NCBI RefSeq assembly: GCF_000315625.1
Contig: NW_005434522.1
Span: forward strand, 32,703-96,702
Direction of reading: 5' to 3'
DNA: 64,000 nucleotides
Source: Guillardia theta CCMP2712
Taxonomy: Eukaryota; Protista; Cryptophyta
Below, piece by piece: positions 1-64,000 of the stretch; position 1 is the stretch's first letter; each line of letters opens with the position of its first letter. The notes beneath the pieces are model-generated. The model was not told the DNA's origin. It ran no database searches and saw only the letters and a program-made list of their open reading frames with translations. The position numbers were made by a program, and so were the translations under genes.

Positions 1-12
1 ATCACTCGATCG

Positions 13-141
<129 letters not shown>

Positions 142-380
142 TCCATCTCTCTGTCATGCTCTCTTGGGGGAGCATGACGCTACCCCGACACACGTTATAA
201 AGGAATAACATTATACATAAACTATATAATTACGCACAAAATTACATAATTTATTCGGTTTTTGTATAATTTGTACACTAGTAGGATCGTTGTATGGTTG
301 ACTGATTTTTCCGCAGCGGCTGCACTCAAAACATGCGAACTTGGAGGGCGAGGAAGCGAGATCGAGACAGAGAGGAAGAG

Positions 381-437
<57 letters not shown>
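381..437. repeat. (GGAGACA)n heptamer tandem repeat
   Basis: About 8 consecutive GGAGACA units. Confidence 0.95.
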
Positions 438-980
438 AGACACGTGGAAGAGAAGAGAGAGGGGAGGGGAGGGAGAAGTCTGGGGTACGATAGGAGAATT
501 GGGGGGTGAGGGGGGCAAGGGCAATGGAATGAGCAGGCGAGGGAGTCCCGGCGAGTCAAACGAGGAGGAGGTGGTGGGAGAAGAGGAGTGGTATATTTGA
601 TGGAAGATGGTAGTGATATGAGTAGAGCGGTGAAGATGGGAAGGGAATGGAAGGGACATTAGAATGGGAGGGAGTGTATTAGAGTGTGGGGAAATTAAGG
701 TCGGAGTTGGTGCGGTTGGTGGCAAGAGAGAGGAGTGGAGGGAGAGGTACAGAAGCGTCAGTTCAATTGAAGTTGGAGATAGGTAGGCATGAAAGGCTGG
801 AGCAGCGAATAGAATGTGTAGAAATATGAGAAGAGTGAGACTTGTCCCAGATGGATTTAGACATGTCCCAGATGTATTGGTAGTTGATGGAGTCAATGAC
901 AGAGGGGCAGCAGGAATGAAATGCAGCGGCGGATAGGCGGATCCAACTCGACCTTGTAGTACCTGCGAAGACAGTCAGCA

Positions 981-3900
981 ATGTCCCTCGACTCGTCGTC
1001 ACGAAGGAGCAGCACGGGCACGGAGATCAGAGGCCAGCTCAAGGCCATGGGGTTTGACAACAACCTGATAAGGTACCTGCTTGTTGCTGGAATGCTTGCT
1101 GGAATTCTGGGGGAGGTGTTTTGACGAACAATGTGTCCGTCTACTTCATCAGCATCATTCGCTTCATTCGGTCTTGTGACTCTTTCTTGTGACTCTTTCA
1201 TCCAGCACGGTTCTTGCTCAAGAGGGCCCTGACGTGCCGATCGACGTGGCCATAGACTTGTGTCTGAGCCTCACCCAGGACTTCCAGGTAGACCAGCCGG
1301 CAGGGAGCGAGGGGGAGGGTGAGAGTGAGTGAGGGTCGTGCCAGGTCGTCGGATCGACTGCCGCAAAGGGTGAAGGCGGAAAAGCAGCTGCGCCCAGAGA
1401 CGAGCAGCCATCGAATGAAGCATCCACAGTCACCACAAGCACCATCGTGGACAGCGCTCGCCCTCCCCCCTCGCAGCCAGCTGAACGGCCTCTCGAGAGC
1501 CAACCGACGAGATCTGACGTGGCTGCCGACAAGTTTCCTGCAAACTCGGCGAATGAATCCTCTGCACCCTACGCCAACAACCCGATTCGGACGGGTAATC
1601 CGCTGCTGCCCCTCGAGCCCGCCACCCACCTGTTTGATGATTTTCTTCTGTTCAAGCTTGACGCTCGAAGCTGCGTTCATTGTCGTTCTGAAAACGATGT
1701 CTTGCAGGAAACTATTCTGGTTTACAGAATATTGTCAGTGTTGAGGACATGTAATCTTTTTGAAATCGTTTCATCGTGGGACTGAGTGATGATACGGCAG
1801 GAACATGCTAGGAGGAACAAGAATATCGTTGTCTACCCTCTTTGGTGCCATGCCTATGCCTCCACAGGTTATCCCATCATCTCAGTGACCACAACTGAGA
1901 CCCCTTGCAAAGATGATGCCGCAGCCATTCATGGCCATGAACAATTTTCCTGCTGCTAACGGTATTCTTCCCACGCCACAGCCAATGCGGATGCCTCATG
2001 CTGCACCCCCTCCTCCTGGTCAACCCATGCCTCCTCCCGGTCAACCCATGCCTCCTCCCGGTCAACCTATGCCTCCTCCCGGTCAACCTATGCCTCCTCC
2101 TTTCGTCGGGCAACAAACCTTCATGGGCCTTCCTCAGAACTTCACACAGATTCCCTCGGGGCCCCCGCCCTTCAACCAAGCCATGCTGAGAGAGGCTGAC
2201 GAGAGCAGGCCTGACTTAAGAAGACCTCTTGTCAACCCCTTTGAACCGAACGGCCGGTCCAACATGTATGCTCCTGTGTTTCCCCAGGGGAAGGAGATGT
2301 ATGACTCCAAGGAACAAGAGAGGATGGCTCCTGCTGTTCAAAATCTCTTTGCTCGCTTTCAGGATGGCGGTGTTGGATCTACCAGCTTCAACCAAGCTAA
2401 CTTACAGCCTGGGATGTTTCCAAGCACTCTGAATCCCGTGTTTCCTACTGTCTCTATGGCAGCTTCTGAGTCTAGTACTTCCGATGTCAGAGAGGCCAGC
2501 CTTCCTGGTGAGGTCTGTGCTGTGCTGTGCGGGTATGTTGGGTCCCGCTATCACGGTCTGCAGAAACACGATAAGGGTCCTCCAACCATCGAGCAAGAGC
2601 TGGAGAGTGCGCTGATCAAGTGCGGGGCCCTTGTGTACGAGTCTGGCATCACTCAGAATGAGTTCGGCCTGAAGAATGGGGATCTCTCTAAAGTGAAGTG
2701 GACACATGCGAGCCGCACCGACAAGGGAGTTCATGCGGTCGGGCAATGCATTGCTCTCTCGATGCAGCTGAACTTTGCGGGCAAAACTTGGGAGGAGCAG
2801 CAAGCGAACATTGTGAAGGCGCTGAACGAATGCTTGGATCGTCAAGCCCAAGAGAAATCTCCTCCGCTTGAGAAATCAGACATCGTCGTGTATGGGATCA
2901 AGAAAGTGCCGAAAGGATTCTACGACGACAGGAGACTCGACCCCTCCCTGGGCCTTGGCATTACTCGCTTCGATGCTCGTAGAGACGCGACGGGAAGAAT
3001 CTACGAGTACCAGGTGATGCTCCGATGCCCTCCATGTCCCCGAGCTGACTTTGCGGCAGTGCCCGACCTCTGCATTGGTGATGAGCGAGAGAAACGTTGA
3101 CCCCAAGACGTTCAGAATCTCAGACGAGGAGATCGCCAAGATCGCAGCCGTGCTGAGAATCTACGAGGGGACTCATGACTTCCACAACTTCACGGCAGAC
3201 AAATGCTCCGATGAGGGGCCGACAGAGACCCAGCGTGTGGTGAGCAGGTTCGTGCCAGGACAGAAGCGAGTGAACGCTGAGGGAGTGGAGTACCTGGGGT
3301 TGGAGGTTGAGGGCGACTCGTTCATCTACCATCAGATCAGAAAGATGGTGGGGCTGGCAATCTTTGCGTTGAGGTACAAGAGGGACGACGAGAGGGTCCA
3401 GTTCGTCCACGACATCGTTCATGATCAGAGTCGGCACTACGTGCCGCTGGCGCCCTCGTTGGGGCTGATGCTTGATCGAGTGCTCTTCCGCAAGGAGAAC
3501 AAAACGCACGGGGGGTTCACAGTGCTGCTGGACTTGGAGGACTTCTCGAGAGAGATGACGGAGTTCAAGCGTCAGAGGATCTACCCAGAGATAGACGAGA
3601 AGGAGAAGCGAGAGCAGAACGTTTCCTCCGAGAAGCTGGTTCAGGTACTTCCCTTCCCTTCCCTTCCCTTCCCTTCCCTTCCCTTCCCTTACCTTCCATT
3701 ACCTTACTTTACCTTACTTTACCTTACCTTTCCTTCCCTCTTCTTCCCTTGAATTCTCGTGTAGCTCCTTGCTGCTCCTGCTTTGCTGCTCCATCTCCCT
3801 TCGTCTTTGTGCGCCTCCTCGTGTCGGGCTCTGACTCTCTCTGCAGATTCACAGCTGCATGCAGCACTGGCTCGCGTTCTTGGAGCGAACCAAGTCGCTA

Positions 3901-4164
3901 TGGGGCATGCACTTCCAGTCCTCCTTCATGCCCGGGCCCACGGACCTCAACTGGCTCTTCTCTGCTGGCGTGCGTATCCTCCTGGAGGAGAGGGAGGGAT
4001 TGACGGGACTCCAGGAGAGGGGCAGCAGCAGCCAGCGAGACCACGAGGGCTTCGTCAAGGTGCAGAACGCCATAGCTGAGTGTCTGAGCATGGGAGGAGG
4101 GAGCATGAGATTCTTCCCTGACTTCCAAGAGGTTCGCCCAGCTGTTCTCCAGCTGCCTCCCTGA
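981..4164 (+). CDS. TruA/PUS1-family tRNA pseudouridine synthase with N-terminal UBA-like domain and Pro-rich linker (multi-exon)
   Basis: Catalytic motif ASRTDKGVHA, plus GYVGSRYHGLQ, YEGTHDFHNFT and GDSFIYHQIRKMVG. Upstream exons joined by GT-AG introns give EIRGQLKAMGFDNNLISTVLAQEGPDVPIDVAIDLCLS (UBA-like MGF motif). The PUS domain is certain; the link to the 5' exons is inferred from splice phase. Confidence 0.88.
2009..2100 (+). repeat. Coding 21-nt tandem repeat (PPPGQPM x4)
   Basis: CCTCCTCCCGGTCAACC(C/T)ATG units within the PUS ORF. Confidence 0.9.
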
Positions 4165-4266
4165 CGCTGGTCCAGGTCTTCACCGAGAGATTGAGGAGCC
4201 GCCGACCGTTCAGCAAGGCGATGAGGGAGAAGCTGAGAAGAGAAATCTGGAACCACACCGCGTACG

Positions 4267-4292
4267 TCATCATCATCATCATCATCATCATC

Positions 4293-4324
<32 letters not shown>

Positions 4325-4335
4325 AACAAAACAAA
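4267..4335. repeat. Compound (CAT)n(CAA)n microsatellite
   Basis: Directly visible. Confidence 0.95.
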
Positions 4336-4435
4336 CAACCCATTTCCGTGTTCCTCATCGCTTGCTTCTACACCTTTACTCACGTGGAAAATCAGCCTGA
4401 CATTTTCTTTCAGTCCTTTCAAGCTCGGTGACTCC

Positions 4436-4745
4436 ATGGTCGCCTTTAAGTTTGACAACGACAACCTTCAGCTGATTGCCAGCTCCGACGTGCGTGTCAA
4501 CTCAGGGCTGCGGGTGTTGGAGGCGCAGGCGCGAGGATCGCCGTCCCCGGTGGCGCAGAGGTCGAGGGGCAGAGGAGGAAGCCAGGGGAAGCAGAAGGGA
4601 AGCGAGGAGGAGAGGCAGGGAACTCGTGAGCAGCTTCTGCTGAGGTTTCTGCGACTGACAAGCTGCAGGCTCCAAGGAAGGAGCACGAGACAAGCGATCA
4701 GCTGTCAAGGCCAACATGTTCGCGGCGCTTGAAGAGGCGGACTGA
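4436..4745 (+). CDS. Small basic hypothetical protein (~75 aa, 3 exons)
   Basis: MVAFKFDNDNLQLIASSD / ARGSPSPVAQRSRGRGG... / RSKEGARDKRSAVKANMFAALEEAD* joined by two small GT-AG introns (second is 4626-4668). Confidence 0.45.
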
Positions 4746-4899
4746 AGAAGCCCAAGGAGGAGGAGGAGGCATACAGGGAAGATTGGAACTCGTGTGATAC
4801 TGACACGGCGAAGGAAGCGGAAGAGGAGGAGAGGGAGGAGCAGACAAGTCAATACGAGTGTAAATAAGTGACGCGATATTCTTTGATTTCCTTTCTGTA

Positions 4900-7245
4900 A
4901 AAACGACAAGTATAGACCCGCTGACGCCTCTGCCCCTCGTCCCCTCCCTTCCCCCCCCTCCTCTTCATCCTCGTTCTCACACGTTGACGCCCTGCTTGCG
5001 CAGAACCTTCACGCCCTTGTCCGCGGGGTCATTCTGCCATCTCTCAGCTCGCCCCCAGCACAACACGAACGAGTCACCTGCGCGAAGAAAGCGGCAGTAC
5101 CGCCGGTGGGAGGGACAGTGCCGGACAAGGGGACAAGAGGAGCTCCGCCAGACGTGGCTGACACGGCAGTGACGGCGACGTCACGAGCCTGCAGTGAGAG
5201 TGAGAGGAGGAGGAGGAGGAGGAGGAGGAATAGGCGACATGCTTAGCGATGTCTCTGTGCTGCTCTGCCTCGGTCCTCGCTGTCTCCGCGTAGTCGGCAG
5301 CCTCCTTGGCGATGCCGGCTGCATCCAGCGCTGCCTTGTGCGAGTCCACGACATCCGAGTACCTGAGAGCACGAGGAGGAGGAGAGAGGAGTCAGCATGC
5401 GCGACGAGGAGGACAACGAACAAGCTTGTACTTGGAGCTGATGTCATTGCTCTGCTGCTTGTACGCGCTCGCCATGTCTGCATGCTCTCTCGCTGCCGCG
5501 TCCGCTCTCCTTGCAGCCTCGTACGCTGACGCTGCTGCAGCCTGGGAAGTTTTGTGAGCGGGAGGAGAGGGGCAGGAGGAGGAGGCAAGACATTGTGATT
5601 GCGGATCGCGCTGATCAAGAGCCAGTCCCGCCATGAAGGCCAGAGGCTCTTCTGCTGCGTGCTCGCCTTCTCCCTCTTCATGCTCAGCCGTCGGTCTGCC
5701 TGCTCCTCCTTGTGCTTGCTCATCTTCGTCGGAGGCGCAGGCAGCGAGGCGTCTTTCGATTCCTCTGTGCGAGCAAGCGACGCTGGTCTGCCATCCTTCC
5801 AGTACATCCCGGTTGTGCTGTCATAGCCTGCTTCCGAGTCACCCCCTCCCCCGCCTCCTCCCCTTCCTGCTCACCTGTGTAGGGATCATACGAGCGGTAG
5901 GGCGCAACCCAGCGGCCCTGACTGTCGTAGTGCCCTGCGAGTTACTCAGGAAATGCTAGAAGCACAGAGAAGACGATGGGGAAGGAGAGGAGCAGGAGAA
6001 GAAAGAGCGAGAGATCGACTGATGGGTAGGAGAGGCGAGGGGACACGCGTGTGGTACCGTAGTAGTAGGGGTCGTAGTAGTGATATCTCTGAGAAGAGAT
6101 CATCCGCTCGAGCTCAAGCTCGCGACGCTGTAACGGAGCATGTCAGCTTCAAGGAGGCAAGGAGTCGAGGAGGCGGGAGAGGGGAGAGAGCACTGTAGTA
6201 CGAGACTGGGAAGTGAGGCCAGAGAGTTCAAGGAAAGAAGGAGCGAAGGTGGAGGAAGCACCTGAACTTGATCGATGTAGTCCTCCTGCCGAGCGACGAC
6301 TCGAGTGAGATCTCCAACCTCCTTCTTCAGTTGATTGTAACCCTGTTGATCCATCAATTTCCTTCATCCACCCATGTGAAGCTCGAAACCTTTTCGCCCA
6401 CACTGTTGCCGCAGCTTTCATCCTCGAAAGTAACTCCAGCCTTGCCTGAGCCACCATTATGCTTCTTCCTCATCAACTGCCTGCTCATCCTCTCCTTCCC
6501 CCTCCTCCTCATCCTCCTCCCCCTCCCCCTCCCAACCCCCTGTCCTCCCTCCTCTTACCGCTCAATGTTCCCTGCCAGAGCCTCCACTGGTGAGAAACAT
6601 TGGCGTCGATCGCCTCATACGCCTGCGCCTCAAGCATCAGGCGGCGGATCGCTCAGCAAGCGGCTTGACCTCCATCACAGTCTCCCAGCAGCATCCGAAA
6701 GCTTTCGACTTGGCCTGGAGCGACGTCAAATCTACGAGGATGCCACGGAAACTTTCAACCCGCATGGCATTGGTGCAGGTATGATGCAGATGCTCAATCT
6801 CGTGAATGTTGCCGCAAGTCTTGAGGATGAACTGAAATACATCATCAGTTCCATGTCACCTTCTCGCTCCTTCGCCCATCCCCAACCTCTTCCTCTCTCT
6901 CTGTCCTTCTGTCTCGTTTGCTTCCTCTTCCTCTCTGAACTCACATTGACAAAATCCGGCATGTCGACTTTCTTCGCGCATCTGATATACACCGGATGCA
7001 ACTTGGCGTATTCCTTCTCCAGCTCGATGAAATTGTTGCTGTCGGCGCATATTAGCAGCAGCAACAGCTCATCCCCAGCTGTACCTTGAGCTGCTTTCCA
7101 GTACCACCTGATACTGATGCACCACCACCAACGCCGCCATCAACAAGCAGGCGCCGAGCACGGCAAGAAGGGCTGGCAGGCGCCTGCAGCGAGTGAGCGC
7201 AAGAGCTTGTCAATGTTCGATTGCTCACTTCTTGGTGACGAGCAT
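4900..7245 (-). CDS. Hypothetical type II membrane/secreted protein: N-terminal TM, Cys-rich domain, coiled coil, Tyr-rich and Ala-rich segments (3' end approximate)
   Basis: Spliced product MLVTKKRLPALLAVLGACLLMAALVVVHQ...YIRCAKKVDMPDFVNFILKTCGNIHEIEHLHHTCTNAMRAKSKAFGCCWETVMEAYEAIDANVSHQWRLWQGTLSGKAGVTFEDESCGNSVGEKGYNQLKKEVGDL...YHYYDPYYYG...AAAASAYEAARRADAAARE; consistent phases over more than 10 small introns. Confidence 0.72.
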
Positions 7246-8129
7246 CTTGAGACGATGCGTCCTCTTGCAGACCTCTGGAGAAGCTGTTATCTCAGAGGAA
7301 GAGGGGGACGAATGAAAGGCGATTGACAAAAGTTGAAATGACGTATAACTATCGCTTTGGCCTGTTGAACCGAAACTCTAAGATCCATCTAGCTTTTTCT
7401 TCATCGACCTCGAAGATTGATCCTTGTTTGCTTCCTGCCTCCTCGCCTCAGATTGGCCTTCTGTGAATCTCAACAATTCTTTGCCTTCACAGTTCTTCTC
7501 CTCACCTCGACACAGTGTCTGGCTGAACCCCTCTCATTCCTTCTGTCCTGACTCTTGATTCGTCTCTCTCCCATCTTTGTTTCTATACTTCTCCCTTCCG
7601 GTCATCTTCTCTCTTCGTTCTTCTTCTCCATCCTCTATCTTTGTTCTTCTTCTCCATCTTCTATCTTCTCTTTGTTCTACTTCATGCAGCAATACGGCAG
7701 GAATGCCGAATGACACTTCGGAACAGGGACAGTTATAACGTATGATCGTTACTTGTGTAACGGTGATAGGTCACCCGGGAATCATCGGAATGCGGCCCGG
7801 CCGCGGCCGGGCTGGTTCTGGACTTCACGATGACACATCCTTACAACAGCAGCGGCAGCCCCGTCGGACTTTCTGCGCTCTCCGGCCCCGCCCAACAGAA
7901 GATTTCCGATCATGAGGCTACTGCTCTTTATCCTGACCCATCCTGTGAATGCGCAGTGCCGTCGCTTCAGTGCCTGGTTCAACGGTTGGGTTACCAGGAG
8001 TAGCGGTTTTCGCTGCCTCCTTCGTTTCCTACTGAGTATTTTATTGAGGCGGGTTTGTAGGCTTTATCCTCCCCCTCCTTTGTTTGCTCCGGTTTGCCCT
8101 TCTTTTTCAGTCCGAATGCGTATCATACT

Positions 8130-8675
8130 CATGGCCGCCCGGCGGCCGGCAGTGACGGTGCAGCACTGCGGCAGTCACCGTGACCGTGCCGCTGGCCACC
8201 ACCGTGAGAAAGCCCGGCCTTTAAGCGCACCCCCGCGGCATTACCAAGTTATCCTGCAAGAGTCCATCTAAGCCTGCCAGTACTCAGCCCTGGCGATGCC
8301 GGCCCCAACTGAGCCGAGTACATAATGTGATCCGAGGCTTCGTGGCAGGGCCATCATGTTTGACTCACGGTCCGATCGTATGTAAGTTCGAGTCCCGGCG
8401 AGCCTCCGATCCGACACTCGGACAAGCATCCCCGGCCATCGTGACCCTCGCCGCCCGACGGTGCCGTGCCTCCCCGGAGCCCCGGCGGACTCGCTCGGAG
8501 CCTGTCGGCTCGGAGGCGAGTCACCCCGGCCGGGAGACTGAGAGTACCGGGTCACAGAGTCAGCCGCCGACACGCCGCGGCGCGGCCCCCGCACCCTCCC
8601 CGGGGCCTCGGCCGCCGCTCAGCGGCTGGACCCCGACACGGTACCGGGTGGTCCCGGGGCCTCGAGCCGGAGTAA
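8130..8675. promoter_or_regulatory. Intergenic CpG/CCGG-rich block
   Basis: Very GC-rich, dense CCGG/CCGC/GAGTC words, no credible spliced ORF. Similar blocks at 41160-41440, 50710-50820 and 51900-52090. Regulatory role is inferred. Confidence 0.4.
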
Positions 8676-8679
8676 CTGA

Positions 8680-9135
8680 AGGGGGTGGTCCATGAAAAAA
8701 AGATCATATCTAGGGGGTGGGGGTGATCTAGATGGGGTACGTGGGTCAAGAAGGCGATCATCTCAAGTGGGTGGGGGTACTTCAATGGATGACTGTCAGT
8801 CGATCTTTGTTGTACGGGTGGGTGAGCCCTAAGAATGACGGGTAGTTCTAGGAGAAGAGGGGGGTCTGAAAGGGGTACAGGGGGGTAGTGGCTGGGGTAG
8901 TAGGTTTTTTGAGTTTTCCTGTGGGGATGAGGGTATGCAAGGCACCTCCACAGGGTGGGTCATTAACATGTGGTAGGGGGTTATTTTTTGGGGGTAGTGG
9001 TGTGCACCCCCATGGGAAAAATGTAGGGAACAAATTATACGTGACTGGGGTACCTGACAGAATTATGGGGTGGGGGTGATACATTGAGGGGTGAGTGTAC
9101 ACGAAATCGCTTGAAAGAGGGGTAGTGGACAATGT
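8680..9135 (+). promoter_or_regulatory. G-skewed GGGGTAG motif cluster upstream of a gene start
   Basis: Repeated GGGGT(A/G)G words in a CpG-poor, strand-skewed block. Confidence 0.4.
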
Positions 9136-9213
9136 AGATATTGGGAGGAATGGCATGAAGCGCGGGAGGGCGAACGGAATAGTCGAAGAAAGCAAGAGGA
9201 CAAGACAACGAAG

Positions 9214-11017
9214 ATGAGAAGTCCGAGGATGGTCAAGCAATGGGTGGGACGAGGAGAGGGAGTAGGAGACGATGCCAAGTCAAGGGAAAGAGATGATGCT
9301 GGGAACGAAGGAGTGATAGAAGCAAGAAACAGTCGCTAGTCGGGCATGATTGATGTGCGAGCAGGCAGAGAGGAGAAGCATAATGAAATTGAAGTCAGCT
9401 TCATTGCATTACGTTTGTGTCCTCGGGAATAGAACAAGAAGTTCTTTGAAGGGTGGTATGATCGAATTCTGATCTGCTGAGCAGGAGGATGAGAATAGGC
9501 TCGAACGTCTGGCATCGTATGTCAACGATGCCGAACAAGGGTTAGCAAGCATGATGGATCAGTCGCTGCTTGCATGAGGAGATCATCAACAGCGCCATGA
9601 AGACCTGCAGAAAGGATAAGCCCGTCAGTCCGCCGGGCAAACTCGCGTATGAGGAGGATATCTTTGTCTGCACCATATCGATGAACCTGAGGACAAGCTC
9701 TCTCCGTGCGAGTGATGACGACGATGCTTGCTTGTTCAGCAAGCAGTCAGTGCGAAGAAGCCCGATCAAGAGCCCATCACGAGCAGCAAAGAAGCAGTCA
9801 ACCACCAGAGGACGAAAGCAGGAGGCTAGCAGGCAGCATGTGAAAATAGAACGCAGCAGAAAGAAAGTCGAGGAGAGGAAAAGAAAGAGGTCGAGCTTTA
9901 TCTGTTGCAAGACACGCGTGCTGACATCTAGTGCAGACCCTCAGAGGCAGGCGACACTCGGGCGAGCAAAGCGGCTAAGAGATCTCCGAGAAAGAGCGAT
10001 GAGAGTAAGGAGGAAACGTGGTTTGCGATTGTGGTGGACGACGAGTGGAGAGATCAGAAAGGATTTATGCTGTGGGAGGTCACGGCTGATGTGGCGGAGG
10101 ATGGAACGGTAAGTCTTCACCTCGTCCTTCTCAGCCTGACTGTCTCGTCCAGGTAAAGGCCCGAGAGTGGTACTGTGCTGCTGAGTTGGAGCCCGAGGGT
10201 GTGCAAGAGGAGGAGGGGAGGAGGACGAGGCACATCTAACTGAGCCGTCAGGAGGCTTCGAGTTCGGACACCAACGATTCTTGCCGAAGCAGAGCAACTT
10301 CGCGCAAAAGAGGTGGGAGGTTATGAGTAACGGCTGGGACTGACAGGCTCGCAGGAGGCTCTTGGGCCGCTCGACACAGACGTTCTTGAGGGTGGACGTG
10401 AGGAGGAAGATGGTAGGGCATCCCAACAAGGTCTGACGTCAGCGGGAGAGGGCGAGCACGTGAACGACCCGCAGAAACACGGGAAGAAGATGTTCTGCGA
10501 GATCGACAAGGAGCAGCTGCGCGTGCAGGAAGCCTACTGCCTGCTGGTTGACAGCTGGAGGGGAGGGGAGCATGGCTGAAGACTCTGGCAGGACAAGAAG
10601 CTCGGGGTAGAGGAGGAAAGAGAGGAGGAGCAGGAGCAGGAGGTGTCTCGATCTCCCTCGCTCTTGTCTTTTGCTGACGTCACTTCCCCCTCCCCCAGCA
10701 CGTGGATGAAGACTGGGGATGGCCGGACACTGATGGCAAGACCTTGATGACGTTGAAAAGGTTCATTCTCCCAGCTGTCCCTCCACCTCGACCTCACCCG
10801 CAGATAGGAGCGAGTGGCCGGGCCCAGCTCCAGGGATCATCTCGACTTCGGTGAAGGAGGACGCGATTGTGTGCCTGCTGACCCTCAGCAGTTGGTCAAC
10901 CCGGCTTACATCCGATCCGAGGTCGCGCGGTGGGCCGGCGAGCGTGAGAAACGTGAGATCTTGCTCTCCTTCCTCCTGCCCATACATTGCTCCCGCTCTC
11001 CTGCTCCTGCTCCCGCT

Positions 11018-11051
<34 letters not shown>

Positions 11052-11055
11052 CGCT

Positions 11056-11112
<57 letters not shown>

Positions 11113-11237
11113 AGCCTCTTTCTCTTCTGCCTTCCCTCGTCCTTTCCCAACCCAACACTGCTTCTTGTTTCTCTCTGGTGCTTGTTGTCACATCTTCACA
11201 GGAGAGGTTCTATCCGTCAGGAATCCGCAGGGCTTGA
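9214..11237 (+). CDS. Hypothetical protein, Lys/Arg-rich (possibly nuclear), multi-exon; start approximate
   Basis: Chain of exons with canonical small introns: ...EIINSAMKTCRKDKPVSPPGKLAYEEDIFVCTISMNL...KKVEERKRKR...WFAIVVDDEWRDQKGFMLWEVTADVAEDGTVKAREWYCAAELEP...KHGKKMFCEIDKEQL...ERFYPSGIRRA*. No family recognised. Confidence 0.55.
10988..11112. repeat. (CTCCTG)n hexamer repeat, intronic
   Basis: Directly visible. Confidence 0.9.
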
Positions 11238-11771
11238 TAGGTGAGGAGGATGAAACGAGGACGGGAAGGAGGACGGACAGTAGGAGATGAAGGAAAGTGA
11301 GGAGATTGAAGGAGAGGAGAGGAAGCTAGAAGCGGAAAGGGGAGGAAGAGAGGGGAGGGGATGGAGGGAGGGGAGGGGAGGACGAAAGTGGAGGAGATGG
11401 AGGGAGGTTGACAAGCATGACAGGCTTCCCTCGGTCTTCATGGCCTGCCGAGGGGAGAGGAGGAGGAGGCAGAAATCTTTGAATTTAAGGGATTAGGAAT
11501 AACATGATGATAGCATGAGAGTCAAAGTCACGAGTAGTTCACGTTGATTGCCAGACACTGGTAGCTGTAGTCAGACCCCAACTCTCCTTTCCCCCCAGCG
11601 CATCTCATAATCAGGAGGGGGGGTGGGGGCGTTGGCGTCCCGCATTCATCTGGTCACTTACAGGATTAGGGGAGTATAGGGTTGTTTATTACGGTGGAGG
11701 TAGTCGAGTATTGAGGAAGGATAATAGGGTGACTGAGCAGAGGGGTGGGGGAGAAGGGATGTGATGATACG

Positions 11772-14700
11772 CTAAGCATGTAGATAGGACANNNNNNNNN
11801 NNNNNNNNNNNNNNNNNNNNNNNNNNNNNNNNNNNNNNNNNNNNNNNNNNNNNNNNNNNNNNNNNNNNNNNNNNNNNNNNNNNNNNNNNNNTACTTTCTT
11901 TCTACTTCCTCCACTCCCCCCTCGTCCCCTTCCCCTCCCTTCCTCCTCTTGTCCCCCTTACTTCATTCCTCCCCCTCCATCTGCCTCCCTTGCTCCCTTC
12001 AACTCCCCCCCCCTCCCCCTCTCTTATCTCATCTCCCTTGTTCGTACCTCTTCGTTCTTGTCCTCCTCGTCGTTGATGAAGACCAAAACCTCCTCCTGTC
12101 TCCTCATCAGTCTTCTCCTGGCTCTCTCCTCCACCTACCTGTCCCGCTGCCTTCCTAGCACCGAATCTCAGCCCGATGTACTGCTGTCCACGAGGGAGGA
12201 TGTGAAGTTCAGGCTAGAGAAAGCAAGGTCAGCCACCTCCTCTTCACCCTCCTCACTCCTTCCCTTCCTCCTCCTCCTCACTCCTCCGACCTGGTTGTCC
12301 TTGAAGCTCAGTAGGTCAGGTCGGTTAGTCCTCAGCCTGAAAGTTCGCTGAATGCTGTAGGGGTTCGTGTACATGATCTTCTTGTTGCTTGCCTGCGAGC
12401 CCGTCACCTCTCCTCCTCCTCCTCCTCCTCCTCCTCCTCCTCCTCCTCCTCTCACCTTGTTGGCAACGATAGAGATTTCGTATCTCTTGGAGATGAGCGG
12501 AAGTTTCGCTCGCGCACACACGAGCCAGCGGTAGAGCGGAGGCCCTCGCACATCTAGAGGGCGAACGAAGTGAGACGAGAGGGAGGGAGAGGGGGGGGAG
12601 GAGGGGGGGGAGGGGAGAGGGAGGGAGAGGGGGGGAAGGAAGAAGAGTGGGCGGAGGAAAGAAGTTTGAAAGGAACTCACCGCTATCCACGAAGTTGACG
12701 AGGATGTCGCGCTTGCCTGCCCTCATGGGATGATATCGGAAGGGAATTTCCGTGAGAGCCTGGCAAGCAAGACAGTGAGGGCGAGGCAAGAGGGAAATGA
12801 GTAGGAGAAGGGGAACAATTGAGATGAAGAGGAGGGAGCAGAGCCAAGGAGAAAGAGGGAAAGGAGGAGGAGGAGGAGAACGAGGGGAAGGGGAAGGGGA
12901 AGGGGTCAGAAGGGGAAGGAGGAAGGAGGAAGGAGGAAGGAGGAGGAGAGAGTTTAGGTGTTCTCACATCTCCTATGCTCATGGGCTCCTTCACATCGAG
13001 CTCGAACTCGGAGGGATGGGACGAGAAGCCTCTGACGTGTCTGACGCTGTCGCGGCAACGGAGTGTGATGCTGCATCCTTCCCGCTCCACCTGCCCCACA
13101 AGCCCCTGGACGTCGAGCCGATTCATGGAGTGAATGTTGACCTGCCAGATCTCGAAGACGGACGCGAGGTACTCGTCGTTGTAGAGGATGACGAAGAACG
13201 AGGCGACTCGCCCAGCTGCCTCGCACCTGTACTTGATGTGCACGTCCTCCACCTGCGAGTCGCTGGCGTGCGGTATCGACCGGACAACCACGGCAGGGTC
13301 GCTGGTCCACGTGAACTTCCTCGCGCTGGAGCTACGGGCGACTGACGAGTTTGACGGGAACCTCCAGCCTGCTAGGGAGGGCGAGCTGCGAAGACGTCAG
13401 ACTCCAGCTGACCTCCAGCGGATCCTTCACCTGCTCGAGTCCACGACGATCTTCTTCTTGAGGAAATCGTTCTGACCGTTGTAAAAGTTGAAAACCTGAG
13501 AAGAGCGATGTCAGAGCGGAGAGTGAGGAGAGGAGAGGAGACAAGAGGAGAGGAGAGGAGGGAAGGGGAGGGGGGATGAGTGGAGAGGGGAGGAGAGGAG
13601 AGGAGAGGAGAGGAGAGGAGAGGAGAGGAGAGGGGAGGAGAGGAGAGGAGGAGCGCTGGGTTGGCCTTGACCTGATCGATGACGAATCTCCTTGGCTTCA
13701 CCTTGATCACATAGTTGTACAGGACCACGTCTGCCACTCCATTGCGGCGGGCGACGAAGGTGACGTGAATGTCCCTCTCGCGGAGAACTGGAGGGGAGGA
13801 GGAGGAGGAGGAGGAGGAGACTTCGGCGAGGGATCGGGTCATGGAGCCAGCAGGAGCCGCTTCTCGATGAGTCAGCGAGCTGGCGAGCGAGCGGAACTTG
13901 AAGGGGACAACAATCTCTTGGTGCGCCTGCAGCCAGACGTTGAAGACTCGCCGGTCCTTGGCCACCATGTCGGACTCGACGACCCCCGAGACGCCGAAGA
14001 TCTTGTTGAGGTGCTTCCATTCCTCCACGTCCGTCACCAGCTGCAGCTCCTCGTCGTCCATGCGGATGCCGATGACTCGCTCCTCCGAGTACGGGTTCCT
14101 CAGCCGGTACTGCAGGAACACCACCTCCCCGAAGGACGGGAAGATCACCTCCTCTGTCGTTATGCTGCTCTCGAGGATCTGCTTGATCTTGGAGTCCTTG
14201 TGCGTCTCCCGGTACAGACGCGCCGCCTCCACCAGTAGATGCTTCTCCTCCTCGCTCGCGCTCCGCTCCCCTCGCCGGCTCGCCTTGAGCCGCTGCCATC
14301 GCGCGTTCTTCTTGCGGTCCACCTCCTCCAGCCCCGGCGCTTTCTTGTCGCTCACTTTCACCTCGAAGAATTTCTCCATCGCCGTCACATCCACCGGCTG
14401 CGCTCCCATCAGCTCCAGGAAGGCGCTCACGTCTGAGTCATGCAGCCCCGGGCTGAGCCCCGACAGCTTCACCAGCTCGTGCACCATGCTCTTGTACGCA
14501 CTCAACGTCATCCTCCCCCCCTCCGCGAAGTTGTGCAGGCACTTGCGCACCGACCCGAACCTGACGGTCATCAGCCCGAGCATCTGGCGAGCATGCTGGC
14601 GGAGGGCCTGGGCTCTACTCTTGTCGTGGACCCTGTCAGAGATGATCGCGTGCCCGCTGAGGTCGATGGCCTCCAGGTCGATCCTCCCGTCCGGCTGGAA

Positions 14701-17700
14701 CATTTCTGACAGGCGGAAGCAGAAGGCCGAGATCTGCCGCACGGAGAGGACGGAGGACAGCTGCTTCAGCTGTATCATCGCCTTTTGCAGCTCGTCTGCC
14801 GACACCTTGACCTCCACCCCTCGCTCCCTCAGCAGCGCCTGCATCTCCTCCTTGTATGCGCACAGCAGGCTCAGGGCCACGTGGGGGTGATCCTCCTCCC
14901 TCCCCTCGCTGCCTCCTTGGGTCGCCTCCTCCGTAAGGGGCAGCACGCGGCTGCCATGGTCGGGCATCTGAGCTCCGCGCGGCTCCCTGGGGACCTCGGC
15001 AGCAGCCCCCCCAGCAGCAGCAGAGGAGAAGCCCACAGAGACGAAGCGCATGAAGGCGCTGCCAACCTTGTTGGGGAGGAAGGGGGCCTCGTCGGTACTC
15101 TGCTGGACTGGGGAGGCGTCCGCTCCTCCTTGCGAGCTGAGAAACTCCAGGATGGAGTACTCGCCAGCAGACTGCTGGGCTTCTCTCCCCTGCCGCAGGA
15201 AGACTTTGAGGTCGATGGGGATGATGCCGATGGGAAGCGACGAGTCCGCGTCCCAGACCTCGACCTGCATCGACTTGGAGGACAAGAACCTGGCGAAGCT
15301 GAGCCTCGAGTCGACCAGGTCCTTCCCTTCCCTCCTCAGGTCCACCTGGAACGAGAGCACGATCCCCGCGCTCTGATCCGCCTCCACCTTGCTCGCGCTC
15401 TCCAGCACGAGGAGCTGAGGCTTGTCTTCCTTGCCCGCGGGCTCTTGGCCGTCGCTCTTGATGCAGGCAGGCAGCGTCTCGAATGGATCAGAGTTGTAGA
15501 AGTGAGAGCGGAAGGACAAGCGCCTGTGCTCACCCGGCAGCCTCACCGCGAGGATGTGCAGGACGACAGTCTGCATGCTCACGTTGTCCATAGCCTCCTT
15601 GCCCAGGTCGATGGAGGAGGAAGGAATGGAGGACTCCAGCAGCGGGACCTCCTTGAAGTAGTTGGGCACCAGGTCCCGGATGCTGGTTCGCAGCAGCAGC
15701 GCCTTGAGAGCACGGGAGAGAGGGGCGAAGCTCTCCCCCACCTGCTTGTCTGCCAGTCTCACCTCCTCGTCCTGCTCCGCCGCTTCTTGCGCCTCGTCCA
15801 TGGCGACGTGCCCGTGAGATCCCTTGCCTCTCCTCACCCTCCTCGACACCTCTCGCTCCCCTCTGTCCGTGTCAACCTCGCTTGTGTCCGTGCTCACAAT
15901 CTGCCTGCCTGCTCCCCTGTGGCCTCTTCCTTCACTGCGGACCTGACTCCTGGAGGCGGAGCGAGGAGAGCGGTAGATATCCACATCCTCCCGCTCGCGG
16001 CTGTCCTCCTCGATGGAGTCAGGAGGGGAAAGCACGCGTTCAGCGTGCCTTCGGTCTCCCTTCGGGATGTTGATGTTAAAGTTCCGATCGACCTTCTCGC
16101 CTCCCAGCGGGGACTCAGCAGCTCGCGCCAGGATCTTCACCCTCACCACTCCGTTCAGCGTCTTCGAGCCAGCAAAGTCGAACTGGAGCTCCTCTATGAG
16201 GTCTTGCCAGCTCCCTTCGCTGCTCAGTCTCCTTTGGTTGCCCGACCCATCAGTCCACAGCATGTCGCCGCCGCTGCCGTGCAGCCGGTGGATCCGATCG
16301 CGAGCCTCAGCCCAGGAGGTGCTGACAGAGAAGTCCTTGAGCCTGGTGGTGGAGTCCGGAAAGAAGATCTCGAACGTTCTCAGCTCCTTGTGCTCCTCCT
16401 TGTCTCCTCCTCGTCGGGTGCTCGACGAGGACGGAGGTGGCAGCTCAGCTTCTCCAGACTTCCTGCTCCTCCTTCCCTCTGCTTCAGCAGGGGATGCTGC
16501 TCTCCCTCCGTGTCCCTGCTGCCCTCGCTCGGCAGCATCCCGATGACTCTGCTCGCTGACCTGCTGGGACCTGTTCTTCTCCTGACGGTGAGACTTCGCA
16601 GCCCCCCCTCCTTCCTCATGGCGCGCATGCTCAACCGTCCCCTTGGACGCTTCAGCTGGAGAAGTTGAAGCCTCTCGCTCATGTCGCGATCCCTTCTCTT
16701 CCTTGGCAGCAGACAGGCCCTGAGTAGCAACTGCTCCCTCTCCCGCTGCTGGTGCTGCTGCTGGTGTTGCTGCTGCTCCCGCTGCTGCTGCCGCTGCTGG
16801 TGGTGCCGCCGCCGCCGCCGCCGCCGCCGCTGATCAGGTTGTAAGTGGAGTGCGAGGAGCGATGTCAACAACACACCGTCTTTCGGAAAGCAGGTGACAT
16901 GAACCCTCGCAGGAGTCGAATCGCCGTCGGGTTGCTCGTTGAAGAAGTAATCCAAGAAGGCTTCGAGCTTGGCAGCGCTTCAAGTTGCAGATGAGTTGAG
17001 GAGGCGAAGGAGAGGGAGGAGCAGACCTGTCCACGAGGATAGGAGACTTAGCCCGGTTGTTCTCGTCGACAGGAGTGTAGGAGATGTAGGCGTCTGTTCC
17101 TATCTCTTCCTTGAGAATCTGTTCCCGAGGTGAGCAGGAGGAGCAGGAGGAGGGAATGTCACCTTGCTCAATTCGGGGAAGCTGATCTCCCAGTCGATGC
17201 CCCTGATTGTCTTCGAGTCGAGTTTGCTTCCAGGGATGTGGGCAAGGGAGCAGATTAAGGAAAGTTCTCCTTCGCCATCCCCCCCCTCGCCCTCGCCCGC
17301 AGCCCTGCCAGCCTCAGCTCGCGGTGTGGCCTGGTCTTCCGATTCCTGAGTCTCTGATGCTGTCTCTGCTGACACAGACTCCTCGTCCGATCCGCTCACT
17401 GAAGGAGACTTGGGCTTCGAGACTGGCGGCGCCGGCTTGCTGCCTGCGCGCTTGAGATCCTGAGGACGAGGAGTGAGGTCAAAGAAGGAGAAGAGAGGAG
17501 GAGTCGAGAGACCTTTGCAGCTTGAGCAACATCGGCAACTTTGAGATTGTCTCCTGCCTCCACCTGGAATGTGACCAGGGCTGCGATGTCTGACAAGAAG
17601 AGTGAGTGAGTGAGCGAGCGAGCGAGAGGAGCGACAGGAGGGCAAGGAGGAAGTAGGACGACAACGGAAACAAGGATCTGAAATGAAGAGCAGCTTGCCT

Positions 17701-19517
17701 TTGCGAGAAATCTTCAAGGTGCTCACGCTAGGTGGCAACTTGCCGGTGTTCATCGAGAGTTGGTATCTTCCTGCCAGCACGGGGCCGTCGTCCTCCTCTA
17801 CCAGAGCTGCGCAGATCCACCTGAGACAAACTCAGAGGATGACGAGATGACCAGCTGCTCATCACCCCAAACAGGTTGAATCTGCGAAGAGAAGGAGGAG
17901 GAGAGGAGCTGAGTTGACAGCCATGAAGTTCTGCGGTAGCATGAGCAACGATCAGCTCCTGATCCTCTCCCATCTCACCTTGAGAACGATGTCTTCCTTG
18001 CTGGACCACTCGCTTCCTGTCCTCGTCAGTGTGCATGCCACCAGGGGTTGGGCACCCAGGAAGCGCCTGCCATTGTGAAGTCCCAGCTCAACACGGACTG
18101 TCTGGGCATCGACAGTCAAGTTCTGAGGTCCGACGTCACTGATGAGCGAGCAGACTGGAGCTTGCAAACCTTGACGGCGAGGTTCTTCACTTTCAGAGAA
18201 TGCGACGGCATCATTTTGATATTTGAAAACTTTGGTCCCAGCTGACCTCCTGCTGTGATTCCTGGGATGGTGGACATGACAGGATCCGTCCCTCCTGCTC
18301 TCGGGTAAGCGCACGCCCTCCCCTCCCCTCTTCTTCCTCTCTCCGCCCCTCCTAACCTTGCCATTAACATCCCCCACCCACACACCCGTGTTCCTCTTCT
18401 CTTTCCCTCCCCCTTTCCTCTCCTCTCGCCCCCGCCTTCCTCTCCTCTTCCTTGTCCTTCCCTCCCCTCACCACAAAGTTGATTCGGAGCCAGAAGCTCC
18501 GTGAGGACATTGCTCGCCTTGGCGAATGACATGCAGATGTATCGGAAGGAAGAGTTTTGCTTCACAGGCGTAAGACCACGAGGAGAAGAGCGCAGCTGCA
18601 AACCTTGAGCACGAAACTCTTGAAGTCGTTCAAGTTGAACTTCGCCAGGACCAGCAGCCGCGGGCTTCCCATCATCAGCGCGCTTGATTTCAAGCTAGGC
18701 TCGTCCCGAGGCAGCGAGAAACTCTCAAATTCTCCGCTGGGGTGAAGGTGGACCAGACTCCAGCACAACCCCAGCTGATCGACTCTGATCGGGTTCTTCT
18801 GTGTCATGCTCACCACGACCTCAACTGGGGAGGAGGATCGGAGGGTCAGGGCAGAGCGTCAGGACCGTCACGAGATAGACCTGCAAGAACGGTCTTGTCT
18901 AGGTCTTGCGAGCTGTGGAACACAAATCCATAGCCTTCCGGCATCTTCAGCTGGCAGACCATGCAGGGTCCATGTTGAGTTCTTGTCTATGGAGACTTAA
19001 GAGGTGAAAAAGTCAGAACATGTCAAGGAACCTTTTCTTCGATCTTTTGCAGGCATGACTTCAACTCAATCTTGCCACCAGACCAGGTGTTGCTACGATA
19101 TTCATCGTCATCGATGACTCAAGAGCTGTTCGCACTCACCCGAAGAAAACAGAGCTGGAGGTATCAAACAGGGTTGCATTCAAATGCAGCTGACAAAATT
19201 CAGTGAGCAACATCGGAGGGCACCGGCACAAGTAAAACCTCAACGGAGAAATCGGATTTCGACGCCAAGTTCAGACAAGTCTCGGGGATGGGGATCTTGA
19301 GGACATCGAAGACCTTGAGCAACTCTCAGCCCAACACGATGAGAGTTGAGCAACTTCTCACTTGGAACACGTATGCGGCGCTAGCTGCTCCTTCCTTGAC
19401 CGTTTGAGCTACCGGGCAGGCCTACAGCACCCTCACTCTCAAGCACGCCCAGCACAAGAAGCTCACCCATGCGATCTTCGACCATCGCTGTGACAGCAAA
19501 CTGAACTTTTCATCCAT
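11772..19517 (-). CDS. NPHP4: Nephrocystin-4, ciliary transition-zone protein
   Basis: N-terminal LHLNATLFDTSSSVFFGNTW; C-terminal blocks LRNPYSEER, IVVPFKF, FVIDQVFNFY..DFLKKKI, MNRLDVQGLVGQ, FSSHPSE, KKIMYTNPYSIQRTFRLRTNRPDLLSFKD, YIGLRF and EEVLVFINDEEDKNEE, which match the conserved NPHP4 organisation. The last exon runs into the N-gap. Confidence 0.92.
11792..11891. other. Assembly gap (100 N)
   Basis: Run of N. Confidence 1.
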
Positions 19518-19959
19518 GATGGGAGAGTCTCGGCCTTGAATACATGTTAAGGATAGTGTGTTTCATCATAAAACATTGTCACCCTCTGCAACGAGAGCAG
19601 GTGGACTAGTGGTTGATGCCACTCAGTTGCATCTTCTCCTGTTCAGCTCTCGTCAGAAGAATGGAGGCCAGCCATGAGCATTGAGTTCAGCATGGAGGAT
19701 TAAAACGGGCAGCTGGATGAAAGGGATCGACACAAGACTACAAGTTTGCTGCCGTCCAGTACAGTCTCGAACCTGCTCAAACATTCTAATCGGGCACTCA
19801 TGGTGTTTATCTCTCCAGCATCTACGAGAAATCTTGTTCAACTTGTGAGACTGTACCTGCTAGTCCAGGCTGTGGTTCCCATCTCTACGTGCTCCTAGCT
19901 GACAGCTGTCGGCTATCCTTGCTTGCTTCAAGTCAATGTTCAACCTTGTGCCCACAGTT

Positions 19960-20307
19960 CTCGATTTCGTGGTCATCCCTCTTCGCCTCTCCTACTTCCT
20001 CTCCTCATTGAACCCGGGGTTCCAGGTATCAGTTGCGCATGGAGCATGGAATCCTTCACTGTCATGAGCTCCTCTTCAAGATCTGCTGCAAGGCCTCCCT
20101 TACTAGAACCTGCTTGTTTGACACAACAGTTCCCCGCGCTCCAAGTGAATTCAGTTCTCCTCTCCTCTCCTCTCCTCTCCTCTCCTCTCCTCTCCTCTCC
20201 TCTCCTCTCCTCTCGTCGTCACGTCCATACTTCGATCCCTCTCTGCTCTTCTTCCCCTCCCACTCTCCTTCCATTCCTTTCTCCCCCCCGACTCCAGCTT
20301 CCGCCAT
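19960..20307 (-). CDS. Possible small hypothetical gene (fragmentary model)
   Basis: MAEAGVGGEKGMEGEWEGKKSREGSKYG, then a (GAGAG)n intron, then SSKGGLAADLEEELMTVKDSMLHAQLIPG...; 3' end unresolved. Confidence 0.25.
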
Positions 20308-20319
20308 GATGGGCAAGGT

Positions 20320-20775
20320 GACCCAGGAGTGGGTAGGGGTACTATTTTCCAGGGTGAGGGTCACTCATGTACCCTACAAAGAATCATAAAAAAACTACAG
20401 AATGTACCGGTACATTCAATGCAAATAGGGGTAGGGTACTAAAATTCAAGGGTTGGGTGATGCAAACCACAAAGGCGGGAAAGATTCGAAAGTCTATCCC
20501 CCTGGGTAGGGGTAGTATGGTGGAAGGGTCATACAAATTTACTTTGCTGATTATGGGGTACTTTGCATATGAATTAAATGAATAAGACATGGGTAGGGTA
20601 GTAAGAATGACGGGTGATGTACCCGAACTTGGTCCAAGACAAGGGGTAGGTCGTGCTGCAGCCATTCGAACCCCCGCTGGACTACCCCTCAACATTCCTA
20701 TCTGAACACCCCTTCAAAAAATGACCCCTTCTGATTCCCTGAAGTAATGTGGAGATATGTGGGTAGGGTACTTAA
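20320..20775. promoter_or_regulatory. GGGTAGGG(G)TA motif cluster in the divergent NPHP4/SURF6 spacer
   Basis: Copies at about 20331, 20428, 20504, 20591, 20643 (partial) and 20761. Confidence 0.45.
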
Positions 20776-21220
20776 TATGAAACGGAACAACGGAAAATGA
20801 TGTAACGATTGGACCAGTCTCGTAACGGTTTAGAGAACGGAAACACTTCACGTGCGATAATGCAGCCGATCAAAAAGAATCAGGGGAAGACAGGGGCAGG
20901 ACAGGACAGGACAGCACAGCACAGCACAGCACAGGAGAAAGAAGTACGACTTGGACGAAAACAGCAGTAGTGATTCGTTCAGGGCAGAGAAGGTATGCTG
21001 CTGTAAGCAGGGAGCAGGGAGCAGATTACAGCCTACTATGTGACCGAATCCTAGTGAATGAGAGAGAGAGATAGGAAGGGGAAGAATCAATCGGACACAA
21101 GTGGCGGTGACGAAGCAGGTGTAATAATAGTGCGCATTCCTATTATGGACAAGTGTTTGATATGGAAATCTTACCGGGAGAGATGGGGCTGCACATTGAA
21201 CTGAATGTGATGTTTGATAG

Positions 21221-22819
21221 ATGGCTGCCCAAAAGAACTCAATGAAAAAGAAGAAGACAAAGGAGGAGACGCCTGCAAAGGGAGAAAGCCGGAAACCAAC
21301 GGATGATATGAGCACGATGACAGACGAGAAGTTGAATGAGCTGATCCTTGAGAGCTGCCAGGATATGAACTACCTCGTCAGCCTGATCCCCGCCGACACT
21401 TACAGAGTGCCAGACGTGGCCGAGCGATCGAAGCCTCTCAAGTACCAGAAGAAGGTGAAAGAGACTGTGAGCGAGAAAGTCCTGAGAGCGGAGAAAAGCG
21501 CCAAGAAGAAAGCCAAGTTTGCCGTGGATAGAACGGGTGGTGAAGCGGGGGCGAAGGAGGGGTCAGATAGCGACGAAGGAGAAGAATCGGAGGATGACTC
21601 AGAGGTTGACATGTCAAGCGAGCAGCCCAGGAAGGCAGTTGTGCCGGGGGTTCGAGCTAAGACCCCAGCTGAGCTGAAGGAGCTACTGGAGAAGAAGATG
21701 AGTGCACTACAGCCCAAGAGAAAGGAGGGAAGGAGCGAGCGAGCCGAAAGCAGGAAACGAAAACGAGAAGAAGCCAAGGAGAAGAAGAAGAAACAGCAAG
21801 AGAAGGACAAGAAGTCCAAAAGCTTCGTGCCAATCCCCTCGCCGATGCCCAAAGAGAAAAGGCAAAGGAAGGAGACGGAGCAGAAGGTCTGATCTCTTGC
21901 TGACATGTAAGCATCTCACTTGTCACCAGACGGAAGACTTCACCTTCGGCAGGATGAAGATGGGAGGAGAAGAAATCGTCGGGGGAGGGAAGAATAAGAA
22001 CAAGAAGTACAGAGACAAGCCCGAGAAGGTCAAGGAGGCGAACAGGAACGCACGTGGATGCTGACAGCAGAGAGGCAGTTGCTTGCAAAGCTCGAGGAGA
22101 AGGAGAAGAAGCTGGAAATGCTGGGGAAAGACACCGAGGAGGGGAAAGCTTTCATGGTGCGGATGCTTCCAGCTCCTGCTCATATTTAACTGTAAGGACA
22201 GGAGCGACAAAAATGGGGGCGAGCATCGACCGAGCTCAAGGAGTTAAGGTGAAGAGGAGAAGAGGAAGACGTTTCTGCTGCCGCTGACTGGTGGCTGTCA
22301 GGTCAAGGACGACAAGACGCTGTTGAACAAGACGATCAAGAAGAAACAGAAGATGAAGGCGAAGGTCAGAGATGAAGTGTGATGTGAAAAGAGGTTGACA
22401 TTGCTGCTTTGCAGACAAAAGAGAAATGGGTCAAAAGGTGCATTTCCCTTCTGGCCTGCACTCCTTCTATTCCTCTTATTGCTCTATTCACAATCATCTC
22501 CTCTCTGCCTGCTGCTCGTCTCATATGCTGGCTTCAGGGCAAATGATATCGAAGATCAACGAGCCAAGAAAGCCAAAGAGAAGCTGGAGAACATCAAGAA
22601 GCGAGCTGAGGTAGACATCGAGGGGAGGCAGAGGGAGCAGGAGGCAGAGGGTCTAGAGAAAAGAGAGGGGGGGAGGAGAGGAGAGGAGGCTAAAAGCTCA
22701 TGCAGGACAAGAAAAACAAGAAAATGGGGATCAAGTCGAAAGCCTCGAAAGGTTTGAAATTGCAGCAGCTACATTGCTCTCATGCTAACTTGGATGCTTC
22801 AGGCAAGAAGAAAAAGTAG
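21221..22819 (+). CDS. SURF6: Surfeit locus protein 6 / Rrp14 nucleolar ribosome-biogenesis factor
   Basis: RRP14-type N-terminus (NYLVSLIPADTY), Lys-rich body, EDFTFGRM, and spliced C-terminal SURF6 signature IDRAQGVKVKDDKTLLNKTIKKKQKMKAKTKEKWVKR...KLENIKKR. Confidence 0.88.
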
Positions 22820-22980
22820 AGAAGATTTCATGTCACACACCCTCACATCGATTGAAATCGCTGTATTCCTCTTTGACAATTTCTTTGTCCTCCCTCTCCT
22901 CCCCTCTTCGCAAAGTTCGAGGAGATTCAAGGCGCGATGGAATCCTAGAAAGGCTCCAGTCTCCTCCGACCTCTGCTGCT

Positions 22981-24804
22981 TCAAAACTTTGGCAACTTAA
23001 TGCCGTTGGAGCAAGCGTGCTTCATGTACTCTTGCTGCAGCCTCTTGGTGACAGGCCCGACTGCCGTCTTGATGGCCCTGCCGTCAATCTCCGAGACAGG
23101 CAGGACGCCGCTCATCGTCCCCGTCGTGAACGCTTCATCGCACGTGTACACCTCTGCCAAGGAGATGTTCCTCTCCTCTACTTCCATCCCCAGCTGCCTC
23201 GCCACCTTGATCACGCTGCCGCGAGTGATGCCGGGCAGGCAGCTGTCAGGTCGGGGGGTGAGGACGACTTGGTCTCGCACGATGAAGAAGTTTGTCGCGT
23301 TGGTCTCCGACACGAACCCCTGGCTATCGAGCATGAGCGCGTCGTCAACGTCAGCATTGTTGGCCTGGATCTTGGCGAGGATGTTGTTGAGGAGGTTGTT
23401 GTGGTGGATCTTGCTGTCAAGGAACGCCGGTGAGTTTCGCCGGATGCTGGAGCTGATGAGCCGCTGCGGCCTGATGCCTGACACCTTCTTGCCGGACGAG
23501 TCCATGAAGGGCTTCCATTCCGCAAGCACGATGAGGCACGAGTCCGCCTGGTTGTTCTTGGGGCTCATACCGGACGTCACCTTCTCCCCCCTGGTGAGCG
23601 TGAGCCGGATGTGCGTGTCGCTGCGCATGCCGTTGGCCTGGAGGGTCTCAAAGACCGCGCGCTTGATCTCTTCCTTCTCCGGCACGTGCTCAAACAGCAG
23701 AGCATGCGCGGAGTCCTGCAGCCGCTGTATGTGCTCGTCGAAGTCGAGGATGACGGACTTGTAAACCCGCAGCCCCTCCCACACCGCATCTCCTCCCTGC
23801 ACCGAACTGTCGAAGACGCTGACCTTCGCCTCCTCCCGGGGCTTCAGAACTCCCCCGACGTGGACCAAGATGTCTCTGTTGCGCTCGTCCGGTAGGATGG
23901 GCGAGGGCTTGAGCTGCAGGCGGGCCAGCTGATCGTACTCGGGGATGGCGCGTTCGGCCTCGACCTTGAGCTTCAGGGAGAGCTGGGAGATGTCCATGTG
24001 CTTGTGAGTCTTCATGACAGGATGGAAGCTCGTGGATGCGTGCGTGTTGTGGTACCAGTACCTCCCCCACAGTCCATCCTCAGGCCTCCCGCCCTTGGGC
24101 CAGGACAACATTCGGGGATCGAAATCGATCTCAAGCGCCGAGCACAACGCACGAAGGGTTCCCTCGGGGCGGTTGATGAGGTTGTCGTTGGATATGATGA
24201 TCGGCTTGATGTTTCGCTCCTGCAGGCGGCGAACAAGAAGCAGCTGCTCGCTGAGCCCCATGTCATCGTACGAGGTGTTGGCCTCCTGCAAAGTAGCGCT
24301 CCAAGAGGCGAGGACCTGGACGGGGTGCCGGATGAGGATCACGTTCTTGGTCTCGAAGATGAAGTCCTCATCGATCTTGGCAAAATGCTTCGCCATGTGC
24401 TTAAGGAAGAGAACGCGCTTGCCCTCCAATGGCCCCATCACGATCCTCCTCACCACTTCGTTGCCATCATTGATCTGTGCGGCCAGCACCTCCTCCCTGT
24501 AAGGCCTGAAGGCATCTGGGCGGATGTTTCGGAGGTAATGAGCATAGAGAGGCTCGTCCACCACCTGGGTGTCGCTCCGCTGAGCGAAGGAGTACATCAA
24601 GCTCGTCGAGGCGCATCGCGGCGATGACCACAAGTTTACCCTGACGAGATCCGAAACCCCCGAGACCTTGCTGGCCTTCTTCCTGCCCCTCCTCACTTGT
24701 TTCACAGCCTTTTCTCCTGCCCCTTCTGCTCCTTCTGCTCCTCCTGCTCCTCCGCTGAGCCATCGGCGAAGCGATCCCCGCCACCACACCCTGCCTCTCC
24801 ACAT
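22981..24804 (-). CDS. Sulfotransferase-like (P-loop) domain + class IV PLP aminotransferase fusion (BCAT-like protein), single exon
   Basis: 607-aa ORF. N-domain LWSSPRCASTSLMYSF...DEPLYAHYL...KHMAKH...DPRMLSWPKGGRPEDGLW..YWY; C-domain VSVFDSSVQGGDAVWEGLRVY, DSKIHHNNLLNNI (PLP Lys), ETNATN, LPGITR, FTTGT. Arg/Trp-rich N-terminus resembles a mitochondrial presequence. Confidence 0.92.
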   Translation of the reverse strand: MWRGRVWWRGSLRRWLSGGAGGAEGAEGAGEKAVKQVRRGRKKASKVSGVSDLVRVNLWSSPRCASTSLMYSFAQRSDTQVVDEPLYAHYLRNIRPDAFRPYREEVLAAQINDGNEVVRRIVMGPLEGKRVLFLKHMAKHFAKIDEDFIFETKNVILIRHPVQVLASWSATLQEANTSYDDMGLSEQLLLVRRLQERNIKPIIISNDNLINRPEGTLRALCSALEIDFDPRMLSWPKGGRPEDGLWGRYWYHNTHASTSFHPVMKTHKHMDISQLSLKLKVEAERAIPEYDQLARLQLKPSPILPDERNRDILVHVGGVLKPREEAKVSVFDSSVQGGDAVWEGLRVYKSVILDFDEHIQRLQDSAHALLFEHVPEKEEIKRAVFETLQANGMRSDTHIRLTLTRGEKVTSGMSPKNNQADSCLIVLAEWKPFMDSSGKKVSGIRPQRLISSSIRRNSPAFLDSKIHHNNLLNNILAKIQANNADVDDALMLDSQGFVSETNATNFFIVRDQVVLTPRPDSCLPGITRGSVIKVARQLGMEVEERNISLAEVYTCDEAFTTGTMSGVLPVSEIDGRAIKTAVGPVTKRLQQEYMKHACSNGIKLPKF

Positions 24805-25192
24805 TGAGCGCTGGGATTCGACCCTCGTCCCCGCTCGTACCAGGTACGTTCCGACTCATGGGACCCCTCATCCCCTCTTCTGTCTTTCAGCCCGCATCCC
24901 CACGCAGTTCCTGTTTGTGTCCTGCCTGACGGGATTCATGGCCACGTAGGATGATGACGGGTAGCGATGTGGATGCGCGGATGAGGATCTGAAGAGAGGA
25001 GGAGCGAAGAAGGAGACAAGAGAAGAAGCAGACGAGAGGAGAGGAGACAAGAGGAGAGTAGAGGAGAGGGGAGAGGAGAGGTGAAAAGCTGAGGACTTTT
25101 GAATTTGAGCAGAGAGAAGCAGGAGGAGGAGTAAGACGTTCTCAACTTCCGACCTTGTTAATCCTGACTCACAAGCCTCCTTGTTCTTCGCT

Positions 25193-26468
25193 ATGTCTCT
25201 CGTCACCAAGGGAGCGACGATCCTCAAACTTCTCTTCCTCATCCTGGTCATTCTCCCTGCTCCCTCCAAATCCTTTTTGGTGTCGCCGCCTCCTGTTCGC
25301 CGCGGCTTTGCGATTAGCTCGTCATTGAGGGAGGGCGAACATGCGAGGCTTCGAGACGAGAGTGCCGGGTTGCGGGAGGAGATCACGGGGGTCGAGTCCT
25401 TCGACAAGGCATGGGCTAAGGCCTGGAATGACAAGGAAAGGATTCGATGCCCATTCTGGAGACGACGAGCGGTCAGCCATATCGAGCATACTTTCGTATT
25501 CTTATCCTCGAGACTCAGGTGGATGCGCTCGAAGCCGCTCTCGTGGTCGGACGGTTCGTGCTTGCCAGGCACAAGTCTCTGAACCTCTCGCCTGCTGCTG
25601 AGACAGGGGAGAAGAAGCCAATGAGCAGGTGATGCTTCGAGCCGCTCTGAGCTGCTCTCTGATATGGTCGAGGCAGCGCTGCGGAGGCTCTTGAAGTGAT
25701 TCGAAACGACTTCCTTGAGAGAAGGTATTACGTGACGGGACGTCTGAGCAAGGCCATCTACTCCAACGACTGCTTCTTCGACGCTCCTGACCCTGACATG
25801 CCGGTGAGGCGGAAGTGTGCCCCTTGCTCTCTCCGTTGAGCACTCGATCGCAGGTGAGAGGTCTGAGGAAGTACGTCGATGCGACTTCGCATCTCTTTGA
25901 GCCCAAGTCTTCCTCCATCGACCTCTTGTCCATCGAGACCGTCGACGACTCTGCGGTCCTCGCGAGGTGACGCTGATGCTGTTGGAGCTCACCAGAGGCC
26001 GACTGACTGCTGATGGTGCAGGTGGCGGCTAGAAGCGACTCTGATGCTGCCCTGGAGGCCATCGGTCAAGGCATACACGGGGGTGACGCTCTACGAGCTG
26101 AACGAGGAGGTGAAGCGATCTTCCTGTCCTGTGGCTTCCTGACCTCCGCCTCCTCATCGATCAGGGCCTGGTCTCTCGTCATACTGAGCTGTGGTCGATC
26201 ACGGCAGCAGACGCCTTCATCTCCACCTTGTTTCCCAACTGGTATGAAGAGCAACAGCATACTCGCTGTTGGTAACTCTTGCTCAGGCCAGGAGCCGCTC
26301 GTGGTGCACCCCCCGCTGAGGTGAGGAGTTGTGAGAGTGGGACGAGGATGGCTAAAGTTCTCTCAGGAGCTGATGAAACTTGATCCTGCCCAACGTTCTC
26401 CTGATCCTTCTCCCCTCCTGCAGTCGAGGGCAACCAGCTCAGCTCGACTCCTTTCAGTCGTCGACTGA
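25193..26468 (+). CDS. DUF2358 / SnoaL-NTF2-like protein with bipartite (signal + transit) plastid-targeting peptide
   Basis: Signal peptide ending ...PAPSKS-F followed by a Ser/Arg-rich transit-like stretch; spliced core CPFWRRRA..ARHKSL...YYVTGRLSKAIYSNDCFFDAPDPDMPVRGLRKY...RWRLEATLMLPWRP..YTGVTLYELNEEGLVSRHTELWSIT. Confidence 0.82.
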
Positions 26469-26623
26469 CATCCAACACCGCCCCCTTTGCTTGCCATGTT
26501 TTTTTGCTCACGAATTTTCGATTCTAGTAAGAGGAGATGGCGGAGTTGTTGCTCTGACATGAATAAATGAGATAAGATGTAGATTTTGACGTTGAAGTTA
26601 ACCATCAGGCTCTGTATTCTCCT

Positions 26624-28360
26624 TTACTTGCCATTGATCGATTCATGACTACGTGCCGAGGTCTCAGCTTTGATCGCTTTGAGCAATGCGTCACAGAACA
26701 TCGACATGCTCGCTGTCTTTCGTCTAAGGAACATCGAGTGAGCTAGGAACGGCAATTTCCGTAGAAAACGACCAGAAAATCCCTGTGCCTGTGCAAGCAA
26801 CGCACATCCGTTAGAAGTGAAAACATCATGCACTCCAAAAAGACAAGTACGAAGATCATCACCTGACTAGCGCAATGATACAATCTAATAGAGTTATCGG
26901 GACTGGCCGGTGAAGCAGCTTGTTGCGACGCGACGAGACTGACATCCTTCAGATCCTCCTGCGGGGATATAATTCCCACGCGCATCAATTCTAGAATACA
27001 AGAACGCAAAATCTGCCTCTCCTGTCACAGTCTGGGTGGAAGGAAACAAAAGAGACCTGATAGATTGCTGGCGTTGAAGGATGGCCGATGTACTGTTTGA
27101 TGTCTGCTCGATCTACAAAGGCGAGGTCTATTGCAGCTGTGATGTTGCTTGTTGTCATGACCATGCAGTTATGTCGCTCTTTCAGCTGCGGATCTCCAAG
27201 TCAGATCAGCTCACAGCAAACACAAGTGGGACCTTATCTATTTGCGTTAGTAAGGCATTCACTACTCGAATAGCATCTGACGGCTCTTGCCCACTGAGCG
27301 CAGACTGTCTGGCTGCTGTCAAGCTTTCTACCTGCTAGTTAGTCAGAGAGGCTGATGGGAGACCACACGGGGTAGGACCTCGTCGATCAGAACACACACG
27401 AACGTCTGCAGCCATCAAGTGAAAACCGCGTCGTCTAGTCACGAGGTCCTTACCTCTTCATCGTCAAGGAACTCCCGGATCGTGTCAAACAGCTTGTTGA
27501 CGAGCTTTCCGCTCTCAGAGAACCACTTCGAGAAGAGGGAATGCGCGTTGACTTCCACCAGCTGCACTCGCTTCACTCTCCCTCCCTCCTCTCGCTTCAC
27601 TCTCCCTCCCTCCTCTCGCTTCACTCTCCCTCCCTTCTCCTCCCGCCTCTCCCTCCCTCCCTCTCTGCCCTCCTCTCACCTGCCCGCTCCGGTATCTTTC
27701 CGACATGCGGATGGAGAGCTTGTGAGCAAGAGCTTTGCAGAGAGAGGTCTTGCCCGTTCCCGGGGGCCCGTGGAGCAGAACGACGCGATTCCATGCGATG
27801 ATATTGGGGTCGACTTGACTGGCGCCAAGTCAGAGAGGATGATCACAACCGCAAGGTCTCACCGATCGGAGAAGAACATGGCTGTTTGCGCGTAGTCAAG
27901 CAGGTTTCTCTTGACGTCCATGTCATAGATCAGAGTCTCCCACAAGCCATCGAAGTCTTTGGAAGGCAGCATCCATATCTGACATGACGTGATGTCTCCG
28001 TCTGACTCGTCTGCTGCTCCTTCGGTGTCAAGCTGGACTATGTGCACGTGTAGCTCGGCCTGCCACACTGGGACGGTTCCACCAGGGACCTGCATGCACA
28101 TGGTCAGCGTCCTTTCGCGCGCATACTTCTCCCACCCTGTCGTCGAGATCCACATCACAGATCCGCAGAGCGGCGAGATTGGCAGAGAGGAAGGAATCTT
28201 CAATGATGGTGACGGCTCCGTTGGAGAAGGAGGCATGCCTGGTCGTCAAGAAGGACTCGATACGCTTCTTCAAGTCAGCAAGAGCCGTGGAGGCCTTGGG
28301 GAGCAGTACAGCTTCAACGTGCACTTGGATCTTGTCAGAGAACTCGCTGTCTAGCTCCAT
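26624..28360 (-). CDS. PCH2: Pachytene checkpoint protein 2 / TRIP13 AAA+ ATPase
   Basis: [34 protein letters not shown] (Walker A), [28 protein letters not shown] (Walker B), [46 protein letters not shown]. Confidence 0.95.
27567..27635. repeat. 24-bp tandem repeat (x3) in a PCH2 intron
   Basis: CTCGCTTCACTCTCCCTCCCTCCT units. Confidence 0.85.
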
Positions 28361-29003
28361 GATCTCTTGCCTGCAATCCAAGTGAAGTCAACACCTGACT
28401 GAATACATCACTAGTCTGATGCCGCGTTTGAGCCACCATGGCCGATACTCTATGGGCAAGTTGGAGGTTGGAAGCCCTGCCTGCCTGCCTGCCTGCCTCC
28501 CTCCCTCCCTCCCTCCCTCCCTCCCTCTTCTCTCTTCCATTTCGCCACGTTCGTTTCTGTCATTTCCCGCCAAATTCTTCGTGAACTCTACCTACCCCTA
28601 CGCGATTATCTCTTAACCCTACCCCACCTTTTACTGAAATATGCATTCATTGAACCGGTTGTACATATACCCCCACCCCCTGAATTGAATCTGAACAGAA
28701 AACTTGGAACGCGAAAACCAGAATGACAAATAGGACAAACAAGTTGCGGGGGAGAGGGGGGAGAGAGGAGGGAGGGAAGGGAGAGGGAAGGGAGAGGGAA
28801 TGGTTGAGCAGGGCGGTAACATTTTGCGCTTGAGGAACCATGAGCATGTGACATCCTTCTCTCCTCTGCTTTTCCTTGTTTATTCATCATCAATGACCAT
28901 TCCTCCTCCTTCGCCATCTTCACTGTCCTCATTCTCCTCCTCCTCAGCCGCCCAGCTCTCCTGCTTTCGAACTCGTCAAGGCAACAAAATCTACCCTCGA
29001 GCA

Positions 29004-30919
29004 TCACCGTCGCCGTCGCTTCAGTCTTGGGGGTGAAGGTTGTAGGTGCTGGAGGAGGAGCAGGAGCTAGTGCTGCCGTGCTCGTCAGCCAGTCGAGGTG
29101 GAGGTGAGGCAAGAGCGAAGAGGAGCATGAACGAGGAAGGGAAGTAGATAGTACGCATTGCGGGACAAGGAGAGGGAGCAAGAATGGTGAAAGGAGTACG
29201 AGGGGAGGATAAGAAGGAGCAGCAGGAGATTGAACAGGAGCATGGCTACTTCTCTCTGGATGTTCGATGGCTTTCTCGGCGAGCAGCTCAGCGAGTGCCT
29301 GTACCAAGGGAATCAGAGGAGCACAAGGTGCCTGCCCTCCCCTACCAAAGCATCGACAGTCCATGTGGCGGCCTGGTGGTTGTCCTCGTGCTGGTCACTG
29401 CGGGGAAGAATAAGACGGCCATGGGGGCTGGAAGGGCAGGGACCTGACGACCATGGAGAAGCACTTGTTGTTGGTCAAACACTGCTTCACGGCGTTGTTC
29501 AGCAGCGCGTCCGGTTGTTTGCTGTGCAGCAGTCAGCAGATTGAGCCCCAGTAAGGATCGAGCTTGCACCCGTAGAAGGGGAATTTCTTCTTGATGCTCT
29601 CGACTATCTCCACCATACTCGCCCTCCTGTCCTTGCTTGTCGCCAGCACCTGGAGGAGAGCTGAGCCTCCTCCGAAGCCCTCCCACCTCCATGCACCTGC
29701 CCGACGATGTGGTTGAAGGATTCGACAGGCTTTTCAGGACCCCCGTCACTGCAGCAGCACATCACTTCCGATGCCGACGAGCTTCTCACTCGACCTCCCC
29801 GTAGCGTTCGCAGGGCACAAGAAGTAGAAGAAGTGAGCTCCGGGAACCTGCCAAGGGCCGTTAGGACAGGACGAGGCAGCTGGCCCGCTCACGTAGATTC
29901 TTGTCTTGCCCTTCAACAACCGCCAGGGGGGAGAGTTCTGTGTATCAGAACTCAGAGAAACATCATGATCGCCTACCCCAGCAGACTCCCACCTGATCTA
30001 CAAAGGTTGAATCGATCCAGACGCCATTCTTGCCGTAGCAGAGCAAAACCCAGCTGCGCTTGCGGAAGTCAAACATGATCTGGCAAGAAAAAGATCAGCA
30101 GGAGCTTCTCGAGTCGTCTGCTGTCACTTCAATGTGCCTCTTCGATATGTTGGTATTCCATCCCAGCCCCACAAAGCTATCGCTGACTGTATCTGAACAA
30201 ATACAGTGAGCAGATACAGCGAGCAGATACAGCAGCTTCGATATCAAATGTTCCCGACGCATCATACACCACAACAACTCGATCATTACCCGAGTCATCC
30301 TGATTGCTTGCCTGCATCTCGCCAAGTTTGCGCTTGTTCGTGCCTTTCTGCACCATCCTGGAGGAGGAGGTGAGAGCTCGGGAGGGCGATGGCTTCTGCC
30401 GACCTGTTTCGACCTAGCACGACAGAGGACGTGACGATGAAGTGCTTTAGCCTTGGCCCCTCCAACTTGGCATATGCGTATGTCTAGCAGGACAGATCAG
30501 CACAGTCGCATCAGGCAGGGGGGCCAACGGGTTTTGCGGGGATGGGCGATGCTTTCAGTCGCGATCCGAGGTCGACAGCAGGATGGCTCGACACTTTCCT
30601 TGCTTCAAGTTTCTTGATAGCGAAAGATGAGAACCGGGTCCTCCTTGCCAGCAGGCGCTCACCTTCCTCAAATCGTTGGGCTGTTGTGAATTGATCTGTG
30701 ATGCATTGATCTGAAGCATGGCTTGCGGCTGATCATGCGGTCTCTTCAGCTACGATTGTGGCTGACGGTAATGAACTCACCGTCGGAAGGATTGGCGGCC
30801 TGTTGGGCATGCTGATGTTGGGAACATTGTTCATGTGTTGTGTTGGCAAGCTAGCAAAGATTCAGAACCAACAACTTCATCACATTTCTCCTTATGTTGT
30901 CCTTTGTCGACCTCTCCAT
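29004..30919 (-). CDS. FHA-domain + forkhead (winged-helix)-like transcription factor, Fkh1/Fkh2/Fhl1/FOXK architecture; termini approximate
   Basis: Spliced product: AYAKLEGPRLKHFIVTSSVVLGRN...GLGWNTNISKRHIEIMFDFRKRSWVLLCYGKNGVWIDSTFVDQNSPPWRLLKGKTRIYVPGAHFFYFLCP (FHA: GR, SxxH, NG), then KPVESFNHIVGQVLATSKDRRASMVEIVESIKKKFPFYGKQPDALLNNAVKQCLTNNKCFSMVHEDNHQAATWTVD (forkhead pattern). Core introns are GT-AG with consistent phase. Confidence 0.82.
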
Positions 30920-31638
30920 CCATCGATACATGCCCACCTCTCTCCAATGCTCACGCCACTGCCGCCGATCCCTTCTTACTGTCTTGAGTTTCTTTTCCTT
31001 CCATCCTCCACCCTCCATCCTTTCACGTTCTCTCCCCCTCTCTCCTCCCCCTCTCTCCTCCCCTTCCTAGCGGTCTACAACATTTTTCTACCCACATGCC
31101 TACCCTACCCCCTTCAACCTGCTTTGATCGTCCTCTACCACCCCTAATTTAGCACCCCACCCAGTAATTTCCAATCTATCACCCACTATTCATATGACCT
31201 CCTGGTCTAGATACACCACCATGGTACCCCCCCATCAGAGGTACCCCTCCATCTGTCCTTCTGTTCAATCCCAGCAGACATGGCGGGAGAGCTGGATGGA
31301 GGGAGGGGGTGCGGGAGAGGAGGAGAGGAGGAGGAGGAGCGGCACAACAAGCGAAGGAACAAGAGGCGATATAGAGCGTGCGCGAGTGATGGAGAGGGTT
31401 CGGATGTATATCCATGTTGAGGGATGGATGGGAAATGCAAGCTGACGAGGACGAGGACAAAGAGGACCCCGGCTGAGAGCGAGGGAGGCAGCGAGTGAGA
31501 GAGCATGGCAGGGTGAGAGTGAGCATGACTATGAGCGTGACTCTGGGGAAGATGATGTGTGAGGCTGGTTCTGCGAGAGGCTGAGTTTGTGCTCGTGCTG
31601 ACGAGTTTAAACCCCCTTCAGCTCGGGAATCATACAAC

Positions 31639-35271
<3,633 letters not shown>

Positions 35272-35327
35272 AGGAGGAGCGCTACAGCTTATTCGTCTTA
35301 TTACACTCGAGACACCACGAGCCTTTC

Positions 35328-38300
35328 TCAGTTCGCTACTGTATGCACAGGCTGACCACTGTGCATCGCATGCTCCTCCTTCTCGGCCTCTTCCTCCTTC
35401 TCGTTGAGCTGCTCGTCGATCACCGAGTCTTCCAGCTCCCCCGCCCACTTGCCCAAGGAGATCCAGTCGTAGGGGATGTAGTGGAACAAGAAGTTCATGG
35501 GGATCGACGAGAAGCCGAGGACCAGACACACGCCCCACTGCACGTCAAGTCAGCGCAAGTGCCCAGCATGGCCTTCCTTCCTACCTGCCAGCCCTCCAGC
35601 GCTGCGCAGCCGAACCCGAAGTTGATGGAGGGCACTTGAATGAGGATGACCTGTACCCCAAGAGTTCCGATGACGACAGCGAGGAACATATTGTTATAGA
35701 GAATGCCTGCAGCGCCATCACATACCTCTCTTCCTCCTCCTCCTCCTCCTCCTCCTCCTCCTCCTCCTCCTCCTCCTCTTCCTACCTTTGAACACGTTGA
35801 ATTCGTTGTGGATCTTGCGGCTATTTATTTCGTTGAAAACCTGCATGCCCGCAAGTCAGCGAGAAAGAGACTGAGCTGGGGGTCACCTGGAGCAGAACAA
35901 ACGTGTTGAAAACCATGGTCATGTGCTGGGTTTTGGTACCGCATCCTCCCTCCTCCTTGAGGCAGTAGCCCCTGTCTCTCAAGGGGATCAGCCCGGTGAA
36001 GGGGGGTGCTCCAGAGTCGTTGTAGTCGATAGGCAGCGAGGTCACGTTGATGAAGGAGCTGAGCCATAGTCACTGACAGGCAAGGGGGAGGAGGAGGAGG
36101 ATTAGGAGGGAGAGGGAGAGGAAGAGGAAGTGCAGGAGTGAGAGGAGGAGGAGGACGAGCAGCAGCAGCAGGAGACCTGTTATCGCTGACGCTGAAGAGA
36201 GGGATACAGTTATGGATGGAGGGGTTGATCGACGCGAGCCACTCGTTGTCAAAGGCTGGGGGTCTGCCGCTCCGCAAAGTGAAGAGAAGGTTGAGGTCGG
36301 GAGTTCCCGCGCACTGGTTGACGTCAGAGCCCATCTGGCAGATGTCCCCGACCCCGAAGATGAGCGCGAGGAGGATGAGGAGCTGCCAGATGGCGTGGGC
36401 GAACATGTTCTTGACCATGACCTTGGAAAGGATGGGAGCTGTGCGATGGTAGGGGAAGCGATTCAGCAGCTGCTCCTTGAGACCCGGCGACTTGTTCGGA
36501 TCTTCAGTGGCGAGGGCGAGGGAAGCGAAGGAGTCCATGATGAGGTTGACCCACAGCAGCTGGATGACCGAGATGGGACTCTCCGTCAGCGTCGCCGCCC
36601 CCACGGTCGCGAGGACGCAGGCGACGATGTTGACGGTGAGCTGGAACTGAAGGAACTTGCAGATGTTGTCGTACACGCACCTCCCCCACTTGACAGCTGC
36701 GACGATGGACTGAAAGTTGTCGTCGAGGATCACAATGTCAGCTGCTTGCTGTGCTACCTGAGTGCCGTTGATGAACATGGCAAAGCCGACGTCAGCCTGC
36801 TTCAGCGCCGGAGCATCGTTCGTCCCGTCCCCAGTGACGGCGACAACTTGCCTTGACTGCTTGTTCCCGTTGCCGGCATCGATCACAAGCCTGCTGCGTT
36901 GAATGCCTGTCACAAGGACAAGCTTGTCTGTTGGAGTTGATCGCGCGAGGACGCGAAGCTTCGGCCAGATCTTGTCGAACTCTATCTGGTTGATGAACTT
37001 CTCAGGATGGTCCGTGTTCTGTTCGAAGAGCACAGCTTGTCGGAACTGCTCTCCTGTCATCGCTATCTCTGTTCCTGACTCCTCGCCCTCCTTGGTCAGG
37101 ATGTTCGCCTTGCGAGAGATCGCCTTGGCTGTGCTCAAGTTGTCCCCCGTCACCATCCTGATCACGATCCCTGCGCTCCTGCATGTTGCGATGGCCGACG
37201 GAACTTCGTCGCGCAAGGGATCCTCGATGCCGAGCACGGCGATGAGCGTCAGGTCCTGCTCCACGTCGTCGGGCAGGCTCCCATCAGCAGTGACGGGAGT
37301 CTGAGGGAACTCCTTGTAGGCCACCGCGAGGGTTCGGAGCCCTTGCGAAGCGAAGTCGTCGATGGCGTTCATGATGTCCGACCGCGTGCTCTCGTCCAGG
37401 CTCTTCGTCTCGCTCCCTGACGCGAAGGTCGTGCACAGCCCCAGCACGATCTCCGACGCTCCCTTGCAGTACAAGCGAAACGGCTGCGGCGAACCCGCCG
37501 GCATGGGCACCAGCGTGCACATGCGCTTGCGCTTGGAGGAGAAGGTGATGCTGGAGCGGCCAGGCATGGACTCGGGGAACTCGGTCCTGTACTTCTTGTA
37601 GGGCATGTCTAGCGCTCCGACCTCCCCGCGGTAGTCGAAGAGGAAGTTCACCAACTTGAGGAGCGCACACTCAGTGGCGTTGCCACTGTATGCTACCACA
37701 GTCTTGCCGTCAAGCTTGACAACTTCCTGCACCTCCCTGCCGTCACTTCCTTTCTTCCTCGTCGTCTTCGCCACTAAGTCTGTCTTCTCCGACGTGTTGA
37801 TGGTCATGGCGGCGCAGAGAAGCTCCTTCAAGTCTGTGCTCAGCCCTCCCTTCATGTCCTCGGGCTTTCCGGGCTTCCCAGCGATCCAGCAGTCCATGAC
37901 GGTCATCATGCTCGTTGTGAGGGTGCCCGTCTTGTCGGAGCAGATGGTCGTGGCTGACCCCATGGTCTCGACGGCACTGCCGTGCTTCACCATGTTCTGA
38001 TCACTCATCATCTTCTTCACTGAGAAGGCGAGAGCGATCGTGACAGCAAGGGGAAGGCCTTCAGGTACGGCGACCACGAAGATGGTGATTCCCGTGATGA
38101 TGTAATGGATGATTTTCATCCAATCTCGGTTGTTGTCCCAAACCTCAGCACAGCACGACTTGGTTGCAAACATCACACCCAACTGATCAAAAGCACCAAC
38201 AGGATCCCAAGACCGAAGAATGCGCCAACCTTGGTGATCAGAATGGTCATCTCATCAAGTTTTCTCTGCATGATGCTGCGCTCAGACCTGGCAAAGACAG

Positions 38301-39410
38301 TCAACATCGGGTCATCCGCGCGTCATCAATGCTCACTCATCGTCTTCTGCATCGTCATCCCCCTTGTCTCCCAACAGGATTTGCTCGTAGGTGTTGCGAC
38401 CGACTGCAATCACGAGCATCTTGCCTTCTCCATCCTGCACTTGAGTTCCCTTGAACACAAGCGGGGTTCGATGCGGCGTGGGCTCGTAGACGTTCTTCAT
38501 TTCCTCCAAGCTCATGGTCGTATCGGCCGGGAAGAATTTTCGAAGATCCTCATCGGTGGGCAACTGAGAGGAGGAGAAGGATCAGGAGCCACATGTCAAC
38601 CCCGCACGAGCCTCTCACCTCGAAGTTCCCTTTCTCTTGGAACTCGTAAGCTCCTTTGCTGATCGCATTAGATTCGCCAGTTAACGCTCCCTCGAAGATC
38701 TTGAGCGTGTTTCGCTCAAACACTAGACCATCAGCACAAATAATATCTCCTGTAGACAACACTACGCAATCCCCCACCACAATTTCGCGGGTCGAGACTC
38801 TGATCTGGAATGAAACAGTAAGCAAAGGCAGAGTCATAGCAGCGATCTGCTAACCTGCCTGCCTTCTCGGATCACATTCACAAGCTCATCAGAAGCTGAA
38901 TCTGTCAGGTCTCGAAACTGTCTTTCCTTCGCACTCTCTTGAATAGCTCCCACAAGAACGACAACTGCGACCGCAACCAAAATTGCAACGCCATCTACAT
39001 ATCCGTAACAAACCCTCTCCTCTGGGATAGCAAGTCCAACCGTCTGCGAACACAAGCATGAATCAAGTGAGACAAGCTGCATCAACAAGTACCAGAGACA
39101 CAATGGCAGAGAAACAAAGAAACTGCAACGTAGGGTCTTGTAAAGCGTCCCAACAAAATTTCCAGAAAGGAGTTAATGGAGGAGGCTCTACATAATTCTT
39201 GCCGTAGGTTTGCTGACGCATCTGCAATTCACTTTCCTTGATTCCATCTCCCATGTTCGTCTTGAGCCCTTTCTGCACGCCTTCAAAACCCCCCATCTCT
39301 TCCAGCTTCGGTAGAACCTTGCTCTTGACATCATGGCCCAGACGATAATTGATGTTCAGAAATACAAACTTTTTCAAGTCTTCGATGCTAAACTTGAACC
39401 CTTCTGCCAT
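35328..39410 (-). CDS. P-type Ca2+-transporting ATPase, type IIB (PMCA/ACA/Pmc1-like)
   Basis: LTGES, VAVPEGLPLAVT, ICSDKTGTLT (phospho-Asp), KGASE, MVTGDN, VTGDGTNDAPAL, KFLQFQLTVN, QLLWVNLIMD, FNTFVLLQVFNEINSRKI. Confidence 0.96.
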
Positions 39411-40099
39411 GGCTCACAATCTTTTGAAAGCCGGAGAACAGATATGTTATGGAATCACCGCTACCTCAGTCCATGATCATGGCGCTGTACTGTGTCAGTT
39501 GAATGGAGCTAGCAGGGTCGATAGCACGGTCGAAGATCGAACAGACCCCGAAATGAATCACTGCCGAGTCAAGAGCAAACACTGCACGTCCGGTGGGAAA
39601 GAGATCTTTGATGAGAACCTGAACCCAGATTGCCCACACAGTAAAGGGGAAGACAACTTATCCAGGCAACTGGTGGAACTGGGGAGCAGAAGACAGAGAA
39701 TGGTCGAGCCGGAATGAAACGGGGAGCGGACCAATGAGAAGGGTGGGGGGGAGAGAGGAGGGAAGGGGGGGGGGGGAGTGACAGCAAAGGAGGAATGGGA
39801 GGGGAGGAGAAGGAAGGAGGGAGGAGAGGAAAGGGACGGCAAAGAAGTGAAGAAAAGCGGAAGGTCAGAAGCGCTAGGGCAAGAAGAGCAGGAGGAGCCT
39901 AACGGAGCTAACGGCCAGGCCTTCTGACCGCCGAGGGTCGACAGCTTGCGGGGTTTGGAGGGGTCCTGATATTACTAATTTATGGGCAAAAAGACCACCT
40001 TGTCTCCCTAGATATTTACTTTATATAAATGCTATACTGATAAGCTACCAATAACTTTACTTAATATGGCAGGTGCAGTTCATACTGCCCCTTTATCAA

Positions 40100-41140
40100 A
40101 TTTCCTTGTCACCACCACCCCGCTCCGCACCAAATCCGCAGGGGTACATCCACCCCTACCTGGTTGACTTTAGTACCCACCCCTTGAAATTTCACATTCA
40201 TCCTCCCCCTCTGACCTCTGTATCTGTACCCCACCCTACTAGAGACCAAGACACCCTACCCTTCTCCAAGCGTATATCCCTCTTTCCATGGGGTCTGCTT
40301 CACCCCTAAGCCTAGAGGACTAAAAGGCTATCTGCGCTACTACTGGATATAAAACGAGAGGGAGCCCTCCATTTCTCACCTCCACCCCCCCCACACTCCT
40401 ACTCCTACCCCTATACACCACATCCTCGTGGTTCTTGAACCCTACCATGCTCGTCTCGTGATCCCACCCCCTGGAATGACCAGGCATTTCACGGACCCCT
40501 TCCTCCTCTTCTACCACCCTTCCCTCCCTCCTCCACCGCGTCAACCATCATGCCATGGACTGCTCCAACCGTCGGGCAGGAGGAGCACCCTACCCCCAAA
40601 AGTCATCTCTCGATACACCGGTACTGACATTGTACCCACCTACGACCCTCTGTGACTCTCAATAAAAGGATGATGGGGGCTCTGTGACCAGACCACCCAC
40701 CCCCTCAAAGCTCTTAATCCCACCCCTCAAAATTAGGAACCTTTGACCTGAAGTAGACCACCTACCCCTACTAGCGAACGCAAACAATTATAATACTTAT
40801 AAAGTGTAATGCCACCCCCTACACACACAACCCCAACTTTCCCCTTTGACCACACCCACCCATATCCTCGCATGATAACTAGTAGTTGTAGGTCTCCTCC
40901 GGAAATTACTACTAGTGCTGATGTTTAGTCCCCCAAAGTGACTACCATAACAACTACCCCCACCCTAGAGAGATGGACCCTACCCGACCCGTCCATCCGA
41001 TGTACGGTAGCACCCACCTTATTCCCCAGATTCTTGTTCTACCCACCCTGGGTGGGTGTGATTTTTGACTTAACTTTGAGTAAAGAGTACGGCCGACTGT
41101 GACCTCCAATACTACCCCACCCTCTTCCTACCCCACCCTC
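40100..41140 (-). promoter_or_regulatory. Extended ACCCTACCC (reverse GGGTAGGGT) motif cluster upstream of the Ca2+-ATPase
   Basis: C-skewed, CpG-poor ~1 kb block with many CCCTACC(C)/CTACCCC words (e.g. about 40153, 40252, 40587, 40761, 40953, 40978, 41112). Confidence 0.45.
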
Positions 41141-41159
41141 CTTTGACCTGCAGTGGTGC

Positions 41160-41440
41160 CGATGAGTCCGCATATGATCCGCCGCGGCGCCGGCGCGAGC
41201 CGCTAAACTTGAACGGAAGTTCCGCCAGTGCCAGGGTGATATGTCATGAGTCCGGGACTCGGCCCCGGGCCCAGCCGACTAGTGAAAGGCCGCGCTTCAA
41301 ACTTGCCGCGCGGCGTGCTCATGACTCTCAGAGTTCAGTCCCATCATCGGCATCGCTCCGGGCGGCCCGGGCCGCTCAGGCCCGGCACTCACTGCGACAA
41401 TCCGGGCCTAGTGGCTTGACGGGCCCGGTCCGGTGATCAC
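41160..41440. promoter_or_regulatory. Intergenic CpG/CCGG-rich block
   Basis: GC-rich CCGG/GCGG/GAGTC block flanked on both sides by GGGTAG-type blocks. Confidence 0.4.
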
Positions 41441-42235
41441 TGTCAAGTTCGCAGTTACTCAGCCTGGAGTTCCGATTCAATCGAAACGAGGAGGGGGATG
41501 AGGGGCTAAAAGACCACCCACCACCCAACTTCCACTCTAGACTCGAATATCCCTGACATCAACCACCCCTACCTATTCAAAATACTCGTAACACCCCACC
41601 CTAATACGCGGCCCCCTTACTAGAAATCATATGGACCCAAGGACTGGGAGAGCTGTAGCACAATTGGTAGGGTACACATCCTTTGAAAATGACCGGTACT
41701 TGGAAGTCCTTTTAGTGGGGCCACGAGGAGGTAGGGTGATACTCCAGGCCTCAACGGTATCAACCCCCTGGAAACACATGCACTACCCCTCAAAATCCCT
41801 AGTTCAGTACCCCTACCCTGTCTTACCCGGACCTCCTGCATTTTCATCCTGGAAGCTCTTGGAGCTGCTTGCTGTCGCTTTTCGCTTGCTCGCCTTCGCT
41901 TGCTCGCCTTTGGTAGCGCTGTTCTCCCTCCCACCCATCTTCTCCCTCCCACCCATCTTCTCCCTCCCATCCATCTCCCTGCTGCCACTCTGCCTCCTCC
42001 CCGTTCTCACTCTGCCTCCTCTCTGCTAACTCATTCTTCCTCTTCCTCCACCGACTTCCACGCAGTCTCGAGCTGACTGCCATGAGATAAAGTCGCAACA
42101 TCGCACGAGAGCACCTTGAATTCAGTCAGCTTCTTCATCTTGAGCACAAGGCCCAAGTCTCGGTCGGCGCAGCTCGTGTGGCTTCTTGCAGTCTGATGCT
42201 TTTGCTGTGACTGAACTTCAATTCGCCTCGCCGTG

Positions 42236-45200
42236 ATGTCGACCAGCTCCAACTCCAACAGCATGGGCAGGAGGAGACATGACACCTCTCTCCTTTCCAG
42301 AAGCGCGTTGGACAGCCCCAACCCCAGAGGAAGGTCAGCAGACCGCTACCTATCTGCCTCCTCTCTGACTTGCCTTGTCAGGGCTGTGCACACGAGTGCG
42401 TTGCTAGAGAGAATATCGCGACTGCAGTCAAGACTGAATGAGCGCGTGATGTTGGCCGGTAGATCTAGAAGAAGGATGAGAGCGTGTTGGATGACGATGA
42501 TGACGCAGGCTTGGCCAACAGCTCTTCCTTTGAGCAACGACGTGAGTACAGAAGCATGCACAAGGACGCAAGAGATCTATTCATCCACACCAGAAGGTAA
42601 TGCCAACAAGTTCCGCATCGTCTGCTCTGATCGTTCCTCTAGCCCCAGCAAAGCCGGGGACAGCAACAAGATCTTCAGCTCTCAGTCCAGCAGGTCGGTC
42701 AGTTGCCTCGTCCCCGTGAATCTCATGCCTCGAGCAGGTCCAACTCGGAGGATTCCAACGATCTCGACACGGAGGTGCAAGGTGAGCTGAGCTGACCGTC
42801 TGCCCTCGCGCTCCTCTCACTCCACCTCAGTGTTGGCGGGCCGCGTCGCTGAGCTCGAGCAGAAGCTGAAGCAGTCACAAGTGATGTTGTTGCTGCTTGC
42901 GTCATGGGTTGAGAAGTCTGCAGGAAGACAACCTGGTTCTCAGAGCGAGAGGCGAGTACCTGGAACAACAGCTGGCGCTGGTAAGCGCAGGCGTGGGTGG
43001 GGGCAGGCGATGACTGTCTGAGAAGGAGAACCTGAGGCAGCACAAGTCGGACGCGCTCGAGTGAGGGATAGACGTTGAGTTGGTGCGACTGACTTGGGTT
43101 AGGGACATGTCGCACACTGACCTCAACTACAACACCTCTCAGTCCTCCTGCTGCGATGGTTGTTGACACCATGTTTCTTGCTCGTCATGTCTGCGTGACT
43201 TGCTACTTTCAGATCCCATGGTGAAGCGCAATGAGAGCATCGAAAGAATTACTTTCTCAAGCGAGAATGGTCGGGATGAATATCCGTATGAATCGTTTCC
43301 AAAACAAAAAGCAAGCGCCTTGGACAGTCATGCAGACAAGCATCAAGTCTTGGTTCACTCATACAAGGAAGCGTTCCTGCAAATCAGCGAAGTGCTGCTC
43401 GGATCTTTCAGTCGCGACGAGATGACAGTAGAAGACCTTCTGGACTCAGAGAAGATAGAAGTGTTGAAAGACAAGATCTTGGAACAATTCAGAAAGCAAC
43501 GACAGTCTTTGTATGATGCGAGGACTGAAGTCCAGTCAACCTTGAGCAAAATACGAAAGTTTGAGACCAAGATCAAGAGTATGGGCAAGGGGAGGGGGAG
43601 GGGGGCGTGCGGGTTGATGCGTCTTGTCTAGGCGACTCCAAGGCGATGGAGGAACTGAACTCGTTGAAGACATCGCACTTGGAGCAGTCGCTGACCATCC
43701 AGCAACTACAACAAGAGGTTGAGATCCCTTCCTCTTCCACTGCTCACCTGCTCCTACAGTTGCACAAGAGCGACGCGTTGCTGCACGAGGCTGATCTCAA
43801 AAACAAGGCCGTGCAAGCTGAAGGTACAAGAGGACGCAGGAGGAGGAGGAGAAGGAGGCTGAAGGAGCTCCTGCAGTCTCGCTGCTGCAAGGCAGAGTGA
43901 AGTTCCTGACAAACCAGTTGGAGACGAAGAAGAGTCAAGGGGAGGGCGAGGAGGAGGAAGAGGAGGAAAAGGCGCTCGCCTTGGAAGAAGGTGCCAGCAG
44001 AGAAGGAGGGACGCGCGGGCCTAACAGCAGAGACTGGCAGACTGTCTGGATGACCGGGATGAGGTCAAGAAGCAGGACCTCGAGGTCGGCGGCGTCCTTG
44101 GCATTGGCGCCTTCGCAGAGGTGGGGAAGGGACGGAGGGAGGGAGGCGAGGAAGGAAGGCAGGCAAGGGACGGAGGGAGTGGAGTGGAGTGGAGTGGAGG
44201 GAGGGAGGGGAGAAAGCCAGGATGGGAGGAAGGGAGGGAGCCTGACGTCGCTCAGGTCTACATGGGCTGGTGGCGCCGGCCAGTGGCGATCAAGAGGTTT
44301 CGCAACCTGATCCGGCAGGAGCAGCTGGATGCGTTCGCCCGCGAGACTAAGATCTTGCGATCGCTGGACCATCAGGTAGCCGCTCGAGGAGGGAGAGGAA
44401 GGGGAGGAGGAGGTAAAGGTCCTCTTAGAGGGAGGTGATGACGGCATGGCAGGGCATCACGCGGTTCTACGGGGTGCTGACAGACCTGCCGGACCAGCAT
44501 CTCATCCTCGAGTGCGTGATCGGAAGAAGCTTCCACCAGATGTGCCATGACGGTCCTGAAGACCCTCTCCTCCTCCCCTCCCTCTCCCTCCTCTACCTCC
44601 TCCTCTACCTCCTCCTCTCCTCTCCTCCTCCCTCCTCACCCTTCTCCTCTCTCTCTCCTACCTGCTCCTCTCCCTGCTCGCCTTGATTACTCGCTCACGT
44701 TGTTTGCAGACAAGCATGTGCCGTTGGAGGAGGATACGGTGCTGGGGCTGAGCTTGTAAGCGAGGAGGAGACGCCTGCCTGCCTGACATCCTGCCCCAGA
44801 CAACTCGCCAACATCATGAGCTACGTGCACTCCAAGAAGGTGCGAGGCTGCGGCTGCCGTGACCTCGTTGACGCGCTTGCAGATCGTTCACCGCGACCTG
44901 AAGCCCTCCAACGTGCTCGTCAACGAGGCTGGGCAGGTGGTTGAGGGTTGAGGGTCAAGGCGGGTCGGGTGACGCCATGCAGGTCAAGCTGATCGACTTC
45001 GGGCTGGCGCACGCCGGAGATCACTCGAAGATCGACAAGAAGAACATCGTCGCTGGTGAGAACCTGCTGGGGGTTTCGCATGTTTGACAAGCGACAGGGA
45101 CGCCCGTATACCTGCCGCCTGAAGTTCTGCGAGAAGAGCGAGTAAGACAAGGAGCTGCAGGGACGAGGACGGGCTGACGAGGCAGCAGGTGACGCACAAG

Positions 45201-45662
45201 CTTGACGTCTACTCGTTCGCCATCATCCTCTGGGAGATGCTCTCCCGCGAGCTGCCATACAACGGGCTGACCTTCCAGGAGATGGTGAGACGCTGAGAAG
45301 CTCGAGGACCCGTCTGACTCATACTCAGGTCACTGGCGTGAGCAAGAACCACCTCCGTCCTCCTATCCCACAACATGCTCGAACAGTAAGCTTCTCTCCT
45401 CCTCCTCTCCCTCGCTTATATTGCTCCCACTCTCTCCCTCCTCTCCCTCGCTTTCCCTACTCTCTCCTTGTCCTGGTCTCCGGACTCGTCAGCTTCTGAT
45501 GCTCTGCTGCAGGAGGTCGCGGATCTGATCTCCAGGTGCTGGGCAGACGGGGCGGAGGAGAGGCCGGACTTCTGCTCGGTCAGCGAGAGTCTCCTCGCCA
45601 TGGGAGCCCCCGAGCTGCCGTCGGTCCAGCGAGCCCAATACCTGAGCATCCAGGCGATGTGA
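42236..45662 (+). CDS. TKL-group protein kinase with N-terminal coiled coil; start approximate
   Basis: GIGAFAEVYMG, VAIKRF, IVHRDLKPSNVLV, KLIDFGLA, GTPVYLPPE, DVYSFAIILWEM, LISRCWADGAEERPDF; upstream exons encode a heptad-rich coiled coil. Confidence 0.9.
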
Positions 45663-45749
45663 AGCAGTGGAAGGTCCCGAGGAGGGAGGGAGGGAGGGAG
45701 GGAGGGAGAGGAAGGAGTCTAGAGTACAAGTTGAATGAATAATCAATAA

Positions 45750-50152
<4,403 letters not shown>

Positions 50153-50189
50153 CGCTCTTACAAGTGCATGGAAGTGCCGAGCGAGACGG

Positions 50190-50650
50190 GGATGAGGGGG
50201 GTGGGGAATAAGACCATGAGGGGTGGTAGTAGAGTCAAGTAAAACGGGGGCGGGGGTGATGGAGGAAAAAGGGGTGGGGAATTGGAGAAGAGTGGGTAGG
50301 GGTAGTGTGCATTATAAAAAGGGGGGTAGGGCACTGATGTGAGTAATAGATGACCCTTCCCTCATCTAGTCGTTAATTCAGGAAAGAGGGGGTGGTTGTG
50401 ATTAGGAACCACTACAGCTGGGGAAACGTAGGGTGATTTTCAGGGAAAACAAGGGGTGGTGATGTGGTAGGGAAAGGTGGGATAGGAGGGAATACAAGGG
50501 GTGGTGGAAACTAGATATAGGGGGTGGTAGTCATTTATGATAGGGGTGGTAAATTAGAGAAAATAAGGGGTGGGTGAACAAGGGGATTGTGAGAGCATCT
50601 CCCCAACCCCACAGTACCATTAGATTCACTTACTATCATCACCCCCCTCT
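50190..50650. promoter_or_regulatory. GGGGTGG/GGGTAGGG motif cluster in a divergent spacer
   Basis: Many AGGGGTGGT and GGGTAGGG words; skew flips to C-rich near 50600. Confidence 0.4.
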
Positions 50651-51208
50651 CTTACTTACCTTTCGTGTTTATTGGGGGGTACACGAAGGCTCAGAAGAGT
50701 ACCAACTAGCCGGGCAGCACCGGGATGCGACTGAATCGGGCCCCGGGCCTCGGATAAAGTTGGGCCTCATCCCTCCGCGCACCCAGCCTCACAGCCATCA
50801 TGCTGGCCATCATGGCTGACAAGTCATGCCGATGAAACAGAGGGAAGGAGGAGGAGGAGGAGGAGGGGGAAGGATGAGGTAATAGATAAGAACAGAAGAA
50901 AGCTAGGAGACATCATGTGTGACGAAGAGCCGAGAAGAAGGTGTCAATATGCTTCAATTCACTGTCGACATGCAACAAATTCTTTGACGCCGTTTGCTTG
51001 CTTGCTTGGGCAGATAGGAAGTGTGATCAAAGAACCAAAGATAGACCTTACGTGTCGTGTTATAATTAAACCATCGAGGTGAATAACTGAGCTTGCAGGA
51101 ATGTTGAAGCAAGCAGGCCACGCCAACTGATAGCTCCAGTTCGGACGCAGTAGGATGGCAGATTCTTTGACTTCACCAGCAAAGGCTGAGGCTGATAGCG
51201 ACGCAAAC

Positions 51209-51791
51209 ATGTCTGCTGAGTTGAGCTCCAAGCTTGATCTCGCCAGTCCAGCTACAGGTAGACCCACTACACGCCTGTGGAATCATACAAGGTGTAAGTT
51301 TGTCTTCTAGGCGCTGCAACTGGAAAGAAAGACGACAAAGGTATGGTGTCATTCACAATTGAGGGTGTGTGGCCATTCTGAAACTTTTCTCTCAGTCAGA
51401 ATATTTGCAAAGAATGTCGGTGATGCTCCTATCTTGAAAACAACAGAATTTTCAGCCAGCGCTGCTTCGCCATTCTCGCGCGTCATTGATCACATTCAAA
51501 AGAAGATCCGGACATCCGCTGCTCACAAAGACGCTGTGGTGGTTCGTATTTGCTTTGCTTGCGTGTGTGCAAAGATGTGCTAAGGCTTCTTGTTGTCTCT
51601 TTCAAACAGCATCTGTTCATCAACCAGTCCTTCTCTCCAGCTCCAGACGAGCAACTGGGCGACCTGTACAAGGTAACAGGATCCCTTGGCGGGGTGAGCG
51701 CTCTGACAGCCCCGGCTCCTGTGCTTTCCAGTGCTTTCAGAACAATGGGAAGCTTGTTATAGATTATGCCCTCAAGGAGGCCTGGGGCTGA
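51209..51791 (+). CDS. ATG12: Autophagy ubiquitin-like modifier ATG12
   Basis: Spliced: ...KKDDKVRIFAKNVGDAPILK...HLFINQSFSPAPDEQLGDLYKCFQNNGKLVIDYALKEAWG* with the C-terminal conjugation Gly. Confidence 0.95.
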
Positions 51792-53144
51792 AGGTGTCCT
51801 ACCACACACTAGAGTAACTTACAGGAAGTAACCGTTCAATTGTCGTCGTTGATATCCGAGTCCTTGATCTCAGAGTAAAATCACTTGAAGGTAGTAGTGT
51901 CTCGGTCCCCTCCCGGCGAACCCTCTCGGGTTCTCTGAGATTCTAATGGAGCCCGGGGCTGAGTCCGCGGTGGCGCCGAGCGGCTAGTAGCCTGAGGCGC
52001 CCGGCGGATCATGCTGACTTCGGCGGTACGGTCGGCCCGCCGGGGCCGCACGCCCGGCGACGGGCCGGGCCGGCCCGGTTGCGTCACTGTATTGACCGTA
52101 CCCTCATCTCTCCTCTTACCCATTTGACCCTCCTCCCCCAGCATAACCGATGGGCCATGGCCTGCCTGCATGGCCTGCAGCATGGCCTGCAGCATGGCCT
52201 GTATCATGGCTGCCTGGCAGGGCCAATGCAGTTCAGGTGCAGGGAGAGGAGAGAACAGGAGCAATGGAGAGGGAGGAAGAGAGAGAAGATGTAGAAGGAG
52301 GAGGAGGAGAAGAAGAAGAAGAAGGAGAAGAAGGGGAAGACGAAGAAGGGGAAGAAGAAGTGGCAGTGGGAGGAAGCGAGCAGGTTAGAAATAAGGACAG
52401 AGGGCGGGAAACAGGGAAAAGAAGTTAGGACGCCGAAGGAAGGAGGTAGAGAAAATGGCAACGAAACGTACAAGGCATGGAAAGGGGATAGAAGACAAGG
52501 GAGGGAAGGGAGAGAGACAGGAGTCGAGGTAAAGTATCAGGGATGTGAAGTACTGGGACAGGAAAGATTGAGCGAAATGCCGAGATGGACACAGAGCATA
52601 CGATGAGAGCAAGTGGTGAGAGGATAAGCAAAGGTCATTGAAGACAACAAACAACACGAAGAGTATGATGTAGCAGACGAGGAGAGGGACGGAAGGACAG
52701 AGCAGAAATGAGGATGTGCAGACGAAAAGGAAGGATATGAAGTGCGGAGTTTGGGGGCAACAGAAAGTTCAGCATGCGCCTACGAGAAATGGATAGATGT
52801 ACAGAGGCATGCAGTGTGTGAAGCAAGATACTAGAGCATTATCTGTTCTCTCCTCGCCTGTTACTTACCAGCACCGCGTCCTTTTGGCAGTACCTGGCGG
52901 AAGCTCGTGGAAGGCAAGCATTCACTTGACAGCCTTGCGTGCAGGCAGTCAAGGGCACATGAAGAAGGCAAGATGAGCTTCGTGCCTGCCTTTCTCAGCA
53001 TGTGATGTGCCGAGTGAGCGAGCCTGCGGTGCGCGTGCCGAGGAGGCATGCAGAAGACAAGTCGACTTGTTTGCTGCAGGGGACCATGAAGAGGCGATCG
53101 AGATCCTAGGCGGCAGCTGGGCAAGCACGACTGAAGCTCGTTGA

Positions 53145-56100
53145 ATGTCCGAGTTTGGCTGGGGGAAATGGACAAGAGGAGAGGAAGCAGCGGAGGTGGC
53201 GAGCGAGGGGACAGCAGGTGCGATAGGTCGCGAGGCTGGTCGCTCTTTTGACCTGCTTCCAGTCAGCCGCACTGGCACTTGGAACTTCATCACCAAGACC
53301 GTCCCGTCGATTCCAGGTGGTCAGTGAGATGACGAGACAGAGGCTGACCTCAGCCTCCTCAGGCTTCATGTCGACCATGGCGACTCGATGGCTTCACGAC
53401 CAGGAGGAGCGGGTGAAGAAGGAGAAGGAGCAGGCGATCCAAGCCGAGATCCAAGGCATGCCCCAGCTGAGCTGTGAACGTTTTGCCAGCTCCTGATCCT
53501 TGTGGAGCAGACCAGATCGAGAAGATCTCAGCGCTACTGCGCGATCATGATCGACCCCACCTGCGCGATGGCTCTCGAGACTTCGACACGGAGATCAAGT
53601 ACCAGGTGAGCTCAGGCGACAACCCCAGCTGGAGCTCACGGGGATGCAGCTGAACCGGATCCAACAACTCCTGCATGAGACGAAAGAGTTCCAGGAGGGG
53701 CGACGAGGGGCTGGTGCTCAAGACCTGCACCGCAAAGTCCAGACGCTGGAGAAACGAGCGTCGGGACTTTCACTGCGAGACAGCCCGGCGAGGAGGAGCG
53801 ACGCGAGCGACTCCGCCAAGTCGAGCAGGACGAGGAGCGACAGGAGAGCGTCGAGGTTCTCGGAGACGGACGCGGAGGAGGCGACAAGCACTGGTGAATG
53901 TCAGTCGCGCTCTCGTTCCCGTCTGAGGCAGCTCGCGGCAGGAGATGACGTGGGTGTCAAGCTGAGGCACGAGGACGACCGGGACGATCTCAAGACTCTC
54001 TTCAGCCGAGCCCGTCACGGACGGTACAAGGAGGTCGAGGCCCTGCTGGACTCCGGTGGTCGCTACTCCCCTCCGTCTCCTTCGACTCACCCCAGCTGCT
54101 TCAGGGCTGTCGCCCGACCTGCGCGATGAGTTCGGCAACACCGTTCTCATCATAGCGGCTCAGGTAAACAACCTTCAGCTCGAAAGCTGCTGGAGGGTCT
54201 GAACCGTACTTGCAAGAACGGGAACAAGAGGATCACTAAGATCTGCTTGAGAAGGTGTGGCTAGCGCGTCCTTCCCTTCCCAGCTGACGTCTATTGCCGC
54301 AGAGGAGCGAACATCAACGCGCAGAACTTCCGTGGTCAGGTGGGTGCAGCTTGTTAGACCAGCTGGCACTGAGCTGGGGTCTTGCAGACGTCGTTACACT
54401 ACTGTTACGCCTTCGGGTATATGGAGCTGGGAAGTTACCTGGAGTCAAAAGGTGAGGCTGAGCTGCCTCGATGGAAAGTGACCGGGGGGGGGCAGGGGCG
54501 AATCCTAAGATACGGAACGAGTTCGGACTAGACTGCTACGAGGTATCTCCCCCCGTCCTCCTCCTCTCTCCTCCTCCTCTCTCCTCCTCCTCCTCCTCCT
54601 CCTCCTCCTCTCTCCTCCTTCTCTCTCTTCCACGCCCAACCTTTTGTGCCCTCCTTCCCCTGCTCCTCTCCTCCTACACCTCCGCCCCTTCTGCCTCCTC
54701 TCCTCCTCCCGGTCTTGCTGGGCTCTTGCTAGGGCAGGTCGCTGAAGTCTCGTCAGGGGATCGAACCAGCGGAAGAGCGACTGGACACGGGAGGAGCAGA
54801 GGAAGGAGGAGACAGCTCTTCCTCCCCTCTCCGATCCTCCTCTCCCCCCAACTCGTCTCCCTTCCTCTCCTCTCCTCCTCTTCGCTCTTCGGAAGCAAGC
54901 TGGAGGGATGCGGCAGCTGCTCATAGGTAGCAACGTAGAGGATCGGAGAGCGAATGACAAGGCGAGCAGGATGAGGAGGCACCGGCAGCATAAGTCGAGT
55001 AGGAGGTATGTTCTTCCCCCTCAACTTCTCAACCTTCTCCTCCAGCTTATCTCTGTCTGCGTTCTCTTGCTCCTCCTCGTGTATTCCCTCCTCGTGGTCC
55101 CCCTTGCCTCCTCGTCGATCCGATGACCTGCGACGACAGGGCGCAAGAGCCTGAGGAGGAGGAGGACACACTGAGTCAGTCGAGCACGTCGGATATCACT
55201 TCGGACACATCCTCGGTAGGAAGAAGAGAGAGGGAGAGGAGGAGGAGAGAAAGGCAGAGGAGGATGAAGCGGGAAAGTGCTATGAGGTAGGGAGAAGATA
55301 AAGCGAAGAGAAGAGAGGAGGGAGGAGGGAGGAGGAGGAGGAAGAGGAGAGGAAGCATGAGAGCTGAGGTCTGGCGGCAGGTCAAAGACCAAGAGATGGC
55401 TCGATCTCTCCGACTCGCTAGCAGGACGAAGGAGTCGAGGAGCGTCCGACACGCAGCGAATCTCACGGAAGCAGCACAGGATGAGGGGTATGCTAAAGGA
55501 GGAGGGAGGGAGGGGTATGCTCAAGGAGGAGGAAGAGCAGAGGAAGGGGGGGGGGGCAGGCGAAGAGGGTGAGAGAGGAGGAGGTTGTGCTAGCAACGTG
55601 ACAGGGTTTCAGAATCTACGAGGATGCTGACAGTAGAAGAGCAGAAGAACAGGCACAGCAGCTTGAAAGGTAACCTTCTCCTCTTCATCCTCTCACCCTT
55701 CCCCCTCCTCCTCCTTTCTCGCTTTCGTCATACTTCGCCGCCTCATATGACATCAGGCTTGCTATGACCCTGCGGGAGCTGCAGCTGCATCGACAAGCGT
55801 CAAGCGGTCGAAGGGAGGAGAAGGAAGAGGAGGAGGCAGGGGAGGAGGAGGAGGAGGCAGAACCTGTGCCTGAAGTGAAAATTGCATGGGGAGAGGAAAG
55901 AGCAACAGCAGATGAAGAAGAGAGGGAATACTCGTTGAAGACACCCCCTGCCCGTCCTCCACCCGTTGCCCCTCAAGCAGGCAAGTCAGACTACCAGAGA
56001 ACGAGCACAAGGCTGAAGAAGGCTGACGAGACACGAGCCAAGGAGAGAAGCAGAGTACAAGTATTCACTCTCTCTCTCCCCTCCCTCCTCCCTCCTGCTC

Positions 56101-57200
56101 TTCACTCCTCCCTCCTCCCTCCTGCTCTTCACTCCTCCCTCCTCCCTCCTCCTAACTCTTCCTAAGGTCTGCAGTGGCTCCTCCCCTGCATCTCGAGATC
56201 TTCAAGTCATCGCAGATCATTTGCAGACTTCTCCTCTCCCGTCACGATGTCTGATCCCAACCCCTCCAAGGTCTCCCTCCTCCTCCCTCCTCCTCCTCCC
56301 CCTCCTCCTCCTCCTCCTCCCCCTCCTCCTTCCCCTCCTCCTCCTCTTCCTCTCCTCACTTATCTCACTGTCTTCCCCACCTTTCTCTCCTCTATCATCT
56401 TTCTCCGTTTCCCTCCGCCGCCTCTCTTACCTCTTGTTACTTGCTCTCTCCTTGCGTCCTTGACTTGTCTCAACTCAGAGGCCCTCCGCCTCCTCATGTT
56501 AAGCCAGTCGTCCTACCACTCAACAGCCCCCGCCCCAAGGTACTCCATCCCTCCTCTTCTCTCCTCCCCTTTCCTCCCCTTCCCTCTTCTTTCTTCTCCT
56601 CTTTCTCGCCTCCCATCTCATCACCTCTCCTCGCCTCTTCTCTCTCTTCCTCCTCTCCCTCTCCTCTGTTTTCCTCTGCTTGCTTCACCGTGCTTGCTTC
56701 ATGTCATTCCGCTGTATCTCTCCATCATTTCTCGTCTTGGTTCTCTCTTGCTCTCCTGATGATACACACAGATCGTCGTATATGTGAAGGGGAGGTAAGC
56801 AAGGAGGAGGAGGAGGAGGAGGAGGAGGAGGAGGAGGAGGAGAATTTGGGGAAGAGAAGCATCGCTGACGACGATGCAGGTGCGAATGGCTGGGGAGAAA
56901 GCGAAGGATGGGGAAGGAGAGGAGAGGGAACATGACGAGAACAGGGATAAGGCTGTGAAAGGGCCTGAGGCAGCGAAGAAGGAAATCCCCGAGGAGCTCG
57001 GAAGGGTGAATCTGCTCCGACAATTTGACGAAGCGATGGAGGGAGAGGAGAGGGAGGAAGAGGAGGAAGAGGAGAAGCGGGTGGAGCAGGGGTACAAGGA
57101 GGAGAAGGAGGAGGAGGAGGAGGAGGAGGAGGAGAGTCATACTCCTGAGGAGCTCGCCAGCTCACGTGACACGGCAAGACGGGAGAAAATTCACCTATGA
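53145..57200 (+). CDS. Ankyrin-repeat protein with coiled-coil N-terminus and long acidic low-complexity C-terminus
   Basis: LFSRARHGRYKEVEALLDSGLSPDLRDEFGNTVLIIAAQNGNKRITKICLRRGANINAQNFRGQTSLHYCYAFGYMELGSYLESKGANPKIRNEFGLDCYEG. The extension from about 54930 to 57200 is inferred from splice phases. Confidence 0.8.
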
Positions 57201-57423
57201 TTCAAACCCTTCCCTTCCTGCTCCTCCCTCCCTCTGCTCCCTCCATCTCTCCCTCCTCCCCTCCCTCTGTTCCCTCCATCTTTCCCTCCTCCCCTCCCTC
57301 TGTTCCCTCCATCTCTCCCTCCTCCCCTCCCTCCGCGTCTTCCGTTATCCTCATCTCGTCTATCCGGTTGTTTATGTTGCATGTCATGTCATGTTTGTAT
57401 ATAAAGTTAGCAGAGCCGGCAAC

Positions 57424-57890
57424 TCACTTGAGGGCTGTGCGAGCAGACGAGGCAGCGAAAAGGAAGGCGAAGCCCGAGAGAAGATAAGCGAGAGAGACGA
57501 CGATGGCGATGGAGATGCCTGAGATGAGAGAGGCAGGAAGAGGAGCAGGAGGAAGGGCGGGAAGAGGTGGAGGTGGAGGAGGAGGGGCGGGAAGAGGTGG
57601 TGGAGGAGGAGGAGGGGCGGGAGGAGGAGGAGGGAGTCAGTCAGCGAGAGAGGCGAGCAGGGAGAGGCACCGAGATCAAGACGCGAGGAGAGAAACCCGA
57701 TGAGCACCGGCGTCAAGTTGCCGACGAGGGTGAGCATGGAGAACATGCCCTGCGATACCCCGCGAACACTGACGAGCAAGAGACTTCACAGGAAGGAAGC
57801 AGCTGAAGCGGTCCAGGGAGCAGAGAGCAGAGAAGGAATTAAGAGCAGGGCAGGGGCGAGGGGGGCGAGGGAGGAGGAGGAGGACGACGA

Positions 57891-57930
<40 letters not shown>

Positions 57931-60326
57931 GACGAGGAANNNNNNNNNNNNNNNNNNNNNNNNNNNNNNNNNNNNNNNNNNNNNNNNNNNNNNNNNNNNN
58001 NNNNNNNNNNNNNNNNNNNNNNNNNNNNNNNNNNNNNNNAGAAGGCAACGAGATGGTTTCCAGCACGAGGATGGAGTCGAATTGTTTGCCTACCAACAAC
58101 CTGCGACTCTTGTCGCTCTTCGCTACCCTGCACATGATTTAGCAACTTCTATTCCTCCTCTCCTGCTGCTCTGCCTGTCTGCGATGAGCCCTCCTGCAAT
58201 CGAGGAAGCACACCCTCCTGTCGTGATGATCATTCCTCCCCTCCTCTCCTGCCGCCTCTCCCTCCCCTCACTCAGCACTCAATCTCCTCCCTCCCCTTCC
58301 TCCCTCTCTCCCCTCCCCTCCCTCCCTCGCTCCCTCGCTCCCTCGCTCCCTCGCTCCCTCGCTCCCTCTCTCTCTCCCCCTCCTTATCTTACCGATAGAG
58401 ATTATCAAGGCATTGATGGCAGCGAACTCAGCCTGCAGACTTCACATCATCTCCTCTTCTCCCTCCCCTCCCCTTCTCCCTCCTCGCTCTCATTCACCTG
58501 ATAGGAGGAGAACTTGGCTCGCAGGAATGGAGCGCACCAGACGCCAATGCCGAAGCCCGCGGCGAATCTCAGAGCAGAGGCTGAGGAGAGTGAGAGAGGA
58601 CAGAGAACAACGAGAGCAAGCGAAGACTGGCGACAGAACCAGCTAAAGGCATCCAGTGGTGAAGATAAAGGAACAGAAGGAACGAGAACGAGCAGGGAGG
58701 AGGAGGAGGAGGAGGAGGAGGAGGAGGAGGAGGAGGAGGAGGAGGAGGAGGACGAGGAGGAGGACGAGGAGGAGGACGAGGAGGAGGAGGGGGGGAAGAG
58801 GAGGACCTGATAGTAGCATGATCACTCCTGGGGAGTTGAGGACGGTGGCTGCTGATTTCATCGCGCTCGAGAGACTCTCGGAGGAGCTGAGGGGTTCAAG
58901 AGGTTTGCGAGATTCTCTGACAAGCCACGTGACCACTCTGACAAGCCACGTGACCACTCGTTCTCTCCTCCTCGTGACCACTCGTTCTCTCCTCCTCGTG
59001 ACCACTCGTTCTCTCCTCCTCGTGACCACTCGTGCTCTCCTCCTCTTTCTCTTGCCCTTCATCCTCACCGTACGGAGAAACTAGTCAGAAGTGCGAGAAG
59101 CAGACCAACAATCGCCAAGCTGGTGAAGGAAAGCCTGCGAAGACATGCCATTGAGAGTGGGAGAGAGAGAGAGAGGGGAGAGGGGGAGGGGGAGGGGAGA
59201 GGGGGAGAGGAAGGGGAGAGGGGGAGAGGGGGAGAGGGAGGGGAGAGGGAGGGGAGAGGGAGAGGGAGAGGGAGAGGGAGAGGGAGAGGGAGAGGGAGAG
59301 GGAGAGGGAGAGGGAGAGGAGAGGGGAGAAGGTGAAGTAGTCTTCCTTTCCTCCAGCCCAGATGAGAGTTAACGAACATTGACAACGAGGCCAGAGCTGA
59401 CAGAGGGCACAACGAGGAGAAAAATCAGAAAAGCGAAAGTGAGAGAGGAGGAGGAAGAAGAGAGTGTGTATGAATGGAATGGAATAGAATCAAACCCCAA
59501 GAAGAGGAGAGGAAGGGAAATCACCGGCTCCCACATAAACGCCAGAAGTGTAGATGGAAATCGCGGTGGAGAGAGAAGAGGGAGGAAATCTATCCGTGAG
59601 GAGGGAGAGGCACTGGAAGCAACGAGACGTCAGAGACCGACGACAGGAGCAACCAAGAAGAGGAGGGAGGCGAGGTAGCAGAGCATGCGATGGAGCAGCG
59701 AACATGCAGCGGAGGACGCGGACGAGCATGAGAGGACCTGAGGGCCGGTGAAGGCCATGGCGAGACCTTGCAGGAGCCTTGGGAGAGGATGAGCTCGGAG
59801 CGACGAACAAAGCAAGACGAGAGAGATTCGAGAAGAGGAAGCGAGAGAGAAGCAGGAGCAGGAGCAGGAGCAAGTGCTGCTAATGCAGTTGCTGAACAAT
59901 AATGGGGAGGCGAAAGGAGGGGCAAAGGGAGGGGGGCGAGCAGCTGGAAATGGAGCAGAAGAACCTGCAGGCTAAGACAGAAAGAAAGCCTTGACTCCAC
60001 TGTGCCTGCAAAACCAAATGAGAAAAGAGAAGACAAGAAGAAACGAAGACAAGAAGACAAGACAAGACGACAAGACAAGAAAGGAACGAAGACTAGACAA
60101 CAAGACAAGAAGAAATGAAGACAAGACAACAAGACAAGGCAAGACAAGAAGAAATGAAGAGAAGACGAGTACAAGGCAGGGGCGATGACATACCTGCACG
60201 AGGAGAGCGAAGGACCAGAGGAAGATGGAGACAGAGAGCGTTTTGCCCCGATCAACGGTGTCGGCAACCCTCCCGGCAATCAATGAAGCAAACTGACAAA
60301 TGATGAGGATGAGGAGCAGGAGCAGA

Positions 60327-60381
<55 letters not shown>

Positions 60382-61065
60382 AACAGTCAAGCAGGAAACG
60401 AAGGATGTGAAGTGGATGAGAAAGAGAAGAAGGAACCAGGAGAATGTGAGAAGTTACCGTATAGAGAAGAGTAAATCCGTATGAGGCCAAGAAAGCATAC
60501 TGCTGCGGAGAGAAACCTGCTCGAGGTATGAGGAGGAGAAGGGAGGAGCTAGTTTCACCCAAAGCAACGTTGATGAACTCCCTGTGAAGACAGTCAGAGC
60601 CAGGACGAGAGGAGGGAGAAGAGTAGGAATTCACGGAAACAAAAGACAGGATGGAGCGAGGTGAAGAAAATGCTGACAAATAGGAACAAGGGAAGACGAA
60701 GGAAAATGAAGACGAGTGAGCACAAACATGAATTAATTGAATCAAAGCACAATGATGAGAGCCATTCTCTCCTTCACCTCGTCGCTTCTGCCGAGGGCTG
60801 CACAGCAAAATTCACAGCATACTGAAGCGAGTTGCGAGTCCACCTGTCGAGCCAAGTCAGCTCCTGGAGGGAAATGCAGAATGGGGACGAAAAAAGTTTT
60901 CGGGAAGAGAAAGAGCAGGAGGAGGAGCAGGAGCAGGAGCAGGGGTAGAAGCAGGAGCAGAAGCAGGAGTAGAAGCAGGAGTAGGAGTAGAAGCAGGAGT
61001 AGGAGGAGGGTTTCCGACTGGTTATGAATGTAGACGCTAAAAAGAAGAGCGAGTAACAGCCATCG
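57424..61065 (-). CDS. MFS transporter, Spinster-like; 5' end probably extends to about 61700
   Basis: RWLLLALLFSVYIHNQWTRNSLQY, FSPQQYAFLASYGFTLLYTFASLIAGRVADTVDR (MFS motif A), LQGLAMAFTGP, AISIYTSGVYVGAG, LRFAAGFGIGVW, SSIAGGLIADR, QGMFSMLTLVGNLTPVLIG; interrupted by an N-gap. Confidence 0.88.
57940..58039. other. Assembly gap (100 N)
   Basis: Run of N inside the MFS gene. Confidence 1.
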
Positions 61066-61803
61066 CTGTCAACACGGTAAGAATGACCTCAAGTAGAACT
61101 CAGACCGACGTACCCGCCAGTCGCTTCGCTTTGCTTCCCCTCCTCGTATTCTTTCTGCCGAACAGCGGATGCATGTTCCTCCTCTCACTCTTCTGAGGCT
61201 TGAGCCGGCAGCATGTACCAAGAGCTTCCTGTAGCCACGCAACGAAAGCTCCGTCCTCTCCTCTCGCCATGAGCTTGTCCCCAGACAAGCTCCTTCGGTG
61301 CCCCCGCACGCAACGAACGAGAACATACGCCTACATTAAGTGAGATGTGATCAGACGAAGCAAGCAACGTGAGAGAAGGGAGTAGAAGAGACAGCAGGCA
61401 GCGTGGGCTTGGTCAGCTGATCATTCCCTTTGCTATTCGATCCTCCTCCTATCTCTTGTTTCTATCTCCTGCTTCTCGTCCTCCTCCTCCTCCTGCTCCT
61501 CCTGCTCCTCCTGCTCCTCCTGCTCCTCCTGCTCCTGCTCCTCCAAGAGAACAGAGACCTGTGGTAGTCGTGGGGGAAGGAGATCACAAACTCTCGGGCG
61601 TGCTGAACGGCGCGAGATTGATGATGCCGGCGGAAAGAAAAAGCTAAGGGTGCTTGACGCAGCTCTTGTGCCGCACACACTGACTGCATACTCGAGCTTG
61701 ATCCGGGAAAGATGCTGGAGGCCAAGCGCTCGAGTTTCTCGCCCTCCGAGTGAGGGACTGGCTACCTGCCCTCGACATCAAGAGCAGATGACTGCAAGCA
61801 AAA

Positions 61804-62663
61804 NNNNNNNNNNNNNNNNNNNNNNNNNNNNNNNNNNNNNNNNNNNNNNNNNNNNNNNNNNNNNNNNNNNNNNNNNNNNNNNNNNNNNNNNNNNNNNNNN
61901 NNNNNNNNNNNNNNNNNNNNNNNNNNNNNNNNNNNNNNNNNNNNNNNNNNNNNNNNNNNNNNNNNNNNNNNNNNNNNNNNNNNNNNNNNNNNNNNNNNNN
62001 NNNNNNNNNNNNNNNNNNNNNNNNNNNNNNNNNNNNNNNNNNNNNNNNNNNNNNNNNNNNNNNNNNNNNNNNNNNNNNNNNNNNNNNNNNNNNNNNNNNN
62101 NNNNNNNNNNNNNNNNNNNNNNNNNNNNNNNNNNNNNNNNNNNNNNNNNNNNNNNNNNNNNNNNNNNNNNNNNNNNNNNNNNNNNNNNNNNNNNNNNNNN
62201 NNNNNNNNNNNNNNNNNNNNNNNNNNNNNNNNNNNNNNNNNNNNNNNNNNNNNNNNNNNNNNNNNNNNNNNNNNNNNNNNNNNNNNNNNNNNNNNNNNNN
62301 NNNNNNNNNNNNNNNNNNNNNNNNNNNNNNNNNNNNNNNNNNNNNNNNNNNNNNNNNNNNNNNNNNNNNNNNNNNNNNNNNNNNNNNNNNNNNNNNNNNN
62401 NNNNNNNNNNNNNNNNNNNNNNNNNNNNNNNNNNNNNNNNNNNNNNNNNNNNNNNNNNNNNNNNNNNNNNNNNNNNNNNNNNNNNNNNNNNNNNNNNNNN
62501 NNNNNNNNNNNNNNNNNNNNNNNNNNNNNNNNNNNNNNNNNNNNNNNNNNNNNNNNNNNNNNNNNNNNNNNNNNNNNNNNNNNNNNNNNNNNNNNNNNNN
62601 NNNNNNNNNNNNNNNNNNNNNNNNNNNNNNNNNNNNNNNNNNNNNNNNNNNNNNNNNNNNNNN
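61804..62663. other. Assembly gap (~860 N)
   Basis: Run of N. Confidence 1.
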
Positions 62664-62717
62664 CAGTGAGGAGGAAGAGGAGGAAGTGGCGGAGGAGGAG
62701 GAGGAGGAGGAGGAGGA

Positions 62718-62751
<34 letters not shown>

Positions 62752-62879
62752 GAGGAGGAGCAGCAGCCTGAGGAGGAGGAGGAGGAGCAGGTAGTGGTGG
62801 TGGTGGTGGAAGAGGAGGACTCCGGGAGGGGGAGTCAGGAGACGTGAAGGAGAAGTTTAAAGATTGATCTACAAGGTTA

Positions 62880-63925
62880 TGAATCTACAGCTTCTCTTGC
62901 TGCTTGTGAGAATTCTTCACTCTCATCGTCCAGACCAGCCGATAGACTTCGCTTCTGTTGATCCAGTCAGATCCTCCCCTTCCTCCCGCTCTCCATTCTC
63001 CCGTCTTCTTCTTCTCACCACTTTTTCGCCCTCCGTACTGGCGCAGCGGCAGGCATGAGAGGTGACGCACAGGCGACATTCGGGGGGGGTTCGTCCAGTT
63101 GCCTCCATGACCTGCAGGGCCTCAGCTGGGGCTAGTCATGCTCGAGAGCTTCACCTGCTCCTCTACTGGACTTGTCCAGCCGTCAGAGATTGACGTTCCT
63201 TTCTCCTTGTTGTCAAGCGCCCTGAACATTCGCATCAACCCTCTACTCTCCTCTTTTCTCCCTCTCCTCTCCTCTTTTCTCCCTCTCCTCTCCTCTCCTC
63301 TTTTCTCCCTGTCCTCTCCTCTCCTCTTTTCTCCCTGTCCTCTCCTCTCCTCTTTTCTCCCTGTCCTCTCCTCTCCTCTTTTCTCCCTGTCCTCTCCTCT
63401 CCTCTTGTCTCCCTGTCCTCTCCTTGTGGGGCCTCCTCTTCAGCTCCTTGAATCAACTCTTGTTGAGCTGGTTCTAATATCTCCATTTCAACTCCCTCCC
63501 CTCCCCTCCCCTCCCCTCCCCTCCCTCTCCCCTCCCCTCTCCTCCTCTCGTCTCCTTTCGTCTTCTCACCTCATCCGATACTTTTCAATCAGTAGACTTC
63601 TCTGTTTCTGGTCCAGCGGCGTTGACTCCAGCGACACCTCGTACCTGCTCATACCTGCTTAACCTCGCTCCATCCAAGGAGGACTTCCTCCATCTTTCCT
63701 CCGCACCCCTCTACTCCTCCATGCTCCTCCTTCCTCCCCCCTCCCCCTCCCCCCTCCTTCCACTCACGCTCCATCCTTGGTGAGCGGCTCGATGACCACA
63801 TTCCCAAAGACGTCAGGGGCCTTTCGTCTGCCCTCACCAATATCGGAGCATGCAATCTGATATCAAGCAAGCCGAGAGCATACAATAGACGAGAGGACCT
63901 GGTCAGTTTGAAGAAATTTGAAGAG
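62880..63925 (-). CDS. Exon fragments of a hypothetical gene, probably extending beyond the window
   Basis: Short exon-like segments (YALGLLDIRLHAPILVRADERPLTSLGMW; YEVSLESTPLDQKQRSLLIEKYRM; MFRALDNKEKGTSISDGW) between repeat-filled introns; no complete model. Confidence 0.3.
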
Positions 63926-64000
63926 AGGAGAGAAGGGATGCATAAAGCTGGGGGGGGAGAGGAAGGGACTTATAGGAGAGGGACGAGGAGATTGAGGGAT

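What the first reader, a model, noticed from the sequence alone, without database searches (positions are those of the whole stretch)
29004..30919. FHA + forkhead transcription factor (Fkh/FOXK architecture) in a probable cryptophyte, with a rewired recognition helix
Seen: about a dozen small introns split this gene so the ORF track shows no recognisable domain. Once spliced it encodes an FHA domain with the Fkh/Fhl1-type lead-in AYAKLEG...LGRN and intact GR, SxxH and NG motifs, followed directly by a forkhead-pattern domain (KP.ESF..I.Q, EI.E.IKK.FPFY, N.V...L..NKCF, WTVD). Established: forkhead factors, especially FHA-forkhead proteins (yeast Fkh1/2 and Fhl1, animal FOXK), are mainly regarded as opisthokont/amorphean; plant FHA1/FHA2 have a similar FHA without a recognised forkhead domain. 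Seen: the base-contacting helix NSIRHNL reads NAVKQCL here. Inference: either the FHA-forkhead architecture predates the amorphean/diaphoretick split (plant FHA2 being a degenerate relic) or it was transferred horizontally, and its DNA specificity is probably not the canonical RYAAAYA.
Basis: partly seen in the sequence, partly recalled or inferred. Interest (0 to 1): 0.82.

Follow-up and report, generated by a model that had tools for sequence, protein, structure and literature searches.

The report
FHA–forkhead transcription factor gene in Guillardia
This is a real, expressed, 16-exon nuclear gene of the cryptophyte alga Guillardia theta that encodes a FOXK/Fkh-style FHA + forkhead transcription factor. 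The family is usually regarded as nearly confined to animals and fungi; here it is conserved across cryptomonads, and two otherwise near-invariant DNA-reading residues are changed in Guillardia and its closest relative.

Summary
The gene lies on the minus strand (CDS 30834-28880) and has 16 exons and 15 GT-AG introns. Transcript assemblies from three studies reproduce 14 of the 15 junctions; the last has weaker support. They join the FHA and forkhead parts in one mRNA, giving a 353-aa protein.

The genome is Guillardia theta CCMP2712. The public model GUITHDRAFT_147385 (300 aa) misses three exons and the true 3' end, yet still passes Pfam Forkhead (40.2 bits, cut-off 27). A complete orthologue, 76% identical, folds as FHA plus winged helix, and its best solved match is FOXK1 on DNA.

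Orthologues occur in a Hanusia-like relative, in several environmental sequences that are probably cryptophytes, and in plastid-less Goniomonas. The gene therefore predates the cryptomonad radiation and is not contamination. FHA-forkhead proteins also occur in Heterolobosea and Rhodelphis.

The recognition helix reads NAVKQCL. Of 88 FHA-forkhead proteins compared, only Guillardia and the Hanusia-like orthologue replace Arg-His with Lys-Gln.

Trees cannot decide between ancient vertical descent and ancient transfer. Altered DNA specificity and the idea that plant FHA2 is a relic remain untested. Cryptophyte Fox hits already appear in a 2023 supplementary table, so this is a well-supported new variant, not a new kind.

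The parts
28880..30834 (-). Complete coding region, ATG at 30834 to TAA at 28882-28880: 16 exons, 353-aa protein
   Evidence: An in-frame stop lies 9 codons upstream of the ATG. The Hanusia-like orthologue P0003 starts at the same Met.
30781..30834 (-). Exon 1 (coding part; transcript contigs reach 30852)
   Evidence: Junction 30728/30781 in X1, X4, X6
30663..30728 (-). Exon 2; starts the conserved N-terminal motif NDLRKKLEARK (aa 36-46, continues into exon 3)
   Evidence: the motif is invariant in cryptophyte orthologues
30529..30612 (-). Exon 3 (missing from the public model GUITHDRAFT_147385)
   Evidence: Junctions 30612/30663 and 30483/30529; alignment against P0002
30404..30483 (-). Exon 4: FHA lead-in AYAKLEG and the GR motif
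30290..30357 (-). Exon 5: low-confidence loop inserted in the FHA domain, with a basic KRK stretch (possible nuclear localisation signal, aa 103-105, window 30335-30327)
   Evidence: KRK is invariant in A2. pLDDT is low at the matching place in the P0003 model. The NLS role is inference.
30128..30192 (-). Exon 6: FHA SxxH motif (SKRH, aa 134-137)
   Evidence: Ser and His are invariant in 88 sequences
29993..30079 (-). Exon 7: FHA NG motif (GKNG, aa 155-158). The following phase-0 intron sits at the same place as the one intron in environmental orthologue L007.
29893..29937 (-). Exon 8 (missing from the public model)
29795..29847 (-). Exon 9: end of the FHA domain (FFYFLCP)
29697..29748 (-). 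Exon 10: forkhead helix H1 (KPVESFNHIVGQ); the public model reads intron sequence here instead
29570..29649 (-). Exon 11: forkhead H1 end, strand S1 and helix H2 (EIVESIKKKFPFY)
29444..29521 (-). Exon 12: forkhead recognition helix H3 and strand S2
29476..29496 (-). Recognition-helix core NAVKQCL (aa 254-260) in place of canonical NSIRHNL
   Evidence: Arg in 86/88 and His in 86/88 FHA-forkhead proteins. Lys and Gln occur only in Guillardia and the Hanusia-like orthologue. Cys at the next position occurs in all 6 cryptist rows and nowhere else.
29346..29397 (-). Exon 13: wing 1 and strand S3 (TWTVD)
29250..29298 (-). Exon 14: helix following the forkhead domain (ALAELLAEKAIEH)
   Evidence: a helix is predicted at the matching place in P0003
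29073..29249 (-). Intron 14 (177 nt, in frame, no stop): spliced out in most transcripts, retained in some
   Evidence: Junction 29072/29250 in X1, X4, X6. One X1 contig is unspliced across 29043-29279. Transcript-derived protein P0001 reads through it.
29008..29072 (-). Exon 15 (Pro/Ala/Thr-rich linker)
28880..28963 (-). Exon 16: acidic tail ending in the conserved C-terminal MVIDDE, then TAA. The acceptor has an alternative 3 nt downstream (28961/28960).
   Evidence: Junction 28963/29008 in X6 and a loose end in X1. P0001 and P0003 lack the Gln. MVIDDE is shared with P0003, P0007 and L007.
29812..30480 (-). FHA domain (aa 70-195, interrupted by introns), Fkh/FOXK subtype
   Evidence: 74.7 bits against a profile of non-cryptist FHA-forkhead proteins. 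FHA beta-sandwich in the P0003 model, matched to Rad53, MEK1 and other FHA structures.
29349..29732 (-). Forkhead (winged-helix) domain (aa 207-287, interrupted by introns)
   Evidence: Pfam PF00250 at 40.2 bits for P0002 and 42.2 bits for P0003. 37.7 bits against a non-cryptist profile. Foldseek top hit is FOXK1-DNA 8bzm, TM 0.81.

Best explanation
The locus is the single forkhead-family gene that could be detected in the Guillardia theta nuclear genome. It is an expressed, 16-exon gene for a 353-aa nuclear regulator. The protein has a short conserved N-terminal helix (NDLRKKLEARK), an Fkh/FOXK-type FHA domain with an inserted basic loop, a forkhead winged-helix domain, one extra helix, a Pro/Ala-rich linker and an acidic tail ending in MVIDDE.

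Shown: the splicing, the two folds, membership of the Fox family by the curated Pfam threshold, and an orthologue family spanning a Hanusia-like relative, several environmental sequences that are probably cryptophytes, and Goniomonas.

Inferred mechanism, by analogy with yeast Fkh1/2 and animal FOXK1/2: the forkhead domain places the protein on DNA, while the FHA domain binds phosphothreonine on partner proteins. The Arg, Ser, His and Asn of the phosphopeptide pocket are all kept. Kinase signalling (most plausibly cell-cycle or growth signalling) would thereby control which cofactors are recruited, and the acidic tail would act as an activation or docking segment.

In the Guillardia/Hanusia lineage the base-reading helix changed from the cryptist form SSIRHCL to NAVKQCL / NSVKQCL (Arg to Lys, His to Gln, and the preceding Trp to Leu). 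The target sequence is therefore likely to differ from RYAAAYA; this is inference.

Origin: the gene predates the split between Goniomonas and the cryptophytes. Its deeper origin is unresolved. I lean slightly to descent from a pre-opisthokont FHA-forkhead ancestor, because the same architecture sits on large genomic contigs of Heterolobosea and also occurs in Rhodelphis.
For: Splicing and expression: 14 of the 15 junctions appear in transcript contigs of three studies, all GT-AG on the minus strand. The model was derived independently.

Organism: GUITHDRAFT_147385, Guillardia theta CCMP2712, 144-kb contig; 87.1 Mb in 669 contigs.

Family: Pfam Forkhead 40.2 and 42.2 bits against a cut-off of 27. 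The only solved-structure sequence hits are FOXH1, FOXL2, FOXN1 and FOXG1. The AlphaFold model of orthologue P0003 has pLDDT above 90 in both domains. Foldseek top hits are FOXK1, FOXN1, FOXK2 and FOXA2 (TM 0.8-0.86), plus FHA domains. The spliced Guillardia protein scores 37.7 and 74.7 bits against non-cryptist profiles.

Orthologues: (Goniomonas: Forkhead 68.4 bits, FHA 26.8 bits). The concatenated tree gives a cryptophyte clade at 100/95, and 98/85 with Goniomonas added.

Single copy.

FHA pocket residues: invariant or near-invariant columns, positions.

Other non-opisthokont FHA-forkhead proteins: Willaertia and its relatives on 250-350 kb contigs, and Rhodelphis.
Against: No DNA-binding, phosphopeptide-binding or localisation data exist, so the mechanism rests on homology.

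Generic Pfam FHA is below its cut-off for the Guillardia and Hanusia-like proteins (16.5 and 17.7 bits against 20.7), because of the loop insertion.

The forkhead domain's net charge is +1, at the low end of the set (median +5), and wing 1 is acidic. Both could mean weak DNA binding.

Goniomonas joins the cryptophytes only in the concatenated tree, not in the single-domain trees.

Expression looks low in the one raw-read run: 7 reads from about 6% of the run.
Confidence: 0.8

Rival explanations
1. Same gene and same function, but it entered the cryptist lineage by an ancient horizontal transfer from an early opisthokont (a fungus-like or holozoan donor) before Goniomonas and the cryptophytes split. 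It then acquired host-type introns and diverged quickly. Heterolobosea and Rhodelphis would have received theirs separately.
For: The distribution outside opisthokonts is patchy: 14 of 824 taxa in Coyle et al. 2023 (PMC10530576). The nearest named outgroup hits are opisthokonts: chytrid, Mucoromycota and Pigoraptor. The AU test does not reject cryptists as sister to the 46-row fungal clade (p 0.218). The cryptist stem branches are long. In the FHA-only tree the cryptophytes sit with the FOXK pair.
Against: In the best concatenated tree the cryptists fall outside the 75-row block that holds all named opisthokonts; the branch has 84/56 support. A clade with the chytrid pair is rejected, though only marginally (p 0.03). 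Three or more independent transfers of the same two-domain module would be needed. The gene has 15 host-type introns. No donor lineage can be named.
Confidence: 0.4
2. In Guillardia and its Hanusia-like relative the forkhead domain no longer reads a specific DNA sequence. With Arg-His replaced, the core Trp lost and wing 1 acidic, it would serve as a non-specific chromatin-binding or protein-docking module, and the FHA domain would carry the main function.
For: Lys-Gln replaces Arg-His only in this lineage (2 of 88 proteins), and Trp changes to Leu. Net domain charge is +1 against a median of +5. The forkhead domain is less conserved between the two species than the FHA domain (69% against 86.5%). 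The Forkhead Pfam score is half that of the other cryptist orthologues (40-42 bits against 68-84).
Against: The derived helix core VKQCL is identical in both species. The first Asn of the helix is kept. Lys and Gln can both hydrogen-bond to bases. The fold is predicted with pLDDT above 90 and superposes on DNA-bound FOXK1 at 2.1-2.2 A. A charge of +1 is also seen in Willaertia, which has a canonical helix.
Confidence: 0.25
3. The FHA-forkhead architecture in cryptists arose by an independent fusion of a resident FHA domain with a forkhead domain. It would then be convergent with Fkh/FOXK and not inherited as a unit.
For: Domain shuffling is common. The single-domain trees are poorly resolved and do not place the cryptists identically.
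Against: The FHA domain is specifically of the Fkh/FOXK subtype. It scores 74.7 bits against a profile of non-cryptist FHA-forkhead proteins but only about 17 bits against generic Pfam FHA, and it shares the AYAKLEG lead-in. Of the listed non-cryptist hits whose best-matching stretch is the FHA part, nearly all show two or more matched stretches. Domain order is the same throughout.
Confidence: 0.08
4. The sequence is contamination or an assembly artefact and is not an algal gene.
For: Coyle et al. 2023 list contamination among the possible sources of non-opisthokont Fox hits.
Against: The gene lies in the middle of a 144-kb Guillardia scaffold between ordinary nuclear genes. It has 15 short GT-AG introns. 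It is present at 100% identity in DNA runs and in transcript assemblies of several studies. Orthologues exist in independent cryptomonad data sets.
Confidence: 0.01

Closest known systems
Animal FOXK1/FOXK2 (FHA + forkhead)
   Same: The domain order is the same: an N-terminal FHA with the AYAKLEG-type lead-in, then a forkhead domain. FOXK1 on DNA (8bzm) is the best structural match to the forkhead part, with TM 0.81 and rmsd 2.1-2.2 A. The FHA phosphothreonine-pocket residues are kept.
   Different: The cryptist proteins form their own clade. They are much shorter (353 aa) and carry their own N-terminal (NDLRKKLEARK) and C-terminal (MVIDDE) motifs and a 25-aa basic/acidic loop inside the FHA domain. 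The recognition helix is NAVKQCL in place of NSIRHNL.
Fungal Fkh1/Fkh2-type factors (chytrid, Mucoromycota 'fork-head transcriptional regulator 2') and Fhl1
   Same: Same FHA-forkhead architecture. Named fungal proteins are among the best non-cryptist sequence hits (P0006 chytrid, P0050 Mycotypha, P0052 Choanephora).
   Different: The fungal rows form a separate 100/98 clade. A clade of cryptists with the chytrid pair is marginally rejected (p 0.03), but sisterhood to all the fungal rows is not (p 0.22). All the fungal rows keep Arg-His.
Cryptist orthologue family (Hanusia-like P0003; environmental P0004, P0007, P0032, P0008 and P0010; Goniomonas avonlea P0200; Teleaulax and Geminigera hits in Coyle et al. 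2023 File S2)
   Same: True orthologues. The domains are collinear. The Cys in RHCL/KQCL is shared by all six rows. Among the cryptophyte members, NDLRKKLEARK is shared, MVIDDE is shared with P0003, P0007 and L007, and one intron position is shared with L007.
   Different: All except the Hanusia-like protein keep Arg-His (SSIRHCL or SSVRHCL) and score 68-84 bits on Pfam Forkhead, against 40-42 bits. The environmental genes have 1-3 introns where Guillardia has 15. Teleaulax and Geminigera are placed here on the paper's coordinates only; their sequences were not examined.
Heterolobosean and Rhodelphis FHA-forkhead proteins (Willaertia magna KAL9650008.1, P0053 group, Rhodelphis marinus P006623)
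   Same: These are the other non-opisthokont carriers of the same two-domain architecture, both domains above the Pfam cut-offs. They branch outside the block that holds the named opisthokonts, as the cryptists do.
   Different: Their recognition helix is canonical or near-canonical. They form no clade with the cryptists. The Rhodelphis protein is transcriptome-only, so contamination is not excluded for it.
Plant FHA1/FHA2 (NtFHA1-type FHA proteins)
   Different: No forkhead domain is recognised in them. The relationship was not tested here.

Membership tests
Forkhead (Fox) transcription factor family, Pfam PF00250 | Sequence match to the curated forkhead profile above its gathering score (27 bits) | tested here: met
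   P0002 (public Guillardia model, lacking helix H1) scores 40.2 bits, E 3.8e-10. Orthologue P0003 scores 42.2 bits over profile positions 2-83. The spliced Guillardia protein scores 37.7 bits, end to end, against a profile of 81 non-cryptist forkhead domains.
Forkhead (Fox) transcription factor family, Pfam PF00250 | Winged-helix fold in the order H1-S1-H2-H3-S2-wing-S3 | tested here: met
   AlphaFold2 model of orthologue P0003 (69% identical in this domain): helices 206-216, 224-234, 236-240 and 243-256, strands 260-263 and 276-279, pLDDT above 90. Foldseek: FOXK1, FOXN1, FOXK2, FOXA2 and FOXL2 at TM 0.8-0.86. The Guillardia protein itself was not folded.
Forkhead (Fox) transcription factor family, Pfam PF00250 | Recognition-helix signature Asn-x-x-Arg-His-x-x-Ser | tested here: not met
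   Guillardia has Asn-Ala-Val-Lys-Gln-Cys-Leu-Thr. Arg and His are each present in 86 of 88 FHA-forkhead proteins; the only exceptions are Guillardia and the Hanusia-like orthologue. Other cryptist orthologues keep Arg-His, so this is a derived state within the family and not evidence against membership.
Forkhead (Fox) transcription factor family, Pfam PF00250 | Sequence-specific binding to RYAAAYA-type sites | not testable with these tools
   Needs PBM, DAP-seq or SELEX.
FHA-forkhead subgroup (FOXK / Fkh1-2 / Fhl1 architecture) | N-terminal FHA and C-terminal forkhead domain in one polypeptide | tested here: met
   Transcript contigs of three studies span exons 1-15 across both domains. The complete orthologue ORF P0003 has both.
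FHA-forkhead subgroup (FOXK / Fkh1-2 / Fhl1 architecture) | FHA fold with the phosphothreonine-pocket residues (Gly-Arg, Ser-x-x-His, Asn-Gly) | tested here: met
   GR at aa 92-93, SKRH at 134-137 and NG at 157-158; these columns are invariant or at least 90% conserved in 88 proteins. Beta-sandwich model matched to Rad53 FHA1, MEK1 and other FHA structures. 74.7 bits against the subtype profile. Generic Pfam FHA gives only 16.5-17.7 bits (cut-off 20.7) for the Guillardia and Hanusia-like proteins, but 26.8-34.8 bits for the other cryptists. Phosphopeptide binding itself was not tested.
FHA-forkhead subgroup (FOXK / Fkh1-2 / Fhl1 architecture) | Phylogenetic placement inside the animal FOXK or fungal Fkh/Fhl1 clades | tested here: not met
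   The cryptists form a separate clade (98/85) outside the block that holds the named opisthokonts. The placement is unstable in single-domain trees, and sisterhood to the fungal clade is not rejected. This is the same architecture and the same superfamily, but not an orthologue of FOXK or Fkh in the strict sense.

The most novel reading that the evidence does not exclude
The FHA-forkhead protein is the ancestral form of the whole Fox family. It was already present in the common ancestor of Opisthokonta, Discoba (Heterolobosea), Cryptista and Archaeplastida (Rhodelphis), that is, at or near the last eukaryotic common ancestor, and was lost many times. This would overturn the view that Fox factors are an opisthokont invention. 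Guillardia and its Hanusia-like relative then evolved a Lys-Gln recognition helix with a new DNA specificity.
Probability: 0.3. Interest if true: 0.75.

Novelty: new variant of a known kind. Interest (0 to 1): 0.55.

Why it matters
Fox factors are a textbook example of a family described as nearly restricted to opisthokonts. A 2023 survey attributed the few hits elsewhere to horizontal transfer, convergence or contamination.

This locus is a clean counter-example. The gene is intron-rich, expressed and apparently single-copy in a sequenced cryptophyte, it has orthologues down to plastid-less Goniomonas, and it has the same FHA-forkhead architecture as heterolobosean genes on large contigs. That makes the age of the Fox family, and of the phospho-dependent FHA-forkhead design in particular, directly testable with labelled, taxon-rich phylogenies.

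Natural replacement of the Arg-His pair in the recognition helix, conserved in two species, also offers a natural experiment on how forkhead DNA specificity can change.

The practical value is more modest. The public gene model is wrong in four places, and one environmental orthologue is mislabelled as coming from an Asgard archaeon.

Tried and rejected
1. Six-frame search of the whole genome with Pfam Forkhead missed this locus, because its exons are too short. It gave only a weak hit on contig C138 (E 0.41). Pfam shows that hit to be a Cys-rich EGF/ephrin-receptor-like protein, so it is noise.

2. Looking up the intronless neighbour (22984-24804) to read the public annotation of the locus failed, because records of the window's own genome are withheld.

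3. Pfam on single exons by reference: only exon 11 gave a hit; the others are too short.

4. Synteny between the Guillardia locus and the environmental contigs L007-L011: none beyond the gene itself.

5. Intron-position comparison: one shared position (after exon 7, phase 0, with L007). The two introns of L011 lie at other places. This is weak evidence only.

6. Single-domain trees were too poorly resolved to place the cryptists.

8. The papers of Nakagawa et al. 2013 and de Mendoza et al. 2013 are not held in the library.

A paper search gave nothing useful.

It was therefore analysed only in scripts; the public model P0002 and the orthologue P0003 stood in for it in Pfam, PDB, AlphaFold and Foldseek.

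Full report
**What is there.** The finding lies on the minus strand. Reading the three minus-strand frames and the sequence, I built a model that uses only GT..AG introns. Public runs that hold about a third of the stretch's words, as expected for spliced RNA, were found in several studies. I laid four of them on 28400-31400.

Contigs of three studies (X1, X4, X6) show the same junctions, each CT..AC on the plus strand, and every junction coincides with my model. They add two more introns at the 3' end: 29249-29073, and 29007-28964. The last is seen as a junction in X6 and supported by a loose end in X1.

The gene therefore has 16 exons and 15 introns: 13 of 44-55 nt, one of 97 nt and one of 177 nt. 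The CDS runs from ATG 30834 to TAA 28882-28880 and encodes 353 aa. The FHA exons (4-9) and the forkhead exons (10-13) lie in the same transcript contigs.

**Whose genome.** The assembly has 87,145,349 bases in 669 contigs. A protein search with the stop-free frame that covers exons 14-15 returned 'hypothetical protein GUITHDRAFT_147385 [Guillardia theta CCMP2712]', named 'FHA domain-containing' by UniRef. It is 300 aa long, lies on a 144-kb contig and carries a precomputed PF00250 hit.

The neighbours are ordinary nuclear genes: a sulfotransferase/aminotransferase-IV fusion ORF and a P-type ATPase.

The public model is wrong in four places:
- it skips exon 3;
- it skips exon 8;
- it reads through intron sequence instead of using exon 10, which encodes forkhead helix H1;
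- it misses the last intron.

**Domain identity.**
- Exon 11 alone has Pfam Forkhead as its top hit (E 0.0076).
- The flawed public model still passes the curated cut-off (40.2 bits against 27; profile positions 13-81).
- A complete MMETSP ORF, P0003, is 75.7% identical overall (FHA 86.5%, forkhead 69.1%). It matches a named Hanusia phi fragment (P0005) over a 27-residue stretch read off, and it is collinear with my RNA-based model. It scores 42.2 bits over profile positions 2-83.
- Profiles built in a script from non-cryptist FHA-forkhead proteins only score the spliced Guillardia protein at 37.7 bits (forkhead, end to end) and 74.7 bits (FHA). The FHA figure is far above the roughly 17 bits that generic Pfam FHA gives, so the FHA domain is specifically of the Fkh/FOXK subtype.
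- By sequence, the only solved structures matched are FOXH1, FOXL2, FOXN1 and FOXG1.
- An AlphaFold2 model of P0003, made with an 88-row alignment, has both domains at pLDDT around 90-97 and the order H1-S1-H2-H3-S2-wing-S3.
- Foldseek against the PDB ranks FOXK1 on DNA first (8bzm; TM 0.81, rmsd 2.1-2.2 A). FOXN1, FOXK2, FOXA2 and FOXL2 follow, together with Rad53, MEK1 and other FHA domains.
- The ESM Atlas neighbours are FHA + Forkhead clusters.

**The recognition helix.** I aligned the forkhead domains of 88 proteins that have both domains. The two central base-contacting positions are Arg in 86 and His in 86. The only exceptions are Guillardia (NAVKQCL) and the Hanusia-like protein (NSVKQCL), which also replace the preceding Trp with Leu.

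The other cryptist orthologues read SSIRHCL or SSVRHCL. The Cys is found in all six cryptist rows and in no other row, so it is a lineage signature. The 'rewired helix' is thus real, derived and restricted to one sub-lineage, and its VKQCL core is conserved between two species.

The functional consequence is inference. Net domain charge is +1, at the low end of a range of 1 to 8, and wing 1 is acidic. Weakened or lost specific binding is therefore a live rival to 'new specificity'.

**Relatives.** Word-based searches found:
- P0003;
- a Hanusia phi fragment;
- environmental proteins P0004, P0007, P0008, P0009 and P0010, which share the N-terminal NDLRKKLEARK and, in P0007 and L007, the C-terminal MVIDDE;
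- a chytrid FHA-forkhead factor.

The environmental genes sit on metagenome contigs of up to 12.6 kb and have 1-3 introns. One intron is at the same place and phase as Guillardia intron 7.

The exhaustive profile search gave 7,796 hits at E <= 0.001, 767 at E <= 1e-10 and 19 at E <= 1e-30. Names for 20 of the hits include:
- Goniomonas avonlea, the plastid-less cryptomonad (both domains above the Pfam cut-offs);
- Willaertia magna, with four relatives in the same clade, three of the five on 250-350 kb contigs (Heterolobosea);
- Rhodelphis marinus;
- Pigoraptor, Ichthyophonus, Tigriopus FOXK1, Mycotypha and Choanephora.

No second forkhead locus was found in the Guillardia genome. These six-frame searches work exon by exon, so a very diverged, intron-split copy could be missed.

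**Phylogeny.** I built a concatenated FHA + forkhead tree of 88 rows and 182 columns, with IQ-TREE under LG+C20+F+G4. It gives:
- Guillardia + Hanusia-like, 100/99;
- plus the environmental proteins, 100/95;
- plus Goniomonas, 98/85;
- plus an unidentified MMETSP protein, 92/79.

Rhodelphis, the heterolobosean clade (100/100) and this cryptist group all lie outside a 75-row block (84/56) that contains every named opisthokont.

AU tests gave two results. Cryptists together with the chytrid pair are marginally rejected (p 0.03). Cryptists together with the whole 46-row fungal clade are not rejected (p 0.218).

Single-domain trees are poorly resolved, and Goniomonas wanders in them.

The gene is therefore at least as old as the cryptomonad ancestor, and contamination is excluded. 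Ancient vertical descent and ancient transfer cannot be separated with these data.

**Literature.**
- Vij et al. 2012 (PMC3493443) found FoxJ1 homologues only in unikonts.
- Coyle et al. [quoted passage not shown] They report that 14 of 824 non-opisthokont EukProt taxa had hits, and they attribute these to horizontal transfer, convergence or possible contamination.
- Their File S2 lists Teleaulax amphioxeia and Geminigera cryophila (both cryptophytes), Rhodelphis and several heteroloboseans, but not Guillardia.
- No paper in the library discusses a forkhead gene in Guillardia.

The existence of cryptophyte Fox hits and the Pfam annotation of this protein are therefore public. The corrected gene structure, the FHA-forkhead architecture across Cryptista including Goniomonas, and the Lys-Gln helix have not been described as far as I could find.

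**Mechanism.** This is inferred from what is known of Fkh1/2 and FOXK1/2, recalled from my own knowledge. The winged helix binds DNA. The FHA domain binds phosphothreonine on cofactors, so that kinase signalling gates cofactor recruitment; the pocket residues are GR 92-93, SKRH 134-137 and NG 157-158, all conserved. The invariant KRK in the FHA loop (aa 103-105) may be a nuclear localisation signal. The acidic tail with MVIDDE may be an activation or docking motif. None of this has been tested.

**Verdict.** This is a genuine, divergent member of a known family in an unexpected lineage, with a unique recognition-helix variant. I score interest at 0.55. The finding is noteworthy for transcription-factor evolution, but it is partly anticipated by database annotation and a published supplementary table, and the two most exciting inferences (near-LECA origin, new DNA specificity) are still open.

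Noticed in passing
window 28880-30834 (-): The public gene model GUITHDRAFT_147385 (300 aa) disagrees with the transcript evidence. It omits exon 3 (30612-30529) and exon 8 (29937-29893). It reads intron sequence instead of exon 10 (29748-29697). It also misses the last intron, and so ends in read-through sequence instead of the acidic MVIDDE tail.
   Followed up: yes
window 29073-29249 (-): Intron 14 is 177 nt long, in frame and free of stops. It is retained in one X1 transcript contig (depth 27, against 66-77 for the spliced form) and in a transcript-derived JGI protein (P0001). Retention would insert 59 Pro/Ser/Leu-rich residues after the forkhead domain.
   Followed up: partly
window 28961-28964 (-): The acceptor of the last intron is a tandem AG...CAG. 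Contig X6 uses the upstream AG and so keeps a Gln codon. P0001 and the Hanusia-like orthologue lack the Gln.
   Followed up: partly
window 28745-28803 and 31030-31070: The gene is bracketed by low-complexity tracts. A GGGAGAGG-like purine run lies on the plus strand just past the 3' end, and its pyrimidine complement lies upstream of the 5' end. Read laying skipped 28746-28803 as a repeat.
   Followed up: no
P0176 (member of the P0032 cluster, NCBI MGB1595774.1): A 275-aa fragment of the cryptophyte-like FHA-forkhead protein is deposited as 'MAG: FHA domain-containing protein, partial [Promethearchaeia archaeon]'. Identical or near-identical proteins sit on eukaryote-like metagenome contigs of up to 13 kb. 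It is most likely a eukaryotic contig mis-binned into an Asgard archaeal MAG.
   Followed up: no
P0040, P0041, P0042, P0046 (hits): These are long proteins (994-1758 aa) from unidentified organisms. Each has 4-8 tandem, diverged forkhead domains, no FHA domain, and highly variable recognition helices.
   Followed up: partly
P0067 (MMETSP, organism unknown): A 677-aa ORF fuses an N-terminal Tsr1 G-like/AARP2CN ribosome-biogenesis region to an FHA-forkhead module. It may be a chimeric transcript. It branches next to the cryptist clade (92/79).
   Followed up: partly
window 22981-24804 (-): An intronless 607-aa ORF fuses a sulfotransferase domain (PF19798, 127 bits) to a class IV aminotransferase domain (PF01063, 180 bits).
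   Followed up: partly
L001 = G000:C138:49580-52717: The only other six-frame Forkhead 'hit' in the genome (E 0.41) lies in a Cys-rich EGF/ephrin-receptor-like ORF. It is noise.
   Followed up: yes
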